Shown here: one piece after another, positions 1 to 64,000 of the stretch | Position numbering within the stretch: position 1 is the first letter of the stretch | Layout of the letters: each line of letters begins with the position of its first letter | Program-made: the position numbers and the translations under genes | Notes under the pieces: model-generated | The model's input: the letters and a program-made list of their open reading frames with translations, nothing else | Told to the model about the DNA's origin: nothing | The model's database searches: none | Origin: Isurus oxyrinchus | Taxonomy: Eukaryota | Length of the DNA: 64,000 bases | Direction: 5' to 3' | NCBI GenBank assembly: GCA_026770705.1 | Contig: JANJGN010000301.1 | Location: 372,001-436,000 of the forward strand

Positions 1-14
1 GTGTTTCCAAAGCA

Positions 15-952
15 TTATGTGAAACAACAGCATGATCTCCAGTTAAAGTTCTGGGACCTGAAAATGCCCAGCATGGGATTTAGAAAAGCAGAGAAGGAAG
101 TGACAACCTACACGTAAAATGGAAATTTGCACCAGTAAAATGCTGTGACTGGATATGATGGATCTAGCAGATCCTGAGCCCCGTAGTACAGTTCAGGGAC
201 GTGATAACGGGCACAGCAGAAAAGGAGAAGAGCCAACATTCCAGCATCTACCTCCAAAATTTTATTTTCATCAACTCCATGGGTTGCTTCCCAGTTCCCA
301 CTCCTGTTAGTTTCTGTGATGTTAGTACATAGAAGATGAACAGAATCAGGGCTGGAATGGCGAACAACATAATTTCAGAAATCAGCATGAAGATTTCCTG
401 TGGCCTCCACACCGTGGACATTTCCTTGCATGAAACTCTATTATATAATATTCTTATCATTCTGAAAAGAATAATTAAACTCAGAGCTAAGACTTCCAGC
501 CAAGTTTCAATAGACAGTGCAACATAGTATTGATGCTTTCTCCAGGCCTGAGACCTGGTGGGGTATGCAACAGCTATGTATTGGTCAACAACAATGCAGG
601 TCAAGAAAGGTGCATTGGCATAAAAGTTGACTGTATACAAGAGAAGGATAAAATTATTATATAACTGCATTGCAATATCATCTAGGGTAATAGCAATAAT
701 ATCAAGTGTGGATGCAACAATAACCAACAAGTTGGTGATGGTTAAGTCCAGCACAAGCGCTTCAGATGCTGACGAGAGTTTCTTTAATCTAATGATATGC
801 CACTATGCAATTGCGTTCCCATTAATACCCGAAACAAATAATAAGCTAAAGAGGCAGAGGAAGGCGGTCGTTTTAACCTAATCCAAAGCATGGAATGTGC
901 TGTTAGTTGAGGACACAAGACTTGTATTTCCACTCTGATTGGATGGGTTCAT
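15..952 (-). pseudogene. Intronless class A (rhodopsin-like, P2Y/lipid-receptor-like) GPCR pseudogene
   Basis: Manual translation from ATG 952: MNPSNQSGNTS (N-glycosylation sites), TM1 GINGNAIA, TM2 LDLTITNLL, TM3 FLTCIVVDQYIAVAYP (DRY-like). After a frameshift near 260 come TM6 LLFCCARYH and TM7 FLNPML, with TAA at 15-17. Three in-frame TAG stops plus one frameshift. Confidence 0.8.
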
Positions 953-1959
953 CTCAGGCCAGGGTGTGAGAACTGTTATGTTCCAGCTCACAAATTTATC
1001 AATTTGATGTAACGTAGAAAATGGAGAGCAGTGGAGAAAATAATAAAGGTATATCGTACAATAGCAGTTGAGACTATGCGGTCAGATTATTGGCTGTTAA
1101 GTTCCCACTTTTATCTCCATAACATCAATACTATTTCATTAATACAGTCTGGCTAATGTACTTCTCGGAAAACTATGGATACCAACTGATATGAGAGATC
1201 CCTGTGGGGACTGCATGTGGGAATCAGAATCCTGTAAAGTGACAGATGGGAATAAAGTTATTGAAGTACTCAAAATAATGTCATCCGATATGCTGGAAAG
1301 CGAGCTATCTAGACACTGACTAATGTTTCTTACTCTCCCTCAGAAAATGCCTGTCCGCTGATTGATTAATCTAATGACTCCCCCTGTGCACGGACAGTTA
1401 TTTCCCCACCTCTCTGTTCAAGCGAGATATTTGCAAACTGCCTCTACCACAATGACCCTCAATCTCTTTCCCTCGGGAAGATGTTTGAACGCTGTCTGAA
1501 ATTCCCTAGCCTTTACGTTTTATCTAGATGAAAAGTGATTAACGACTCCGAATCCCAACCGCTCATGGAAATATCTGCACGCTGGCTCATGTCTTCCAGT
1601 CCCTCAGCTCAGAAAGATATTAGCATACTGATTTGTATCTTTCCATGCCTCCATCTCAATGAAATATCTGTGCACTAACCTATTCTTCTCAGACGCCTTT
1701 TCTGGGGAGATATCTGTACGCTGACTGACATTGCTTAAGTTTTTCTCTCACAGGATGATAAATGACCACTGACTGGTGTCACCCTTTGCGCTTTGAGTCA
1801 GCAAAATATCTAATCATTGCATGGTGCCCCTAAGCCCCTCTCTCTGGGTTATATCTGCACATTGACTGCTTGCTCTCAGTCCCTTCTCGAAGGCGGGGGT
1901 GGGAGGTGGGGGAGGGGTGGCGGTGGGGTGTGGGTGTGTGTGAGGGGGAAGGAGCGGAG

Positions 1960-2480
1960 AAGGTGGCGTAGCGTTATTGCCACTGGGCTGGTAATACAGC
2001 GACCCAGAGTAATGCTCTGCACACTGGGGCTCGAAACAATGTGGGTGACCCTGTAATGGCCTAGCAGGTTACTCAGTTGTAACAAGCCGCTAGAAAGCAT
2101 GTAAGAAGTGAAACCGGACGAGCAACCCTGCATCAACCAAGGCACCGGAAAGAACAACAGCAAACTCAACCCTGTCGAAGCTGCAAAATCCTTCTTACTG
2201 ACATCTGGAGGTCTTGTGCTAAGCTTGGGAGAGCTGTCTCGCAGACTTGACAAGCAACAGCCTGAAATGGTCATCCTCAGGGAATCATACATGACTGATA
2301 GTGCCCCAGACACCACCATCACCATCCCCTGGGTATGTCCTGCCCCACCGGCAGGGACAGATCCTGCAGAAGTTGTGCTACCGTGGGGTATACAATCGGA
2401 AGGGAGTTACTCTGGGAGCCCTCAACATTGACTCCGGGCCACACAAAGTCTGATTACATTTGGTCAAACATGGGCATCTA
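1960..2480 (+). mobile_element. Degraded LINE fragment (5'/endonuclease region, L2/CR1-group family)
   Basis: ORF LGELSRRLDKQQPEMVILRESY resembles the start of an APE endonuclease domain. Confidence 0.55.
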
Positions 2481-4149
2481 CCCCTGATAACCTTTGATTC
2501 CCTTGCCTAACAAGAATCTACCTATTGGATCGGATGTCAGTACACACTGAGATTTCCATATCCTCAGTTCGACATTCAACATTTTCCAAATTGTCAACAT
2601 GAAATGCAAACAACCATTGAACGACCATGGCAACGCATTCATCCAAATTTAAAGTAATTCATTCACTGCTGAGGTTTTTCTTACCTCTAGTATTTGCCAT
2701 CTCCAAAGTAAATAACTCTCTCCCTCTCGTGTCGCAGGATATGTCTGTTCCCTTATGCAGCAAAATCTATCTCAGCTCCATTATGTCTCTATCTTTCTAG
2801 CTAGTGATTAGACCCCTGTTTTAGACTGATGCAGGACTAAGAAGGGAAAACCGAGCGGGAAATTTGCCTAACACTCCAGCTCTCTTTTTCTACATGTAAT
2901 TGTGCCGGCTATTTTTTTAAAAAAGGAAGACGCCACTGGTTTGTGTAATGAATTATTCATTTATTTACTCAAATGATGAACTTTGTATACCGATTGTCAA
3001 GGAAATAATTACAAACACAGGTGAGGAAACATACCATTCGAAAATGTACCACATTTCCTTGAGGATAGAACTCTTCCTTGGTCTCCTCCTATCCTGCCTT
3101 CTGATAATAAGTAACTTTATTAATTAAACACTCTAGTCCGTATTTGGTAAACACCCATATTACCTCTCCTAACATGACTCCAGACTGGAGGAACCATTTC
3201 AGTTGTTATTTCCTTCTGAAGCCTCCAACCATTCAAGGTTGAATGCACCGTTTCCGTCTAGATGGAACCTTGTTGCACATCCCTCATGGGAACAGAGGAA
3301 CGGAGGACTTACGAGCAGAAATAGGCATTTCGGCACTAGGATTCTGCTCCATCTTTCGATAAAATCATGGCAGATCTCGTTATGGTCTCAAGTCAACATT
3401 CCATTCTGGAAACTATATTTGCCTCTCAAAACAAATATCCAATTTAGCCTTGAATAAAGTCAATGACCCAGACACCACCGTTTTCTGAGAAAGAGAATTT
3501 CACAGGCGAACGACCATCTCCTCATCTCTCTCTTGAACAGGAGGCTGCTTGTTTTGAAACAATGTGCCCCTCGCTCCAGTTCTAGATCTCATAATCTGGT
3601 GAAGGATTAGAAAATAGTTTGTTTCATATTCAATCCTGCTCTGAACTCTAAGATCCAGCGTCCTTTTTTCCAACATTTTTGCCTCCAGTTCATCACTAAT
3701 TTAATGTCAGATTGTCTTACTTCAGTGAAGCGAATTCTCCACTCTGAATTAGGAGGTTATATCCTCACTCAAGATAGAACCCATCATCTCGGCCGCATTC
3801 ACTGCTCACGCTCTAAGAACACTGGTGGTGCTGCCTGCTTGGACGAGAGATTAAACATTCTTCCATAATTCGTGCCAACTCCAGCCAATTCAATTTTCCC
3901 TCCTAACATACCTAATGGAAAGTACCTGTGTGAAAGGGTCAGATTGCACTTACACTCTCTCGCCTCTGCAGAGCCCCATCACTTCCGTTTTACATGTGTG
4001 TCTCGGCTGCAGGGGATTTCGGGTGTTGGATTCAACTCAACTTCTCTGCTTCGCACAATGTCCCAAATCTTGCTATTTCCATTTAAAAAGGATATCAGCT
4101 CATATTGAAAGGGAGACGGAATGGATGATTTTGAAGTGGGCCTCAGTTG

Positions 4150-4263
4150 CATCCGCACTGCAGTGGTTCAAGGCAGCTCACCACCACCTTCTCAAGGGCA
4201 ACTAGGGATGGGCAATAGATGCTGGCCCAGCCAGCGAAGCCCACATCCCTTGAATGAATAAAA
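4150..4263 (+). mobile_element. LINE 3' end, recurrent family
   Basis: gcagctcaccaccaccttctcaagggcaactagggatgggcaa...tgaatgaataaaa recurs at about 20900 (-), 33600, 41820, 53960 and 57760. Confidence 0.7.
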
Positions 4264-5719
4264 ACACTCCACTGGTCTAACTCTCCCTAAACATTCCAGC
4301 CCCATTGCAGCTGTAGGGAATTTCCAATTACAGAAACATCCTGACCTCTCTGCTTCCCAAATTAGTCCAACTGTTGCTCGTTAGCTGCAAATACGAACTT
4401 GAAAACAAAGCCTGATGCTGAAGTGATCACAGATTGCATGTCCTTAACCTGGGATTGGATTGTTTCTGCGTGCCCTTTCTCGAAGTTCCCGGCCCTCAGA
4501 CCCCACCCCAGATGATCGGTCATGTTTCCTTATGTGAAACGCCCGTGGAGGTGACGAATAACTCCCTAAAGCAAGCCACACGCAGCAGTAAAAAACACAC
4601 CAATTGTTTTTTTATATTCTATTCATGGTCCATTCAGTGAAGCTCTCATGAGGCTGGAAAGCCTCCTGGGAGTCCCGGCTGATAGGTTCTGCTGCATTTT
4701 GTCCTCAGTCTAAACTTTCCCCGTTGCCCTACATTACATAACACTGCAGCTACAGCTTATCCTGAATGCATTACTTTAAAACCTCCGTAAGTTACTTTTA
4801 CTCTGATGCTCCACCCTTTGCTGTTGAATTTTCATCAATTTTCCTGTTGAGCATCAAATTGAAAGTTGAGAGAGCCACATCTAAAACGGCAAAAACGACG
4901 TGCATTTATATAGGTCCTTTAATGGAGTTATACAACCTACAGTCCTTCGCAGGGCCATTTTCAAAGAAAATTACAAAGCGAAATACTTAGGGAGACGGTA
5001 GGTCAGAGCAGCAAAAACTTGCTCGAAGGAATAGGTTTTAAGAAGTGTCTCAAAGGAGAATAGTTATTGATCAGCTGTGATTTGATACAAATGCCAGCAC
5101 TCGACTAAATATGCATCGAGCACCTGGTTGGGATGCCAATGCAGCGAATCCAAACCTCTTATCGAGCTGAGATCTGGAGAGATTATTGTAGTGAAAGGGC
5201 TTGATCAGCCTCCTGCGTTTGTTACCGTTCTCTACACTTAGCCATCGTGTTTGTCATGTTATTTATGAAACTACATTTGAAAACCTTATGTCTCCAAGGA
5301 TCATTGGCCTTGGGGGAGTTGCAGAGTCCATTTACTATATTGCTAGTGTTCCGTGATTATAGATAATGAAAGAGATAAAGTTGCAGTTGAAGGGACAGAT
5401 AACCATATTGAATAATTGGTAGATGCAGTGATAGACACAGTGATTGAGACAGGTGAACTGACACATGGAGGCACAAGTCGAAAGTTCAATCATGAGGCCA
5501 ATTAGGACGTGAAAAGGGCAGAGATAAATATAGATGCAAATATATATATTTCACATGGAGATAGAGTGAGATTGGGACGTTTAGGGAGAGATGCATTGGC
5601 ATCCTGCCATTCACAAGATATAATGATGATGATGAGCACGCAGCGCACAATACATTTAGGTGGGGTCTATTGTCCCACCGACCCCACCCCCCCCCCCCCC
5701 CCCCCCCCACTCCCGACCC

Positions 5720-5860
5720 CTTAAACCAGCTAATATTTCACCTCTATTCTATTTTTACTTAGTTCTGTTGAAGGGTCGTTCGGACTCGAAACATTAACTG
5801 TGTTCCTCTCCGCAGCTGCTGCCAGGCCTGCTGAGTTTTCCAGCAATTATTGTTTTTTGT
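5720..5860 (-). mobile_element. Terminal fragment of a recurrent Penelope-like repeat
   Basis: Reverse complement of ctggaaaactcagcagg(t)ctggcagc, also seen at about 8060, 35035 and 37640. Confidence 0.5.
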
Positions 5861-5899
5861 GTAAGTGGGGTCTATTACCTGAGTGTACCTTTGCTGAGG

Positions 5900-6850
5900 G
5901 ATGCGAGGGCCAACTCTTAAGAGGCAGGTTCAGCCACAATTGCAGCACATGAAGTAACGTTGCAGTTTGTTGCTCTTAACATGAGCGCCTGTTGCCAGGC
6001 TGCAGTAGCCATTGGTCACGGGGGTAGTGGACGTCAGCGCTCAAAAGGTTTCGCCCTTTGTCCCATTTGCCAGTTACTGACGTCCTGTGCCAACCGTGGG
6101 TGTTCAGGCCCTTCACATCACGCCTGCACGCCCCCTTGAAGCGGGGCCTTGGCGCTCAGGTGGTCGCCTGGCTCGTGATAAGTCACCATACAGAAGATAC
6201 CTGGGTTTTTGGCTATCTTCCATTTTGTGGTTATGCCCGATCCACCGAAGCTGCCACTGTTTGATTGGTGCCAGCACACTCGGGAGATCTGCCTTTGAAA
6301 GAACTGTCGAATCCGTGATTCTGTCCGGGTGGACTCTGCCCAGAATGCACCACAGGCAGCGAAGATGGAAATTATTGAGCTTCTTTGACTGGTAGCCATA
6401 AGTCGCCAATATAATACCGCTATGAAACAAGGTTCTGAGAACATGGGCCTTATAAACAATCAGCCTGACCTAAAGTGGCAGTTCTGAGTTATACCATGCA
6501 CGTTTCGTGGGTTGGGCAAAGGTAGTTTTTACAATCCCATGCATACATGGGGCTTTGCATCAAGGGATTGATACTGTGGACCTTAGATAGCAGAAGTTGC
6601 TAATCACTTCGAATGGGTGACTCTTTGCTGTGATCAGTCGCGGAGATACCCGCTGAAACCTTGTCCCATGTCCATAGCTTACTTGACACTGATACTCAGG
6701 GCAAACCAGTGACAGACATGGGAGAGACAACCCATGAGCATCGTCAGTGCAGAGGGATCTCCTGATCGGGACACGGTGTGCTTTTGTATTTGCTTTCAAT
6801 CCTGAAAGATTGTAAAGCTTGCTGTTTGGCATAGTCTGCAGGTAGACTGC
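5900..6850 (-). mobile_element. RTE-clade LINE, degraded reverse transcriptase C-terminal part
   Basis: ORF 6113-6430 KKLNNFHLRCLWCILG...QLRWIGH..MEDSQKPRYLLYGDL is typical of an RTE/BovB-like ORF end. Confidence 0.75.
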
Positions 6851-7229
6851 TCCCACAATGAGGAACAGACATAGATAAAAAGAAAGAAAGGTAGAAACAC
6901 ATAGAGATATAGTGGTATAGAGCGACATGCAGGAAGATAATGAAATATAGATAGAGAGATAGATAGATATTTGGAGAGACAGAGGTACATAGACAATAAT
7001 GGAACGATTATGGGATACGTTGATAGATGGGCACTTAATGATGCTTAGATAGAAAGATGGCAATGCATGATAGTTAGATGGAAATACACGGTGAAAGATA
7101 CTGAGAGTGATAGGCAGATAGAAAGATATATACATAGACAGAGGAGTAAATAAATGGACAGATGGCAAGTACATGAGTAAACAACATTTACAAAACCCAC
7201 AAAATACATCGAGATAGACACACGTTTAA

Positions 7230-7720
7230 GTTCATGAAGAATTGAAAGACACTAGAGAGGTTCAGAAACGTCTTTTGGAAATTGTTGCAAGTTTGAGGAA
7301 CTTTATTTACGTGGATAGATTGCAGAATTTGGCATGAACTTCCTTGAAGTAAGGAAGATTGAAAGGCAATTTGACAGAGGTCTTCAAAATCAGGGTGGGT
7401 CTTCACAGACTAGACAGGGAAAATCGTTCCCACTGGAGCAAGGATCGAGAACCAGAGGGCACACGCTTAAGGCAATTGAGAGAGGAAACAATCCAACGAG
7501 GAGAAAACCCTCTTCACACTGTGGGTGATTTGGATCTGGAATTAACTGCCTGAGAATGTGATGCAGGCAGGATCAATTCATGCTTTCAGAAAGGAATTAG
7601 ATTATTATCCGAAAAGACAAAATATTGCAGCACTATGGGGAAAAGGGTGGCATACGTGATAGGAAGGGCCGACTGGCCTCCTTTTGTGTAGTAAGAATTA
7701 TGTTGTTCTGTGATTAACAT
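7230..7720 (+). mobile_element. CR1 LINE 3' fragment
   Basis: GNLTEVFKI...LDRE...RTRGH motif and CR1-like 3' tail. Confidence 0.7.
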
Positions 7721-8006
7721 ATAAAGCAGTCACAGAATTCGGCATTCCCAGCATCTGCAATAGCAGGTATGCCCAGTAGATGGCAGTGAAACCGTGATTG
7801 TTGACATTACCTGAAGTGCGCACTGTCTGCACTGTACCGTGTCTCTGTTCAGACTGAAGAAGGCCCGCTGTCTACTTGTATTGCGCTAATTCATCTCCCT
7901 GATCCTAAGACAGCAGGCTGTGTCTCAGTTACTTCTGTAAAAGGCTCAATCTCAGTTGTTAATATACTGGACCAAGGCCATCTTGCACCAGCAATTCTCT
8001 CAGTTA

Positions 8007-8500
8007 TAAAAACAAAGAAAACTGCGGATGCTGGAAATCCAAAACAAAAACAGAATGACCTGGAAAAACTCAGCAGGTCTGGCAGCATCGGCGGAGAAGA
8101 AAAGAGTTGACGTTTCGAGTCCTCATGACCCTTCGACAGAACTTGATTTCGAGTCCAAGAAAGAGTTGAAATATAAGCTGGTTTAAGGTGTGTGTGTGTG
8201 GGGGGCGGGGGGGGGGGGGGGGGGGCGGAGAGACAGAGAGAGAGAGAGGTGGTTGTGTAGACAAACAAGCAGTGATAGAAGCAGATCATCAAAAGATGTC
8301 AGCGACAATGGTACAAAAGAACACATAGGTGTTAAAGTTAAAGTTGGTGATATTATCTAAACGAATGTGCTAATTAAGAATGGATGGTAGGGCACTCAAG
8401 GTACAGCTCTAGTGGGGGTGGGGGGAGCATAAAAGATTTTAAAATATTTAAAAATAATGGAAATAGGTGGGAAAAGAAAAATCTATAAAATTTATAGGGA
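8007..8500 (+). mobile_element. Penelope-like repeat fragment
   Basis: Same terminal sequence as 5720-5860 (-), 34987-35260 and 37625-38300. Family assignment is from recall of shark repeats. Confidence 0.5.
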
Positions 8501-8559
8501 CTGTATTGAAGGTTATCATTGAGAGAAATGCAGGAGAACTGTTAAGAAATGGTTTTAGA

Positions 8560-9130
8560 TAAATTTGTTAATTATACTTAGCTAATTATTCTTAGCTAAT
8601 ATGGCAATAGTCATGTTTCAATTGTTACTGCACCAGAATTTGTCTTTGCTTATACTAAACCAGAACATGTTCCTGCTTGCATTTCATGAGGCTCTGTCTC
8701 AGTTATTAATACGGGAATCCCTGCCGAGTTCATACTAAACTAGAAGATGTCTCAGCTAATGCTGCATCGGTCTATGTCTCTGTTTTTATCACACGATACC
8801 CTGTGTCTGTTATTGTTGTGCTACAACATGTCTCTCTCATTGCTGTACATGTCCACATCTCTGTTTACCTTTGTTGGTAATTACTGCACTAGGCTCTGTC
8901 TCAGTTTATATCACACAGTTTCCTAAATCGGTTAAAGCTGCAATGGGCCCTGTATTTCTTAATATAACACTAGTCACTGTTTCTGTTATTACAGCACTAG
9001 CCCATATCTCCGCTTGTAATGTACTAGACCTAGTCTCTGTTATTCTGTGCCCCTGTGAGATGGACAGATAATATTATAAGTAAAGATGCTGTGCTCGTAA
9101 TTGGCCTGTGAATTTGGCCTAAACGGGCGG
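8560..9130. repeat. Diverged AT-rich tandem repeat (about 40-bp units, tgtctcagttattactgcactag-like)
   Basis: Recurrent tctcagtt/ttattac/gcactag motifs; a related stretch lies at 7830-8000. Confidence 0.45.
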
Positions 9131-9829
9131 TATCGGAGTGGCCGTCCGTTCTGTGCTGCACCGATATTCAGTTTCAGTTCATCAATGGAATTACATTTCA
9201 GATATCGCCTGTTCTGTGCATTTGTATAGAAACAAATCATTTTTCATGCTTCCACTGTCATTCTACAAATATATAAGGTTTATCTTCACCAGAATGTTTC
9301 TGCATTTTATTTTCTCTGCTTCAAACTATAAATGCAGATCTTTTAATACCGAAAGTTTTATTGATATCATTTTCTGTTATGCATTCTTGTTTAGAAATTC
9401 GTGTCATATTAGCCATTCCATTGCTGAGGAGGGCATGTCTGTCAGAAAAACCGTTTAATCTCCCTCTTCTTTCTTTCTGAGAAAGCGGCTAATTCACTGA
9501 ACCACTTTGTTCTCTCTCTCTCTCTCTCTGTCTGTCTCTCTCACTCTCTCTCTTTCTCTCTCTCTCTCTCAATGCTTTCTTCCTCTTCCTCTTTCTCTCT
9601 CTCTCTATGAGACATTCTCCTTTTAATTATAAATCTCTTATTTTCTAATAAATCTCTTTATAAAAACCACTTTTTAACAATTCTCCTTCTTTTCTCTCAT
9701 TGATAACCTTCAGCCCATCCCGCCTTCAGTGAATCTGTTAAAACACAAACAGATCATGTATTTTCACTGTAGATTGTTTAATACTGTAATAACTTGTTCA
9801 TAACCATTCTGTTGTGTGGTCTAGATCTT

Positions 9830-12800
9830 GACCTTGCCCAACAGGTATGGGGTACTTGCTACCTGTATGGATGAGGAAGAGGGCTGTAGGGAGGATAAGC
9901 CAGCTGACCATGTCACCGTGGCACAGGAGGCCATTCAAGAGGGGTGACCAAAAAGACAAGTGGTAGCTGTAAGGGCTTCTATAATTAGGGGAATTGATAG
10001 CATTGCATGTAAGCAGGATCGGGAGTCCAGCATGGTGTGTTGCCTACCCAGTGCCAGGGTAAGCAACATCTCTGACTGGCTTGAAAGGATATTGGAGAGG
10101 GAGGGAGAAGATCGATTGGTTGTTCTCTACATCGGGACAAATAACATAGGTAACACTAGGAAAGATTCTTGTTTGGGGATTATCAGGAACTAGCAACTAA
10201 ATTAAAGAAAAGGTCCTCAAGGGTTATAATCTCCGGATAACTACCCGAGCCACGTCCAAATTGGCGCAGGGATGCGAGAATAAGGAAAGTAAATACGTGG
10301 CTAAAGGAGTGGGGCGGTAAGGGGGGTTCTATTTCATGGGGCACTGGCATCAGTAGTGGGACAGGAGGGATCTGTACCGTTGAGACTGTGTCCACCTGAA
10401 CTGATCTAGGGCCAATGTTCCAGCGAAAAGGGTAAATTAGGTGGTCAACAGGGGGAAGGGAAGGGTAAACTCCAAGAAGAATGACTAATGGGAAACAAAG
10501 CAGCAGGTTTGCGTGTGGGGAATGGAAAAATATCAAAAAGCTGAAAAGCAAGGAGAGCCCAGGAGAGAGTATTAAAGTCTTCAGAACACAAAATAGTACA
10601 GAGTCTTTGGAAAGGGCTCGGAATCTAACTTCAAGCACATCAGATAAAGGGACGGCAATGAGAAAGGGGACGGGAAATACTGGACTGAAGGTGTTGTATC
10701 TGAATGCATGCAGTTTACGAAATAAGGTAAATGAGCTTGTGGCGCAGATTGAAATTGGCAAGTATGATGTGGTGGGCATCAAGGAGACATGGCTGAAAGG
10801 GGATCAGGACCATTAGCTAAATATCCATGATGCACATCCTATCGAAACGAGAGGCAGGTTGGCTGAGGGGGTGAGGTTGCTTTGTTAGTAAGAAATTAAA
10901 TTAAATCGATAGCAAGAAACGACGTAGGGTCAGATGATGTAGAATCTGTGTGGGTAGAGTTGAGGAACGGCAAAGGTAAAAAATACATAATGGGAGTTAT
11001 GTACAGGCCTCCGAACAGTAGTCAGGATGTGGGGCACAAAATACACCAGGAGATAGAAAAAGCGTGCAAGAAAGGCAAGGCAACAGTGATCATGGGGGTT
11101 TCAACATGCAGGCAGACTGGGAAAATCAGGTTGGTAGTGGATCCCAAGAAAAGGAATTTGTGGAATGTCTACGAGATGGCTTTTTGGAGCAGCTTGTGGT
11201 GGAGCCCACTAGGGAACACGCAATTCTAGATTTAGTGATGTGTAATTAGGGAGATTTGATAAAGGGAGCTTATGGTAAAGGAACCCTTAGGAGGAAGTGA
11301 CCATATTGTGATAGAATTTACTCTGCAATTTGAAAGGAAAAAGCTGGAATCAGATGTAATGGTATTATAGTTGAATAAAGGCAACTACAGAGGCATGAGG
11401 GAGGAGCTGGCCAGAATTGACTGGGAGATGAGCCTAGCAGGAAAGACAGTGGAACAGCAACGGCAGGATTTTCGGGGAGTAATTTGGGAGACAGCAAAAA
11501 TTCATTCCGAGGAAGAAGACGCATACTAAAGGAAGGACGAGGCAACCATGGATGACAGGGGAAGTCAGGGACAGCATAAAATCTAAAGAGAAAGCACACA
11601 ATTCGGCGAAGAGCAGTTCGAAACCAGGGGATTGGAAGCCTAAAAAGACCAATAGAGGCAACAAAAAAATAAATAAGGAGGGAGAAGATTAAATATGAGG
11701 GCAATCTAGCCAGTAATATACAAGAAGATTGAAAGAGTCTTTTTTAGATATATAAAGGGTAAGAGAGAGGCATACGTGGACATTGGGCTGCTGGAGAAGT
11801 CGTAGTGGGGAACAAAGAAATGGTGTAGGAACTGAGTAGTTGCGTTAATCTTCACGGTGGAAGACACAAGTAACATCCCCAAAGTTCAGGAAAGTCGGAG
11901 GGGAGAGGTGACTATGGTAGCCATTACCAAGGAGAAGGTGCTAGGAAAACTGAAAGGTCTGAAGGTGGCTAAATCACGTGGACCAGATGGATTACACCCC
12001 AGAGTTCTGAAGGACATAGCTGAATAGATAGTGGAGACGTTAGTGTGATCTTTCAGGGATCATTCGAGTGAGGGAGGGCCCAATAGGACTGGAAAATCGC
12101 TAATGTAACCTGCCTGTTTAAGAAGGGAGTGAGGCAAAAGACGGGAAATTACAGGCTGATTAGCCTGACCTCTGTCGTTGGTAAGATTTTAGAGTCCATT
12201 ATTAAGGATGAGATTTCAGAATACTTGGAAGTGCATGGTAAAATAGGGAAAAGTCAACATGGTTCCATGAAGGGGAAGTCATGTCTGACAAATCTGTGAG
12301 AATTCTTTGAGGAGGTAACGAGTAGGTTAGACAAAAAAGAGCCAATTGATGTTATCTACTTGGACTGCCAGAAGGCCTTTGACAAGGTGTCGCACTGGAG
12401 ACTGCTCAGTAAGATAGGAACCCATGGCGTTAGAGGCAAGGTACTAGCATGGAGAGAAGATTGGCTGTCTGGCAGGAGGCAGAGAGTGGTGACAAGGAAG
12501 TCCTTCACAGGATGGCAGCTGATGACTAGTGGAGTTCTGCAGGTGTCAGTGTTGGGACCACAACTTTTCACTTTATAGATTAATGATCAAGATGAAGGAA
12601 CTGAGGGCATTCTGGCTAAGTTTGCAGATGATACAAAGATAGTTGGCTGGACAGGTAGTATTGAGGAGGCGGGGAGGCTGCAGAAGGATTTGGACAGGTT
12701 AGGTGAATAGGCAAAGAAGTGGTGGAGGGAATACAACGTGGGGACATGTGAGGTCTTGCACTTTGGTAGGAAGAATAGAAGCATAGACTATTTTCTAAAT

Positions 12801-13540
12801 GGGGAGATAATTCAGAAATCTGGAGTGCAATGTGACTGGGTGTCCTAGTCCAGGATTCTCTTAAGCTTAACTTGCAGGTCGAGTCGGTAGTTAGGAAGAC
12901 AAACGCAATGTTGGCATTTATTGCGAAGAGGACTAGAATATAAAAGCAGGGATGTGCTGCTGAGGCTTTATAAGGATCTGGTCAGAGCACATTTCGAATA
13001 TTGTGAGCATTTCTGAGCCCCATATCTCAGCAAAGATGTGTTGGCCCTGGAGAGGGTGCAGAGGAGGTTCACGAGAACGATCCCAGGAATGAAAGGCTTC
13101 AAATATGAGGAACGTTTGAGGACTCTGGGTCTACACTCGACGGAGTTTAGAAGGATCAGGGGGATCTGATTGAAACTTCCAGAATACTGAAAGGCCTGGA
13201 TAAAGTGGACGTGGGCAAGATATTTCTATTAGTAGGAGGGACTAGGACCCGAGAGCACAGCCTCAGAGTAAAGGGATGACCTTTTAGAACAGAGATGAGG
13301 AGAAACCTCTTTAGCCAGAGAGTGGTGAATCTATGGAATTTATTGCCACAGAAGGCTGTGGAGGTCAGGTCATTGAGTGTATTTAACGAGATAGATAGGT
13401 TTTCAATTGGTAAGGGGATCAAAGGTTACAGGGAGAAGGCGGGAGAATGGGGTTGAGAAACTTATCAGCCATGATTGAATGGCAGAGCAGACTCGATGGG
13501 CCGAATGGCCTAATTTCTGCTCCTATGTCGTATGGTCTTA
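9830..13540 (+). mobile_element. Near full-length CR1 LINE, degenerate (ORF1 esterase-like; ORF2 APE endonuclease + RT)
   Basis: ORF1 MVCCLPSARV...VVLYIGTNNIG. ORF2 LKVLYLNACSLRNKVNEL, YRPPNS, DCQKAFDKVSH, GVLQVSVLGPQLF, FADD. Tail ctcctatgtcgtatggtcttat. Many stops and frameshifts. Confidence 0.9.
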
Positions 13541-14539
13541 TTGTATTGGGGAAAGTAAAGAAACGAAATTTAGCTCTGGCTGAGGTGTACTTAAGGAAAG
13601 CAGCTTCATCTCTTCGAGTTTCCATCCAAAATGCAAAGAGAAAACATAGAAAGAAGAAAAAAGCGCTGTAGAGAAATTGTTAAATGCAATCTTGAATCTG
13701 GAAGGCAACCAAGTGCTGGAAAGCTGCACCTTGTAGTTCCAGTCACCGCCACTGTAGGGCAGTGGGAGACTGTTGTGATCAGTGTTGGGGCGAATTCCAG
13801 ACTGAGAACAATGTTCAGTCACTTTACTGAAGAAAATGTCATTAAAAGAACACATGTGGAAACAAAAAATATTTTAATATTCATAGTATATTTTACATTG
13901 TTTAACGTAATTCATTATACTGTGCTGTCAATGTTGTTATTACTGTTGGCATGCTGTTAATATTTGAAAACAAAAGTTCGCACTACATTCAAGTGGGGAA
14001 GCACACGGGTTCACAATATGAAAGGAGACTTTCGGGTAAATCTTCCTGTTGTAACACAGAGAGTTATCGCAATCTGGAATAAAGCTTCAGCAAGAATGCG
14101 AGAGGAGAATGCACTGGAATCGTTGGATGCTACAGTTGAAGGCGAGATGTAGGGTCTCCCCCGATAACAGACCTAGAGTAGGAAGGAGGGAATAATTTGT
14201 CTTTCTAACTACCTTGTGTACTGTAGCTTGGCGGGAACTCACGTACTTACCGGTATGTGCCATGAGAGAGCAATGTGAACCAATGAGCAAATTGAATGTG
14301 GGTAGACCGGTGCGAGCTCACAGGCAGGGTGAGCTGGTGTCAGTATGACACGCTGAGTATGGGCTTATAAGCACCAAGACTGAGCTTCTTATGTTCAAGC
14401 GACAATAAGGTACCTCTGAGTTAGACCTGAAGCCCGTGTTTAGTTTCTTGTTAATTATGGTGAATATAATATCCATCTCCTTCTTCTAAACTGACCTCCC
14501 GAGACAATTGTTACAGCCAGTAATTCATGTGATTTGATA

Positions 14540-14912
14540 ATGCTTAGAATTTACAGAATTTGTTTGCCGTTTTTCACTCTTACCTTCACGGATGTGGCCG
14601 GTAAGGACGAGGTGCTGTAGCTCTCTGGGCAGGTGGTCGTTAGGGAAGCAGGAAACTTAACCATGAACTGCACCCACCCAACAGCATTTAACCTTGTGTC
14701 TTGGTACAGACAGCTCCCGAATCAGCCACCCCAGTATCAGGTAATGGCCACAAGAGGAACTGGTCAACACGGGAGGATCACGGCTTCAATCAGTGAAAGC
14801 AGCAAACTCAGTATCCTGACTGTGAGCAATTGTCGAAGTTACAGACACTGCCAATTATCTCTGCGCCGTGAGCCACAGTGTAGCAAACATATGGGGAGCT
14901 CGGACAGAAACC
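14540..14912 (+). pseudogene. TCR V segment (family A) pseudogene with intact 23-RSS
   Basis: MLRIYRICLPFFTLTFTDVAGKDEVL*LSGQVVVREAGNLTMNC...SWYRQLPNQPPQY...(frameshift) DTANYLCAVS. RSS CACAGTG (14874-14880) + 23 bp + ACAGAAACC (14904-14912). Confidence 0.88.
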
Positions 14913-15281
14913 TGCACCGAGTGGGCAGCCGCTCTACTGTGTTTGGATTATCAGCGTTGCGAGTGGCGCGGTTATAAAATGATCGGAAGGTAGGAGATAT
15001 GAGTGCCAAAATAAAGAAAACAGAAGAAATATTTAAAGAGAGTCGGAAATAAAGAGAGCTGGAAACATAGACGGTGAAAAAGGAGGAGCAAAGACGTAAG
15101 CCAGAACATGTAGCGAAAAAGAGCATGAGAAAAGCTGCAGTAATAATATTTGAACAGGACAGATATTTAGGAAACTATTGAAAGAGACAGTAAAAAAGAT
15201 AGAAAGAAAAGAGAGAGAAAGGAGGAGAAGCAAATTGTCCCTGATACCTGAGCCAAAGACCTGGAGAATGTGTGAGAATCC

Positions 15282-15422
15282 NNNNNNNNNNNNNNNNNNN
15301 NNNNNNNNNNNNNNNNNNNNNNNNNNNNNNNNNNNNNNNNNNNNNNNNNNNNNNNNNNNNNNNNNNNNNNNNNNNNNNNNNNNNNNNNNNNNNNNNNNNN
15401 NNNNNNNNNNNNNNNNNNNNNN
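15282..15422. other. Assembly gap (141 N)
   Basis: Run of n. Confidence 1.
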
Positions 15423-15739
15423 ACAATGTCATGGGCACATCTCAGATTGCTTGTCTTCAGAAGTAAATCCTTAGTTTAAAACTTATTCCCAAAACGGTTC
15501 CAACATAATCGTGTTTTGAAAACTGCTCATTTAGGAAAGTTTTCTATCCTTCCCCTCACTCATTTTTCATTTATGTTTGCTCTTCAGTTGTCCCTGTCTG
15601 TGTTTCCAATTCTCTTTGTTTCACACTTTTTGAAATCTATAGCTTCACTATTTTCTATTTTATGCTCATTCGCTATAGCTTTCCATTATTATTACCGGAT
15701 ACTCCAAAACACAGCAGAGCAGCTCCCCCACTGGGTGCA

Positions 15740-16107
15740 GGTTTCTGGACAGACTCTCCACCTGCTTGTTACACTTTGGCATCACGGCACAGAGATAGGT
15801 GGCGCTGTCTGTCATTTAGGCAGCCCTCACTGTCATGTTATGGAATTTAGTGCCTCCCCAGTTTGCAGCAATGATCCTTCCTTGTTGATCAGTCCCACTT
15901 GTAGCCATCACCAGATGCTGGAGGGGTTGATTCGGGCGATGGCTGTCCCAGTGCAGGGTGGTGAACGCAGCTGTAGCCAAGCAGCTTATGGATACGATTC
16001 CCAATTCACTGAGAACCAGCCGCCCAGGGAGCTGCACCACGTCATCTTCACTTGTCCGTTCAGGGAAGTGTGTAAACCAGCACGATAACTCGGTAAATCC
16101 GTAAAAT
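15740..16107 (-). pseudogene. TCR V segment (family A) pseudogene
   Basis: VVQLPGRLVLSELGIVSISC...LHWDSHRPNQPLQHLVMAT...*MTDSATYLCAV. Mutated RSS CAAAGTG (15778-15772) + 23 + CCAGAAACC (15748-15740). Confidence 0.85.
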
Positions 16108-16379
16108 TATTTGACCAGATCAAATGCTGGTAGAAAGAATTCCTCACAAAAGCCGGGCTAGAACCACGACAGGGGTATTAGATTTAAGAGGATTAACAAC
16201 AGCCAAACAGCCACTTCAGGTCCAACTCAGAGGTATTTTCGAGTAGAAAAACCAAAGAACCTGTTCTCAGAGTGTACCTGTTCCTGGCCACTATCCTGCC
16301 ACAACCTCTCCCTCCCTCCCACTCGGTGCTTCTCATTAACGGCAGTTTATACTGCGTCTGAGCTCACACGCGGTACTCC

Positions 16380-16890
16380 ACTCTCAGTCTTTCTGCAGGA
16401 CACCAGCTCACAATCTCCGACCTCACACCGGGCCGCCCACAATCAGTATTTCTCACTGAGACCAGCTCACACTCTCTGAGATCACACTGGGCCGACCACA
16501 CTCAGTGTTTCTCACTGAGGCCAATTCACACTCTCTGAGCTCACACCGGGCAGCCCACACTCAGCGTTTCTCACTGAGACCAGCTCACAATCTCTGACCT
16601 CACACTGGGCCGCCCACACTCAGTATACCTCACTGAGACCAATTCACACTGTCTGAGCTCACACCAGGCCAACCACACTCAGCGTTTCTTACTGAGGCCA
16701 ATTCACACTCTCTGAGCTCCCATCGGGCTGCCCACACTCAATGTTTCTCACTGAGGCTAATTCACACTCTCTGAGCTCATACCGGGCCGCCCACACTCAA
16801 TCTTTCTCACTGAGGCCAATTCACACTCTCCGAGCTCACACCGGGCCTCCCACACTCAGTGTTTGTCAGTGAGATCAGCTCACACTGAGC
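16380..16890. repeat. 59-bp minisatellite, about 9 copies, upstream of a family A V
   Basis: Unit cacactcagtgtttctcactgaggccaattcacactctctgagctcacaccgggccgcc. The register shifts 1 bp per 60-bp line. Confidence 0.92.
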
Positions 16891-17349
16891 CAGCCTCACT
16901 CAGTGTTTGTTAGACAGGCTAACTATCTTCGCACAATGACCAACAGTATTTTTGAATGTTTCACACCCGCCCTTGTGGCTCCTACTGCCAATTGCGCATT
17001 GCTTTATTGACGCCAAATTCCCACAGGTTGCAGTTTTGATGACTGTTGCAGTTAAGAAAAGCTATTCCATCTTGTCGTGGTTCACTGCTCCCGAGACATC
17101 CTAATCCCCACTTTCCATTGTGGCATCCAACAATGTCAGTGTTTTTTTCCTCCCGCTCTCTATGTGAAACCATATCCCACACTGAGTGCCCTCTGTTTGT
17201 GTAAAGAGGAATTTGATTATTCCAAACCTAATATTTTCGTTGTACTTTGAGCCCCTGACCTACCTCAGATGGGTGCGATGTTTCGTGCTGATGTTTTCAA
17301 TCTGTCAAGCATAATAACCGTATGGATAAACATTAATCAAAGCAAGAAA

Positions 17350-17760
17350 TAAGGAAAGATTTTCATTTATTTAGCACGTTTCATGATTACTGGACGCCTC
17401 AAAGCACTTAACAGCACTGAAGCATTTTTGAAGCGGGGTCACTGTTGTAATGTAGGAATTTCAACAGCTAATTTCCAATTGGCAAACTCCCACATACAGA
17501 AATGTGGTAATGACGAGATAACCTGGAGGATAAACGTTGGATAATTCCAACGCTATTCTTGGAAATGGTGCCATGACATATTTAACAACCACCGGAGCAG
17601 GGAGATGCTGTCTCGTTTTCGTGTGTCACCTGAAAGGTGTCACCTCCTTGAACAATGCACCTTAGTGTCGGCCTTGAATTAAGCCCTAGAGTGAGATTGA
17701 ACCCACAACCTTGTCATTCTGATGAGAGTACAGCTTCAACAGAACCAGGGCTGACAATGA
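17350..17760 (-). mobile_element. SINE (DeuSINE-like) remnant
   Basis: Resembles the reverse complement of the SINE-like stretches at 32490-32660 and 53620-53870. Confidence 0.45.
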
Positions 17761-18173
17761 CATAAGAACAAATAAAAAACAGTGACACCAATTTCAAAGC
17801 ATTGCCTTAGTTGTAACTCTTTCCTTAATCCGTTTCTTCAACGAAGTTCACGTCCTGACACTGAAGCCAAAACAGTGGACACATTGTCCCACTGCTTCCT
17901 GGGTAGCTCATCTTTCAATTTTCCACCTTGCCTTTCTTTTCTTTTCCTGGTCCCATGTGGTAACAAAGCTTTTCCTGTCTCTCTTACTCATTCCGACTTG
18001 CCTGCTTGGTCTCCATTTTACTCTGCATCTCTTTATTTGAAGCTTCATTTAAATGTTTCTCCTGTACATACATTTTTTTAATTGAGCTCATTGCCCTGCA
18101 CTTGGAAATGTATAGTCGTGCAACTCACAATACCTATCCCAAACAGAGTGGAGAGGAACTCCGACATGTTGCA

Positions 18174-18539
18174 GGTTTTTGTTTGGGCTCGACGTCTTTT
18201 GTTACACTGTGTCTTATGGCGCAGAGATAAGTGGCAGTGTTACGGAGCCAAGCGTCACTCAGTCAGGGTGCTGAGTTTGCTATCTCCACCCACTGAATCA
18301 GTGATTCTCTCGTGCTGATTGGATCCTCTTGTGGGCATCACCAGATGCTGGTGTGGTTGACTGGTGAGCTACCTGTACCAGGACACGACACTGAACACAG
18401 TAATGGTGGTGCAGTTCATGGATACGATTCCTGCCTCACTAACAACCATCTGCCGAGAGAGCTGTATCACCTCACCTTCTCCAGTCACCTCCGTGTAGAG
18501 GGTGAAAAACAGCCAAGCGATTTTGTGAATTCTAAGCAT
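18174..18539 (-). pseudogene. TCR V segment (family A) pseudogene
   Basis: MLRIHKIAWLFFTLYTEVTGEGEVIQLSRQMVVSEAGIVSMNC...SWYR*...TATYLCAIR. RSS CACAGTG (18211-18205) + 22 + ACAAAAACC (18182-18174). Confidence 0.87.
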
Positions 18540-18704
18540 TGTCAGGTCCGATAAAATGGCGGTTGAAGCAATTGTTCAAAGAGGTCAGGTTAGAAGCAGG
18601 AGATGGATATTATATTCAGAAGATTCAACAAGGAGCTTTAGGTTCAACTCACAGGTGCCTTCCTGTCGTACTAACGGAAGACGCCGAGTCTCGGGATTTA
18701 CGCG

Positions 18705-19030
18705 CTCGAGGTTTCACACTGACATCGGCTCACCCTGTCACTGAGTGCAGGCTTGACCGCCCACATTAAATATTTCATAGTGGCACCGGCTCAATCTGTC
18801 TCTGAGCTCAGACTGGACTGCCCACTGTCAATATTTCACACAGACACCGGCTCAGCCTGTCTCTGAACTCACACCAGTCCGCCCACGTTGACTATTTCTC
18901 ATTGACACCGGCTCAACCTGTCTCTGAGCTCACACCGGTCCACCCACATTCAATATTTCTCACTGACACCAGTTCACCTTGTCTCTGACCTCACACGCGG
19001 TCGTTCACATTCAATATTTCTCACTGACAC
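18705..19030. repeat. About 60-bp minisatellite, 5-6 copies, related to 16380-16890
   Basis: Unit aatatttctcactgacaccggctcaacctgtctctgagctcacaccggtccgcccacattc. Confidence 0.85.
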
Positions 19031-19231
19031 TATCTCTACATCGTGTCACTCACGTTTAATCCTGCTCACTGACTCTCTGATCTCTCAAAATCTGTCAGTC
19101 TCGCCGCACCACAGGGGACACAGAAATTGAGGTGCAAACATCCTGGGACACGACAACAGACTATTGAGGGCGGGTATTAGAAAGGGTGTCTTCAAATATC
19201 AAGCAGCTCCTTGACAGGGTGGACAGCGACA

Positions 19232-19737
19232 ATGTGGCTACTCAGCATCTGGGCTGTGTGGGCAGCAATTTTGACAGGTAATCGTGAAGGGAATACATTT
19301 TATCGTGTATCTCATTTGCCAGGCATGGGTACAATCATACTTCAATCAGCTGTCGGCCTTTACTTTTCTGTCTTAATATATTTTTTTCCAGACCAGACTC
19401 TTGGAGATTCTGTCACTCAGCTACTCCCATCAGATGTTAAGACAGAAAGAGAAGAGGTGATTTTAAACTGTAACTATGATAGTACATGGAGCAGCTATAC
19501 GTGATACTGGTACCGACAACACCCAGATACAGAGCCCCAGTTTGTATTGTTGAAGAATACTGCTAACACTGAACGTAAAGCAGAATTTGCGAGAAGTCAT
19601 TTCTCTATAGTGCTCCAGATCTCCACTAAATTCACCAGTTTAACCATCTCGGGTCTGCAGCTGACTGGCGCTGCCATCTATTACTGCTCTTTTAGGCTTC
19701 CAGTGATGAAAATCAGTCTCACCCCTGTACGAAAACA
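19232..19737 (+). pseudogene. TCR V segment (family B) pseudogene
   Basis: Leader MWLLSIWAVWAAILT 19232-19277 with GT donor; V exon from 19392 (DSVTQ...LNCNYD...YT*YWYRQHPD...AAIYYCSFR). TGA at 19502. RSS TCCAGTG + 23 + ACGAAAACA (19699-19737). Confidence 0.9.
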
Positions 19738-20099
19738 GCCTTTGCATTGTTAATGGGAGCTCCTGCCTCTTGGGGTTTGTGTAGAATCGCGGGTGGATTT
19801 AGCTACAATGTGCAGCGGCGCTGCCAGCCGCTCAGAAACATACAGCGAGAGGAAAACAAATTAACCTCAGATCAAACTGTCACCCAACTGTTCCCAGGAG
19901 AGGCCGGGAAACTCAAACAAACTGCAGAATCCGATCGGTCAAATAGGCCAATAAAGGGTATTATACCTAAAGACACCCTGTCCAATCCTCACTGGTTACT
20001 CAACATCACCAGTTGATCAAGGTTAATGGAGAAGGAATACATTCTAGAATGATGGAGTCATCCGCAAACAGAATAGACACTGAAGGTGCTCAATGCTTG

Positions 20100-20510
20100 G
20101 TTTAATCATCACAAGGCTGTACAGGACTAGCCATATAAATACTGTGGCTATAAGATCAGGTCAGAGGCAGGTCAGATCCTGTGGCCAGCAACTCACTCCC
20201 CACTCCCCAAGCCTGTCCACCATCTACAAGGCAAAAGTCAGGAGTTTGATGGAATATTCTACAATTACCTGGGTGAGTGCATCACCCACAGCACTCAATA
20301 AGCTTGAAACCATCCAGTACAAAGCGCGCTTTTGATTGGCTCCACATTCATGAACATTCACTCGTTCCACCACCGACGCACAGTAACAGTAGTGTTTACC
20401 ATCTACAAGTTGCACTGCAGGAATTCACCAAGGGTCCTTGGACACCTCGTTCCAAACCCACGGCTGTTACCACCTAGAAGCACAAGGGCAGCAGGTAGAT
20501 GGGAATACCA
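20100..20510 (+). mobile_element. LINE 3' fragment (same family as 32660-33700)
   Basis: STIYKAKVRSLMEYS...HSFHHRRTV...IYKLHCRNSPR. Confidence 0.7.
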
Positions 20511-22559
20511 GCAAAAATAGGACAGCAAAAGATGAAAAAAAAAATCAATTCTTTTATGAAAGTCGACTTTGGTTTATATTACGAGTCGAAATATACTGTA
20601 AGTCCAGAATTCATTGTCACCTGCATTCAGACAGGAAATATTCATAAAGGAGAGAAGGCTGTAGTCAAGAGAAGAAATTCCAAGATCTATCAAGCGGGAC
20701 AAACCTCCAGCATTGCACAACTCAGTTTTGCGCTGTTTTCTGATAGATCAGGCAGATCTCCTTGAAACTCACTGTGGAGCCTGAATCCTCCCTCCTCCTC
20801 ATTGGTGTGAGGGAGCCCTCTAGTGGGCACAGACTGGAACTCTCGGTGTGAGGTTTTCTACAGGCTCCTGGAAGACCTATTCACTATTATTTGTTATTCA
20901 TTCATGGGATGTGGGCTTCGTTGGCTGGGCCAACATTTATTGTCCATGACTAATTGCCCCTTGAGAACATAGTGGTGAGCTATCTTCTTGAGCCGCTGTA
21001 GTCCATGTGGTGCAGGTTCTGCCACAGTGCTGTTAGGAAGTTCCAGGATTTTGACCCAGCGGCAGAGATGGAACTGCATGCAATGAATACTACACGTGTC
21101 ACAATTGCACTGAAGCACATTAAAGTGGAACAGTTATGTAGATACCTGAAATAAAATTGCGCTGTCTGACTGTGAGGAAAAAGCAGGTTGGACTGCCTGT
21201 AAAGACCAGGTTGGAATGTGTGTAATGTTAATTGATTCTATTGAAGCAGCTCATGATCTATGTGGAATACCGAAATATGATTGCTCTTTTTGTGACGGCC
21301 CTTTTGAAATACTTTGTAATGTTCTTTCAGATATTTCATGAATAAAGTATATTTTTCCGAAAACGAACTAGATCATAGGAGACAGACTGACTAATGCCAA
21401 TGGTATAATTACATGATTGCTTTAGTAACTGAGTTCATTTATTGCCGAAATCTTAGTAAGAGAACGATCGATACAATAGATAAAAGCTTTAAAATCGTGG
21501 AAAATACTATCTGAAATGTGTAACGGCAAGAATTGAACTCTGCCCCCAGTGGGAGAGGGCAGGGTTACTTATACTGTATCTATTATTTCAGCTGGGAAGT
21601 CTCCTGGAAATCTGACCTGTTCACTAAACTTTGTCATGTACTACATGCGACTGCTAAATTGCCACCACCGCCGATTCGGGGCAGTTGCTGCCTAAGCGGC
21701 ATTGAAGAGTAACTCTCGACCGCTGAATGGAAGGAGAAATTGCTGGGGTGAAATTTTGATTTCCTCCAACAGGTGGCAGACGAAGCCCAGAAATCGCCCT
21801 GCTCCTTTCCTGGAGCCTTCGAATAATCCATCATCCAATCTGTGCTTCCAAATCCTACTTCGCTCCTGGAATCCACTCTCTATGATTGGAATTCACCCGT
21901 CTGCAGGGAAAACGATAGCCGCTGTCCCATTCGCCTAGGAAAAGATGTGGAGAGTTGAGTCACTTTTACTAATCTCACATCCACATTGTCAATGCTTCCA
22001 CAATCCATTGTAGGGGGAATAATGGGAGAGTAATTAATACTGTGGAACCCACACAATCTCCACCACATCTCTGCAACAAGTGCTGCCCTCATTCCTCTCC
22101 GCCCCCACTATCCTTCTGAAGCAAATGTGGCTCTTTCTCATTTTGTGGACTCTTAAATGGAGAGGAATGGCAATGTGAACCCATCTGATCTTCTCCTCCT
22201 CCATCTCAGAAAATGGATCTCCCTTCTTCAGACTCCTGGGTTTCAAGGCAAACGCCACAGGGTGAAAGGTCAACCTCTGCCCCAATGGACAATTGAATGT
22301 CTCGTCAGAGACAGGAGGCCCTCTTTGAACTCGGCTGAGGAACGGACTCCGGCTCCGTGAAGATCCTTGAACAAAGATCTGACTCACCCACATCACTATT
22401 CTGTGCAAGACCGCAGAAAGCATGACATAATTGAGCCCTGAAATAAGACTAAATGCCACGAGACTGCGTGTTCGTGTCAAGTGGACTTCAGCATGGCAGT
22501 GTGACCGGAATCTCCGGGAAAATGTCAGACCAGGCAAAAAATGCCATCATCGATTGCAA

Positions 22560-22830
22560 TTGGGATTATCCTAACTGATTGAAACTCAGTGCATTGTGAA
22601 CACAATCGGTGCCGAGGCTAAACATTGGTGCAGTCAAGTGCAAAACCATGACCCGGAATTCATCAAATCTGCGACCGCAACACTGACGGGGCTGTCCAGA
22701 TTCTATCTTCACCGAAGGAGAAGTTATGACATTATAAGTATTGAGAGCATCGCAACATCAGACGTTGGAAAAAGTGGTGTTCAGTGAGAGATGGTGGGGC
22801 CGAGACTGAGCGGGCCCACACAATACCAGC
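22560..22830 (+). pseudogene. Highly degraded TCR V remnant
   Basis: QCIVNTIGAEAKHWCSQVQNHDPEFIK...ISIESIATSDVG has Cys/Trp spacing like a V domain. Paralogous to 42250-42450, which keeps an RSS-like end. Confidence 0.5.
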
Positions 22831-23359
22831 TGCGTGTTTCCTTCAGCCAGGCCCTACACAGGTACCGTTATGGGGGTTCATTTCCACAGGCTTCACCCAT
22901 CCTATAAGGAAAAGGTAACCAGACTCTCCTAAGTGTGTTGACTCTCTTGACAGTTAGAATAACATCGGGGCTCGCCAATCGAACTGGGAAAGGGGTTCAT
23001 AGAACATGCTGAGTGTGCTAATTGCTTTGTGAGACACAAACCCACAGGGGCCACACATTCTGCAAGGAAATAGCTCCTTAGGCTGTCCTGATGGTGTTAA
23101 CTGTTTACTGAGGTACAGTTCCTCTAGAACTCACTCATCCTTTAAGGGACGTTTTCAACTAGAGTTGAACACCCAGTGTCAGGCTCGTCGCTTACGGGAG
23201 TGACCCTCATAAAGAGATGTGCTTCCTCACTTGCCTCCACCCGGAGCAGAAGAAGCTGCTGCTCTTCAAACAAACTGATCGGTTCAGACGTGAACCAATG
23301 GAGAAATGAGCAGCCGGCGAACAAACCACCTCCTTCTTTCTGGTGAACAGTAACAATTT

Positions 23360-23400
23360 CCAGCCAATGAGGAGCGGGAAAAATAAGCACGTGACCGAGA
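23360..23400 (+). promoter_or_regulatory. V promoter: CCAAT box plus E-box (CACGTG)
   Basis: cagccaatgaggagcgggaaaaataagcacgtgacc about 120-150 bp upstream of the ATG; conserved at 42973-43010. Confidence 0.55.
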
Positions 23401-23514
23401 CATTGCGTATACAACATTGACTTCAATCAGCCAACATGGTAATCTCTGCACCAGATTCGCTTTCTTCTGCTGTGAGCGGTGTCCTGTTTTTCGATTGACA
23501 TTCTCATAGCAAAC

Positions 23515-23943
23515 ATGTGTTGTTTTGCACAGTTAAAGCTATTTTCCGTCATTCTGGCAATTCGAACAGGTAGGTACAGGACAAATACCCAGAGTAAGTT
23601 GTTCATTATTAATCTCGTTTATCCAGTGTTTCATACCCTAAATACGTTTCCAGGTCGATGTCTCTCGGACCGTGTGCTTCAATCTCCCGCATCGAAAACA
23701 GTCCAGAGCGGGGATTCGGTGCAGATGGACTGCAGCTATGAGGTGTCCAGCTTTTACACGATGCATTGGTACAGGCAGAAACCCGGTCAGGGACTGGAGT
23801 GGATTATAAGGCAAATATCGACTGGCAAAGAGAGAAGCGGGCGATTTGAACTGAATCTTTCCGAGTCGGAGAAACGCGGCCAACTGCTCATTGAAGGCAC
23901 TGAGGGCGCTGATGCCGCTGTTTATTACTGTGCTGCTGAGTCC
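23515..23943 (+). CDS. TCR alpha/delta V segment (family C), apparently functional; leader 23515-23569, V exon 23654-23943
   Basis: MCCFAQLKLFSVILAIRT|GRCLSDRVLQSPASKTVQSGDSVQMDCSYEVSSFYTMHWYRQKPGQGLEWI...DAAVYYCAAES. Canonical GT-AG, both Cys and Trp present, no stops. Confidence 0.93.
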
Positions 23944-23982
23944 CACACTGAAACAAAACGCGGCATTGACTGTACAAAAACC
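23944..23982 (+). promoter_or_regulatory. 23-RSS
   Basis: CACACTG + 23 bp + ACAAAAACC. Confidence 0.93.
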
Positions 23983-24069
23983 TCGCTCCTGGTTACAGGT
24001 CCGGAAGAGCGGTAGCAATCTCTATGAGCACACAAGGCGGGCCTTTCATCAGATAAACTGACGGTCACA

Positions 24070-26010
24070 ACATAAGGCTATAAGACCATAAGACATAGGA
24101 GCGGAAAATAGGCCATTCGGCCCATCGAGTCTGCTCCGCCATTCAATCATGGCTGATAAGTTTCTCAACCCCATTCTCCCGCCTTCTTCCCGTAACTTTT
24201 GATCCCCTTACCAATCAAGAAACTATCTATCTCCGTCTTAAATACACTCAATGACCTGGCCTCCACAGCCAACTGCACAGATTCACCACTCCTTAGCTAA
24301 AGAAGTGTCTCCTCATCTCTGTTCTAAAAGGTCTTCCCTTTACTCTGAGGGTGTGCCCTCAGGTCATAGTCTCTCCTACTAATGGAAAAATTTTCCCCAT
24401 CCAGGCCTTTCAGTATTCTGTAAGTTTCAATCAGAGCCCCCTCATCCTTCTAACCTCCATTGAGTATAGACCCAGAGCCCTCAAACGTTCCTCATATGTT
24501 AAGCCTTTCATTCCTGGGATCATTCTCATGAACATCCTCAGGACCCTCTCCAGGGCCAGTGCGTCCTTCCTGAGACACGGGGCCCAAGATTGCTCACAAT
24601 ATTCCAAATGTGGTCTCACCAGAGCCTTATAAAGCCTCAGCAGCACATCCCTGCTTTAATATTCTAGTCCTTTCGAAATAAATGCCAACATTGCGTTTGC
24701 CTTCTTAACTACCGACTCAACCTGCAAGTTAACCTTAAGAGAATCCTAAACTAGGACTCCCAAGTGCCTTTGCACTCCAGATTTCTGAATTCTCTCCCCA
24801 TTTAGAAAATAGTCTATGCCTCTATGCTTCCTACCAAAGTGCATAACCGCACACTTGCCCACGTTGTATTCCATTTGCCACTTCTTTGCACATTCTCCTA
24901 ACCTGTTCAAATCCTTCCACAGACTCACTGCCACCTCCATACTACCTGTCCCTCCACCTATCTTTATATCGTCTACAAATTTAGCCAGAATGCCCTCAGT
25001 TCCTTCATCTAGATCATTAATGTATAAAGTGAAAAGTTGTGGTCCCAACACTGTCCCCTACGGAACTCCATTAGTCACCGGCTGCCATACTGAGAAGGAC
25101 CCCCTTATCCCCACTCTCTGCCTCCTGCCAGACAGCCAATCTTCTATCCATGCTAGTAGCTTGCCTCTAACACCATGGGGTCTTATCCTACTAAGCAGCC
25201 TCCTGTGTGGCACCTTGTCAAAGGCCTTCTGGAAGTCCAAGTAGATAACATCCATTGGATCTCCTTTGTCTAACCTACTCGTTACCTCCTCAAAGAATTC
25301 TAACAGATTTGTCAGGCACGACCTCCCCTTGATGAAGCCATGCTGACTTTGCTCTATTTTACCATGCACTTCCAAGTGTTCTGAAATCTCATCCTTAATA
25401 ATGGATTCTAAAATCTTGCCAACGACCGAGGTCAGGCTAATTGGCCTGTAATTTCCCCTCTTTTGCCTCACTCCCTTCTTAAACAGGGGGTTTACATTAG
25501 CGATTATCCAGCCCTCTGGCACTCTCCCTGAGTCCAGTGATTCCTGAAAGATCACTGTTAACGCCTCCACTATCTCTTCAACTATCTCCTTCAGACCTCT
25601 GGGGTGTAATCCATCTGGTATAGGCGATTTATCCACCTTCAGACCTTTCAGTTTTCCTAGCTCCTTCTCCTCGGTAATGGCTACCATACTCAGCTCTGCC
25701 CCCCAACTCCCGTGAACTTTGGGGATGTTACTCGTGTCTTCCACTGTGAAGACTAACGCAAAGTACCTATTTAGTTCCTCCGCCATTTCTTTGTTCCCCA
25801 CTACTACTTCTCCAGCGTCATTTTCCAGCGGCCCAGTGTCCACTTTTGTCTCTCTCTTACCCTTTAGCTATCTAAAAAAAAACCTCTTGCAATCTTCTTT
25901 TATATTACTGGCTAATTTATCCTCATATTTAATCTTCTGCCTCCTTATTTCTTTTTTAGTTGTCATCTGTTGGTCTTTGTAGGCTTCCCAATCCCTTGGC
26001 TTCTCACTGT
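24070..26010 (-). mobile_element. 5'-truncated CR1 LINE (RT domain)
   Basis: ORFs 25058-25843 (NYRPISLTSVVGKILE, LDFQKAFDKVPH), 24746-25051 and 24431-24646. Tail repeats at 24070-24100. Confidence 0.92.
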
Positions 26011-26660
26011 TCCCAATGCAACATCGAGATATTTTTCGGCGTACTTAGAGTAATGAATAACTGGTAATTAAATTCAGAGTGACTGAGGGTGGAATATCAC
26101 ATGGACAACTTTAAGTGAACTCTTGTGGAAGGAGAGGGTCAGGGAGCCACGTAGAATTGAGTTCCAATGTGGAACATAAAAAATGCAATACATTTCATTA
26201 TTTCAATAAAATAGAAGCAGTCATTCATTTTCCCTATTCTTGTTGGCGGTGAGCATAAACTTTATTTCGGAAATATATTCCTGTCGTCCGCCACATACCC
26301 TTTGCAGCCTCTTGATAGCTTAAATTACAACATAACACTGCATTATGGGAAAGCTTGGAAACACTATACCTTCTCCTTGATTACGTCCGTTTGGGCCCTA
26401 GCGGTTCAGGGAGCGTCCCTTCTCAAACCATGATCTGTAACTCCGGAACCATTCCTGCTACAAGGATACTGAGTGCATCCCAGGTCAGGGCGCTCGAGTT
26501 ACTCTCCGCTCTCTCAAAACCTGCCGGTCTCGCCGCAACAGAGGGGACACAGGAAGTGAGGATTAAACATCCTGTGACACGACAACAGGTTACTGAGGAC
26601 TGGGATTAGATAGGGTGTCTTCAGATATCGAGCAGCCCTTTGACAGGGCGGACAACTACA

Positions 26661-27160
26661 ATGCGGCTACTCAGAATCTGGGCTGGGTGGGCAGCAATTC
26701 TGACAGGTAATCGTGAAGGGAATACATTTTGTCTTTTCTGTCATTTCCCAGGCATGGCTTCAATCAGATTTCAGTCAGCTGTCGGTCTTAACATTTCTGT
26801 TTTATTATTTTTTTTCCAGGCGGGACTCATGGAGATTCTGTCGCTCAGCCACTCTCAACAGATGTTAAGGCAGAAGGAGAAGAGCTGACTTTACACTGAA
26901 ACTATGAATCTACAAGGAGTACCTATACCTTATACTGGTACCCAAAACACCCAGATACACAGCCCCAGTTTGTAATGTTCAAGGATGCTAATAACAATGA
27001 AGAAAAGGCAGAATTTGCGAAAAGTCGTTTCTCTGTAGAGTTCCAGATCTCCACTAAATTCACCACTTTAACCATCTCGTGTCTGTAGTTGACAGACGCG
27101 GCCTCTATTACTGCGCTATCAAGACTCACATGAAAACTAGTCTCACCCCTGTAGAAAAAC
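26661..27160 (+). pseudogene. TCR V segment (family B) pseudogene
   Basis: Leader MRLLRIWAGWAAILT 26661-26706; V exon from 26820. First Cys codon is TGA, plus a later stop and frameshift; RSS degenerate. Confidence 0.88.
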
Positions 27161-29486
27161 TGCCTTTGCACTGTTAGTGGGAGCTCCTGCTTGTTAGTGT
27201 TTGTTTAGAATCGCGGGTACATGCAGCTACAATGCGCAACGGCTCTGTCAGCCGCTCAGATACACACACGGAGACGAAACCGCCTTCACCTCGGATGAAA
27301 CTGTCACCCAACTGTTCCCAGGAGCGGCCAAGAAAATCAAACAAACTGCAGAATCCTATCGATCAGACAGACATGGAAGGGAATCATATGTGACGACACC
27401 TTGTCCAATCCTCACTCGTTGTTCAATATCATCAGCTTTTTTTTTAGCGGCGGATTTGACCCCGAGATCACAACAGACAAAAACTGGCAGGTCTATTTAT
27501 TGCACAGTTACATTACTGCCGCCACCTTTGTCCAAATTCACAGGCGGGCGGCTTTGGAAATGTTTGTATTTATTTGCAGTCCGCCTTTTTATGCTAAATA
27601 TAAACCCGGAATATTGATGTGCCGGCAGAGGTGATTAAAGATCGCAGTTTGGAGTTACTATAGCTGACAAAGTCCCGGGAAAGAGACCCACACTGAGAAT
27701 TCCATTTAGTAGTCACAGCGGTAAAGAGGAACTGCACAATTTGATTCACCCTCCATGGTGAGAGTAACCGGGTCCTTGTTAACGAGACAACAGAACAAAG
27801 CGCTCAACGTAAACACATGAGGTGCATCAGCACAAATATATTACCAGACATTTTCTATTTCCGTGTCTATTGCAAATCATCTTCACAAATTCATCTGTGG
27901 CACCTGAGCTCATCTAATCTCCATGGATACCCTTTGCATGCCTGATGGTCTCATCTTCTCCCCCGACCCCACATTTTATCCACAATCCTATACATCCCCT
28001 CATTCTAGTCCTTTTTGTGGCTATGCGAACCATCTCTTTCTGATGTGAATACCAGTGAAGTGTCGTTACAGCAGAGCTTCCATAAAGAAAAACTGCAGAC
28101 AGGCGATTGAACACTCACATAATTTCTCACACACTGCCCACCTCATACATTGTTCCTGACAACAAGCTAGAGAGGGCAGTCGATATGCATGTTCCTTTGA
28201 TGGATCAGAACCTGGACGATAAATAAAATGTTATTTCTCCGACAATTGTCTCTAAATTAAGGACTTATACCTCAAATACATCGGACTACAGTCATCACTC
28301 GGATGCCTTCATCATACCGAAGGCATTCCGTCCAATATTAGGCAATAGGCAGGGAAGCTGAACTCCGGGTCTGGAAGATAGAGATAAATGTAAATGTTCT
28401 AAACAACGGTCACGCACTGATATCTGATATCACAGAATAACAGAAATGTTACAGTGTACAAGGAGCCATTCGTCCCATCGTGTCTGCACCGGCTCTCTGA
28501 GCTTTTTAACTTTGTGCCAATCTGCTGTCTTTTCCCCGTAACCCTGCACAGTGCTTGTATTTCAATGATCATCCAAAGCCCTCTTGAATGCTTCAGTTGG
28601 ACCTGCCTCCACCGCACTTCCAGGCAGTGCATTCCAAACCCCAACTGCTAGCTCTGTGAAAAAGGAATTTTCTCACCGCGCATCAGCTGTGTCTTTGCTG
28701 GAAGACAAGGTTAAAAAAGGAAAAATTATAAACTGACGCCGTTCTGCATTTGGTTTCTTTTCATGAATTACAATCCTTTGCTAATTAATGTGAAAGCTGC
28801 GAGGGCCGTCTTTCATGTCAAGATTTCGCTCCCGTCCTATTATCTAGAACCCGCCCTTTACCTCGACTAGTTTGGGGGGTTGGGGTGGGGGGGGGGGGGC
28901 GGGGTGTGCGTGGGGGTTGAACAAGCTCCACGAGCAATGCTCCCAGGAGCACTACGCAGATGTATGATGAATCACCGAAAATCGCCAATGCGGTTCCCCT
29001 TCGGTTCTGTCTCGATCCAGACTCAGAAATCATCCAACTATGGGAGCTTGAATGTGCAACTCCAGCACGAGAACTGATAAGATAGGATTTTAACAACCGG
29101 CTTCCTTCATTCCTTAAGGCAATCTTTGTACAGAATTTCAAATGTTTACAAAGATCCGGAGCCCAAGTTTTTCACTTTGGAGAATCAGTGCCGCAAAGTT
29201 ATTGCATTCTGCTCACTTCCCACCACAAGGAGTGAAGGGAATTCCTGGCGTTTTGACAAATGACATGATCTGATTGGAACCGTTGGAGAAAGGAGCAGGG
29301 GTCAAAAACAACATTCTTATGTCACGAGAACAGAGTATTTCGAACCAATCCAAGAGCAACAAAACCACATGACAGAAACATGATCTCTGACTGTTACGTT
29401 AACCGACTATTGACTTCGTTCAGTTGCTCCGTGCTCTGCTAATGTGAGCTCTGTTTCCTTTTCTTACTGACACTTCAATTGCAAGG

Positions 29487-29928
29487 ATGCATTTCGCGGT
29501 ACAAATGAATCTACTCCCCATCATTCTGGTGTTACTAACTTGTAAGTGTAAGGGATATATTCAGTAAGCTGTAGAGAGTGTCTATTTATACACATGTTGC
29601 TTCAATGTTCGCTGTCTGAATGTTTTTACAGGTCAATGTCGCTCAGAATAGGTGTCCCAGTTTCCCACTGCGAAAACAGTCCAGAGCGGGGATTCGGTGC
29701 TGATAAACTGTACCCATGACATGTCCAGCTTTAACGGAATGTACTGGTACAAACAGAAATCCGGTCAGGGACTGAAGTGGAAAATAGGCAGATTCTCGGC
29801 TGGCAAAGGGATGAATGACCGGTTCGATTTGGAACTTTCCACTGAGGACAAACGGGACCAAATGGTTATTGAGAAGACGGAGAGCGCGGATACCGCTGTG
29901 TATTACTGTCCCATAAAGCCCCACACTG
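29487..29928 (+). pseudogene. TCR V segment (family C) pseudogene
   Basis: Leader MHFAVQMNLLPIILVLLT 29487-29541; exon from 29632 with TAG at 29649; ...MYWYKQKSGQGLKW...DTAVYYCPIKP. Heptamer CACACTG 29922-29928 but no nonamer at 23 bp. Confidence 0.88.
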
Positions 29929-30699
29929 AGAGGAAAGGCTGTACAGCTGATCCATCCAATGGCAAGAACATACCAAGTGGAAGCAATACTTCTAAGAACA
30001 AAATTGGGTCAGAGGAGAGGAACAAACGGAAGCTGTGGCCGGGGATGCAGCAGATTGAAAACTGATAAAGATGCACGGCGGTGATCAACACAGCCGGAAA
30101 TGATGGAGCGGAAATAGCGACGGCTGAAACTCCAGAACCTGCGAACATCCTGCACCTGTTCACTTATCTGAGAATAAATCATGCGTGAGCAGACTCACAG
30201 AAACGTACGAAATTGAATGAGGACTCCGCTTACCGTATCTGTGTCTATTTGAAAGAGCCATCCCAATCGCCTTTCACACCTCACGTTTTCCACCGTATTT
30301 TCTCTTTTCAACTTATAACAATTCCGTATTGAAATTTACGATTGAATCTTCTTCCCCATCATTTCAAGGGTGGTGTTTCAGATGGTAACACATGCAATGT
30401 AATAAATAAAACAGATATTTCGCTCTCTTTTGTTTTCATGAAATCGAATGATTTGGTGACTGAGTCATCCCATAATGGAAGCAATTGCGACCTAACCTGC
30501 GGTTAAACACGGGAAGGCAAGGAGGTGAGTAAGCTGTACTGGAACTAATTCGACATGGGGACTGGGAAGACAATTAGCACATGGGCCTGAGAAGCAAGCC
30601 GATTCTGCAAAAAAGCAGTTGATCATCCCGGTAATTAAATGGAATGAAAATATTTTTTATTATTTATAATTATATAACATACAGATTAACAGTCTGTAC

Positions 30700-31050
30700 A
30701 AAAAAATAAATGACAACATGGAAAGGATCTTTCCACTTGTAAGCGAATCTAGAACTAGGGGTCAATGTTTTAAAATAAGGGGTCTCCCATTTAAAACAAA
30801 GATGAAAAGTTTTTTCTCTCAGAAAGTAGTGAGTCTTTGGATCTCCCTTCCTCAAAGGTCAGGAGAAGCAGAGTCTTTGAATGTATTCAAGGCAGAGGTA
30901 GATCGGCTTTTGATGAACAAGGGAGTGAAACGTAACAGGTGGTAGGTGGGAGTTTACAGTCAGATCAGCCATGACCTTATTTAACGGTGGAGCAGGCCTG
31001 AAGGGCCGACATGCCGACTGCAGCTCCTATTTCCCATGATTGTATATAAT
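30700..31050 (+). mobile_element. CR1 3' fragment
   Basis: SRTRGQCFKIRG...FFSQKVVSLWISLP. Confidence 0.75.
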
Positions 31051-32489
31051 TGGCATCCTGAAGTTTGATTGACATCGTTATTTGATGATTAGGGTGCACG
31101 CAAACCTTACTTTCTTCAGAAATGAGCAATCACAACCTTATCAGTTCCAGATTTATAAATTTATGAGCAGGAAAGTAATCTATTTACGCAAATGAACACA
31201 TCCTGTCTTAATGATATAGGCACGTCAGAAAGCAGGCAATTAATCTAGGAACGAATATTAATTAGTAAAGGTAGCAGGTGCAAAACAATGAAAAGAGAGA
31301 AGTTGCAGTAATAATAAAACCAAAGCCATAAACTACATAATAATGTGGCAGAATAACAATGCAGCAATATCGTGAAGCAATATTCGAGAATACATTGAAA
31401 GCCGTTGTTTTACGCTCAAGGTTCCGCTAGATGGCGCTCCATAACCTTATCTTTGGGGAAATTTTACCAAGCCGTCAGATCACAGCTCTGACAGGTGACA
31501 CTGGGGATTACAGGAAATATTCTGGCACCGTGGCACATTACTGTAAACAATAATGTGTATAGAGCAAGAATCTATAGGTGACTTACACAAGAGATTTAGA
31601 GACTGAGCCCTATAAATCATTGTATTCCATGGTCCAATGTCACAGCGTAGTCCGAAGTAAAAGGTTATCACACTGAGAGAGAGACACACACAAAGAGAGA
31701 GAGAGAGATAGACATATGGGGAGAGACAGAGAGAGGCCAATCCACCTTTTCGTACCCAAATGTTTTGGTTACTGGTGGACGCAACTTCAAAGTATCTGGA
31801 AAGTACCTGGACACCCAAATCCACGACAAGGGTCAGGGTGACAATCCTTCCTGACAGAGAATTAAACATTCGCACTGTCACCTGTGTAAATAATATTACT
31901 AACATCACAACATCGACTACATTGGAAACATGCTCCCTTGGGTTGGAAAGTGCTTACTGGCATCCGGAGTCTGTGAAAGGCGATTTCTCTTTCAGAGTGA
32001 GATTTGATTCCAGGGGTAAAATTTCATGGCCCCCTGTTTCCAGGGGGAGCGGTATTTTTTTTTCCTTCTCTTTTTTTCAATCCTTTTTCCCTGATTCTGT
32101 TGATGACGTCGTGGGATTACCTGCATTCTGTCTCCAGTCTGTTCACAGATAATGTCCGCTCAACCGGACATCCGTAATCTGTCGGAAACAACAATCTGGG
32201 AATTTACTGAGGAGCCCCTGGCTTCCTGATCAGGGAGGGCCAGTGATAGGGGCTCCGAGAGGCCACTCCGCGCCTATGTCAGTCATCAGCCTGATCACCA
32301 CTATGAAATATTTGTACTCATTTACCTGAGGGTATATATTTTTACTGTGTAGTCATTTGCAGAATGGTGCACAAGCATAACAACATAAGGCCATTCTGCA
32401 ATTACTTCTTGTCAGTTATTCGCCCAATCCCCTCTGAAGAAGGCTTTTCAGGATTCTGCCCCTCTCTAGAGAACTGACACCCAGGATCT

Positions 32490-33700
32490 ATACTGATACT
32501 TCAGCTTAGTCCTCAGGGGATGGTGCACCATCAGAGGTGCCAGCTTTCGGTTGAGATGTTAAACCAAGAACACTGGCAACTTGGACATGATGGATCACAT
32601 GAGCACTATTTTGAAGGAGAGAAGGGGAATTGGCCTGGACAATATTTCTCCACCAATCACTGTCGTTGAAATGGCTGTGGTTGTTGAAGGTCAACTATCT
32701 GAGTTCCTTGGCGTCACTGCAGGAGCTCCTCAGCGTAGTGTCCTAGGCCAAAACATCTTCAGTTGTTTCATCAATGATCTTCCTTTCATTATAAGATCAG
32801 AAGTGGGGATATTTTGTGGATAATTGCACAATGTTCAGCAAAATTCACGACTCCTCAGGTACTGAAGCAGTCCATGTCCATATGCAACAGGATCTGGACC
32901 ACACCTAGGCTTGGGCTGAAAAGGGGCAAATAACATTCACGCCACACAAGTACCAAGCAATGACCATCTCCAACAAGAGGAAATCTAACCATATTCCGTT
33001 GATTTTCACTGTCATTACCACCACTGAATCCCCCACTATCAACAATCTTGGGGTGGCCATTGACAAGAAACTGAATTGGTCTAGGCAAATAAATACTGTG
33101 GCTACAAGAGCAGGGCAGATGTTTGGAATCCTCTGGCGAATGGCTCATCTCCTTTCTCCCCCAACCTGTCTACCATCTGCAAGGCACAAGTAAGGAGCTG
33201 GATGGAACATTCTGCAGTTGCCTGGATGAGAGCAACTCCCACAACACCCAAGAAGTTCGACACCATCCAAGACAAAGCAGCCCACTTGATTGGCACCGCA
33301 TCCACAAGCATTCACTCCCTGCACCACCGACGCGCAGTATCAGCAGTGTGTACCATCTACAAGATGCACTGCAGGAATTCACCAAGGCTCCTTAAGCAGT
33401 TCCTTCCAAACCCACGGCCACTGTGACCTAGAAGGGCAAGGGCAGCAGATATGTGGGATCGCCACCTACAAATTTCCCTTCAAGCCGCTCACCACCCTCA
33501 CCTTGACATATATAGCAGTCCCTTCACTGTCTCTGGGTCAAAATCCTGGAACTCCTTCCCTAACAACACTGTGAGTGTAGCTACACCACATGGATTGCAG
33601 CGGCTCAGGCAGGGGAATCACTATTACCATCTCAAGGGCAATAAGGAATGGACAATAAATACTCCTGCGCCAGCGGTGCCCATATCCCATGAATGAATTA
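32490..33700 (+). mobile_element. SINE remnant followed by LINE RT/3' portion (L2/CR1 group)
   Basis: GAPQRSVLGQNIFSCFINDLP...FCG*; DTIQDKAAHLIG...HSLHHRRAV. Tail ...catgaatgaattaaaa. Confidence 0.8.
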
Positions 33701-34017
33701 AAAAGAACAGGCAGTCCATTAATTATTACAGATTGGAAGATCATGCGGGGGTCAAACTGGCTGCTCCATTTCTTACATTACATTATAACAGTGATGGTGA
33801 AACACGTTGGACATCATGAGAGACGTTATAGAAGTATTCTACTTTCATTCGCTAAACTTCCCCTCTTTGAATAGCTCAGTTAAACACTTATCAAGCATAA
33901 AGGATGATAAAATAAATAATATTAAAATTAAACATGTGTGATATCACCACTTTCAGGGATCATTTCAGACTCATCACTGATCACAATGATTACTAAGACG
34001 TTGCTATGTTGAGCAAC

Positions 34018-34941
34018 AGTTTTTGTACAGGTTCACCCCAGCTCAGAGTCTCTGTGGGCCTCAGTGGGCAGTGATACACCGCAGAGTCTCTCAGTTCTGT
34101 TTTAGAAACGTTCAGTGGGACGGTGCTATTCATATAATCATAATCCATTGAAAAACGGTCCCCTGGGAGCCGTTCTGTGTTCTTGCTGTATCTATGCGTC
34201 TGCTGCAGATACTCCATGGATCCGCTAGGATGCTGACGGTACCAGAATATCTCAGGGTTGCTGCTTGTCGTTGTATAATTACAATACAACTGTACACTGT
34301 CTCCTTCGCTCAATGTGAATGCAGCCTGTGTCTGTGAAACAGAGTCTCCTCCACAATGTCTGTAAGAATCCAGGGTGATATTAAATTACACAATGTCACT
34401 TCACAGTGTCTATCCCCCCAGAAACGGCCCATCAACCCCAAAAGTTACGTGAGAAATAAATCAGGGCAGCGAAATAGAAATTCTTTTCCCTCAGCTCAGG
34501 GGTTGTAACTGGAAGGTGCTTTGATCGATTGAGTGAAACTACCATTCATCAATATTCAGCACCTTCTATCAGAATCGTATCCTCGCCTCGATTTCCTGTC
34601 ATTTCAGGGGAAAACTACAAACTGTGATTTGAAAAAAAGCACTTGCGACGCTCAGAATCCCTGATAGGCATCAGTGGAGCTCTGAATCCGAGTCCATTTC
34701 TTTGGTCCTCATTCTAGCGGAGAATTTCGCCGAATTCCCATAGTTTTGAGTATTGAGAAGAAGTTGATCTGGATGAACTTTCTAATTTGGGATCAATTTA
34801 TTGCTCGCCTTGTATTGAGCGAAATGCCACATTAAAGGTAATGCGTGGCAAAGTTGTCAAACACTGATCTGTACAATTTGTGAACCTACCAGTTAAAAGA
34901 GCTGCAGCTGTGAGGAATAAATACAAAGTAACAGGAGACAT
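34018..34941 (-). pseudogene. TCR V segment (family D); leader 34941-34890, V exon 34359-34057; probable 1-bp splice-phase defect
   Basis: Leader MSPVTLYLFLTAAALLT|gtaggt; V HCGGDSVSQTQAAFTLSEGDSVQLYC...IFWYRQHPSG...DSAVYHCPLR is open. RSS CACAGAG + 23 + ACAAAAACT. The acceptor ttacag|ac joins out of frame by one base. Confidence 0.85.
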
Positions 34942-34986
34942 GTTTGCAGTGTGCTTGCGGCGGATTTAACCAGAACGGGTTGAAGT

Positions 34987-35260
34987 TGATAAAAGCAGGC
35001 TACTGCGGATGCTGGAAATCTGAAAAAAAAGTGCTGGAAAAACTCAGCAGGTCTGACAGCATCTGTGGAGAGAAATACAGAGTTTTCTAATCTGTGTGCC
35101 TCTTCTTCAGAGCTAAAGAGAAGTAAACGTGTGATGGCAAGTATACTGTTTAAGGGGTTGGAGCAGGCGAAGCTGGATGGAAGGTCAGCGATAGGTCGAG
35201 ACAAAGGAGAGATTGAAGATGATCTTGTCGCATTCAAGAATTGGGAGGAGGTTGAGTAAC
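34987..35260 (+). mobile_element. Penelope-like repeat inserted about 45 bp upstream of the family D leader
   Basis: Same terminal sequence as 8007-8500 and 37625-38300. Confidence 0.55.
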
Positions 35261-35599
35261 ATCCGGGTCTCTGCCGATTGGTTCGTTGCTGACAGCGTCA
35301 TCAGGTGATAGCCAATCAGCTGAAAACCCCTTTGTCTTCAATGCAGCCAATCAGCTCACCGGTCATTTGACCTTTATTTTATGCTATCGGCACGGCGAGA
35401 AAGTGAATTTGTTCAACTCGTAACAGACAACTGTACGAAGATTAAACCCAAGCTTGGCTCATTCTCAGGTTAAATCTGAAAGGCGAAGGCAGAAACGGAA
35501 AACAGTTAATTTTGTTCGAGTATCAGAGCAGGAGCCCCATTAAACAGAACAACCTGCAGCCGAGACAGTGGGTCGTAAGAAATTTTTAAAATAACAGCG

Positions 35600-36850
35600 C
35601 GGTAAAAAGAATGTTTAGGCTTGTGGAGGAGACTAGAACGAGGGGACACAGATTGCGAATAAAATCTTTAATTTTTAGGGCTGGGACGAGGAGATTTTTC
35701 TCTCAGGGAGCTGTTCTGAAATAGAATTCTCTTCCCCAGAAAGCAGTGGAAGGAAGGTCATTGAATTCATTCAAGGCAGCGTTAGATAGGTTTTTGATAC
35801 ATACGAGGGAGTCAAGGGTTATTGGGAGCAGACAGGAAAGTGGAGCTGAGACCAGAACCAGATTAGCCACGATCTTATTGAACAGCGGGGCGAACTCTAA
35901 AGGCTGAATAGTCTACAACTGCCCCCACGTATTCTGCACATAATTTCCTACAAAAGCCACATTTTAAATGAATGAAATGGTGGAGGGAACGGGATTGGCT
36001 CTTTTCTCATTTTAAACCGAATGGGAGAGTACAGACACCACACCGGCTCAGTAATTTTGCATGAGGTGAACATTAGAAATATTCAAAGCATACGCATGTT
36101 AAAAATAACAGTGTCCACTGTAATCTATTAGTTAAGCAACAGAATTACAGACGTTCATTGTAAATTGACATCAGCATTTTAAATTATTTGATTAAATAAT
36201 TTCGCCACACCTGCTTCGGCAGCAACTTCCAAACCAGCAACCTCTTGTACGGGAAAGGACAAGGGCGAAAGCACATGAGGAAGCCACAGCATGCATGACT
36301 CCATCCTACCCACTCACCATCCTGACCTGGAAATATATCATCGCTCCTTCACGTTCGCTGGGGCAGAATTCTGGAACTCCCTCCTTAGCAACAGTGTGGG
36401 TGTAAAGAAAACATATTGAATGCTTCCCTTTATTGGGTGCGGTACAGTATACAAAAGCAGGGATGTAATGCGGGAGCTGTATAAAAGCCTGGTTAGGCCA
36501 CTGCTGGAATTTTGTGTACATGTCTAGTCACTACGTTACAGGAAGGAGCGATAAATTACCAAGCGGGCATAGATTTAAGGTGGCTGGTAGAAGGATTTGA
36601 GCGAAAATGAGGATAAACATTTTCACCCGAAGGGCGTTGAACATGTAGAATTCGCAGCCTAAAATCATGGTTGAGGATGCAACACTCAGCTCTGCACCTG
36701 AAGTACTGTAACCTGCAACGCTCCGGACCAGGTGCTGGAAAGTGGGATTAAAAATGAGCCGCTAGCTTCGTTTCGTTTCTTTCTCTTTTTTTGGTGGCGC
36801 AGATGCGATGGGCTGAATGGCCTCTTTTTGCACCGCAACTTTGCTCTGGT
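35600..36850 (+). mobile_element. Cluster of CR1 and other LINE 3' fragments
   Basis: CR1 tail motifs (actagaacgaggggacac...; YKSLVRPLLEFCV). Confidence 0.6.
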
Positions 36851-37624
36851 TCTACGGTTCTAAAAACCTCCCTCCTGTTTACAGTCCTGGAGAGACTGCA
36901 GCATTCTCTTCAATAACATAGGGCAGGCAAGGCGGGTCAGAGCGGGAGCAGAAAACGGAGTCTGTGAGCGGGGCTTCCGCGGGAAATTGCAATGCAAAGT
37001 TTCTCTCTATAATCCACATTTGAAGCGAGTTTCATCAGAGATATGGATAGTCACGGCATTAAGTATCAGGCTGACAGAAACGTTAGTTAGTGAATGCAAA
37101 CGCTGGTGTGAGGAAACCTGCAATACTACCAATTCGGGGGACGTATTCAGATTCACTTTACTATGTGTTGGCCTATATCATTTGTGGTGACTCATTGAGT
37201 GCGTTAACATAATTTTACTGTAACGTTCGTGTTTACACTGAAGCATATACTTTACGATATATTCCCTCTGGTCCTTAATTCGAACGAAATGGCGATCTAA
37301 CAATTTAATCATGTGATAATGCCAAAACACATTTCAGAGGAATTTCCAGAGAAAGGCCAGTTGAGACCATCCCCTTGTGTATCGCGGCATTGGGTTATTT
37401 TGTAACCTTGATATAATCTCTTACAATCATCAACCAATTGTGTTGACAGTTACTGGGAGGAGACTTTGAGACCCACACCAAATATCTGCCAAAGCCTTGA
37501 GAATAATGACTGACTGAAGCTAACTGAAATACTGAGACTAGAACTAGAAATTAATCGCATGGGGTGGGAAATGTTGCTTGGTGATTTGCGAGAAACTCCT
37601 CAGAAGGGTTACAATTCATGACTT

Positions 37625-38300
37625 AAAAATATTAAATGCTGGAAAATCTCAGCAGGTCTGACAGCATCCGTGGAGAGACAAACAGAGTTAACATTTTAAG
37701 TCCGTATGATTCTTCTTCAGAGCTACAGAGAAGTAGAAGTGTGATGAAAGTTATGCCTTTTAAGAAGGGTAGAGCAAGCGAAGCTGGTTAGAAGGCCAGC
37801 GATAGGTATGGGCTAAGGAAAGATTGACAAATATGTCATGAACAAAGATACAAAGGAAGTGTTAATGGTGGTGGTAAGGGCTAAAGGATGATCAGCACGA
37901 TAGTGGTATAAAGGTAAGAAAACAGAATGTGATAATAGCAGAACAATGCTAGGCACTCTGAAAAGAACAACATGAACGGGTAACAGAGGACCCTGTGGGG
38001 GTAGGGTGGGGGTAGGGGGAAGGGGTGGGGAACAAGAATGGAAAGAGGGAAAATGAGGAGAAAAGGGGATAAAACAATGAATATGTGAATAAAAATGAAA
38101 ATAAGTAGAAAGAAATAAAAATAAATAAGGCCACAAAAGGTGAAAATAGAGGAGCGAATTCGTGGTCAGGAGTTGTTGAATGCAATGTTAGGCGGGCAAG
38201 GCTGTTAAGTGCCTAATCGGAAGATGGTGTCCTGGTCCTTCAGTTTGCGTTGGGCTTCACTGGAAAATTGCAGCAGGCCAAGGACGGACATGTGGGCATG
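37625..38300 (+). mobile_element. Penelope-like repeat fragment
   Basis: Homologous to 8007-8500 and 34987-35260. Confidence 0.55.
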
Positions 38301-40239
38301 CCGTTAGAATTCGTGAGACTGGTAGAGAAGTGAACGATGAGTAACTGCCAAAATAGACGATTAGAGGGGTGCTGCGCTTTTTAATAGATTTTAAAAGTTT
38401 ATAGATTTAGGGAAATCTAGAAGGTCATTGCACCGAGTCTGGAGGGAGTAGAGAGAAGATGTGACCACTGCGCCCTCTAGCGATAGTGATGAGAACATCA
38501 CCGCTGCTGGGCGCCGGAAGAAAACAGATAATAATTTCATCTATGGGGCAATTTACAATGACCATTTACTGACAGATGGGTTCTGTGGTGATGCTGATGG
38601 CGACTGTTGAGCCTTGTATATCAACATAATAATCGACAGACACATTTATCAGATAAATTGGAGCGTGGAAACTTACAGCTTCCACTCACAATTTTAATCC
38701 TTCCTGTGATGTCGAATAAGCATCATCAATCCACAATTCGCATTCAACAAGTTCATCTCCTTCTTCCGATATCTCCCGATTTCTACTGATTCCTGTCTTT
38801 GGTTAGATATTTATGGGCTTAATCTGATAGAAACTACCTCTGTACAGCGAATTAGTAGGATAGGCTGCAGTAAAGCTTTTATATGGTTAAATTAAAGACT
38901 GTTAGAGGACGCTTACATAGATATCGGTATAAATTGGAGATGGGACAGATAGGAAAAGGTATTGGAAGACTAAATCTGAGTTAATGCTCCACAAATACAT
39001 CTGTGAAACTTATTTTATTATAAGCACGAGCTGAAATGACAAATTAATGCAGTTAAAATTAATGTAACTTGTGCTTGGAGCCGTTCTCGAGAAGTAAAAG
39101 GAACATGTCCAGACCTGTCCAGAGCATGCAGAGCCGATAGTTTCCCGTTGCCCTCGCCATAGCAACTCCTTGGCCAATCAGAGTCAACTAGCCAAACAGT
39201 CCGCAGCCCTTTCTCCTGTGGGAGATATTGTTGTGATAGTATGGAAATTGTCATTGCTGCGTTTCCCCTAATGAGCGTAAGATGAAAACCTACGGCATTG
39301 TGCTTCCCTTCTCAGCAGCATTCAAGTTCTGTGTCCCCAAAGGCATGATTGAATAACGCTGTTCTGTGAGATCAGGTCAAAGAATGCATTTTAAAACCAG
39401 CCACCAGATAGCAGTGAGAGATCACAATTTCACACTTTAGCGACCCGTGTATCCACCAACACAGGCTGAAACTTGCTTAATATCAATTATGGCGAAATTG
39501 CTTTGAACCCATCTCGATCCCCATTAATGTCATACGCTCCCAAATTTGTATTATATCACACGTGAGCTCTGTGTAAATAAGCTGTGCACAACCTGCAGGT
39601 TTTTTCTCTGACCCAAAGCTAGTTTCAACCCTTGTATTCAACATAATCCATTGATGCAGTTGAATAATATAATAATTCTTCAATCCCTATCGCTGTCCTG
39701 CTTGCCCCAGCAGGCAGACAATTCCAAAGTAACGTGACCTTTGCAAACATGCAGACTTATACAGCATTCAAATGAGGTATTCTTACTGAATTCAGTCCCT
39801 TACAAATTGAACATTCCTATGACTACTCTTCCCACGGTGTCCCCGTTGCTTCTGTCCGCCGGACCCGCATCGCTTGCCCTGTTTTATTGCAGAAATTTCC
39901 GCACGCCTGCTTTCTTAGGTTCAGCCTTGAGGAGCAGTGTACTATGGCGCTGATCTGTATTCCTGCTTCCCAAAGAGAATTCCCTGTGCCGGTGACCCTG
40001 ACTGTATCATACGGAACAGTTTGATAAAGCTTCTCATCAATATATTACTTCCCAGTAACAACCGCTCATTCCCTTCACAGCAAAAATGTATTTTCCCCTG
40101 CCCAGGTTTTATTACAGGTAAAACGATGATGATGTTGCTTCAGAACCTGAAATGATAGTCACGATAATAATGATAAGTAATCTCCATACAGTCATAGAAT
40201 CCCAGCATAGTTACAACACAGAATGAGGCCATTCGCCTC

Positions 40240-40752
40240 TGCATTTTGATAGGAAAAACATGGAGAGGCAATATAAAATAAAGGATATCATTCAAAAATG
40301 TGTTCAGGAACAGAGGGGACTAGGCATATATGTGTATAGATTATTGAAGGTTGGAGGGCAGGTAGAGAGATCAGGTAATAAAGCACACAGTTTCCTGGGC
40401 TTTATTAATAGGGGCATAGAGCGCAAGAGCAAGGAGGTTATGCTGAGCTTTAATAAGGCACTAATTAGACCTCATCTGGAATATGGGGCATAGTTCTGGA
40501 GGCCACACTATAAGAAGGATGTGAACGCATTGGAGACAGTGCAGAAGAGGTTTAGAAGAATGGTTCCAGGGATGAGAAAAGGTAGCATTGAAGATAGATT
40601 GCCGAAATTGGGACTGTTCTCATTAAAGAGGAGAAAGCCAAGAGGAGATTTGAAAGAGGTGTTCAGAATGTTGAGGGGGCTGGACAGAGTAGATAAGGAG
40701 AAAGTGTTCCCATCCGTAAAAGGATCAAGGGCGAGAGGGCACAGATTAAAAA
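40240..40752 (+). mobile_element. CR1 RT 3' fragment
   Basis: LGFINRGIERKSKEVML...LIRPHLEYG; ALETVQKRFRRMVPG...RARGHRLK. Confidence 0.85.
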
Positions 40753-41030
40753 TGAGAGCACTGTAATAGGCGGCAGTGTTATTCAGCGACAGACTTGCGA
40801 TGGTTAGGATGGTGGATTCAGCTGCTGCCTGAATCTTGGTAGAGAAACATATTTTAGCAGGATCTGTTTTGCAATCATGACCCTAAGAAACCGTCCATGG
40901 GATGAAGTTAGGCTGCGTGTCTGGCTCAATCCGCTACCAGAATAATGCCCGGACTGTCCATGCAGCATCCTGGTGAAGTTTGAAGTTACCCCTTCTGCTC
41001 CTGTCTAGACGTGAGCAGCCAGCGGCTGTA
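40753..41030 (-). pseudogene. TCR V remnant (family B-like), RSS replaced by CR1
   Basis: Manual translation LFW*RIEPDTQPNFI...FSTKIQAAAESTILTIASLSLNNTAAYYSAL ends at the CR1 junction. Confidence 0.7.
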
Positions 41031-42249
41031 GAAGTTGTTAAGACACGGTTGTAGACAGAAGCCATTCGGCCCATCGTGTCCGCACTGGCTCACTGAATGA
41101 GTATTATGATGCAATGCTATTATCCATGTTGCTACTGTCCCTCTGATTAGAATGTGCTGAGTTAATAACCACCTATCAGAAATGTTGCCCATACAATACA
41201 GATGCTGAGTAACCACATGCTCTCCATGGAAAAGGGAGTTCGATATTTAAAGTCACACGGTCTAATCCTTATCCACAATCATCTGCTCACTGTGTCTCAG
41301 GCACTCCCCTCTCACCTCTTGCCTCTCCGGTAGTGCTACAAGACAGTTAGGCTGCGAGATGGCTGCTGGTGCATGGATAGACATATTGACACCTGGAATC
41401 AGCCCGCTGTTCTGTAACAAACTTAACCTCAGTGAATCTCCATTCCAATTAGAACGATGCGTTCATTTCTTGGTGGCAGTATGACTGTAGCTATTAATGG
41501 TGCTCAAGGACGGAGGAATATTCAATCATACCAGGCATTAGACTAATTGGAAACTCTTCAGTTTTCAGCTTTACCATGGGTCGATCAAACTGTCCATCAA
41601 TAGAGAAACTGAGTTTGACAGGAAAACAGGAAAGGCAAAAAAAAAGGAGGCAGAGAGATATAGAACAAGAGAGCAGGACAGTGGCAAAGGGGGAAAACAG
41701 CGAAGGAAAGAGTTTGCAGGGTGACGGAAGTCATATCTGTGCCAGTTCCTACACTGTCACTGCGTCAAAATCCTGGAACTCCCTTTCTAACAGCATTGTG
41801 GGTGCACCCACACCACATCTGCAGCGGTTGAAGAAGGCAACTCACCACCACTTTCTCAAGGGCAACTAGGGATGGGCAATAAACGTTGGCCCAGCCTGCG
41901 AAGCCCACATACTGTGAATGAAGTAAAAAAGTAACAGTGATTGCTGTTCAGCTGACCTCAGACTCAGGAACAAGCCAATCATGCTCATGGAAAATGCCTA
42001 TCTGTCTCTTATGAAGCGAAGCATGCCTCTGAGCCGTGTTTACTATTCCATACCTGCCTGGCACAGTCAGCATATTGAAATCGTTCTCTTATTCTGCTCT
42101 GAAATCAAAAGCAGTCATCATTTGTTCCCTATGATTAATTCTGATCATTATCACTGTGCTGACCGGTGAACCTATGTTGAAGTAAACAGTTTGTGCTAAA
42201 TTACATTTCCTCCTGGACGTTTGTCACCTCTTTTTTTATCTTGTAAAAT

Positions 42250-42449
42250 GTATAGATAAGTACAAAATCGTGGTCTGGGATTCATCGTATCTGGGAGCTC
42301 AGCAATGACGGAGCTGTCCAGGCTCTATCTTCACCGAAGGAAAAGTTATGACTTTTTCAGTATTGACAAGATCGCGGCATCAGCCATTGGAGTGTTTGGT
42401 GTGCAGTGAGACATGGTGAGGCAATGGCTGAGCGCGTCCATACAATACC
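42250..42449 (+). pseudogene. Highly degraded TCR V remnant with decayed 23-RSS
   Basis: ...tgtgcagtgaga (CAVR) then CATGGTG + 23 bp + ACAATACCC; paralog of 22560-22830. Confidence 0.55.
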
Positions 42450-43127
42450 CTCTGCGGGTTCCTATCAGCCAGTCCCTACACAGATACTATTATGGGAACT
42501 GCTTTCCACAGGCTTCACCCATCCTACAAGAAAATGATAACAAGATTCTCCTGAATGTGTTGACTCTCTTGGTAGGTAGAGTATCTTCGAGCCCACCCAC
42601 CTTCCCGGGAAAGATGTGCATAGACCTTGGTGAGTGTGTCAAATGCTTTATGAGGCACAAGTCCACAGGCTCCACACATTCTGCTAGGGAATGGCTCTTT
42701 GGGCTGCCCTGACGGTTTACTGAGTAGCAGTCTTTCTGAAGCTCACTCATGCTGTCAGGGACATTTTCCACTGGATTCGAACACCCAGTGACAGGTTGGT
42801 CGCTTAAGAGAGTGACTCTCTTAAAGAAACATGCTTCCCCTCAATTGCCTCCATCTGGAGCAAAAGACGCAGCTGGTCTTCAGGCAAAGTGATAGGTTCA
42901 GACGTGAACCACAGGAGAAATGAGCAGCGGACAACAAACCGCCTCCTTATATCCGGTGAACAATATCAATTTCCAGCCAATGAGGAGCGGGAAAAATAAA
43001 CACGTGACCTAGACCTTGGATATCCATCATTGATTTTAATCAGCCAACATCTTACTCTCTTCACCCGATTCCTTTTCTTCCGTTGTGAGTTGTGTCCCGT
43101 TTTCATATTGACATTCTCATAGCAAAC

Positions 43128-43564
43128 ATGTGTTGTGTTGCACAGTTACAGCTATTATCCATCATTCTGGCGATGCGAACAGGTAGGCACAGGACAGTGA
43201 CCCAATGACCCAGAGTAAGTTTTTCATTATTATTCTCGTTGTTCCAGTGTTTCATAACGTGAATATTTTTCCAGGTCGATGTCTGTCGGACCATGTGCTT
43301 CAATCTCCCGCTTCGGAAACAGTCCAGAGAGGGTATTCGGTGCAAATGGACTGCAACTACGAGGTGTCTGGCTTTTACGCGATGCATTGGTACAGACAGA
43401 AATCCGATCAGGGACTGGAGTGGATTATAAAGCGAGCATCGAATGGCAAAACGAGAAGCGGGAGATTTCAACTGAATCTATCCGAGTCGGAGAAACGCGG
43501 CCAATTGCTGATTGTAGACACTGAGGACGCCGATGCCGCGGTTTATTACTGTGCGGCTGAGCTC
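43128..43564 (+). CDS. TCR alpha/delta V segment (family C), apparently functional; leader 43128-43182, V exon 43275-43564
   Basis: MCCVAQLQLLSIILAMRT|GRCLSDHVLQSPASETVQRGYSVQMDCNYEVSGFYAMHWYRQKSDQGLEWI...DAAVYYCAAEL. Canonical splice sites, no stops. Confidence 0.93.
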
Positions 43565-43603
43565 CACACTGAGACAAAACGCGGCAGTCACTGTACAAAA
43601 ACC
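43565..43603 (+). promoter_or_regulatory. 23-RSS
   Basis: CACACTG + 23 bp + ACAAAAACC. Confidence 0.93.
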
Positions 43604-43709
43604 TTGCTCCTAGTTACAGTTTCGGGAGAGCGGCAGCAATCTCTCTCATAGCACAAGTTGGGCAAGGAAGCTCAGAGCATGAACGGCTAACAGGAGAAAC
43701 GGGCAGGGC

Positions 43710-43782
43710 TGCCGCGGGTTGTCTAGTAAATCATAATAGAAACTATGCCGCGGGTTGTCTAGTAAATCTTAATAGAAACTAT
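43710..43782. repeat. 36-bp direct tandem duplication
   Basis: gccgcgggttgtctagtaaatc(a/t)taatagaaactat x2. Confidence 0.85.
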
Positions 43783-45484
43783 GTTTCATTACAGATACAG
43801 ATGGCCACAGCAGGGAGTGTCGGACTGAGGGGGCAGTTAGTCAGTGCGGTCTTTGCAATGTGCGGAGCTTCATTTCCTGATTGTTTCCCAGGGAACCAAA
43901 AGAGACCCTGAGTGCTTATTTTATGCTGTTGTGGGATGATTCTTGAAGAACATTAATATAATTATACAGTAAAGTCCAGTGCTTAAACTGGTTTCCACAA
44001 TGTCGGCATGTATACTCTTGTCCCAAATTATGACCAGTTATCTGAAAGAATGCAACTGCGGGTGAGATTTCCCCCTCCTCTCTTGTGTCTCGCATCAAAA
44101 TATTAACCAAGTTCGAAACACAAACAGAAAGTGCTCGAAATACAACAAGAAACAGAGCGAAAACTCCAGCCTGTGACCTTTCACCAGAAACCAGCAACTC
44201 CTCAAACTGAACTCAAGTGAAATGTCGTAGACATGAATCCTTACTTCTGATTCGCTGTGCACCGATGTTCCCCGATTTGCCGAGTGTGGCCATGATCTTC
44301 TGTCATTATACCGCAAAGAAATTTGGATGGGAGCAGAAAAGCTGATAATTAGACTCGCTTCTGATGATAGAGCCCAGCCAAGTGAAAGTCAGCAGCCATT
44401 CTTATTTCTAACGAGCTGTGGGTCGAGAGTTCATTGTATGTCAAGACAATTTTGAGCCAGATGGGTTTTCAAGAGTAAATTTCATGTTTCCTGTCCATTA
44501 ACCCTGTTAAAAACATTCCTTCAATTCTTCCATTTTCTCACTTGCTTTCTGTGTAGGGACACTTTTCTCAAGTAGAAATTATATCGTGCTATAAAATCAT
44601 TGAATCGTCCAGTGATTATATCGCAGATGGAGACCGTTCGGCCCGTGCTGACTCACTTCAAGTGCAATTTACCTGGTCCCGGTCTTTTCTCTCTAGCTAT
44701 GCATTTTTTTTGTTTGCTTTTCTGATTATTCATTAATTCCCTATTGAAATGAACGATTGGATCTGCTGCCACCACGTACTCAGACTGTATATTCCAGATT
44801 TGGATTACTCAGTCTATGGAAAAAGGTTTTCATCATGTCGCCGTTCGCTCTTTTGCCAATCTCTTTATATCAGTATCCTCTGGTGCTCAATCCATCCTTA
44901 GCTACACTGCCTATTTCCTGAATTTTTATAATCTCCATAGCTTGCCTAACCCATCCACGTAACTGAAAGTTATTTAAATGGTCCATTCCCATGAGTCTAT
45001 TTGGCACCCTCTTTCATGCCTCTACATCCCTCCGAAACTGCGATGACCAGAACAGAGCACAATACTCCAGTTGAGGCCGAGTGTTTTGCACAGTTTGATA
45101 AAAATCCCCTTGTTTTTATCCTCTATGTCCTACTTATAAAGCCCTGCACGCCGTATACTTTTGTAATTGATTTGTCAATCTGCTCTATTCGATAAACTCA
45201 CACTTGGGTGATTATGAATCGGCCAAATACGCATTTTTCCTGGGAAATAAAGGACGTGAGAACGTGAAATACTTTCACGAATTATATTTACTGGAACATT
45301 GGACGGAGAGGAAAATTGAAGGGTGGGAGGAGCGAGAAGGAAATGCAGAGCTCATCAGTTTAATCACTTTATCCTATGCGGTAAAATGCTAACAACCTTT
45401 GAGAAAATATTCTTGAATAATATTTGTATTCCCAACATCTCTGCACTCTGTTGCCATTGTCTGACTCTAATCCCACCATGTTCA

Positions 45485-45895
45485 GGGTTTTGGACAGCTC
45501 TGTCCCTGCGCTGTATCACTGTGTGTCTGTAATCCTAGTAAGTTCAGGTTTTTGTACAGGTCTGTCCCTGCGCTGCATCACTGTATGTCTGTATCCCCAC
45601 CATGTTCAGGTTTTTGTACAGATCTCTCCGTGTTCTGTATTACTGTGTGTCTGCAATTCCACCATGTTCAGGTTTTCGTACTGCTCTCTCCGTGCTATGT
45701 ATCACTGTGTGTCTGTAATCCCACCATGTTCAGGTTTTTGTACAGATCTCTCCGTGTTCTGTATTACTGTGTGTCTGCAATCCCACCATGTTCAGGTTTT
45801 CGTACTGCTCTCTCCGTGCTATGTATCACTGTGTGTCTGTAATCCCACCATGTGCAGGTTTTTGTACGGCTCTCTCCCTCCTCTGTATCACTGCG
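45485..45895 (-). repeat. Tandem array of seven 23-RSSs (62-bp period)
   Basis: Nonamer (reverse complement) starts at 45485, 45547, 45609, 45671, 45733, 45795 and 45857. Each is followed by exactly 23 bp and a heptamer (rc: cactgtg, cactgta, tactgtg, cactgtg, tactgtg, cactgtg, cactgcg). Confidence 0.95.
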
Positions 45896-45900
45896 CTGTG

Positions 45901-46193
45901 CGGCCACTCAATGCACAGTAATACACAGCAGAGTCGCTTAGCTGTAGTTTGGAGATATTTAACCGGTTGATTTTCTAGGCATAATCGATAGAAGCAGAAA
46001 TTGTCAGCATTTTCTTTATTCTCCTCTCCTGAAATGTGTTTCTGAAGAGGATATTCCTGAGCGTGTCCTGGGGAATGACGGTACCAGAGAACTGTGTAAT
46101 GACAGAATCCTGAATATTCATAGCTTAAAGTATGGGTTTCACCAACAGCAGAGGTTTTTAGAGGCGGATCCTGGGATATCATTGAACGATAAT
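45901..46193 (-). pseudogene. NAR-TCR supporting V-delta (leaderless, CDR1 Cys), pseudogene
   Basis: Acceptor ctgcag|46193. DYRSMISQDPPLKTSAVGETHTLSYEYSGFCHYTVLWYRHSPG...(frameshift) ISASIDYA*KINRLNISKLQLSDSAVYYCALSG. First Cys changed to Tyr. No leader seen; in phase with the J at 48882. Confidence 0.85.
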
Positions 46194-48881
46194 CTGCAGG
46201 AGAAAAATTGGATATTATTCTTTTTAGCTACTGTTTATTCGAGGAAACTTGTTTATCACAGTAGGTGTTCTGGCTTTGGATGAAGTTTGTTTAATTTGTA
46301 ACTTCCTCTAACTTCATTCACCGTTACTGAAATATGAACCAGTGAAAGGATGAGGTTTTTTTTGTGTTTCACTGCGAGTTCTTACTATTTGGCATGCATT
46401 GCCTGAAAGGATAGTGAGCTCGGTTAAGGGTATTCTCCAAACGTGTAATGGACAAGTGTTTGTTGGAACACGAATAAACGCAGGACCACGGGGAGAAAGA
46501 GTGATGGGTTAATTGGGTTGCATTTTTAGAGAGGCAGCACTGACACGATGGACCGCATTTCAAACTGCCGTGCTGAATTTAATGGGCATTACATTTCTGT
46601 TTCTATTTTTCCAGAGGACACATTTTATTATCAGTGGGACAATCAATTCCCAAAAATTATTGTCCAAGACTAACCGAACTGTGTAGCATCAGTGAGCACA
46701 GCAAGATCCAAAATAACCTCATGAGATTCATCAGCACCGTTTGGGCCAAACCGATAGTGAACATCGGTGGACAAAAGTGCTGAAGTTTAATAAATTCGGG
46801 AGTTTCTGAGCTTTTTGATCTACTGCTCTATATTCAACTAACAATAGGGCCCAATTTTCTCCGTCTCCTTTTAATTTGAAATATTTACAGTTAGTTTCAT
46901 TTTATTTTACATTACCTTTGTGCTGTTTGTGCTTTTTGCAATCATGGGAACTTGTCCCAAAGTCTCTCGGTTGTCGGTTGGGTTCAGTCTGTTCAGTTTC
47001 CGCAGTGGTTTTACTGTTACTCACTGGGAACCGCCTCTTCCGGCTCCCTGACAACTTCAATTCTTTCCGCCCAATGACTGATTCTGAGCGCGTTCTCTGG
47101 GCGGAGTTTTCTAGAATTTTGCATTATACACAATCTGCAGAAGAGAAATAGGCCATTCGGCCTAACTGATTGATGCCTATGTTTAAACTCCAGACCAGCC
47201 TGCCCTGCCCGAAATGTAAATGACCATTTCGATCCACGTCCTTCTGCCTGTCTATTCCGCTCTCCCTCTTGTATTTTCAAGTCTTCTCATAAATCCATCA
47301 ATGCTCCCTGCTCCAGCCAGTCCATGTGACCTCCAGTTCCGCATTCTGATACGTGTTGATGCAAATGTTTTCTTCTTAGTGTCTTTATGTTTTCAGTTAG
47401 TGGCCAGTTTATAATAATCTCCTATTGCTCTGGACTCGGCCACAAATTAACCGTTGCTCCACTTCCACCCGAATGAACCCTTCATAATAAAAAGGTTTCG
47501 TTGATTTCTCCTCGTGATTTCCTCTTTTACAGAGAACAATGACCCAGCTTGTTCAATCTTTCCAGAGAGACGTGGATTGTTGCTGATTTCATTTCTCAGG
47601 AATGTAAGAAATCAAAGCAGAGAACGTAACAAAGAGAAGGAGGAGGTGCCACAGCTCCTCCATTCAATAACATCGTGGCTGATCTCCGTCTTAAACATCA
47701 CATTACAGCAATGTCCAAACAACCCTATATTCTATCGAATAACGCTTTAAATAGAGTCAGCACTGAGTATCCAAAGCTCTCTCAGGAACAAACTCACAAC
47801 AATGGTTTGACTTCTCCTCTTCTCAGTTCTAATGGCCGAATCTTTCTTCTGAAACTTTGACCCATAGTTATAGACTTCCCAGCCTTGGGAAAAATCCACC
47901 GGGAATCTGCCCTGCCCTCCATTTTGCATGTTTTTGAATGAGATTACCTCTCAATTCCTCGAAACTCAGGGGAACATTGGCCCAGCCTATTCAATCTCTT
48001 CTCATAAGACAATCCCTTGACCTCAGGAATCACTCTGATGAACCTTTGTTGCATTCGCTCCAAAGGAATTAGATCTTTTCCTAACGGTGAGGTCAAGGCT
48101 TTACCTAGCATTCCAGGCTGGAGCCCGTTGCGGCCATCCCCTCCATAAACCTCACCCCCAACCCTCACGCCGGAAAGCATTTTGAACGGCCCCCTGAGAT
48201 CATCCAACCCTTCTCTTCATTTCGATTATTATTGTTCCCTTATGTTCTTGTTCTTCTTTATCACTTTAGTGCATCATCCTCACTCTCTCTCCGCTCAGGC
48301 TTGTTTTAATTCACAGAAACCGGAGATACAGATAAATCAAAGCAATCCGATCTCTGAAACATCTGCACTTAAAATAATAAAAGTCAGCGGTTCCAACCTT
48401 AAAAACGATTAGGATTGTGAGTCCGAGGCATTGATGGTTCCTGATGTGTCAACGAAACCAATAATGATCCATGTGCAACGAACCCCTATGCCCCACCCAA
48501 CCCTTCCTTCCCTCGCCCACCGCCCTACACCAAGACCTCCACCCACCCTGACCACGCTGAACGCCTAGTCCGTCAGGTCTCACACATAGTTTCGCCCAGA
48601 CATCTGACCTGACTCCCTAATCCGATTCTGATCCCAAATCGAAAAAGGCAATGGAGAGGCTTCCTTAGAAAACCCGTCAGTTTTCGTTTTATTGGGACTA
48701 GACTGATAATGATCACAATAATAACTAATAAGCAGACGGTGAACATTACCCTGGACAGGCTGTAACGCGACGGGTGGGAGTCGGGGGCAGGGGGATAAGT
48801 GGTAAGGCGGCGGTTGGGGGGTGGGGGGGTGGCGGGGAGAGGGCGGGGTGCGGTAGGGCGGCTGCGGTTGGATTCACTTAC

Positions 48882-48973
48882 CGGCTGTGACAGTCACCAC
48901 CGTCCCGGATCCAGCCGCATAATCAGTAACCCACCACAGTGACACCGCTCACAATCTCCCCGGTACAACAACC
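48882..48973 (-). other. NAR-TCR J segment with 5' 23-RSS
   Basis: Coding 48934-48882 WVTDYAAGSGTVVTVTA followed by G|GTAAGT donor. RSS heptamer 48935-48941 (CACAGTG on +), 23 bp, nonamer ACAACAACC 48965-48973. Confidence 0.88.
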
Positions 48974-49287
48974 ACCGACACCTCAACCTGCCGGCAAATC
49001 ATCATCAGGCAGTAGAAACTGCCCAAATATGCAGCGCATTTAAATAAACAACGTTATTCAATGTTTCAAAGTCTCTGTCGCTTCAAGCTGTTCTTTGTGA
49101 GGCCCTGAGGCCTGAGCAAATGGTGCCGGGAACGAGATGTTCGCTTCATGTAAACCGAGAGAAATATCAAAGAAAGATAACTGAATGGTGGAAATTACAA
49201 TGAAATGTAACCAGATTCCAGCGATAATAACATCGACCCGACAATTCACCATTTGGGCCATGATAATTTATGTTTTAATTGTACAGA

Positions 49288-49783
49288 GTTATTTGTTCAG
49301 GCCTTTTCCACTGTGCTTTACCAATGTTGTGCCACTACTGACGTTTACAGTAATAGGTGGCCGTGTCTTCAATTCTTACATCCCGAATTTCCAGCAAAAA
49401 TGTCTTTCTTGTTTTGTTCACCGACACAACAAATCTTCCGCCGTCGAGGATCCTCTCCCGCTCTGTCCCAGTCTCGATGTTTTTGAAGAAATGTCCCGCT
49501 TGCAACTAATGCCGCTAATAGAAAACACAAGCGGTGGTAAGAGACTGACACTCCTTCCTGGTCACCGCTGCCGGGATCTGTGACACTGACTGACTGAAAG
49601 ATCCTGGAAATTAAACAAAGAGAGTTCAATAGACCATCGAAGTCGAACCAGAGAACGATGTCAAAACCCCAGACAGTGTCTGTAATGGGGATGGACTCGG
49701 GCAGCTTTATATTGAATCCACACAATGTCGGTTTGTTTGATCGGTACTCACGGGGTAAACAGACACACAAGGAGGATTCCCAT
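49288..49783 (-). pseudogene. NAR-TCR V (IgNAR-like V), apparently V-D germline-joined, with 12-RSS; pseudogene
   Basis: Leader MGILLVCLFT 49783-49752 (gtgagt donor, phase shifted). Exon 49603-49316 reads GSFSQSVSQIPAAVTRKECQSLTTACVFY*RH*LQAGHFFKNIETGTERERILDGGRFVVSVNKTRKTFLLEIRDVRIEDTATYYCKRQ*WHNIGK. RSS CACAGTG (49315-49309) + 12 bp + ACAAATAAC (49296-49288). Confidence 0.87.
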
Positions 49784-49806
49784 CGCTCCGCTGCCTGGAG
49801 CTGAGG

Positions 49807-49909
49807 GTTTATATGACGGGGAGCAGGAGACTGCAGCCCTGGACTGCACTGGGAGATCGGACCTCAGAGCTGGACTGAAACATTTTAGGGGGATCGAGTT
49901 GATTTGCAC
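49807..49909 (-). promoter_or_regulatory. Ig-style promoter of the NAR V: TATA-like box and octamer-like motif
   Basis: CATATAAA about 25-30 bp upstream of the ATG; GTGCAAAT (one mismatch to octamer ATGCAAAT) at 49909-49902. Confidence 0.5.
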
Positions 49910-50189
49910 GGAGCAATGTCGCTGCGTTTTGTTGATGGGCCGCACGGATCCCGGGTCGTTGGCTAAGTGTGGTGTGAATAAGAGACAGGTTTATAAAAGG
50001 AGGCTGCAATTTTCTGACTCTATATTTGGATTGTGATCCAGATGTAAAAGCCCCTCTCACAATACTCTGGTGTACAGGGGTGGGAGAGGGGAGATTTTCT
50101 TTCTGCCAGTTGTGCGGCCGCCTTCATTTCCCCGCAGTAATGAACTGGGAGGTTGGTGCATGTGATTGTATTGGGCGGTGTTTGTTAGA

Positions 50190-50760
50190 AGTGGAATGTG
50201 AGCCACAAAGGGACCTCGGCATATATTATTAGATAAGCCATTGAAGATGGCACGGCATGTTGAGAGAGCAGCTGATAAAGCATACAGTATCTTAGGCTTT
50301 ATTAATGGCGCATTGAGGAAAAGAGTAACGAAGTCATGCTGAACTTTTACAAGACAGTAGTTAGGCTGCTATTACTTCCTTAATAATGAACTTTAGCATT
50401 TTCCCAACGACAGATTTTACGCAGACTAGCGTAGGGTTTCCCAGGGCGGGAGGGCATATTCGTAGATTAATACCACTCCCCCCCCACCCCTCCCCACTTA
50501 AAATAGAGATGAGGAGAAATTTATTCTCTGAGAGGCTCGTCAATCTATGGAGTTGTATACCAACGAGGCTGGGTCGTTAAATATATTCAAGGTTGAGAAA
50601 GACAGGTTTTTAATCAGCATGTGAATCAGGGGTGATGGAGGAAAGGCAAGAAAGTGGAGGTGAGGATTATTAGAATAGCCATGATCACATTGAATGGCGG
50701 ACCCAGACTCGATGGGCCGAATAGACTACTTCTGCTCCGAAGTCTTATGGTCTTATGCCA
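50190..50760 (+). mobile_element. Nested CR1 fragments
   Basis: EMRRNLFSERLVNLW and tail ccgaagtcttatggtcttat; an inverted CR1 piece lies at 50361-50430. Confidence 0.7.
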
Positions 50761-52053
50761 TAGATTGCAGTGTCAGCCAGGAGAACACACATGCTGTAGC
50801 CGTGACACATCACCTCTCCTGCCATATTTATTGAGCTAATTAAATTTATTTTGATTAATTAATTTGTAGTATATATCTTCACTGAAAACTCCCACTCTCC
50901 AAACTCACGCCTTCAAACACTTTGTACTCAAGCAACAATCAGTGCTGACCACTCAGTGTAGTGCAATATGAAAAGAGGTACACCCCGGTGCAGCAATTAT
51001 AGTAATATCACGATATATAATTGCAGCAATCGACCTTGCGTAGTCTTTTAGGCCCCCTAGAAATATTACTCCTAAGTAGTTAGCTCCGAATTGAAGAAAA
51101 TATTGCCGGCGGCATTCTGATTGTTCCACCGGGTGGCAGCAACCCCTCAGAAACTGTTCATACTGTGGATATTCCCTTTCCATATGTCCGAGTGTCTAAA
51201 ACGCTGAGGGGCAGTTAATCAGGCTGATATAATCATTACGATCGTCTCCAGCTGGCGGACTTCCGCTTCCCCTGCAGGCTAGTATATAAAAACAAATTAT
51301 TAGAGCTATGTCAGAAGAAACGGGAAACCAACTTCACTGGCTCCAGCAAAGCGTTTGGGAGTTTGTTTTCTTCATGAGAATGAGGAGCAGCCAATTCGGC
51401 TCTCATTCCGTTAATGCAACCATCAGAGAGTCAATATTCAACGTGAACGTAATTAGATGGTGTTTAAGTGCATTGCCCTAGGGGTCTGTGTAGTCCTTTG
51501 AGTGTCTCCGGAACATAATTCCAAAACACCAGCTCTCTGAACAAAAGGAAACAATGACGCGGACAATTCTGATTTCTCCCGCAGGATGGCAGCAAACCTT
51601 CAGGAACTGCTCAGATTGGACATGCTGTGTTTTAATATGCCCACATGTCTTTAACATTTAGGAACATTTGATCAAATTAATATAATTATTACGACATTTC
51701 TGCTTGGCGTACTTCTGTTTGCACTGCCGACTGATGTTTAAGAACAATTATTCCTTGCCTGCTCGCCACGAGCTGTCTCTGAAGCAGCGCTAAAATGGTA
51801 GAACTGGTTCCAGGAAATGGTCTGGAGGTTGTTCTGGGGAAATGGGAAATGGTGAGCTACCAATTCAGCCCCCACGTCGTTAATGCAATCATCATAAAGG
51901 GAGTCATCATTCAAAGGGAACGATTTCAGATGCTGTTTATGTGGATTATGTTTGTTCTTTTGAGCGCATAAGAATCGATTCACATGTCAATGTCTGACCT
52001 GCTGTGATAAACAGCCCTTGGCAGACAGCAGCTTTGAACCAGAAAACTGCGGC

Positions 52054-52092
52054 AGTTATTGTACGAGGCTGTCACTCGTTCCCAGCACAGTG
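52054..52092 (-). promoter_or_regulatory. 23-RSS
   Basis: CACTGTG + 23 bp + ACAATAACT. Confidence 0.88.
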
Positions 52093-53092
52093 TGACTCAG
52101 TGCACAGTAATAGACTGCGGTGTCAGACAGCCGCAGCTCCGAGATGGTCAATCGGTACCATTTGAGTGATCGCAGCACTGCATCGGAAAACCTGGTCTGA
52201 GCGAAATCCGCCTTAAATTCAAAATCACCACCAGTGTGTCTCCGGGTGGCAAACTCGGGCTGTCTGCCTGGGAATTGTCGGTACCAGAATAAGTAATAAC
52301 CATCGCCGGTATAGGTGCAGGTTAAAGAGACATCTCCTTCCTCTGTCTGTGTGAGTGAGGATTCCCGTTGAGTAACAGAATCTCCTTCACTCAGATCTGG
52401 AACACACGGTTAAAGAAAGCGAAAATCAGCGATTATAATTGCAGTTGAACTGAAATGACAGCAATAATTCACAAGCAGTGTTATATAGATGTAGATGTAA
52501 TTCAGACGGCGGAAAAGGTTATTCAGCACAACTGGTGTCTGTGGGTATTTACAATCGCCAGGATCACCTTCCATCACTCTTCATTCCCTTTCTCAACATA
52601 TCCTTCTTTTCATTCCCCCATCATCAGTCCAATTATATCAAGGACACTATTCATCCCAAACCCTCTTTGTGAAGGTAAATTCAGCACTTTAACCATTCCA
52701 TGGGAACAAGCCTTCTCCTGAGTTCCCCATTGGATATTTTTTCCCACTCTTGTAATTGTGGTCCGTAGCTTTATAATTCGTGACAAGTGGAAAGATTTCC
52801 ATTTCAACCCTTTCGGACTCCTTCATCCGTTTACAGATCCCTCTCAGATTGTCCCTCAATCTAGGCCTACTGGGGAGCACGACCCCATCCTCTCCAATTA
52901 TTCCTCCCGATCTTCTGTCTCCTTTTAGTAATACTGCAAATGTGGACCAACAGCAGGTCGGTCAGAGGATATCATTAACTCACAGCTTTTCGCATTGATT
53001 CATCCAGAAATTAAGATTATTTTTTATAAACGTTTCATCCACTTACCGACAATGAATGTCCCCCAGACAACAGCGAGAACAGAGAGCCGCAT
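52093..53092 (-). CDS. TCR alpha/delta V segment (family B-related), apparently functional; leader 53092-53047, V exon 52396-52093
   Basis: MRLSVLAVVWGTFIV|DLSEGDSVTQRESSLTQTEEGDVSLTCTYTGDGYYLFWYRQFPGRQPEFATRRHTGGDFEFKADFAQTRFSDAVLRSLKWYRLTISELRLSDTAVYYCALS. Open frame, GT-AG. Not in the ORF track. Confidence 0.92.
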
Positions 53093-53163
53093 TGCTGCTG
53101 CTCCAGAACCCCAGGGGCTTCTCTCAGTCTCGGAGAATTGCAGAATATCTAATCAAAAAGCGC

Positions 53164-53200
53164 TGACGTCACTGGGGATTGGTCCGACGACACTTCCTGC
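53164..53200 (-). promoter_or_regulatory. V promoter: perfect CRE (TGACGTCA) and ETS-like CAGGAAGT
   Basis: Located 70-105 bp upstream of the leader ATG. CRE/ATF sites are well known in TCR V promoters. Confidence 0.65.
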
Positions 53201-55075
53201 GGAACACCAAGTATAGAGAACTGAGAGGGGTGGGCGGATGGCACTTCCATGGGGTAAATTCACAGACTCTAAATATAAAGGCCGTATCCGACTGTTCAGA
53301 GCCAAATAAAATGTACACACAAGGCAATGGAACTCTAACTGATCTGGGGGTACCTTGAACCACATGTAGGCAAGACCGGGCAACGACGACAGAAGATTTT
53401 CTTCCCTAAAGGGCATCAGGTGTTTTTTTTGACGGCAGAGTTATATTGAATGAGAGTAACGTTGAATTCGAATATCCCGATCAGCTGTGGTAGGATTCGA
53501 ATCCGGGTTCTAAAAGCATCACGCTGGTGTTAGTCCAGTGACAAGACCACGAGGCCGCCGCTTCCCCTCCAGTGCCTTCTGATTAACAGGAGAGTTGTCT
53601 AAAGTTCAGATTCTGTTATTTAGATTTCACTCAGTGGTAGGGCTCTTGCATCTGAGGCAGTCGAGCCTGTTTGAACCCAAAATGTAGGGCGATACTGCCG
53701 GTCCCGTTACTGAGAGAGTTTTGGTGCTCCTGGAAGTTCCCTCTTCCATTTGAGATGCGGAAGCAGGAACCCCGTTGGCTCGATCAGGTGCACATAACAG
53801 ATGTCATGGGTGGCATTTGAAGAACAGGGAGTGGGTGGGGGTTTATCCTGAAAACTAGGCAAATATTCAACTGCCAGTGAAAATCTTTGAATTCCTCCCA
53901 GCCCATTCCCGCCAACCCCACACCCTAACAGCACAGTGGGTGTACCTACACCACATAGACTGCACTGGTTGAAGAAGGCAGCTCACCACCACCTTCTCAA
54001 GGCAACTAGGAATGGGCAATGTAGGCTGGCCCAGCCAGCGAAGCCCACATCCCGTGAATGAATGACAAATAAATTGTGAACGTGCCTTCCAGGAGCCTGT
54101 AAAAAACCTCACACCGAGCCACTAGAGGGCTTCCTCACACCAATGACGAGGAGGGGTCTTCAAGCTACACAGCGAGTGTCAAGGAGACCTCTCTGATATA
54201 TCAGAAACAGTGTAGCATTGAGTTGTGAGATGCCGAATGTTTGTCACCCTTGCTCGATCTTAGAGTTCCTTCCCTTGCGTGCAGCCTTCCCTCCTTTATC
54301 CATATTGTGCCCATTGAATGCAGGTGAGAATTAGTTCTGGATTTATATTAGTTTATTTCAACTCGCAATAGAAACCAAACTTGAACGTTACATATGTACC
54401 ACGTCTTTTTTTTTATCTTTTCCTGTCCCTGCTAGCAATATTGACCAGCCATTTCTCTATCTGTTTCTCACCTGACAGTTTTAGGGAAACAAGGCCTGTT
54501 CATAGGGTGTGTTGAATCAGAGTGTTTTATTGGCTCAGAGTCAGTTTCTCCACAGTCAACGATCTTCTAAGTTAGTAACTGTGGTCACTGAAACAATCCC
54601 AAGCGTAGACCTCCATCAGTGTCCATTGTGCTTCAGGACATGTTCCTAATGCTGGAACATTTTTCTTCTGCATTAAACTTCCTTTCCTGTTGATCAGTAG
54701 CGGGCCACGCGTTTCCATTTCCATTCGGTTCTCGAACAGCATAACCATTACTCCGATCAGGACATTGAGTGTTGCCGAGGTCGGGGTGCTCGCATTCACT
54801 GACATGCAGCTCACCATCAACCATTCACACACGGCAGCTGGTTAGTGAGGCTGGGGGTGTGAATGGCTCTCTGCCAATAGGATACTCTTCTGTTTCTCTC
54901 TGCCCAGTGTGAAGCTGCCGATTTATTTTCTCAGCCTCTGTTTGAAAACTGCTGTCTGACGGTTTGACCCGAAGTTCATTTGTTTCCCTCCCAGTGTGAT
55001 TTTGAGCAGGTAAATCTGCGCGAGATTCACCACAGTGCACAACGGTCAGGGAATTACCCTTCGCAGTTCAGTCGT

Positions 55076-55572
55076 AGTTTTTGTGCAGAGGTGTGGCTGC
55101 ATTCAGTCACCGTGAGTCCCTGAAAGCGCAGTAATGCACGGCAGCGTCAGTTCACTGCAGACCCAAAATGGAAAAATGAATGACTTTCTTGGAGGTTTGA
55201 AAATCAGAAAAGAAGCGAGTTTCAGCAAAATCTGCTTTAAATTCATTATCATCACTATCCCTCCTGAGCGTATACTCGGGCTGTGTGTCTGGGTGTTGTC
55301 AGTACCAGAATAGGCTAAAGCTGCTCGCTGTATAATCGTAGCTATAGGTCAGTGTCACCGCTTCTGCTGCTGCCTTAACACGCGAGGGCAGTGGCTGAGT
55401 GACTGAATCTCCATCGCTTAGATCTGAAAACAAAGTAATATCGAACAAGATGGCTGATTAAAATATGACTTGAACGATGACTAGGAAACGGGAGAAAATA
55501 TGGCTTGATGTTAAATCCACAATTACCTGTGAGAAACACTCCCCACACAACCAAGGTACCGCGTAGCTGCAT
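55076..55572 (-). pseudogene. TCR V segment (family B) pseudogene
   Basis: Leader MQLRGTLVVWGVFLT 55572-55527; exon from 55423. First Cys changed to Tyr, FWY*QHPD, a second TGA, AAVHYCAFRD. RSS CACGGTG + 23 + ACAAAAACT (55114-55076). Confidence 0.9.
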
Positions 55573-55614
55573 TGTCGCTGTCCACCCTGTAAAAGGGCAG
55601 TCGGATATTTGAAA

Positions 55615-55860
55615 CGTCCATTCTAAACCCCGCCCTCAATAATATGATGCCGTGCCTCAGGTGGAAACATCCATTCTAATTCCCGCTCTTAATAATCTGA
55701 TGACGTGTCTCAGATGGGAACACCTATTATAAACCCCGCCCTCAATAATCTCATGACGTGTCTCAGGTGAAGACACCTATTCTAAAGCCCACGTTGCAGC
55801 TATCCGTCCTGCAAAATTTGAGGGCACCGGTTCTGAAGCCCATTCTCAATAATCTACTAT
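55615..55860. repeat. About 53-bp tandem repeat of the family B promoter module (3-4 copies)
   Basis: Unit cattctaaaccccgccctcaataatctgatgacgtgtctcaggtggaaac contains a GC box and a CRE half-site. Confidence 0.8.
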
Positions 55861-57159
55861 CGTGACTCACGGTGGTCCCGCCTCACTTCCTTGTGTCGCC
55901 AGTGAGACCACTCAATGGGGAGCTGGCTGCCAGTGAATGGAGATGCACCGAAAGTCCAGCTTACAGAGAGTCTGGTTCCGAATATACAGTTAGTGGTGCG
56001 AATCAAACATTTGCTTGGTTCTTGTAAGTACGGACAAGTATCTGTTATTTTGCAAAAGAAAATCACATCGATTGCTTCGAATATCCCTGTGAACTACCTT
56101 CCACCCTGCGGGTGTGTCCTTGTGCCATGAACCCAGCACTTCTACAAAGATTAACCGGATACCCTACAATGAAACACCTCTTGTCACAACAAAACATTGA
56201 ACAAAACTTATTTCACTTCCAGATTTTCCAGTTCAGATAACATTTCACAAATCAGAAACGTTAGCTCTGATTCTCTGTCCACTCAGAGGCATCTTACGAG
56301 GATAAACTTTATTTTTCCAAAATTTTATGTTCTTTTATTTCACATTTGCGACATTTGTAGTTCTCAGCTTTTCGTGTGCGTTTTGAACCGAACCCCTGGA
56401 ATGTTGAACTGGTCTCTGAGCTGTGGAGATTATATTTCAGCGATTCTAACGCCTACCGTTTATGGGGCACTGCACGTGGAAATTCACGATACCCAGAGGC
56501 TGGAAGAAATTGGATCTTCTAGACATTTGCTTTAATTCATTCAAAGGATGTGGGCGTCGCTGGTTCGGCCAGCATTTATTACCCTGCTCTAATTGCCTTT
56601 GTTCAACAGCATTTAAGAGTCAACCATATTGCTGTGGGCCTGGAGTCACATGTAGGCCAGACCAGGTAAGGACGGCAGATTTACGTCCCCAAAGGACATT
56701 AGTGAACCAGATGGGCTTATTAACGACCATCAGCAATGGTTCTGTGGTCATCATTAGACTTTTATTTACAGATTATTTAAAGAACTCAAAATTGCACAGG
56801 GACCCCAGTTTTGAAGAGCCACCGTGTTTTCCGGGATAACTCTCTGACTTTTGAAATATTCTACCTTTGTCTGTCAGGGAGAAATGGCGAAGTTTCAAGT
56901 TCTGAACATCTTTCAGAATGAATTACCCTGGATATCACCGCACTGTGGTTACTCGCCAACTCCATCAACTCTCTTTTGACAGGTCCAATATGGCTTGGAA
57001 GCTCTGAGATGTTCACTGAGTATTGGAGCTAGATGATGGGGTACATGTTTTCACTTGTCCCAGTCATGGCGTCTGCTGTTTCACACGAAACTGTTCTCTT
57101 AATATTGATGCGGCCCTTCAGTTCGACATCACTGTTTGCTACTGTGCTGGACACTTTCA

Positions 57160-57620
57160 GATTCACACACACACACAAATATACACACAGGCACACACAT
57201 ACACACGCACACACACAAAAATTCAGACACACACACACATACAGGTACATACAGACACACACCTTCAGCAACCTACCCTGTGCTGGGCACTACCATAATC
57301 TCTCTGTCTCATACACACACACACAAACACATACGCACATCTTTAGCAATCTACCTTCTGTTGAACACTTTCATAACCACACACACCTTCAGCAAACTAC
57401 TGTCTGCTGGGCATCCCTGGAATCTCTCTCTCTCTCTCTCACTCACACACACACACAGATATACAACTTTAGAATCATACTGTCTTCTGGACACTGCCGG
57501 AAGCTCATGCACACACGCCTTCAGCAATCTACCCTCTGCTGGACACTGCCGGAATCACACACATATGGACACACCTTTAGCAATCCACCCTCTGCTGGAC
57601 ACTATCATAGTCACACAGCA
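57160..57620. repeat. (CA)n-rich minisatellite with repeated cttcagcaatctaccctctgctggacact core
   Basis: Core recurs about 6 times between CA runs; another copy lies at about 58750. Confidence 0.75.
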
Positions 57621-60032
57621 CTTCCTGGAAGTTCCCTTCCAAGCCACACACCATCCTGACCTGGAAATATATCGGCCGATCCTGAATTGTTGCTCGGTCA
57701 AATTCCAGGAATGCCCTCGCTAACTGCACTGTGGGTGTGCCTACACCATAGGGACAGCAGCGGTTGAAGGAGACAGCTCACCACCACCTTCTCAAGAGTA
57801 ATAAGGGCTGCGAAATAAATGCTGGCCCAGCCAGCAACGATTACATCCCATGAATGAATCGTATCTTATTACCCAACGGTTAAGTTTGTATCATTGCAGT
57901 GAATGAATTCGGATAAAAACAATCTATTTCTGTCAACTTGTTTATGTTTTGTGTGAAATCATTTCAAATAAAGAATGAAACACAGCTTGATATTCGCAGG
58001 AGAAAGTATGTGGTTTCTATTTGTCTTTCACTCCTTCATCGATCTCCTCTAACAATGCACTGAAAGGCTTTAGAATAATATCGACAAGATGAATTGCAGG
58101 AACTCACCAATTCTCCCTCGATACACCTTCCAAACCCGCGGCCACGACCATCTAGAAGGACAAGGGCAGCAGGTGAATGGGACCACCATCACCTGGAAGT
58201 TCCCCTCCCAAGTCACTCACCATCCTGACTTGGAAATATATCACCTCTACTTCTTTGTCGCTAGGTCAAAATCCTGGATCTCCCTTCCTAACAGCGCTGT
58301 GGGTGTGCACTGCTGTAATTAAAACATCAAATCGATGAATGAGTCTCCAGTAGCGATATGAGGGAAGTTGCGCTCTCGCAATTTCTGAAACTTAACGTTA
58401 AAATAAGCGCAACATATTATGGGGCCACCTAATGTGGCTATTTCAATGTATACGCGTGTTTGCGCTTGTGTGTTTATCTGTCTGTACCTGTGCGGTGTTC
58501 CAATGTTCTCCAGTGAAAGGCGCTCACTGATCACTTGACAGCGATCATGTTCCCCAGCTACAGGAAGAGTTCTCCGATTCATTCATAGAATGTGGTCGTC
58601 GCTGGCTGGTTAACACATCAGTTTCCATTGTCACCCAGACTCACTAGACCGTTACATAACAAGGGAGCTGGTGCTAATTTCCAGAGGTACACAGTTAAAG
58701 AGCAGAAATAATATCTCAAGCTACAATTTATCCCTAGTGTTCCCACACACCTTTACCAATTTACCCTCTGCTGAACACTGTCAAAAGCACACATTCACAC
58801 ACACACACAGGCATACCTTTACCGCCTTTACCACTACTGTCCTATTATTTTTGATGTACCCGGAGGAAATCGCAGTTGCTGGGTAATCCCAGATCTTTTG
58901 GGTTCCTACGAATGTGTCCACCCGCAGCATCTACACCATTAACCTTTCAGATCTTTGTAAGAAGTCACTATAAGGCAATGCTACGATGCACATTTGTTGC
59001 AGGGCAAAGGGTTACTCGAGGTGTTGAGGATGAACGTAATTAACTCGATGATTGAGAAGAATGAGAATTGTTGTACAAGATCGGTAGCCATTTCCCACCA
59101 TGTGCAGTCATGCACCCCGGTGTCTGAAGCCGCCATTTCCCACCCACAAATAAAGTTATAATCTTTTGCCTGCTAAACATGCAAAACATGCGTTAATATC
59201 CAACCTAGTTTTCTGAAGTCAGAACAGCCCTGTGGAAATATAAGGATGAAAGCCCCATATTTCAAGATATTGGTTCCCAAAATCCAGCCGGATCGTTTGC
59301 CTGGAAAACCATCCGGATCGGTGATAGATTGGCATTTTGATGTTTTAAATTGTCAGCGACTGGCAAACGCGGAGCCTCTTATATTGTTCTTATTACCGTT
59401 TGTCGCCTGTGCCGTTATCAGAGAGCTGTGTGTTTATTAACACTCTCCCTGGGTATCCCAATAAGTGACTCCTGCCCCTGATCTGTGATCACTCTTTAAT
59501 ATCAGAGCAAAAGTATCAACAAACTTCCGAAGTTCAGTTATTTTCTGTTGAAATCGAAATCAGATACTCTTCACTTTCCTTTTTGGTAACAATGGTCGTG
59601 ATATACGGTGTTTAAATAATTGTGCATTTCATATGTAACATCCAGTCCCAGACTTGGACAAATTGTGCATTTTGTTACAGGAATGAGTGGCGAATAATTT
59701 CCTCCGGTCTGTCTCAGTTAACGGTCTGGAAGCGCACTCCATAATATTAGGCTTTAGTTACTGTTTATCCGAGTGCTTTCTCTTCCTCTGTTCATATATA
59801 AATATTCCGGTTGAACTTGGAGACATGTACTGAGGAGCTAGGGCTCTGTACATGAAGATCAGGGGCAAGGTTTCCCAGATCGGTCCCCTGTCGATCTGGA
59901 CAAGGACAAAAACAGCAATAAAACTGTTTGTTAAACAAACTTGCCAATCTTTGTTCTCCGTTGGCATGGGATCAAGATCCCCGCAGATACAAGAGTCAAA
60001 GAGAACTTAATGGAGCTGTGTACACTCACTGA

Positions 60033-60587
60033 GGTTTTTGTGCAGGGCCCTGGATTTTATCTGACACTGTGCCTCACTGCACGGTAATAGGCCGTCCCGT
60101 ACTCCACACCCAGGCCGCTTATACTGAGGTAGCCGGGCTGTTTAGACTGGTCAGCAGCTGCCAGATTTCATCCTGGGAATTTTAATCACTTCAGTGCTGC
60201 TGCTCTGCTAATGATCCAGCTTGGAGTCTTCTCTGCCGATACTATTACATGATGTAGATATCCTGGGTTTTATATTCTCAATCTAACTTCAGCAAACCCC
60301 CTTCTGACATGGTTATTGTCAGCAGAGACTATGTTACTGGATCTGCACATAGTCCGCTTGTGAAATTCGAGGAACGAAATGCCGGAAGTTAAACAGGATC
60401 CATCTAAACCTGTGTCTATCTGTATGAATTTGTATAACTTGCCACCTACGAAGCTGTCCATAATATAGGATCGCTAACAGCGTTAAGTTCCTGTACAAGC
60501 TGCAATTGCATCAATCTGCGAACTTGCCTTGATGAATATAATCCAGTACGGACAGTCCAAGACAGCTGCCAGTATTATCAGAACCAT
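60033..60587 (-). pseudogene. Degraded TCR V segment with perfect consensus 23-RSS
   Basis: 3' end GYLSISGLGVEYGTAYYRAVR, then CACAGTG (60071-60065) + 23 + ACAAAAACC (60041-60033). Putative leader MVLIILAAVLDC from 60587. Confidence 0.78.
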
Positions 60588-60711
60588 GTCTGATTGAATT
60601 TCTCTCAGTGAATGTGAATGAAATGAGCCAGAGGTTGAGAAGGAGAGAGCGAACCTGGGCTTTGTTCAGCTTATTGTTCCACCCACACACTGCAGGGGGC
60701 CAGGCACATTG

Positions 60712-60762
60712 TGACGTCACTCCGGCTGCCATCCTTATTGGCTTTGGCGTTGGTCTCACGTG
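60712..60762 (-). promoter_or_regulatory. V promoter motifs: CRE TGACGTCA, CCAAT, E-box CACGTG
   Basis: Clustered 125-175 bp upstream of the putative leader at 60587. Confidence 0.6.
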
Positions 60763-61979
60763 ACTTGGTGATGGCCTTGGCGTCTTCTGCTGATGAATTC
60801 TGTTCAGTCCCGTTTAGAATGGAGTCAATGACAGGATTTAAGGCTTATTCATTTACATATTAAAGGACGAATGTCAGACAATCTCTAACAGAAATCTAAT
60901 TTGGGCCTGATCAGGTGCTGTCAGTATTGCTTTTGATGTCAATGCCAGAAATTGATACCAAATGTGGGGAAATGGTGGAGTGTTGGCAAAATCACGGAAC
61001 GAGTAATCCAGAATCCATGACAATGCTTTGGCGGACACGGATTCAAATTCCACCCTGGCAGCTGGTGGAACTAAATTAAATTGGTAAATTTAGAATATAA
61101 AACTAATCCCGGTAATTGTGACAATGAAGCTAACATTGATTGTCATAAAGACCCACCTGGTTCACTAATAACCTTAAGGAAGGATATTTAGCATCCTTGC
61201 CTTGCCTGGCCTATATGTGACTGCAGACCCACAGCAACGTGAGTCTTAGCTGTCCTCGGGATGGGCAACAAATCCTGGCATGTCAGAGACGCTCACATCA
61301 CAATGTCCAATCCTGGGCACCACGAATTTAAAAAAAAGGCTTTGGGGAATGTTCGAAGGTGGTACATCGGAGTGGTACCAGAGTGGATGAGGGACTTTTA
61401 TGTAAATGGAACAAAGACACCAGGATTGTCCTTCGTAAATCTTTTTCTTCAGGTCTCCAGCTGAAAGCAGATCCGACCACATGACATCCACCACATCCAA
61501 GGAGCCAGCTCCCCATCATCCGTCCAGCCAACTGAGCCCCCCAAGGATTCCAAGGTGATGAGGCAACGTTCACTTTGGAGCTATGAACAGTGGTGGTACA
61601 GGCTCCAACGTCATTCCATCACGTGGTTGAAGAGGAATTATTCCCTTCCCACTCTATTTATCCTCAGGCAGATTAACCGTGAGCAGGCAGAGGATGCTCG
61701 GAGACTTCTGATGATTCAACCATCCATATTTCCGCTCCAACAGTTCCGCATGCAGCTGCCAGTCACGGCACACTACACTCAGTATTCAGTCTGCGGTATC
61801 CTCGCCCACAGCTTCCGTTTGCTGCTGTTACTCTGACACAATTGTGTTATTGGAGAGATTGTTGCCGCTGGTCCATTCTTGTCATTGGTTGGATCAGCAG
61901 TGCAGTGGGACCGGAATCTGTGTTTCTGCTCCGACAGAGGATTTCTCGCACTGCAGAGTTACAGACGCAGGAAATAAAA

Positions 61980-63400
61980 GAATATAAGACTATAAGACAT
62001 AAGAGCAGAAATTATGCCATTCGGCCAATCGAGTCTGCTCCGCCATTCAATCATGGCTGATAAGTTTCTCAACCCCATTCTTCCGCCTTCTCCCTGTAAC
62101 CTTTGATCCACTTACCAATCAAGAACCTATCTATCTCAGTCTTAAATAGACCCAATGACCTGGCCTCCACAGCCTTCTGTGGCAATGAATTCCATAGATT
62201 CACCACTCTCTGGATGAAGAAATTTCTCCTCATCTCTGTTCTAAAAGGTCTTCCCTTTACTCTGGGGCTCTTGAGGCTGTGCCCTCGGGTCCTAGTCTCT
62301 CCTACTCATTGAAACATCTTCTCCACGTCCACTCTATCCAGGACTTTTATTATTATTTAAGTTTCAATCAGATCCCCCCCCCCCATCCTTCAAACCTCCA
62401 TCGAGTATAGACCCAGAATCCTCAACAGTTCCTCATATGTAAAGCCTTTCATTCCTAGGATCATTCTATTGAACCTCCTCTGGACCCTCTCCAGGACCAG
62501 CACATCCTTGCTCACATTATTCTAAACGCGGTCTGACCAGAGCCTTATAAAGCCTCAGCAGCACATCACTGACTTTTATATCCTAGCCCTCTCGAAATAA
62601 ATGCCAACGTTTTATTTGCCTTCCTAACTACCGACTCAACCTGCACGTTAACCTTAAGAGATCCTGGACTAGGACTCCCAAGTCGCTTTGCACTCCAGAT
62701 TTGTGAATTCTCTCACCATTTAGCAAATAGTCTATGCCTCTATTCTTCCTACCAAAGTGCATGACCTCACACTTCCCCACGTTGTATTCCATCTGTCACT
62801 TCTTTGCCCATTCTCCTAATCTGTCTGAATCCTTCTGCAGCCTCCCCGCCTCCTCAATACTACCTGTCCCTCCAGCTATCGTTGTACCATCTGCAAACTT
62901 AGCCAGAATGCCCAGTTCCTTCATCTAGATCATTAAAGTATAAAGTGAAAAGTTGTGGTCCCAACACTGACGCCTGCAGAACTCCACTAGTCACCGGCTG
63001 CCATCCTGAGAAGGACCCCCTAATCCCTGCTCTCTGCCTCCTGCCAGATAACAATCTTCTATCCATGCTTGCACCTTGCCTCTAAGACCATGGCTCTTAC
63101 CTTACTGAGTAGCCTCCTGTGCGGCACCTTGTCAAAGGCCTTCTGAAAATCAAAGTAGATAACATCGGCTCTCCTTTATCTAACCTGCTCGTTATCTCCT
63201 CAAAGAATTCTAACAGATTTGTCAGGCATGACCTCCCCTTAATGAAACCATGCTGACTTTGCCCTAGTTTTCCATGCACTTGCAAGTGTTCTGAAATCTC
63301 ATCCTTAATAATAGACTCTAAAAGCTTACCAACGACCGAGGTCAGGCTAATCGGCCTGTAATTTCCCGTCTTTTGCTTCACTCCCTTCTTAACCAGAGTT
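61980..63400 (-). mobile_element. 5'-truncated CR1 LINE
   Basis: NYRPISLTSVVGKLLE...; tail tataagactataagacataag. Very similar to 24070-26010. Confidence 0.92.
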
Positions 63401-63556
63401 TCAACTCTTGGGAGCCAGCTCACCAGCTGACGTCCTCACATCACCACTGGGGACAGACGGAAGTGAGGTGAGAACATCCTGATACAAGACAGAAGATTAT
63501 TGAGGGTTTGGAACGGGTGTCTTCAGATATCCAACTCCCCTTTTACAGAGCGCACA

Positions 63557-64000
63557 ATGTGGCTACTCAGCATCTGGGTTGTGTGGGGATAATTCCTGAC
63601 AAGCAAATATGGTCCAGACACATTTAATATTTTCTCCTATCTTTCAAAAGCGTCAATTTTAAACACTCCTGGGCCTGAATGTTTCACTTTGAAAATGTTT
63701 TTCAGATCTGAGTCACAGACATTCTGTCAACCAGCCGCTGTAAAGGTAGAAGGAGAAGCTGTAACTTTAAACTGTACCTATGATGCTACAACGAGCTATT
63801 AGTATTCATACTGGTACCGGCAACACACAGATACACAGCCTGAGTTTATGTTGTCGAAACACTCGAGCGGTAGTGAAAATAAAGCAGATTTTGCCAAAAG
63901 CCGTTTCACTGCAGAGCTCCAGAACTCGAATAAATTCACTAGTTTAACCATCTCGGGTCTGCAGCTGATTGACGCTGTCGTGTATTACTGCGCTTTCAGA
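63557..64000 (+). pseudogene. TCR V segment (family B) pseudogene, runs off the window end
   Basis: Leader MWLLSIWVVWG* with damaged donor; exon from 63706 with stops; ends DAVVYYCAFR at 64000. Confidence 0.88.

What the first reader, a model, noticed from the sequence alone, without database searches (positions are those of the whole stretch)
45485..45900. Seven head-to-tail 23-RSSs form a minisatellite behind the NAR-TCR supporting V-delta
Seen: a 62-bp unit made of heptamer (7) + spacer (23) + nonamer (9) + linker (23), repeated 7 times in the V's orientation with the spacer length kept in every copy. Copies 3-6 alternate as an ABAB 124-bp dimer, and a decayed eighth copy may lie at about 45421-45470. 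Five copies keep the essential CAC. The V-proximal copy is damaged (CGCAGTG, preceded by an extra CACAG). Established: RAG1/2 cleaves at CAC heptamers under the 12/23 rule, and a V normally has one RSS. Inference: this is a cluster of potential RAG cut sites. It could act as a recombination decoy or deleting element, allow serial or secondary rearrangement, or donate the linker (TGAACATGGTGGGATTACAGACA, which includes a TRDD-like GGGATTAC) as extra junctional sequence. Unit borders fall at the heptamer edge, compatible with slippage or with germline RAG signal-end events. I know of no described RSS tandem array like this, but could not search.
Basis: partly seen in the sequence, partly recalled or inferred. 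Interest (0 to 1): 0.92.

Follow-up and report, generated by a model that had tools for sequence, protein, structure and literature searches.

The report
Repeated recombination signals behind dead V
A broken shark T-cell-receptor V gene is followed by seven head-to-tail copies of its "cut here" recombination signal, an old repeat shared by this V family in other sharks that looks like a tolerated, drifting passenger and not a purpose-built device.

Summary
On the minus strand, 45462-45900, seven gap-free 62-nt units follow the V end. Each is heptamer, 23-nt spacer, nonamer and 23-nt linker. Five keep CAC, the four inner units form a duplicated 124-nt dimer (121/124), and the V-proximal heptamer is CGCAGTG. 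The proposed eighth copy is weak.

This cassette is dead. The supporting V has Tyr for Cys23, a net 8-nt loss that shifts the frame, and a TAG. The NAR V has three stops and an out-of-frame leader.

Short-read contigs of the same species confirm both array borders. A sister species carries the distal units at the same place. The copy number of seven could not be confirmed, because no long reads were available.

V-frame read-through in named gene models shows at least 2 units at 58-61-nt steps in whale shark and epaulette shark. An unnamed contig shows 5 units.

Best reading: an inherited RSS minisatellite, remodelled by unequal exchange and inert here. Signal columns vary as much as the others (6/16 vs 20/46).

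This scan had already noted such arrays on other DNA of this genome. My six paper searches found no description.

The parts
45462..45900 (-). Whole array: 5-nt CACAG (45896-45900) plus seven 62-nt units, each heptamer 7 + spacer 23 + nonamer 9 + linker 23
45834..45895 (-). Unit 1 (V-proximal): CGCAGTG / ACAAAAACC. Heptamer position 2 is G, so CAC is lost
45772..45833 (-). Unit 2 (type A): CACAGTG / ACGAAAACC
45710..45771 (-). Unit 3 (type B): CACAGTA / ACAAAAACC
45648..45709 (-). Unit 4 (type A, 61/62 identical to unit 2)
45586..45647 (-). Unit 5 (type B, 60/62 identical to unit 3)
45524..45585 (-). Unit 6: TACAGTG / ACAAAAACC. Heptamer position 1 is T, and the linker is the most diverged
45462..45523 (-). 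Unit 7 (distal): CACAGTG / CCAAAACCC
45901..46193 (-). Supporting V-delta exon, leaderless, with acceptor AG at 46195-46194. It is a pseudogene: TAT (Tyr) at 46120-46122 where 9 of 11 homologues have Cys; a net 8-nt loss at about 46002-46005 that shifts the frame; TAG at 45975-45977
   Evidence: X1 contigs 45824-46034 (no gap) and 46010-46905
48881..48973 (-). NAR-TCR J (WVTDYAAGSGTVVTVTA, donor g|gtaagt) with its 23-RSS at 48935-48973
49288..49783 (-). NAR-type V. ATG at 49783-49781, with a leader that by eye is out of frame with the V exon. The V exon carries three in-frame TAG stops and has lost the Trp of WYR. A 12-RSS lies at 49288-49315
   Evidence: homologue leaders

Best explanation
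This is a minisatellite whose repeat unit is the V gene's own 23-bp-spacer recombination signal plus about 23 nt of its 3' flank.

Origin (shown in part, inferred in part): the trait was inherited from an ancestral NAR-TCR supporting V-delta gene. It spread with the cassettes as they duplicated. Unequal exchange or replication slippage keeps remodelling it locally.

This array: all seven units share a 62-nt period that relatives do not have, and a 124-nt dimer was duplicated recently.

This cassette: the array does nothing for receptor assembly. The NAR V, its leader and the supporting V are all broken, and the V-proximal heptamer has lost CAC.

Intact paralogues (inferred): the extra copies would be cleavable by RAG. 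Only a cut at the V-proximal copy leaves a normal coding end. A cut at copy k would carry (k-1) units into the junction. The extra copies are therefore tolerated or mildly wasteful passengers that drift and decay.
For: Structure:
- Gap-free 62-nt array.
- The inner units are the youngest and the outer ones the most diverged: 61/62 and 60/62 against 47-54/62; dimers 121/124.

No sign that the signal parts are protected:
- Variable columns are 6 of 16 in heptamer plus nonamer, against 20 of 46 in spacer plus linker (Fisher p = 0.77).
- Two of seven units carry hits in the CAC triad.

Dead cassette.

The V frame meets TGA four codons after the V end.

Reads:
- X1 contigs, same species but not identical to the assembly, cross both array borders: 44400-45621 with 4 differences, and 45824-46034 with 1 difference and no gap.
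- In the sister species B, contig 45320-45621 differs at 5 of 302 positions. The flank 44471-45348 differs at 18 of 878. The array is diverging at about the flank's rate.
- Summed contig depth over the inner units is 650-2992 against about 19 in the flank. Similar units therefore occur many times elsewhere. The tool warns that this is not a copy number.

Relatives: 11 germline-like gene-model tails are at least 40 aa long.
- 6 show at least 2 nonamer signatures at 58-64-nt steps: Rhincodon typus P0012, Hemiscyllium ocellatum P0015, P0079, P0082 and P0085, and the unnamed contig P0008 with five.
- By my reading of the protein tails, the second unit in three H. ocellatum genes has about a 20-nt spacer and no CAC. 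In whale shark P0012 it begins TAC. Downstream copies decay.

cDNA: 0 of 3 cDNA-like NAR-TCR chains (P0010, P0043, P0045) carry a unit-like insert in CDR3.

Background: minisatellites are common here. Four other arrays with periods of 36-61 nt lie in the same 64 kb.
Against: - Arrays seen in at least two shark orders besides this genome, and in many cassettes of this genome (scan notes), mean long persistence. A useless repeat would be expected to be lost more often.
- There is no indel in 434 nt at about 16% divergence, so every unit keeps both 23-nt lengths. With a recalled neutral indel-to-substitution ratio near 0.1, about three indels would be expected (P of none about 0.05).
- P0008 keeps heptamer and nonamer signatures in all five units.
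- A period of 61-62 nt is close to six helical turns, so the signals sit on one face of the helix.
- No data here show whether RAG cuts any copy.
Confidence: 0.7

Rival explanations
1. The array is kept by selection in the V family. A row of phased 23-RSSs acts as a landing pad. It raises the chance that RAG captures this particular V for the second rearrangement of a doubly rearranging gene, or it allows a retry after a failed join. The copy in this window is then a dead relic of a working device.
For: - The trait is seen in whale shark, epaulette shark, an unnamed contig, this species and its sister species.
- No indels in seven units, and the 23-nt spacer kept in 7 of 7.
- Five of five units in P0008 keep both signatures.
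- Inference: the supporting V is the only V that can serve a given NAR V-D-J, so its capture matters more than that of an ordinary V.
Against: - A retry cannot help by simple logic. Only the V-proximal cut gives a normal junction, and that cut removes all the other copies.
- Signal columns vary as much as non-signal columns.
- Second units in H. ocellatum and R. typus models look crippled.
- Two Carcharodon models (P0051, P0069) show no RSS-like repeat after the first heptamer.
- The array persists unchanged in kind behind a thoroughly dead V here.
Confidence: 0.17
2. The array was created by germline RAG activity, through re-joining of signal ends at the heptamer border. Slippage did not start it and only remodelled it afterwards.
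For: - The V-side end of the repeat lies at the CACAG that abuts the coding end.
- Germline RAG activity in cartilaginous fish is established from germline-joined Ig genes (recalled, not read here).
Against: - The distal end has no sharp border.
- With a 62-nt unit, a border within a few nt of the heptamer is expected by chance about 1 time in 12.
- The ABAB dimer and the lineage-specific periods of 58-63 nt need only unequal exchange.
- No hybrid-joint footprint can be recognised.
Confidence: 0.08
3. The copy number, or the array itself, is an assembly artefact.
For: - No record spans the array. The inner units are covered only by short high-depth contigs.
- One X1 contig joins 45365 to 45822, and another goes back from 45761 to 45716.
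Against: - Independent contigs enter the array from both sides with 4 and 1 differences.
- The sister species holds units 7, 6 and part of 5 at the same place.
- Related genes of other species show the same kind of repeat.
Confidence: 0.05

Closest known systems
Canonical single 23-RSS behind a TCR/Ig V segment
   Same: Heptamer CACAGTG, a 23-nt spacer and an A-rich nonamer, in the V's orientation. The unit scores are as close to consensus (1-2 mismatches) as the 10 single RSSs of this window (0-3 mismatches).
   Different: There are seven in tandem instead of one. The one next to the coding end has lost CAC and is preceded by an extra CACAG.
Minisatellite (tandem repeat of 10-100 bp evolving by unequal exchange or slippage)
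   Same: Head-to-tail units, a higher-order dimer, young inner copies and diverged outer copies, and a period that differs between lineages.
   Different: The unit is a complete recombination signal, so each copy is a potential site of programmed DNA breakage in lymphocytes.
Isolated deleting RSSs (kappa deleting element, deltaRec/psiJalpha); recalled, not read here
   Same: RSSs that are not needed to make a coding joint and could drive non-productive deletions.
   Different: Those are single and conserved, with shown use. Here the copies are repeats of the V's own signal with no evidence of use.
NAR-TCR cassette of cartilaginous fish (Criscitiello et al. 2006: recalled, paper not held; review passages read)
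   Same: NAR-type V with leader, J with splice donor, and a leaderless supporting V-delta with acceptor and the CDR1 Cys (YSGFC).
   Different: Every coding part except the J is broken here. The tandem RSS array is not mentioned in any passage I could read.

Membership tests
Functional 23-RSS | Heptamer begins with CAC | tested here: met
   5 of 7 units (2, 3, 4, 5, 7). Unit 1 has CGC and unit 6 has TAC. Met for those five only.
Functional 23-RSS | Spacer of 23 +/- 1 nt | tested here: met
   7 of 7 units have 23 nt, with no indels in the array.
Functional 23-RSS | A-rich nonamer with the central A-tract | tested here: met
   6 of 7 keep the A run. Unit 7 is CCAAAACCC. Units 2 and 4 have G at position 3.
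Functional 23-RSS | Heptamer abuts a coding segment | tested here: not met
   Units 2-7 abut a linker, not coding DNA. Unit 1 is set off from the V end by CACAG.
Functional 23-RSS | Cleaved by RAG in lymphocytes | not testable with these tools
   No RNA holder and no raw lymphoid reads were available.
Minisatellite | Head-to-tail copies of a 10-100 bp unit, with higher-order repeats | tested here: met
   Period 62, 6.9 copies. The 124-nt dimers match 121/124.
Minisatellite | Copy-number variation between alleles or relatives | tested here: inconclusive
   Contigs break inside the array. Two odd joints in X1 may be paralogues. Relatives show 2 to 5 or more units, but only as lower bounds.
NAR-TCR supporting V-delta | Leaderless V exon spliced in phase to an upstream NAR J | tested here: met
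   The J donor g|gtaagt and the acceptor cag| give the frame DYRSMISQDPP....
NAR-TCR supporting V-delta | Sequence kinship with second V domains of two-V-domain chains | tested here: met
   42 hits. The best hits align at residues about 127-236 of NAR-TCR-like gene models from named sharks, at 48-68% identity.
NAR-TCR supporting V-delta | Open reading frame with both canonical cysteines | tested here: not met
   Tyr replaces Cys23, and there is a frameshift and a TAG. It is a pseudogene member.
Deleting element (isolated RSS used for locus deletion) | Demonstrated joins to a partner RSS that delete intervening DNA | not testable with these tools
   No lymphoid DNA or RNA reads were available.

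The most novel reading that the evidence does not exclude
Tandem, helically phased 23-RSS arrays are a selected and ancient feature of NAR-TCR supporting V genes. They would serve as a RAG landing pad that secures the second rearrangement of a doubly rearranging receptor gene. The window would then hold a fossil of such a device. The evidence that leaves this open: persistence across shark orders, the absence of any indel in seven units, and five fully signed units in one relative.
Probability: 0.15. Interest if true: 0.85.

Novelty: new variant of a known kind. Interest (0 to 1): 0.5.

Why it matters
V segments are taught to carry one recombination signal. A V family that has carried rows of them across shark lineages is a natural experiment. 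It bears on how RAG chooses among adjacent signals, on how much wasteful cleavage a locus tolerates, and on how programmed-break sites behave as repeats in the germline. This particular copy is a dead cassette. It serves mainly as a neutral baseline against which arrays behind intact Vs can be tested for selection.

Tried and rejected
Eighth decayed copy: only a 14-nt linker-like match, out of register, reached by 30 of 1000 shuffles. I left it out of the parts.

D-like linker: the array holds no 12-RSS. Rejected.

Retry ('ratchet') model: rejected on logic. Only the V-proximal cut gives a normal junction, and that cut removes all the other copies. Here the V frame also stops after four codons.

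Searching the array part of P0008 against the protein collection found only P0008 itself.

An exact-pattern scan of metagenome contigs for two perfect tandem RSSs found nothing. This is a weak null, because the pattern would not match the window's own imperfect units either.

Papers: six searches gave no description of tandem RSS arrays. I saw listings and abstract starts only. I read passages of PMC12227049, PMC6795676 and PMC3457774. Criscitiello 2006 (by DOI and as PMC1458790) and PMC7909615 are not held. These primary NAR-TCR germline papers, and any supplements, could hold a figure showing the repeat that I could not see. I did not ask for supplements.

Sawfish: the scan notes' claim could not be confirmed. 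Pristis P0014 shows one unit and then ends.

An information-content (RIC) score was not computed, because no model parameters were on hand.

Full report
WHAT IS THERE

Read on the minus strand, a V exon ends ...YYCALSGR at 45901. It is followed by CACAG and then seven gap-free 62-nt units running down to 45462.

Tandem Repeats Finder reports period 62, 6.9 copies, 84% matches, no indels and score 600.

A 23-RSS pattern with up to 3 mismatches hits 17 times in the window, against 0.84 expected. Seven of the hits lie at exact 62-nt steps inside the array. The other ten are isolated single signals behind other segments.

Each unit is heptamer (7), spacer (23), nonamer (9) and linker (23). Five of the seven keep CAC. 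Unit 1 reads CGCAGTG, unit 6 reads TACAGTG, and unit 7 has the weakest nonamer, CCAAAACCC.

Units 2 and 4 match 61/62, and units 3 and 5 match 60/62. The two 124-nt dimers match 121/124. The outer units match the others at only 47-54/62.

The linker occurs nowhere else in the window, and the array holds no 12-RSS.

The proposed eighth copy is not convincing. It is a 14-nt match, out of register, and 30 of 1000 shuffles score as well.

THE GENE IT BELONGS TO

The V exon is leaderless. Its acceptor at 46195-46194 is in phase with the donor of an upstream J (WVTDYAAGSGTVVTVTA, 48881-48934). That J has a 23-RSS at 48935-48973. A NAR-type V with leader and 12-RSS lies further upstream. From recall, this is the NAR-TCR cassette layout. 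The primary paper is not held; review passages were read.

A HMMER search with the N-terminal piece of the V found 42 proteins. The best are two-V-domain gene models that NCBI names from these species:
- Cetorhinus maximus
- Scyliorhinus canicula
- Heterodontus francisci
- Chiloscyllium plagiosum
- Rhincodon typus
- Pristis pectinata
- Hemiscyllium ocellatum
- Mustelus asterias

In these models the match falls in the second V domain.

The cassette is dead. In the supporting V:
- The WYR part and the YYC part are in different frames.
- Against 11 homologues the window lacks the four residues AGGR, a net 8 nt. It has TAG where they have E, K or T. It has Tyr where 9 of 11 have the first Cys.

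The same-species contigs support this reading. One crosses the deletion site without a gap. Another confirms the Tyr codon, and its only difference from the window is at 46158. The single difference in the contig that covers the TAG was not listed, so I could not place it.

A loose end in two runs of the sister species carries ten letters where the window has two. That restores the frame and agrees with the protein alignment, though those contigs may come from paralogues.

The NAR V has three in-frame TAGs and has lost the Trp of WYR. By eye, its leader is out of frame with the V exon when compared with the homologues' MGILLVFTLCVCLPR.

IS THE ARRAY REAL?

All four runs laid were short-read contigs. 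None spans the array.

In species A, a contig runs from 44400 to 45621 with 4 differences. It passes from the unique flank through units 7 and 6 into unit 5. Another runs from 45824 to 46034 with 1 difference, from unit 2's edge through unit 1 into the V. Because these contigs differ from the window at a few sites, they are not simply the assembly itself.

In species B, whose flank differs at 18 of 878 positions, a contig covers 45320-45621 with 5 differences in 302. The array therefore sits at the same place in the sister species and diverges at about the flank's rate.

The inner units are covered only by short contigs of very high summed depth, 650-2992 against about 19. Near-identical units therefore occur many times elsewhere in both genomes. 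The tool warns that this depth is not a copy number.

Two odd joints in X1 remain unexplained: 45365 to 45822, and 45761 back to 45716.

The count of seven is not independently confirmed.

RELATIVES

Some gene models run on in the V frame past the V end, and so translate whatever follows. I took heptamer and nonamer signatures in the three codon phases and their spacing.

Of the 89 proteins on file, 53 had a recognisable V end. Eight of these were flagged as joined to J or C. A ninth, P0087, is J-joined but was mis-flagged as germline-like.

Eleven germline-like tails are at least 40 aa long, which is enough to reach a second nonamer:
- Six show at least two nonamer signatures at 58-64-nt steps. 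These are whale shark P0012 (step 61), epaulette shark P0015 (59) and P0079, P0082 and P0085 (58 each), and the unnamed contig P0008 with five units (step 61).
- One (P0083) shows one signature.
- Four (P0048, P0051, P0052, P0054) show not even a first RSS. Those models run into other sequence.

The remaining tails are shorter than 40 aa. Most of them end at ...TAQ-stop, that is ACA GCN CAG TGA. So the CACAG before the first 23-spaced heptamer is a family trait, not damage private to this copy.

A conventional V, P0027, shows one signature and no repeat. It serves as a control.

Sawfish P0014 and sawshark P0075 show one unit and only the start of a possible second. I could not confirm the sawfish claim in the scan's earlier notes.

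By my reading of the protein tails, the second units in three epaulette-shark genes have about a 20-nt spacer and no CAC. The second unit in whale shark P0012 begins TAC.

Three cDNA-like NAR-TCR chains (P0010, P0043, P0045) have ordinary CDR3s with no unit-like insert. P0045 keeps ...RSAH, which suggests that the coding end reaches up to the 23-spaced heptamer.

HOW IT MOST LIKELY WORKS

Shown:
- The repeat is a minisatellite of RSS units.
- It is older than the split of species A and B, and the same kind of repeat occurs in two orectolobiform sharks.
- Its period differs between lineages: 62 nt here, 61, and 58-60. All seven units here share the 62-nt length, so this array was rebuilt from one unit after that length arose.
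- The inner dimer is a recent duplication.
- Signal columns vary as much as the others: 6/16 against 20/46, p = 0.77.

Inferred:
- Unequal exchange or slippage keeps the array turning over while cassettes duplicate.
- In intact paralogues RAG could cut any good copy, but only the V-proximal cut gives a usable junction.
- Here, reading through meets TGA after four codons.
- The extra copies are therefore passengers that waste some attempts at worst. In this cassette nothing can be made at all.

WHAT SPEAKS FOR MORE

- Long persistence across lineages.
- No indel in 434 nt at about 16% divergence.
- A period near six helical turns.
- Five fully signed units in P0008.

These points keep a selected 'landing pad' reading alive at about 15%. 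A RAG-made origin cannot be told apart from slippage with these data.

PRIOR KNOWLEDGE

This scan had already noted such arrays at many other places in this genome, and follow-ups there reached a similar verdict. I took from those notes the lead to look at relatives, and tested it independently through named gene models.

Six literature searches found no description of tandem RSS arrays. The primary NAR-TCR germline papers and their supplements could not be read.

VERDICT

The functional ideas are not supported for this dead cassette. The class is a new variant of a known kind: a recombination signal turned minisatellite. Interest is moderate.

Noticed in passing
window 16357-16886 and 18712-19030: Two related minisatellites (59 nt x 9 and 61 nt x 5.2) share the core ...TCTGAGCTCACACCGG.CCGCCCACA... 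They lie between V segments and are not RSS-like by eye.
   Followed up: no
window 45006-45106 and 46925-47126: Summed contig depth is very high in all four runs (up to about 20000, against 19-50 in the flanks). These are high-copy repeats flanking the V and the array. A joint 45078->47144 with 35 inserted letters appears in X1 and X5.
   Followed up: no
window 45365->45822 and 45761->45716 (run X1): One contig skips the whole array, and another goes back 46 nt with 14 inserted letters. They could be paralogous arrays or alleles of different length.
   Followed up: no
window 46158: Run X1 has G where the window has T. This turns Lys into Gln (PPLKTS to PPLQTS, the residue that homologues have). 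It is an allelic difference inside the pseudogene.
   Followed up: partly
proteins P0051 and P0069 (Carcharodon carcharias gene models): After ...TAH/TAQC the V-frame tail reads TKMNQ(I/F)ILFC..., with no RSS-like spacer or repeat. A subfamily (one model with two NAR V domains) may lack the array, or the models may be spliced away.
   Followed up: partly
protein P0054 (Cetorhinus maximus) versus window 43279-43524 (+): After TAQ the gene model's tail resembles an out-of-frame reading of the conventional V that neighbours the array in this window. This looks like an annotation artefact that splices from the heptamer into the next V.
   Followed up: no
window 43205-43603 (+): A V whose open frame runs from the ATG through the whole V into its single 23-RSS at 43565-43603, with no leader intron. 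A 36-nt x 2.1 repeat follows at 43710-43783.
   Followed up: no
window 48974-49287 (-): The NAR V ends with a 12-RSS and the NAR J starts with a 23-RSS about 315 nt later. I did not look for a D segment between them.
   Followed up: no
   Followed up: no

Follow-up and report, generated by a model that had tools for sequence, protein, structure and literature searches.

Does the run of immunoglobulin-like exons on the minus strand of a 64,000-nt stretch of the Isurus oxyrinchus genome (the window) encode a NAR-TCR chain, and, if so, one of the known kind? NAR-TCR of cartilaginous fish is reportedly the subject of Criscitiello 2006. In the sections of PMC12227049, PMC5931798 and PMC3457774 available to us, NAR-TCR is a doubly rearranging TCR delta of cartilaginous fish. 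The original prediction was that of a complete NAR-TCR cassette with two V domains and its own J. The elements do lie in the predicted minus-strand order – leader, IgNAR-like V, J, phase-1 intron and leaderless supporting V-delta – and translated protein search of the 4.98-Gb genome yielded E 5.5e-57 for the cassette itself and 1e-39 for paralogs of the same layout, which argues against a chance arrangement.

The promoter of the NAR V contains, on the minus strand, a TATAAA box (49808..49813) and the octamer-like motif GTGCAAAT (49902-49909); both are conserved in leader-bearing paralogs. The leader exon (49752..49783, minus strand, ATG at 49783) is 32 nt long and in phase 2. Since the leaders of paralogs are 43 nt long and in phase 1, the window leader has an 11-nt deletion and is out of phase. 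The NAR V exon occupies 49325..49603 (minus strand; as judged by translation, PDB matches and phylogeny), or 49603-49316 when the V-D joint discussed below is included. The J segment (48882..48934, minus strand, WVTDYAAGSGTVVTVTA), flanked by a 23-spacer RSS on the plus strand (48935..48973, RSS scan), ends in a phase-1 GT donor, which, as predicted, leads in frame into the supporting V starting at 46193 after an intron of 2688 nt (46194..48881, minus strand). The supporting V (45896..46193, minus strand; assigned by sequence and phylogeny) begins with YRSMISQ; its predicted start at 46193 was correct, and its end is located at 45896 and not at 45901. It is followed on the minus strand by a 62-bp tandem array with approximately seven 23-RSSs (45468..45895 in the RSS and repeat scan, also given as 45468-45893), the first with the heptamer CGCAGTG.

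The phylogeny of both V domains, proposed originally as a check, places each domain in the expected group. The quick maximum likelihood tree comprised 103 sequences with open frames or at most two stops from the contigs C26, C242 and C301 (the last containing the window): 74 NAR-TCR-type Vs, seven IgNAR Vs from the same genome, 14 sampled supporting Vs together with that of the window, and seven conventional Vs of the window. In this tree of few columns (88) and long branches, the V at 49.3-49.6 kb is placed among the 74 NAR-TCR-type Vs, sister to the seven IgNAR Vs and apart from conventional TCR Vs; the NAR-type side is separated from the supporting and conventional Vs with an SH-aLRT of 99, and the V at 46 kb is grouped with the supporting Vs with an SH-aLRT of 95. 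The best single-domain PDB matches of the NAR V are VNARs. Both predicted additional cysteines are present, one in FR1 of the NAR V (KEC, within TRKECQSL) and one in CDR1 of the supporting V (SGFCHY), the latter found in 55/55 intact supporting Vs; we take this pair to be a mark of NAR-TCR. The white-shark models labelled NARTCR in the available part of PMC12227049 (Table S1) are 73–85% identical to a paralog, and one paralog is 85–94% identical to white shark models. No named nurse shark NAR-TCR record was among the protein-search matches. The supporting V was also predicted to be leaderless, and the scan of the 2.69-kb intron returned no leader candidate, with 2/94 paralogous supporting Vs yielding one; this is a weak test, since the control recovered leaders at only 3/13 conventional V positions.

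The prediction of an inactivated cassette was borne out: it is inactivated at four independent points, by the 11-nt leader deletion, stops, a frameshift and Cys23Tyr. Stops had been claimed in both Vs. The NAR V does contain three TAGs (codons 29, 32 and 89), while the supporting V has a TAG (45975-45977) only in the 3' frame entered after an 8-nt deletion at 46009-46005 (length 298 vs 306 nt), its main lesions being this deletion and the loss of the first canonical Cys (TGT>TAT); the CDR1 Cys is kept. The stops and frameshifts also mean that the NAR-TCR feature of being joined to D/J/C delta and expressed is absent in the window copy; C-delta matches were found at C26:29.90 Mb and C242:617 kb and none on the window contig.

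The cassette is not complete in one respect: all parts are present in order, but V and D are already joined and there is no separate D. The NAR V continues for 31 nt beyond its Cys, up to a 12-spacer RSS (49288..49315, minus strand; RSS scan), which alignment with split paralogs identifies as the former D 3' RSS, and it faces the 23-RSS of J; no D lies between the two. A light-chain-like V12/J23 arrangement was considered and ruled out, since 79 paralogs are arranged as V-22RSS, 12-D-12 and 23-J. When the window is aligned with these split paralogs, the gap extends precisely from the V RSS across the V-D spacer and through the D 5' RSS (a block of ~390 nt in split paralogs), and the sequence resumes at the D 3' end; the D-J spacer (48974..49287, minus strand) is collinear with that of split paralogs, with a best identity of 88%. 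The coding joint itself (49316..49324, minus strand; alignment and junction parsing) contains ~9 nt of the D 3' end and added bases, with V/N/D borders uncertain by a few nt. The same joint occurs in 12 paralogs (the YRYNIG family), to which the window is ~85% identical; in many of them leader, V, J and supporting V are all intact. The window and this family have AACATTGGT and the D 3' spacer in common, as well as the 500 nt that precede the supporting V (0.86 vs at most 0.72 for other classes); in the protein tree the window V is not grouped with the family.

To survey joined copies across the genome we scored 150 of 500 candidates, and all copy counts given here are therefore to be read as ‘at least’. 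The stretches fetched contained 143 NAR-type hits, of which two partial pieces were dropped. Among the remaining 141, 79 are split (20 without a recognised J), 37 are VD-joined (three manually reclassified from ‘other’) and 25 are fully VDJ-joined, although several contigs other than C26 may be alternative haplotypes that inflate these numbers; C26 alone holds 34 split, 16 VD-joined and 14 VDJ-joined copies (n=64).

Could the V-D block have been lost other than by RAG, through a simple deletion or through microhomology-driven slippage between heptamers of like orientation? Plain deletions of D and J do occur in the family (seven copies of one class have lost both), and the window’s own joint is old and hard to parse, its D remnant being short and mutated. 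However, among the 109 copies in which the D 3' RSS was found, its distance from the V Cys has two modes, with 37 copies below 50 nt, 72 at 400–550 nt and no intermediate sizes. At least seven types of VD junction can be told apart (26, 28, two of 31, 33, 41 and 43 nt), and none of the 16 distinct VD junction sequences contains a heptamer remnant. The clear ones retain the full D and 2–7 added bases (2 in the 41-nt joint, 7 in the 43-nt joint), and these full-length Ds largely refute deletion or slippage. Furthermore, two chromosomal signal joints, ACACTGTG|CACAGTG and ACATTGTG|CACAGTG (C26:29964421 and C242:380637), probably of one ancestral event, are precise head-to-head fusions of a D 5' 12-RSS to a supporting-V 23-RSS. 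Deletion or slippage is thus very improbable. RSS-precise breakpoints, added bases and head-to-head 12/23 signal joints argue for RAG, and the anatomy of the joints, together with the available text of PMC2193156, in which joined shark Ig genes are assigned to RAG in germ cells on like criteria, suggests that RAG in germ cells likely made them.

It is hardly credible that the joints are somatic rearrangements captured in the assembly from lymphocyte DNA: the sequenced tissue is not stated, which would allow for it, but the same joint recurs at 13 places, whose flanks have diverged and which bear pseudogene lesions, and is also found in models from other species. The same junction peptides occur in white and basking shark RefSeq models (P0004, P0005, P0007, P0008, P0010 and P0018), with the window-type joint matched by the white-shark model P0010. 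The joints are therefore inherited and not somatic, and predate the white and basking shark splits. Joined-looking CDR3s in catshark, zebra and whale shark models contain J-RSS read-through (SLC, PLC) and were left uncounted. We therefore hold with high confidence that the window contains a dead NAR-TCR cassette, part of a TCR alpha/delta locus, in which V was fused to D in inherited DNA, likely by RAG in ancestral germ cells. When alive, it would have required one VD-to-J join and one join of the supporting V to D/J-delta, giving a chain of the order leader-NARV-Vdelta-Cdelta with a predicted disulfide between the FR1 and CDR1 cysteines.

The 25 VDJ exons have joints of 85 or 88 nt, likely one ancestral joint and a 3-nt indel, in frame in all 25; besides an AG acceptor and a GT donor, the exons have two extra cysteines, the FR1 Cys and another located eight residues beyond the second canonical Cys. 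This CDR3 Cys is present in 25/25 VDJ exons vs 2/79 split V ends. The V frame is open in 19/25 (vs 84/116 other copies), the six broken exons belonging to cassettes in which either the outer V above them is frameshifted or the supporting V below them is broken. The leader, on the other hand, is usable in 3/25 vs 92/116 and dead in 22/25 vs 24/116, with lesions of at least five kinds (a stop, ATG>AAG, ATG>ATA, GT>CT and deletion); three 88-nt exons retain ATG and GT. The octamer-like motif is found in 1/25 VDJ exons vs 46/59 split copies. Thus promoter and leader have mostly been lost, and acceptor, frame, donor and both extra cysteines have been kept.

In all but one case (24/25) a leader-bearing NAR V(D)-J is located upstream of the VDJ exon, and no supporting V intervenes. 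These exons form 16 stacked cassettes, 12 with one inner exon and four with three; 11 are intact throughout (seven on C26), and 19/19 of their inner exons are open. A cassette at C26:30036006 has a stacked-type outer V and supporting V, yet no inner exon. On paper the outer J joins the inner V in frame (VTVTA-G-SFSQ), and the fixed exons, one or three deep between the rearranging NAR V and the supporting V, would be spliced in as spacer domains, such that three or five V domains per chain are predicted for the 11 intact cassettes. In alignment with VNAR, the FR1 Cys stands opposite the Gly of ‘KETGES’. In the Ig fold this FR1 position is at the base of the domain and CDR3 is at its tip, and the inner CDR3 Cys could therefore stand in for the CDR1 Cys of the supporting V: each fixed domain’s CDR3 Cys is predicted to bond the FR1 Cys of the domain above. 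Single-sequence AlphaFold2 prediction of the white-shark model P0004 reached a mean pLDDT of 38.

Transcript-like contigs bear on whether these exons are used. Two of them, X2 and X3, come from one sample at a depth of 2–2.5, their RNA status being guessed. In X3 (depth 2) the fixed J is cut at its donor and followed by the first 30 nt of supporting Vs of a type found only behind fixed exons or exons of their type. X2 (depth 2.5) matches C140:196294 without mismatches and leads from a non-coding zinc-finger-like exon into the fixed exon at the latter's acceptor. The zinc-finger-like exon, with its GT donor, occurs eight times in the locus; the acceptor of the fixed exon is live, and this transcript is probably sterile. 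No splice from outer J to inner V was seen among the guessed-RNA contigs, and the fixed exon was found in no run recorded as RNA. Four guessed-RNA contig sets searched with a 10-kb stacked cassette gave no exon-exon joint among the matches listed, which are dominated by repeats.

The stacked exons could instead be leftover duplicates skipped in splicing, with the receptor remaining a two-V NAR-TCR. Skipping would keep the frame because all exons are in phase 1, and it accords with the lack of an outer-J-to-inner-V contig, with the dN/dS of 0.91 in the 88-nt class (six exons) and with the slow evolution of sharks (available text of PMC5931798), in which frames can persist. It does not sit well with leaders decaying through at least five different lesions when the acceptor, the donor, the frame and both additional cysteines have persisted, with the fixed J spliced to a supporting V in X3, or with the exons being open in white and basking shark models; we regard skipping as unlikely, though a real contender. 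For comparison, dN/dS is 0.44 in the 85-nt class (11 exons), 0.80 in split copies and 0.64 in dead VD43, in each case from non-independent pairs and open frames only. It is rather doubtful that the outer leader splices straight onto the fixed exon, so that an invariant two-V NAR-TCR would arise without any rearrangement of NAR segments, as with IgM1gj in pups. The RefSeq models P0005, P0007 and P0008 are built in this way, and sharks express germline-joined Ig early in life (PMC2193156 and PMC4279169, in the parts available). These models are, however, automatic and would skip an unrearranged V in any case; the conserved CDR3 Cys would sit unpaired at the tip, and where the inner exons are intact, so are the outer V, D, J and RSSs above them. 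On balance we lean towards lamniform sharks expressing a multi-storey NAR-TCR delta, in which a rearranging NAR V stands on one or three invariant germline-joined NAR domains, these on V-delta, with a ladder of FR1-Cys/CDR3-Cys disulfides.

Taken alone, the window cassette is a pseudogene of a known receptor. What goes beyond known NAR-TCR is its germline V-D join, which the evidence supports as part of a locus-wide pattern of germline joining that includes the stacked, fully joined NAR exons. Were these spliced in, the result would be a TCR chain of variable height with up to five V domains, and products of RAG in germ cells would have been recycled as stalk-extending TCR exons. The available text of PMC2193156 proposed that a rejoined V gene might take on a new role and stated that an example was lacking; the stacked exons, if so used, would be a direct example of one with a new structural job. 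The joints and stacked cassettes are defined targets for PCR and long reads.

How does this compare with known systems? What is shared with NAR-TCR is an IgNAR-like V-(D)-J that precedes a leaderless V-delta carrying a 23-RSS of its own, together with the FR1 and CDR1 cysteines. Separate V, D and J, present in 79/141 copies examined, are absent in the window copy, which is V-D-joined and dead, and paralogs add one or three joined NAR exons, for three or five V domains instead of two. An IgNAR cluster is marked by three D segments and by IgNAR C exons behind J; here the window J leads to V-delta, and the IgNAR Vs of this genome, which come with three sets of D-type RSSs, make up a clade of their own in the quick tree. 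In the main texts searched, in the parts available, VD-joined or stacked NAR-TCR is undescribed, and primary papers outside this scope (Criscitiello 2006, 2010, Deiss 2019, Ott 2021) may already describe joined segments; the available elephant shark supplement gave no match and the available text of PMC13433984 contained nothing relevant. The closest precedent is white-shark LOC121270133, labelled ‘NARTCR V(gj)V(gi)V’ in the 2025 Table S1 of PMC12227049 (available part), which by its NCBI description we infer to be P0004 and which likewise has two tandem joined NAR domains on a supporting V. The label indicates that tandem joined NAR domains were noticed there, uncommented: the portion of the text examined discusses neither the label nor an outer rearranging V, leader loss, VD joins or signal joints. 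In the same table LOC121270138 spans 8833 nt, vs 8812 nt here from outer leader to supporting V and 3534 nt from the inner leader, and thus fits the two-storey layout and not a start at the inner leader.

With the germline-joined VD-J and VDJ shark Ig clusters (PMC2193156 and PMC4279169, as far as the available text goes) the locus shares RSS-precise, population-fixed joints, a mixture with split copies, VD joins and the attribution to RAG; unlike in those clusters, the joins are in a TCR locus, the joined exons are internal and leaderless, and signal joints are also fixed. Finally, marsupial TCR mu V-mu-j (PMC7615758, available sections) likewise sets a diverse outer V on an invariant pre-joined V exon. 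This is an analogy only, the VH-type V, own C mu cluster and mammalian host of TCR mu being absent here, where the V is a shark NAR-type V. While V-mu-j, considered to be a product of retroposition, takes the place of the supporting V, the shark fixed exons have kept their intron and leader remnants, are NAR-type and have been added above a supporting V that still rearranges.

The supporting V of the cassette is followed on its 3' side by a 62-bp tandem array of 23-RSSs (window 45468-45895, minus strand), and 23-RSSs of this array type, from one to eight each, lie 3' of 91 of the 93 paralogous supporting Vs. Two precise chromosomal signal joints were found in the same shark genome (G000), on contig C26 at 29964421 (L161) and on contig C242 at 380637 (L071): in both, a supporting-V 23-RSS is fused in head-to-head orientation with the D 5' 12-RSS, and the D, J and supporting V are missing.

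Copies of the YRYNIG family, the 12 VD-joined paralogs that share the V-D joint of the window cassette, carry an in-frame TAA directly 5' of the 12-RSS, as in L153, so that only those D-J joins that trim the TAA would be productive. At 400-550 kb of C242 (L073-L088), NAR Vs that are either split or VD-joined with a 43-nt joint form a repeated array between intact cassettes; its J donors are dead (CTAAG), its leaders often so, and it represents either duplication debris or a decayed stack. A degenerate zinc-finger-like exon is present in eight copies in the locus (L191-L198), and in one contig it is spliced to a fixed, fully VDJ-joined NAR exon. Two diverged C-delta-like exons, L199 and L200 (C242 and C26), reflect either a second delta locus or haplotypes.

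At least 12 conventional TCR alpha/delta Vs with 22/23-RSSs occupy both strands of window 14.5-64 kb; most are broken; those at 23911, 43532 and 52124 look open. Minisatellites of 59 bp (16357-16886), 61 bp (18712-19030) and 53 bp (55611-55790) lie near V genes.

In the Heterodontus francisci protein model P0006, NAR-type domains with the same CDR3 and a CDR1 Cys are arranged in tandem upstream of a supporting V, which may represent an independent horn shark stack or a modelling artefact.

Follow-up and report, generated by a model that had tools for sequence, protein, structure and literature searches.

The closest described counterpart of the locus studied here is the shark NAR-TCR (Criscitiello 2006). 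As citing papers describe it, it comprises a leader, a NAR V with a cysteine in the a-b loop and no Trp at the WYRK position, and its own J, followed by a leaderless supporting V-delta with a CDR1 cysteine, and our locus follows the same plan. The same descriptions have the two V domains formed in separate somatic VDJ events, whereas many units here are pre-joined as VD or VDJ and, unlike in that description, several NAR units can precede one V-delta.

Germline joining itself is familiar from Ig clusters of cartilaginous fish, of VD-J, VDJ and VJ form, including NS4 light chains and IgM1gj. As described (PMC2193156, PMC4279169), these resemble the present case in having split and joined genes side by side, several independent joins, retained introns, some pseudogenes and a history credited to RAG in germ cells. 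In shark NS4 light chains, repeated RAG-like germline joining is described for around 10% of 50 genes (PMC2193156). Those clusters are B-cell Ig, whereas the joined genes described here are in TCR, with a chromosomal signal joint retained.

Further comparisons come from other TCR loci. In marsupial TCR-mu, a germline-joined V (V-mu-j) lies behind a rearranging V-D-J in tandem clusters, and leaderless VDJ NAR units occupy an analogous place here. V-mu-j is VH-like, its origin is put down to retrotransposition, and it serves as the supporting domain itself; VDJ units of the shark type, in contrast, keep their introns and precede a separate, rearranging V-delta. Germline-rearranged TCR V genes are likewise known as a pre-joined V-J in newt TRD (PMC12698447), a leaderless, expressed unit, and among catfish TCR alpha/beta genes (PMC6170632). 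Both involve conventional TCR Vs, the newt having a single unit and the catfish genes being attributed to transposition, and the portions of the two papers at hand make no mention of partial V-D joins. No report of germline-joined NAR-TCR was found in the literature searched, although joined cassettes may already have been described in the primary NAR-TCR papers or the supplements to them.

The NAR-TCR cassette of the window

The window, by which we mean the whole 64-kb stretch of DNA analysed, contains one cassette with the following features.

49752-49783, minus strand: NAR-TCR leader exon, aligned with paralogue leaders; 32 nt instead of 43, with an 11-nt deletion and frameshift
49604-49751, minus strand: leader-V intron of 148 nt, GT and AG ends kept
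49347-49603, minus strand: NAR-type V exon to the second Cys, with two in-frame TAG codons in CDR1 (VNAR matches in PDB; Pfam V-set)
49325-49346, minus strand: portion of the tail derived from V, about 22 nt, with a third in-frame TAG (17 of its first 20 nt match an unjoined V tail)
49316-49324, minus strand: junction remainder of about 9 nt, probably trimmed D and/or untemplated bases (no extant D matches above control)
49288-49315, minus strand: 12-RSS homologous to the D 3' RSS, its spacer common only to the 31-nt joined family
48974-49287, no strand assigned: D-J intervening sequence, homologue of the interval in unjoined cassettes (85.6% over 382 nt, 49315 to 48935; up to 88.5%)
48935-48973, plus strand: J 23-RSS (heptamer 48935-48941, nonamer 48965-48973)
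48882-48934, minus strand: NAR-TCR J segment with intact GT donor (up to 96.6% to paralogue Js)
46194-48881, minus strand: intron from J to V-delta, collinear with the 31-nt joined family only (81-82% over 2.57 kb)
45896-46193, minus strand: supporting TCR-delta V, a pseudogene with the CDR1 Cys kept (81% to an intact paralogue)
45468-45895, minus strand: 62-bp tandem repeat, 6.9 copies, every unit based on a 23-RSS

On the minus strand, YYC ends at 49347 and is followed by a 31-nt tail (49346-49316), the heptamer CACAGTG (49315-49309), a 12-bp spacer and the nonamer ACAAATAAC (49296-49288). An earlier note on this DNA had read the tail, heptamer and 12-bp spacer in the same way, and two of its other observations also hold: the remaining V RSSs listed by the window scan have spacers of 22-23 bp, and a J with a 23-RSS lies some 315 bp away (314 bp from the 12-RSS nonamer), with no RSS-flanked D found between V and J in a relaxed scan. 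The scan employed the generally known RSS consensus. Within the 64 kb the 12-RSS is the sole 12-spacer RSS with at most two mismatches. Shuffled windows gave 0.09 matches each, and 8 of 100 shuffles contained at least one anywhere, so that the motif by itself is modest evidence and the case is carried by its position and homology.

The gene is very probably a decayed NAR-TCR cassette, probably in a TCR alpha/delta locus of a cartilaginous fish. The marks given for NAR-TCR in PMC1845163 are a cysteine within the a-b loop and a lack of Trp at the WYRK position; in the window V the cysteine is present and the Trp absent (RKEC and HFFK in translation). The best single-domain PDB matches of the window V fragment are VNARs, and for an intact paralogue the 23 PDB matches at E <= 1e-15 bear the name VNAR or NAR in 21 cases, and the names Nanobody and Antigen receptor in the remaining two. 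The supporting V-delta with its CDR1 cysteine lies about 3 kb downstream of the NAR V (46193-45896), no match was found before it in a search with the NAR leader type, and conventional TCR-type Vs with 22/23-RSSs surround the cassette. The NAR marks, the supporting V-delta and the VNAR matches point to a cartilaginous fish as host.

The window copy is a pseudogene, with a frameshifted leader, three in-frame stops and a broken V-delta, defects that the earlier note does not mention. In the V-delta the first Cys is changed to Tyr, there is a frameshift and a stop, and the proximal heptamer has CGC in place of CAC. The V-delta 23-RSS lies within the 62-bp tandem repeat, which is also present in paralogues, so several intact RSSs stand behind the mutated proximal one. 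At 49506, run X12 of organism B has a Tyr codon at the position of the window's second CDR1 stop, and part of the decay may therefore be recent. Two runs presumed to be of RNA gave no records over the junction stretch, which speaks neither for nor against expression. Elsewhere in the window, conventional TCR-type Vs with stops or frameshifts are found in both orientations (14874, 18211, 55114, 60071, about 15800 and about 29900), the one near 29900 having no clear RSS.

Unjoined and joined paralogues in the same genome

A search of the same genome gave 484 NAR-TCR V candidates, 150 of which were scored and classed by alignment to one unjoined cassette, and the paralogue counts are for that reason lower bounds. 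Among the scored Vs, 73 are unjoined, 43 V-D joined, 25 VDJ joined and 9 other, a joined share of around 45% (68/150) as against the figure of around 10% given for NS4 genes. Several small contigs resemble haplotype copies; scaffold C26, given alongside, has 31 unjoined, 17 VD, 14 VDJ and 4 other (n=66).

The order in an unjoined cassette is V, a tail of 16-26 nt, a 22-RSS, a 392-bp spacer, a 12-RSS, D (mostly 15-20 nt), a second 12-RSS, about 382 bp, a 23-RSS and J. All 73 unjoined cassettes share a homologous V-D spacer, with 83-95% identity to one reference among the listed blocks, and no part of this spacer was found anywhere in the 64-kb window. One cassette has its V-D spacer split by an insertion of about 2.5 kb (C26:35966557-35969475), and in six others the spacer alignment is lost at the same point.

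The distance between the D and J heptamers is nearly the same in unjoined and VD cassettes (medians 382 and 381). Every one of the 43 VD copies aligns over D-J from the D 3' heptamer onwards, and both the V-D spacer and any heptamer remnants are absent. When the window is aligned with the D-J interval of the unjoined copies, as the earlier note had proposed, the alignment begins exactly at base 49315 (85.6% over 382 nt) and identifies the window 12-RSS as the D 3' RSS; as that note had anticipated, the unjoined copies have a 12-D-12 arrangement. Two of its premises need correction, however: the tail it called long is mostly ordinary, given the tails of unjoined NAR Vs, and these Vs use a 22-bp spacer and not the 23-bp one of its V-23 rule.

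The window tail divides into two parts. With 17 of its first 20 bases matching an unjoined V tail, about 22 nt are V, leaving a remainder of about 9 nt in which Ds score 1-3 against a control maximum of 4 (44 V tails); it is here that the case for the window copy is weakest. The partly fixed CDR3 of the earlier note consists of this ordinary V tail and the remainder. The parent D of the window junction was not found above control among extant Ds. As the putative remnant of D does not outscore the control, the D origin that the note proposed stands on the RSS and flank homology, and not on coding sequence.

Other joins are more legible. A complete D of 15 nt sits in the 43-nt join, exact at 15/15 nt (control maximum score 4). 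Exact remnants are also seen in the 28-nt join, with 15/15 nt from a D of 17, in the 33-nt join (8/8) and in a second 31-nt join (6/6), while in the 26-nt join the D is not recognisable. A join of 41/42 nt, seen in four places outside the 150 and compared by eye, consists of the whole V tail, 2-3 extra bases and the whole D; in the 41-nt form these are a 22-nt tail, 2 extra bases and a 17-nt D (again by eye). There are at least seven distinct V-D junctions, two of them with a whole D. Coding-end marks (D remnant, P or N bases) are thus seen in sister families, and none is recognisable at the window junction.

In the C242:385-549 kb region, blocks are repeated in an array and each V-delta is accompanied by two to four NAR units. 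The VD-joined units of the 43-nt type within it have a J without a GT donor, and in several the leader region is replaced.

Origin of the V-D join

The junction pattern of the window has 14 matches in the assembly including the window itself, nine of them at separate C26 loci, and none in the control. Twelve members of this 31-nt family were compared and are 96.6-100% alike. The window differs from one of them by 14.2% in the promoter, 15.8% in the leader intron, 19.1% in the V, 16.1% in the tail and RSS, 13.8% in the D-J interval and 12.0% in the J intron. The join is therefore very probably germline, as the earlier note proposed, on the indirect evidence that 13 near-identical paralogues share the junction yet differ by 12-19% from the window copy.

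It might be supposed instead that the assembly caught the somatic V-D rearrangement of a lymphocyte clone, possibly hypermutated. Contig C301 is unplaced, copies above 86% are absent from the rest of the assembly, and divergence is highest in the V exon, all of which would fit. The junction is nevertheless common to the 13 paralogues, and the divergence extends over non-coding flanks several kilobases away; hypermutation was rejected as the source of the differences on the latter ground. In run X1, which may be the source sample and so not independent, a DNA contig bridges the junction (49205-49411, 1 difference) at a depth of 35.7, like that of its neighbour (30.9). Organism B, finally, has matches of 96-97% on both flanks, the junction being uncovered there (three runs at 90% likeness, two at 80%). 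A somatic origin is thus extremely unlikely.

Compared with unjoined cassettes, the window copy has lost the V-D spacer of 392 bp together with the two RSSs belonging to it, and retains the leader intron, the D 3' 12-RSS, the D-J interval and the J. The leader intron is also kept in five of six other cassettes checked. A retrotransposed rearranged transcript, as proposed for marsupial V-mu-j in TCR-mu (PMC7615758, PMC3457774), would provide a precedent for a joined V, but is excluded by retention of the 148-nt leader intron, alongside which the copy keeps its promoter flank, its D-J interval and its J intron; we give it practically no credence.

Most likely the V was fused to the D position through RAG in a germ-line cell of an ancestor. 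The cuts would have fallen at the 22-RSS of the V and at the 5' 12-RSS of the D, and a single ancestral join would then have spread by duplication of the cassette, the window copy later drifting by some 12-19% and dying. A precise 12/23 signal joint is a hallmark of RAG, and one is present in the family. In two of the nine cassettes classed as other (C26:29964819, L046; C242:380224, L139), the heptamer of the D 5' 12-RSS is fused bluntly and head to head to that of the V-delta 23-RSS, with the D, J and V-delta between the RSSs deleted. The flanks of the two copies are 88.7-92.2% alike, which points to one old event, inherited and duplicated. Genome-wide, the signal-joint pattern matches these two copies and five satellite sites.

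The five further matches, on C21, were rejected as belonging to a satellite of about 44 bp. At C21:80.56-80.64 Mb (L205-L208) the satellite units resemble a 12-RSS, many within 2-3 mismatches; each of the four stretches sampled over about 75 kb contains it, with V or J motifs absent there.

The signal joint belongs to another cassette, and so demonstrates RAG-type activity in the family and not at the window junction. The earlier proposal of RAG in germ cells is to that extent strengthened for the family. We infer RAG as the enzyme and the germ-line cell as the place of the joins. Such joins recur in the family, which has seven V-D junctions or more as well as a VDJ join and the signal joint.

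A germline deletion of the V-D spacer independent of RAG, through unequal crossover, slippage or microhomology repair, would suit a locus full of duplications, inversions and insertions, and a window junction with no recognisable D or P bases. It is less easily reconciled with a D-J alignment that starts at the D 3' heptamer in 43 of 43 VD copies, with no remnant of spacer or heptamer, with at least seven different junctions ending within the V tail and D, or with the existence of a precise 12/23 signal joint, and we regard it as unlikely.

The direction of change was also considered. A V-12RSS facing a 23RSS-J could be the ancestral form, the D cassettes having arisen later by insertion of an RSS-flanked spacer. 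The tree of 111 distinct rows (72 unjoined and 39 VD, five identical rows of 116 having been dropped) is unrooted; the joined and unjoined labels need seven changes on it, and such counts cannot separate gain from loss. The V-D spacer is nevertheless homologous in every unjoined cassette and would need a single origin. The joined copies, moreover, are not one clade (a single clade of all VD copies is rejected with p-AU 1.6e-5, a test that gene conversion could bias), and different D remnants match different extant Ds. Derivation of the D cassettes from a one-step ancestor therefore appears very unlikely.

How closely the window copy is related to the 31-nt family depends on the part compared. 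The RSS spacer is shared with the family, and the J intron is 81-82% identical to it over 2.57 kb, other cassettes reaching 67-70% over long partial matches. Tree support for grouping the window with the family is weak (67/78), and of the 37 columns diagnostic for the family the window carries only 5. In the V (86.3%) and the D-J interval (88.5%) it resembles unjoined cassettes slightly more than it does the family, so that there may have been gene conversion, or else a second join of equal length.

The leader, V and V-delta are intact in most of the 31-nt family, unlike in the window copy. In such intact relatives a single 12/23 step, VD to J, would complete the NAR domain, although the tail ends in an in-frame TAA which that step would have to trim. 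The one-step V(D)-J unit that the earlier note proposed for the window copy fails there, where the gene is dead, and the intact relatives become the candidates for the role. A second J-like motif is found in L033 (C301:109543) and the 31-nt family, about 640 nt past YYC and 200 nt past the J, without an obvious RSS.

VDJ-joined units and possible chains of V domains

Outside the window, the 25 VDJ units have junctions of 85 or 88 nt that resemble one join, and all are in frame. V exons are open in 19 of them, and the 15 distinct VDJ exons listed all keep the acceptor, the donor and four cysteines, one of which is in CDR3. Leaders, in contrast, are dead in 16 of the 19 open VDJ units compared with 4 of 53 open unjoined ones (Fisher p 9e-10, the copies not being independent). 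Rough pairwise estimates of pooled dN/dS come to 0.45 in VDJ units, 0.35 in the intact 31-nt family and 0.74 in unjoined cassettes. In organism B, too, the 85-nt junction can be read by eye in loose-end consensus, where X5 agrees at 27 of 30 letters and X12 supplies 13, which suggests inheritance across species.

The position of these units is consistent. Eighteen of the 25 lie, in continuous sequence, behind a rearranging NAR unit of the same strand with no V-delta between; for six more such a unit is 7.8 kb upstream, the sequence covered being all but 3.3 kb of the way between, and one broken VDJ unit faces an inverted cassette. Translation shows 10 of 11 V-deltas behind VDJ units to be open; the open or broken state was taken from translations, the automatic flags under-calling open genes. 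One to three in-frame, mostly leaderless VDJ exons with an invariant CDR3 cysteine are seen between a rearranging NAR unit and V-delta at C26:37.895-37.915, 38.750-38.769, 31.154-31.165 and 35.936-35.946 Mb and at C140:190-200 kb. As in TCR-mu, there is an in-frame joined exon with splice sites and a dead leader, behind a rearranging unit.

We tentatively suggest, at somewhat less than even probability, that repeated germline RAG joins were followed by recruitment of VDJ units as invariant internal domains, giving a TCR-delta with three to five V domains. The cassette would have the form [leader-V-D-J] - [joined VDJ] x1-3 - V-delta. The invariant CDR3 cysteine of the joined unit would bond with the a-b loop cysteine of the domain above, a bond modelled on the CDR1 cysteine of the supporting V-delta, which is thought to act likewise. 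It is possible that the VDJ units are instead skipped as exons or are slowly decaying.

The window copy is a dead relic, and its value is as a pointer to the family. Close to half the NAR-TCR Vs scored have been pre-joined, with every stage represented, and the retained 12/23 signal joint is an unusually direct RAG footprint in inherited DNA. The family forms a natural series from which germ-line RAG events could be dated, and allows tests of whether pre-joined TCRs are expressed early or form invariant T cells. If the suggestion of internal domains is true, the multi-V TCR-delta, a form we did not find described, would be a convergent counterpart of the V-mu-j of marsupial TCR-mu.
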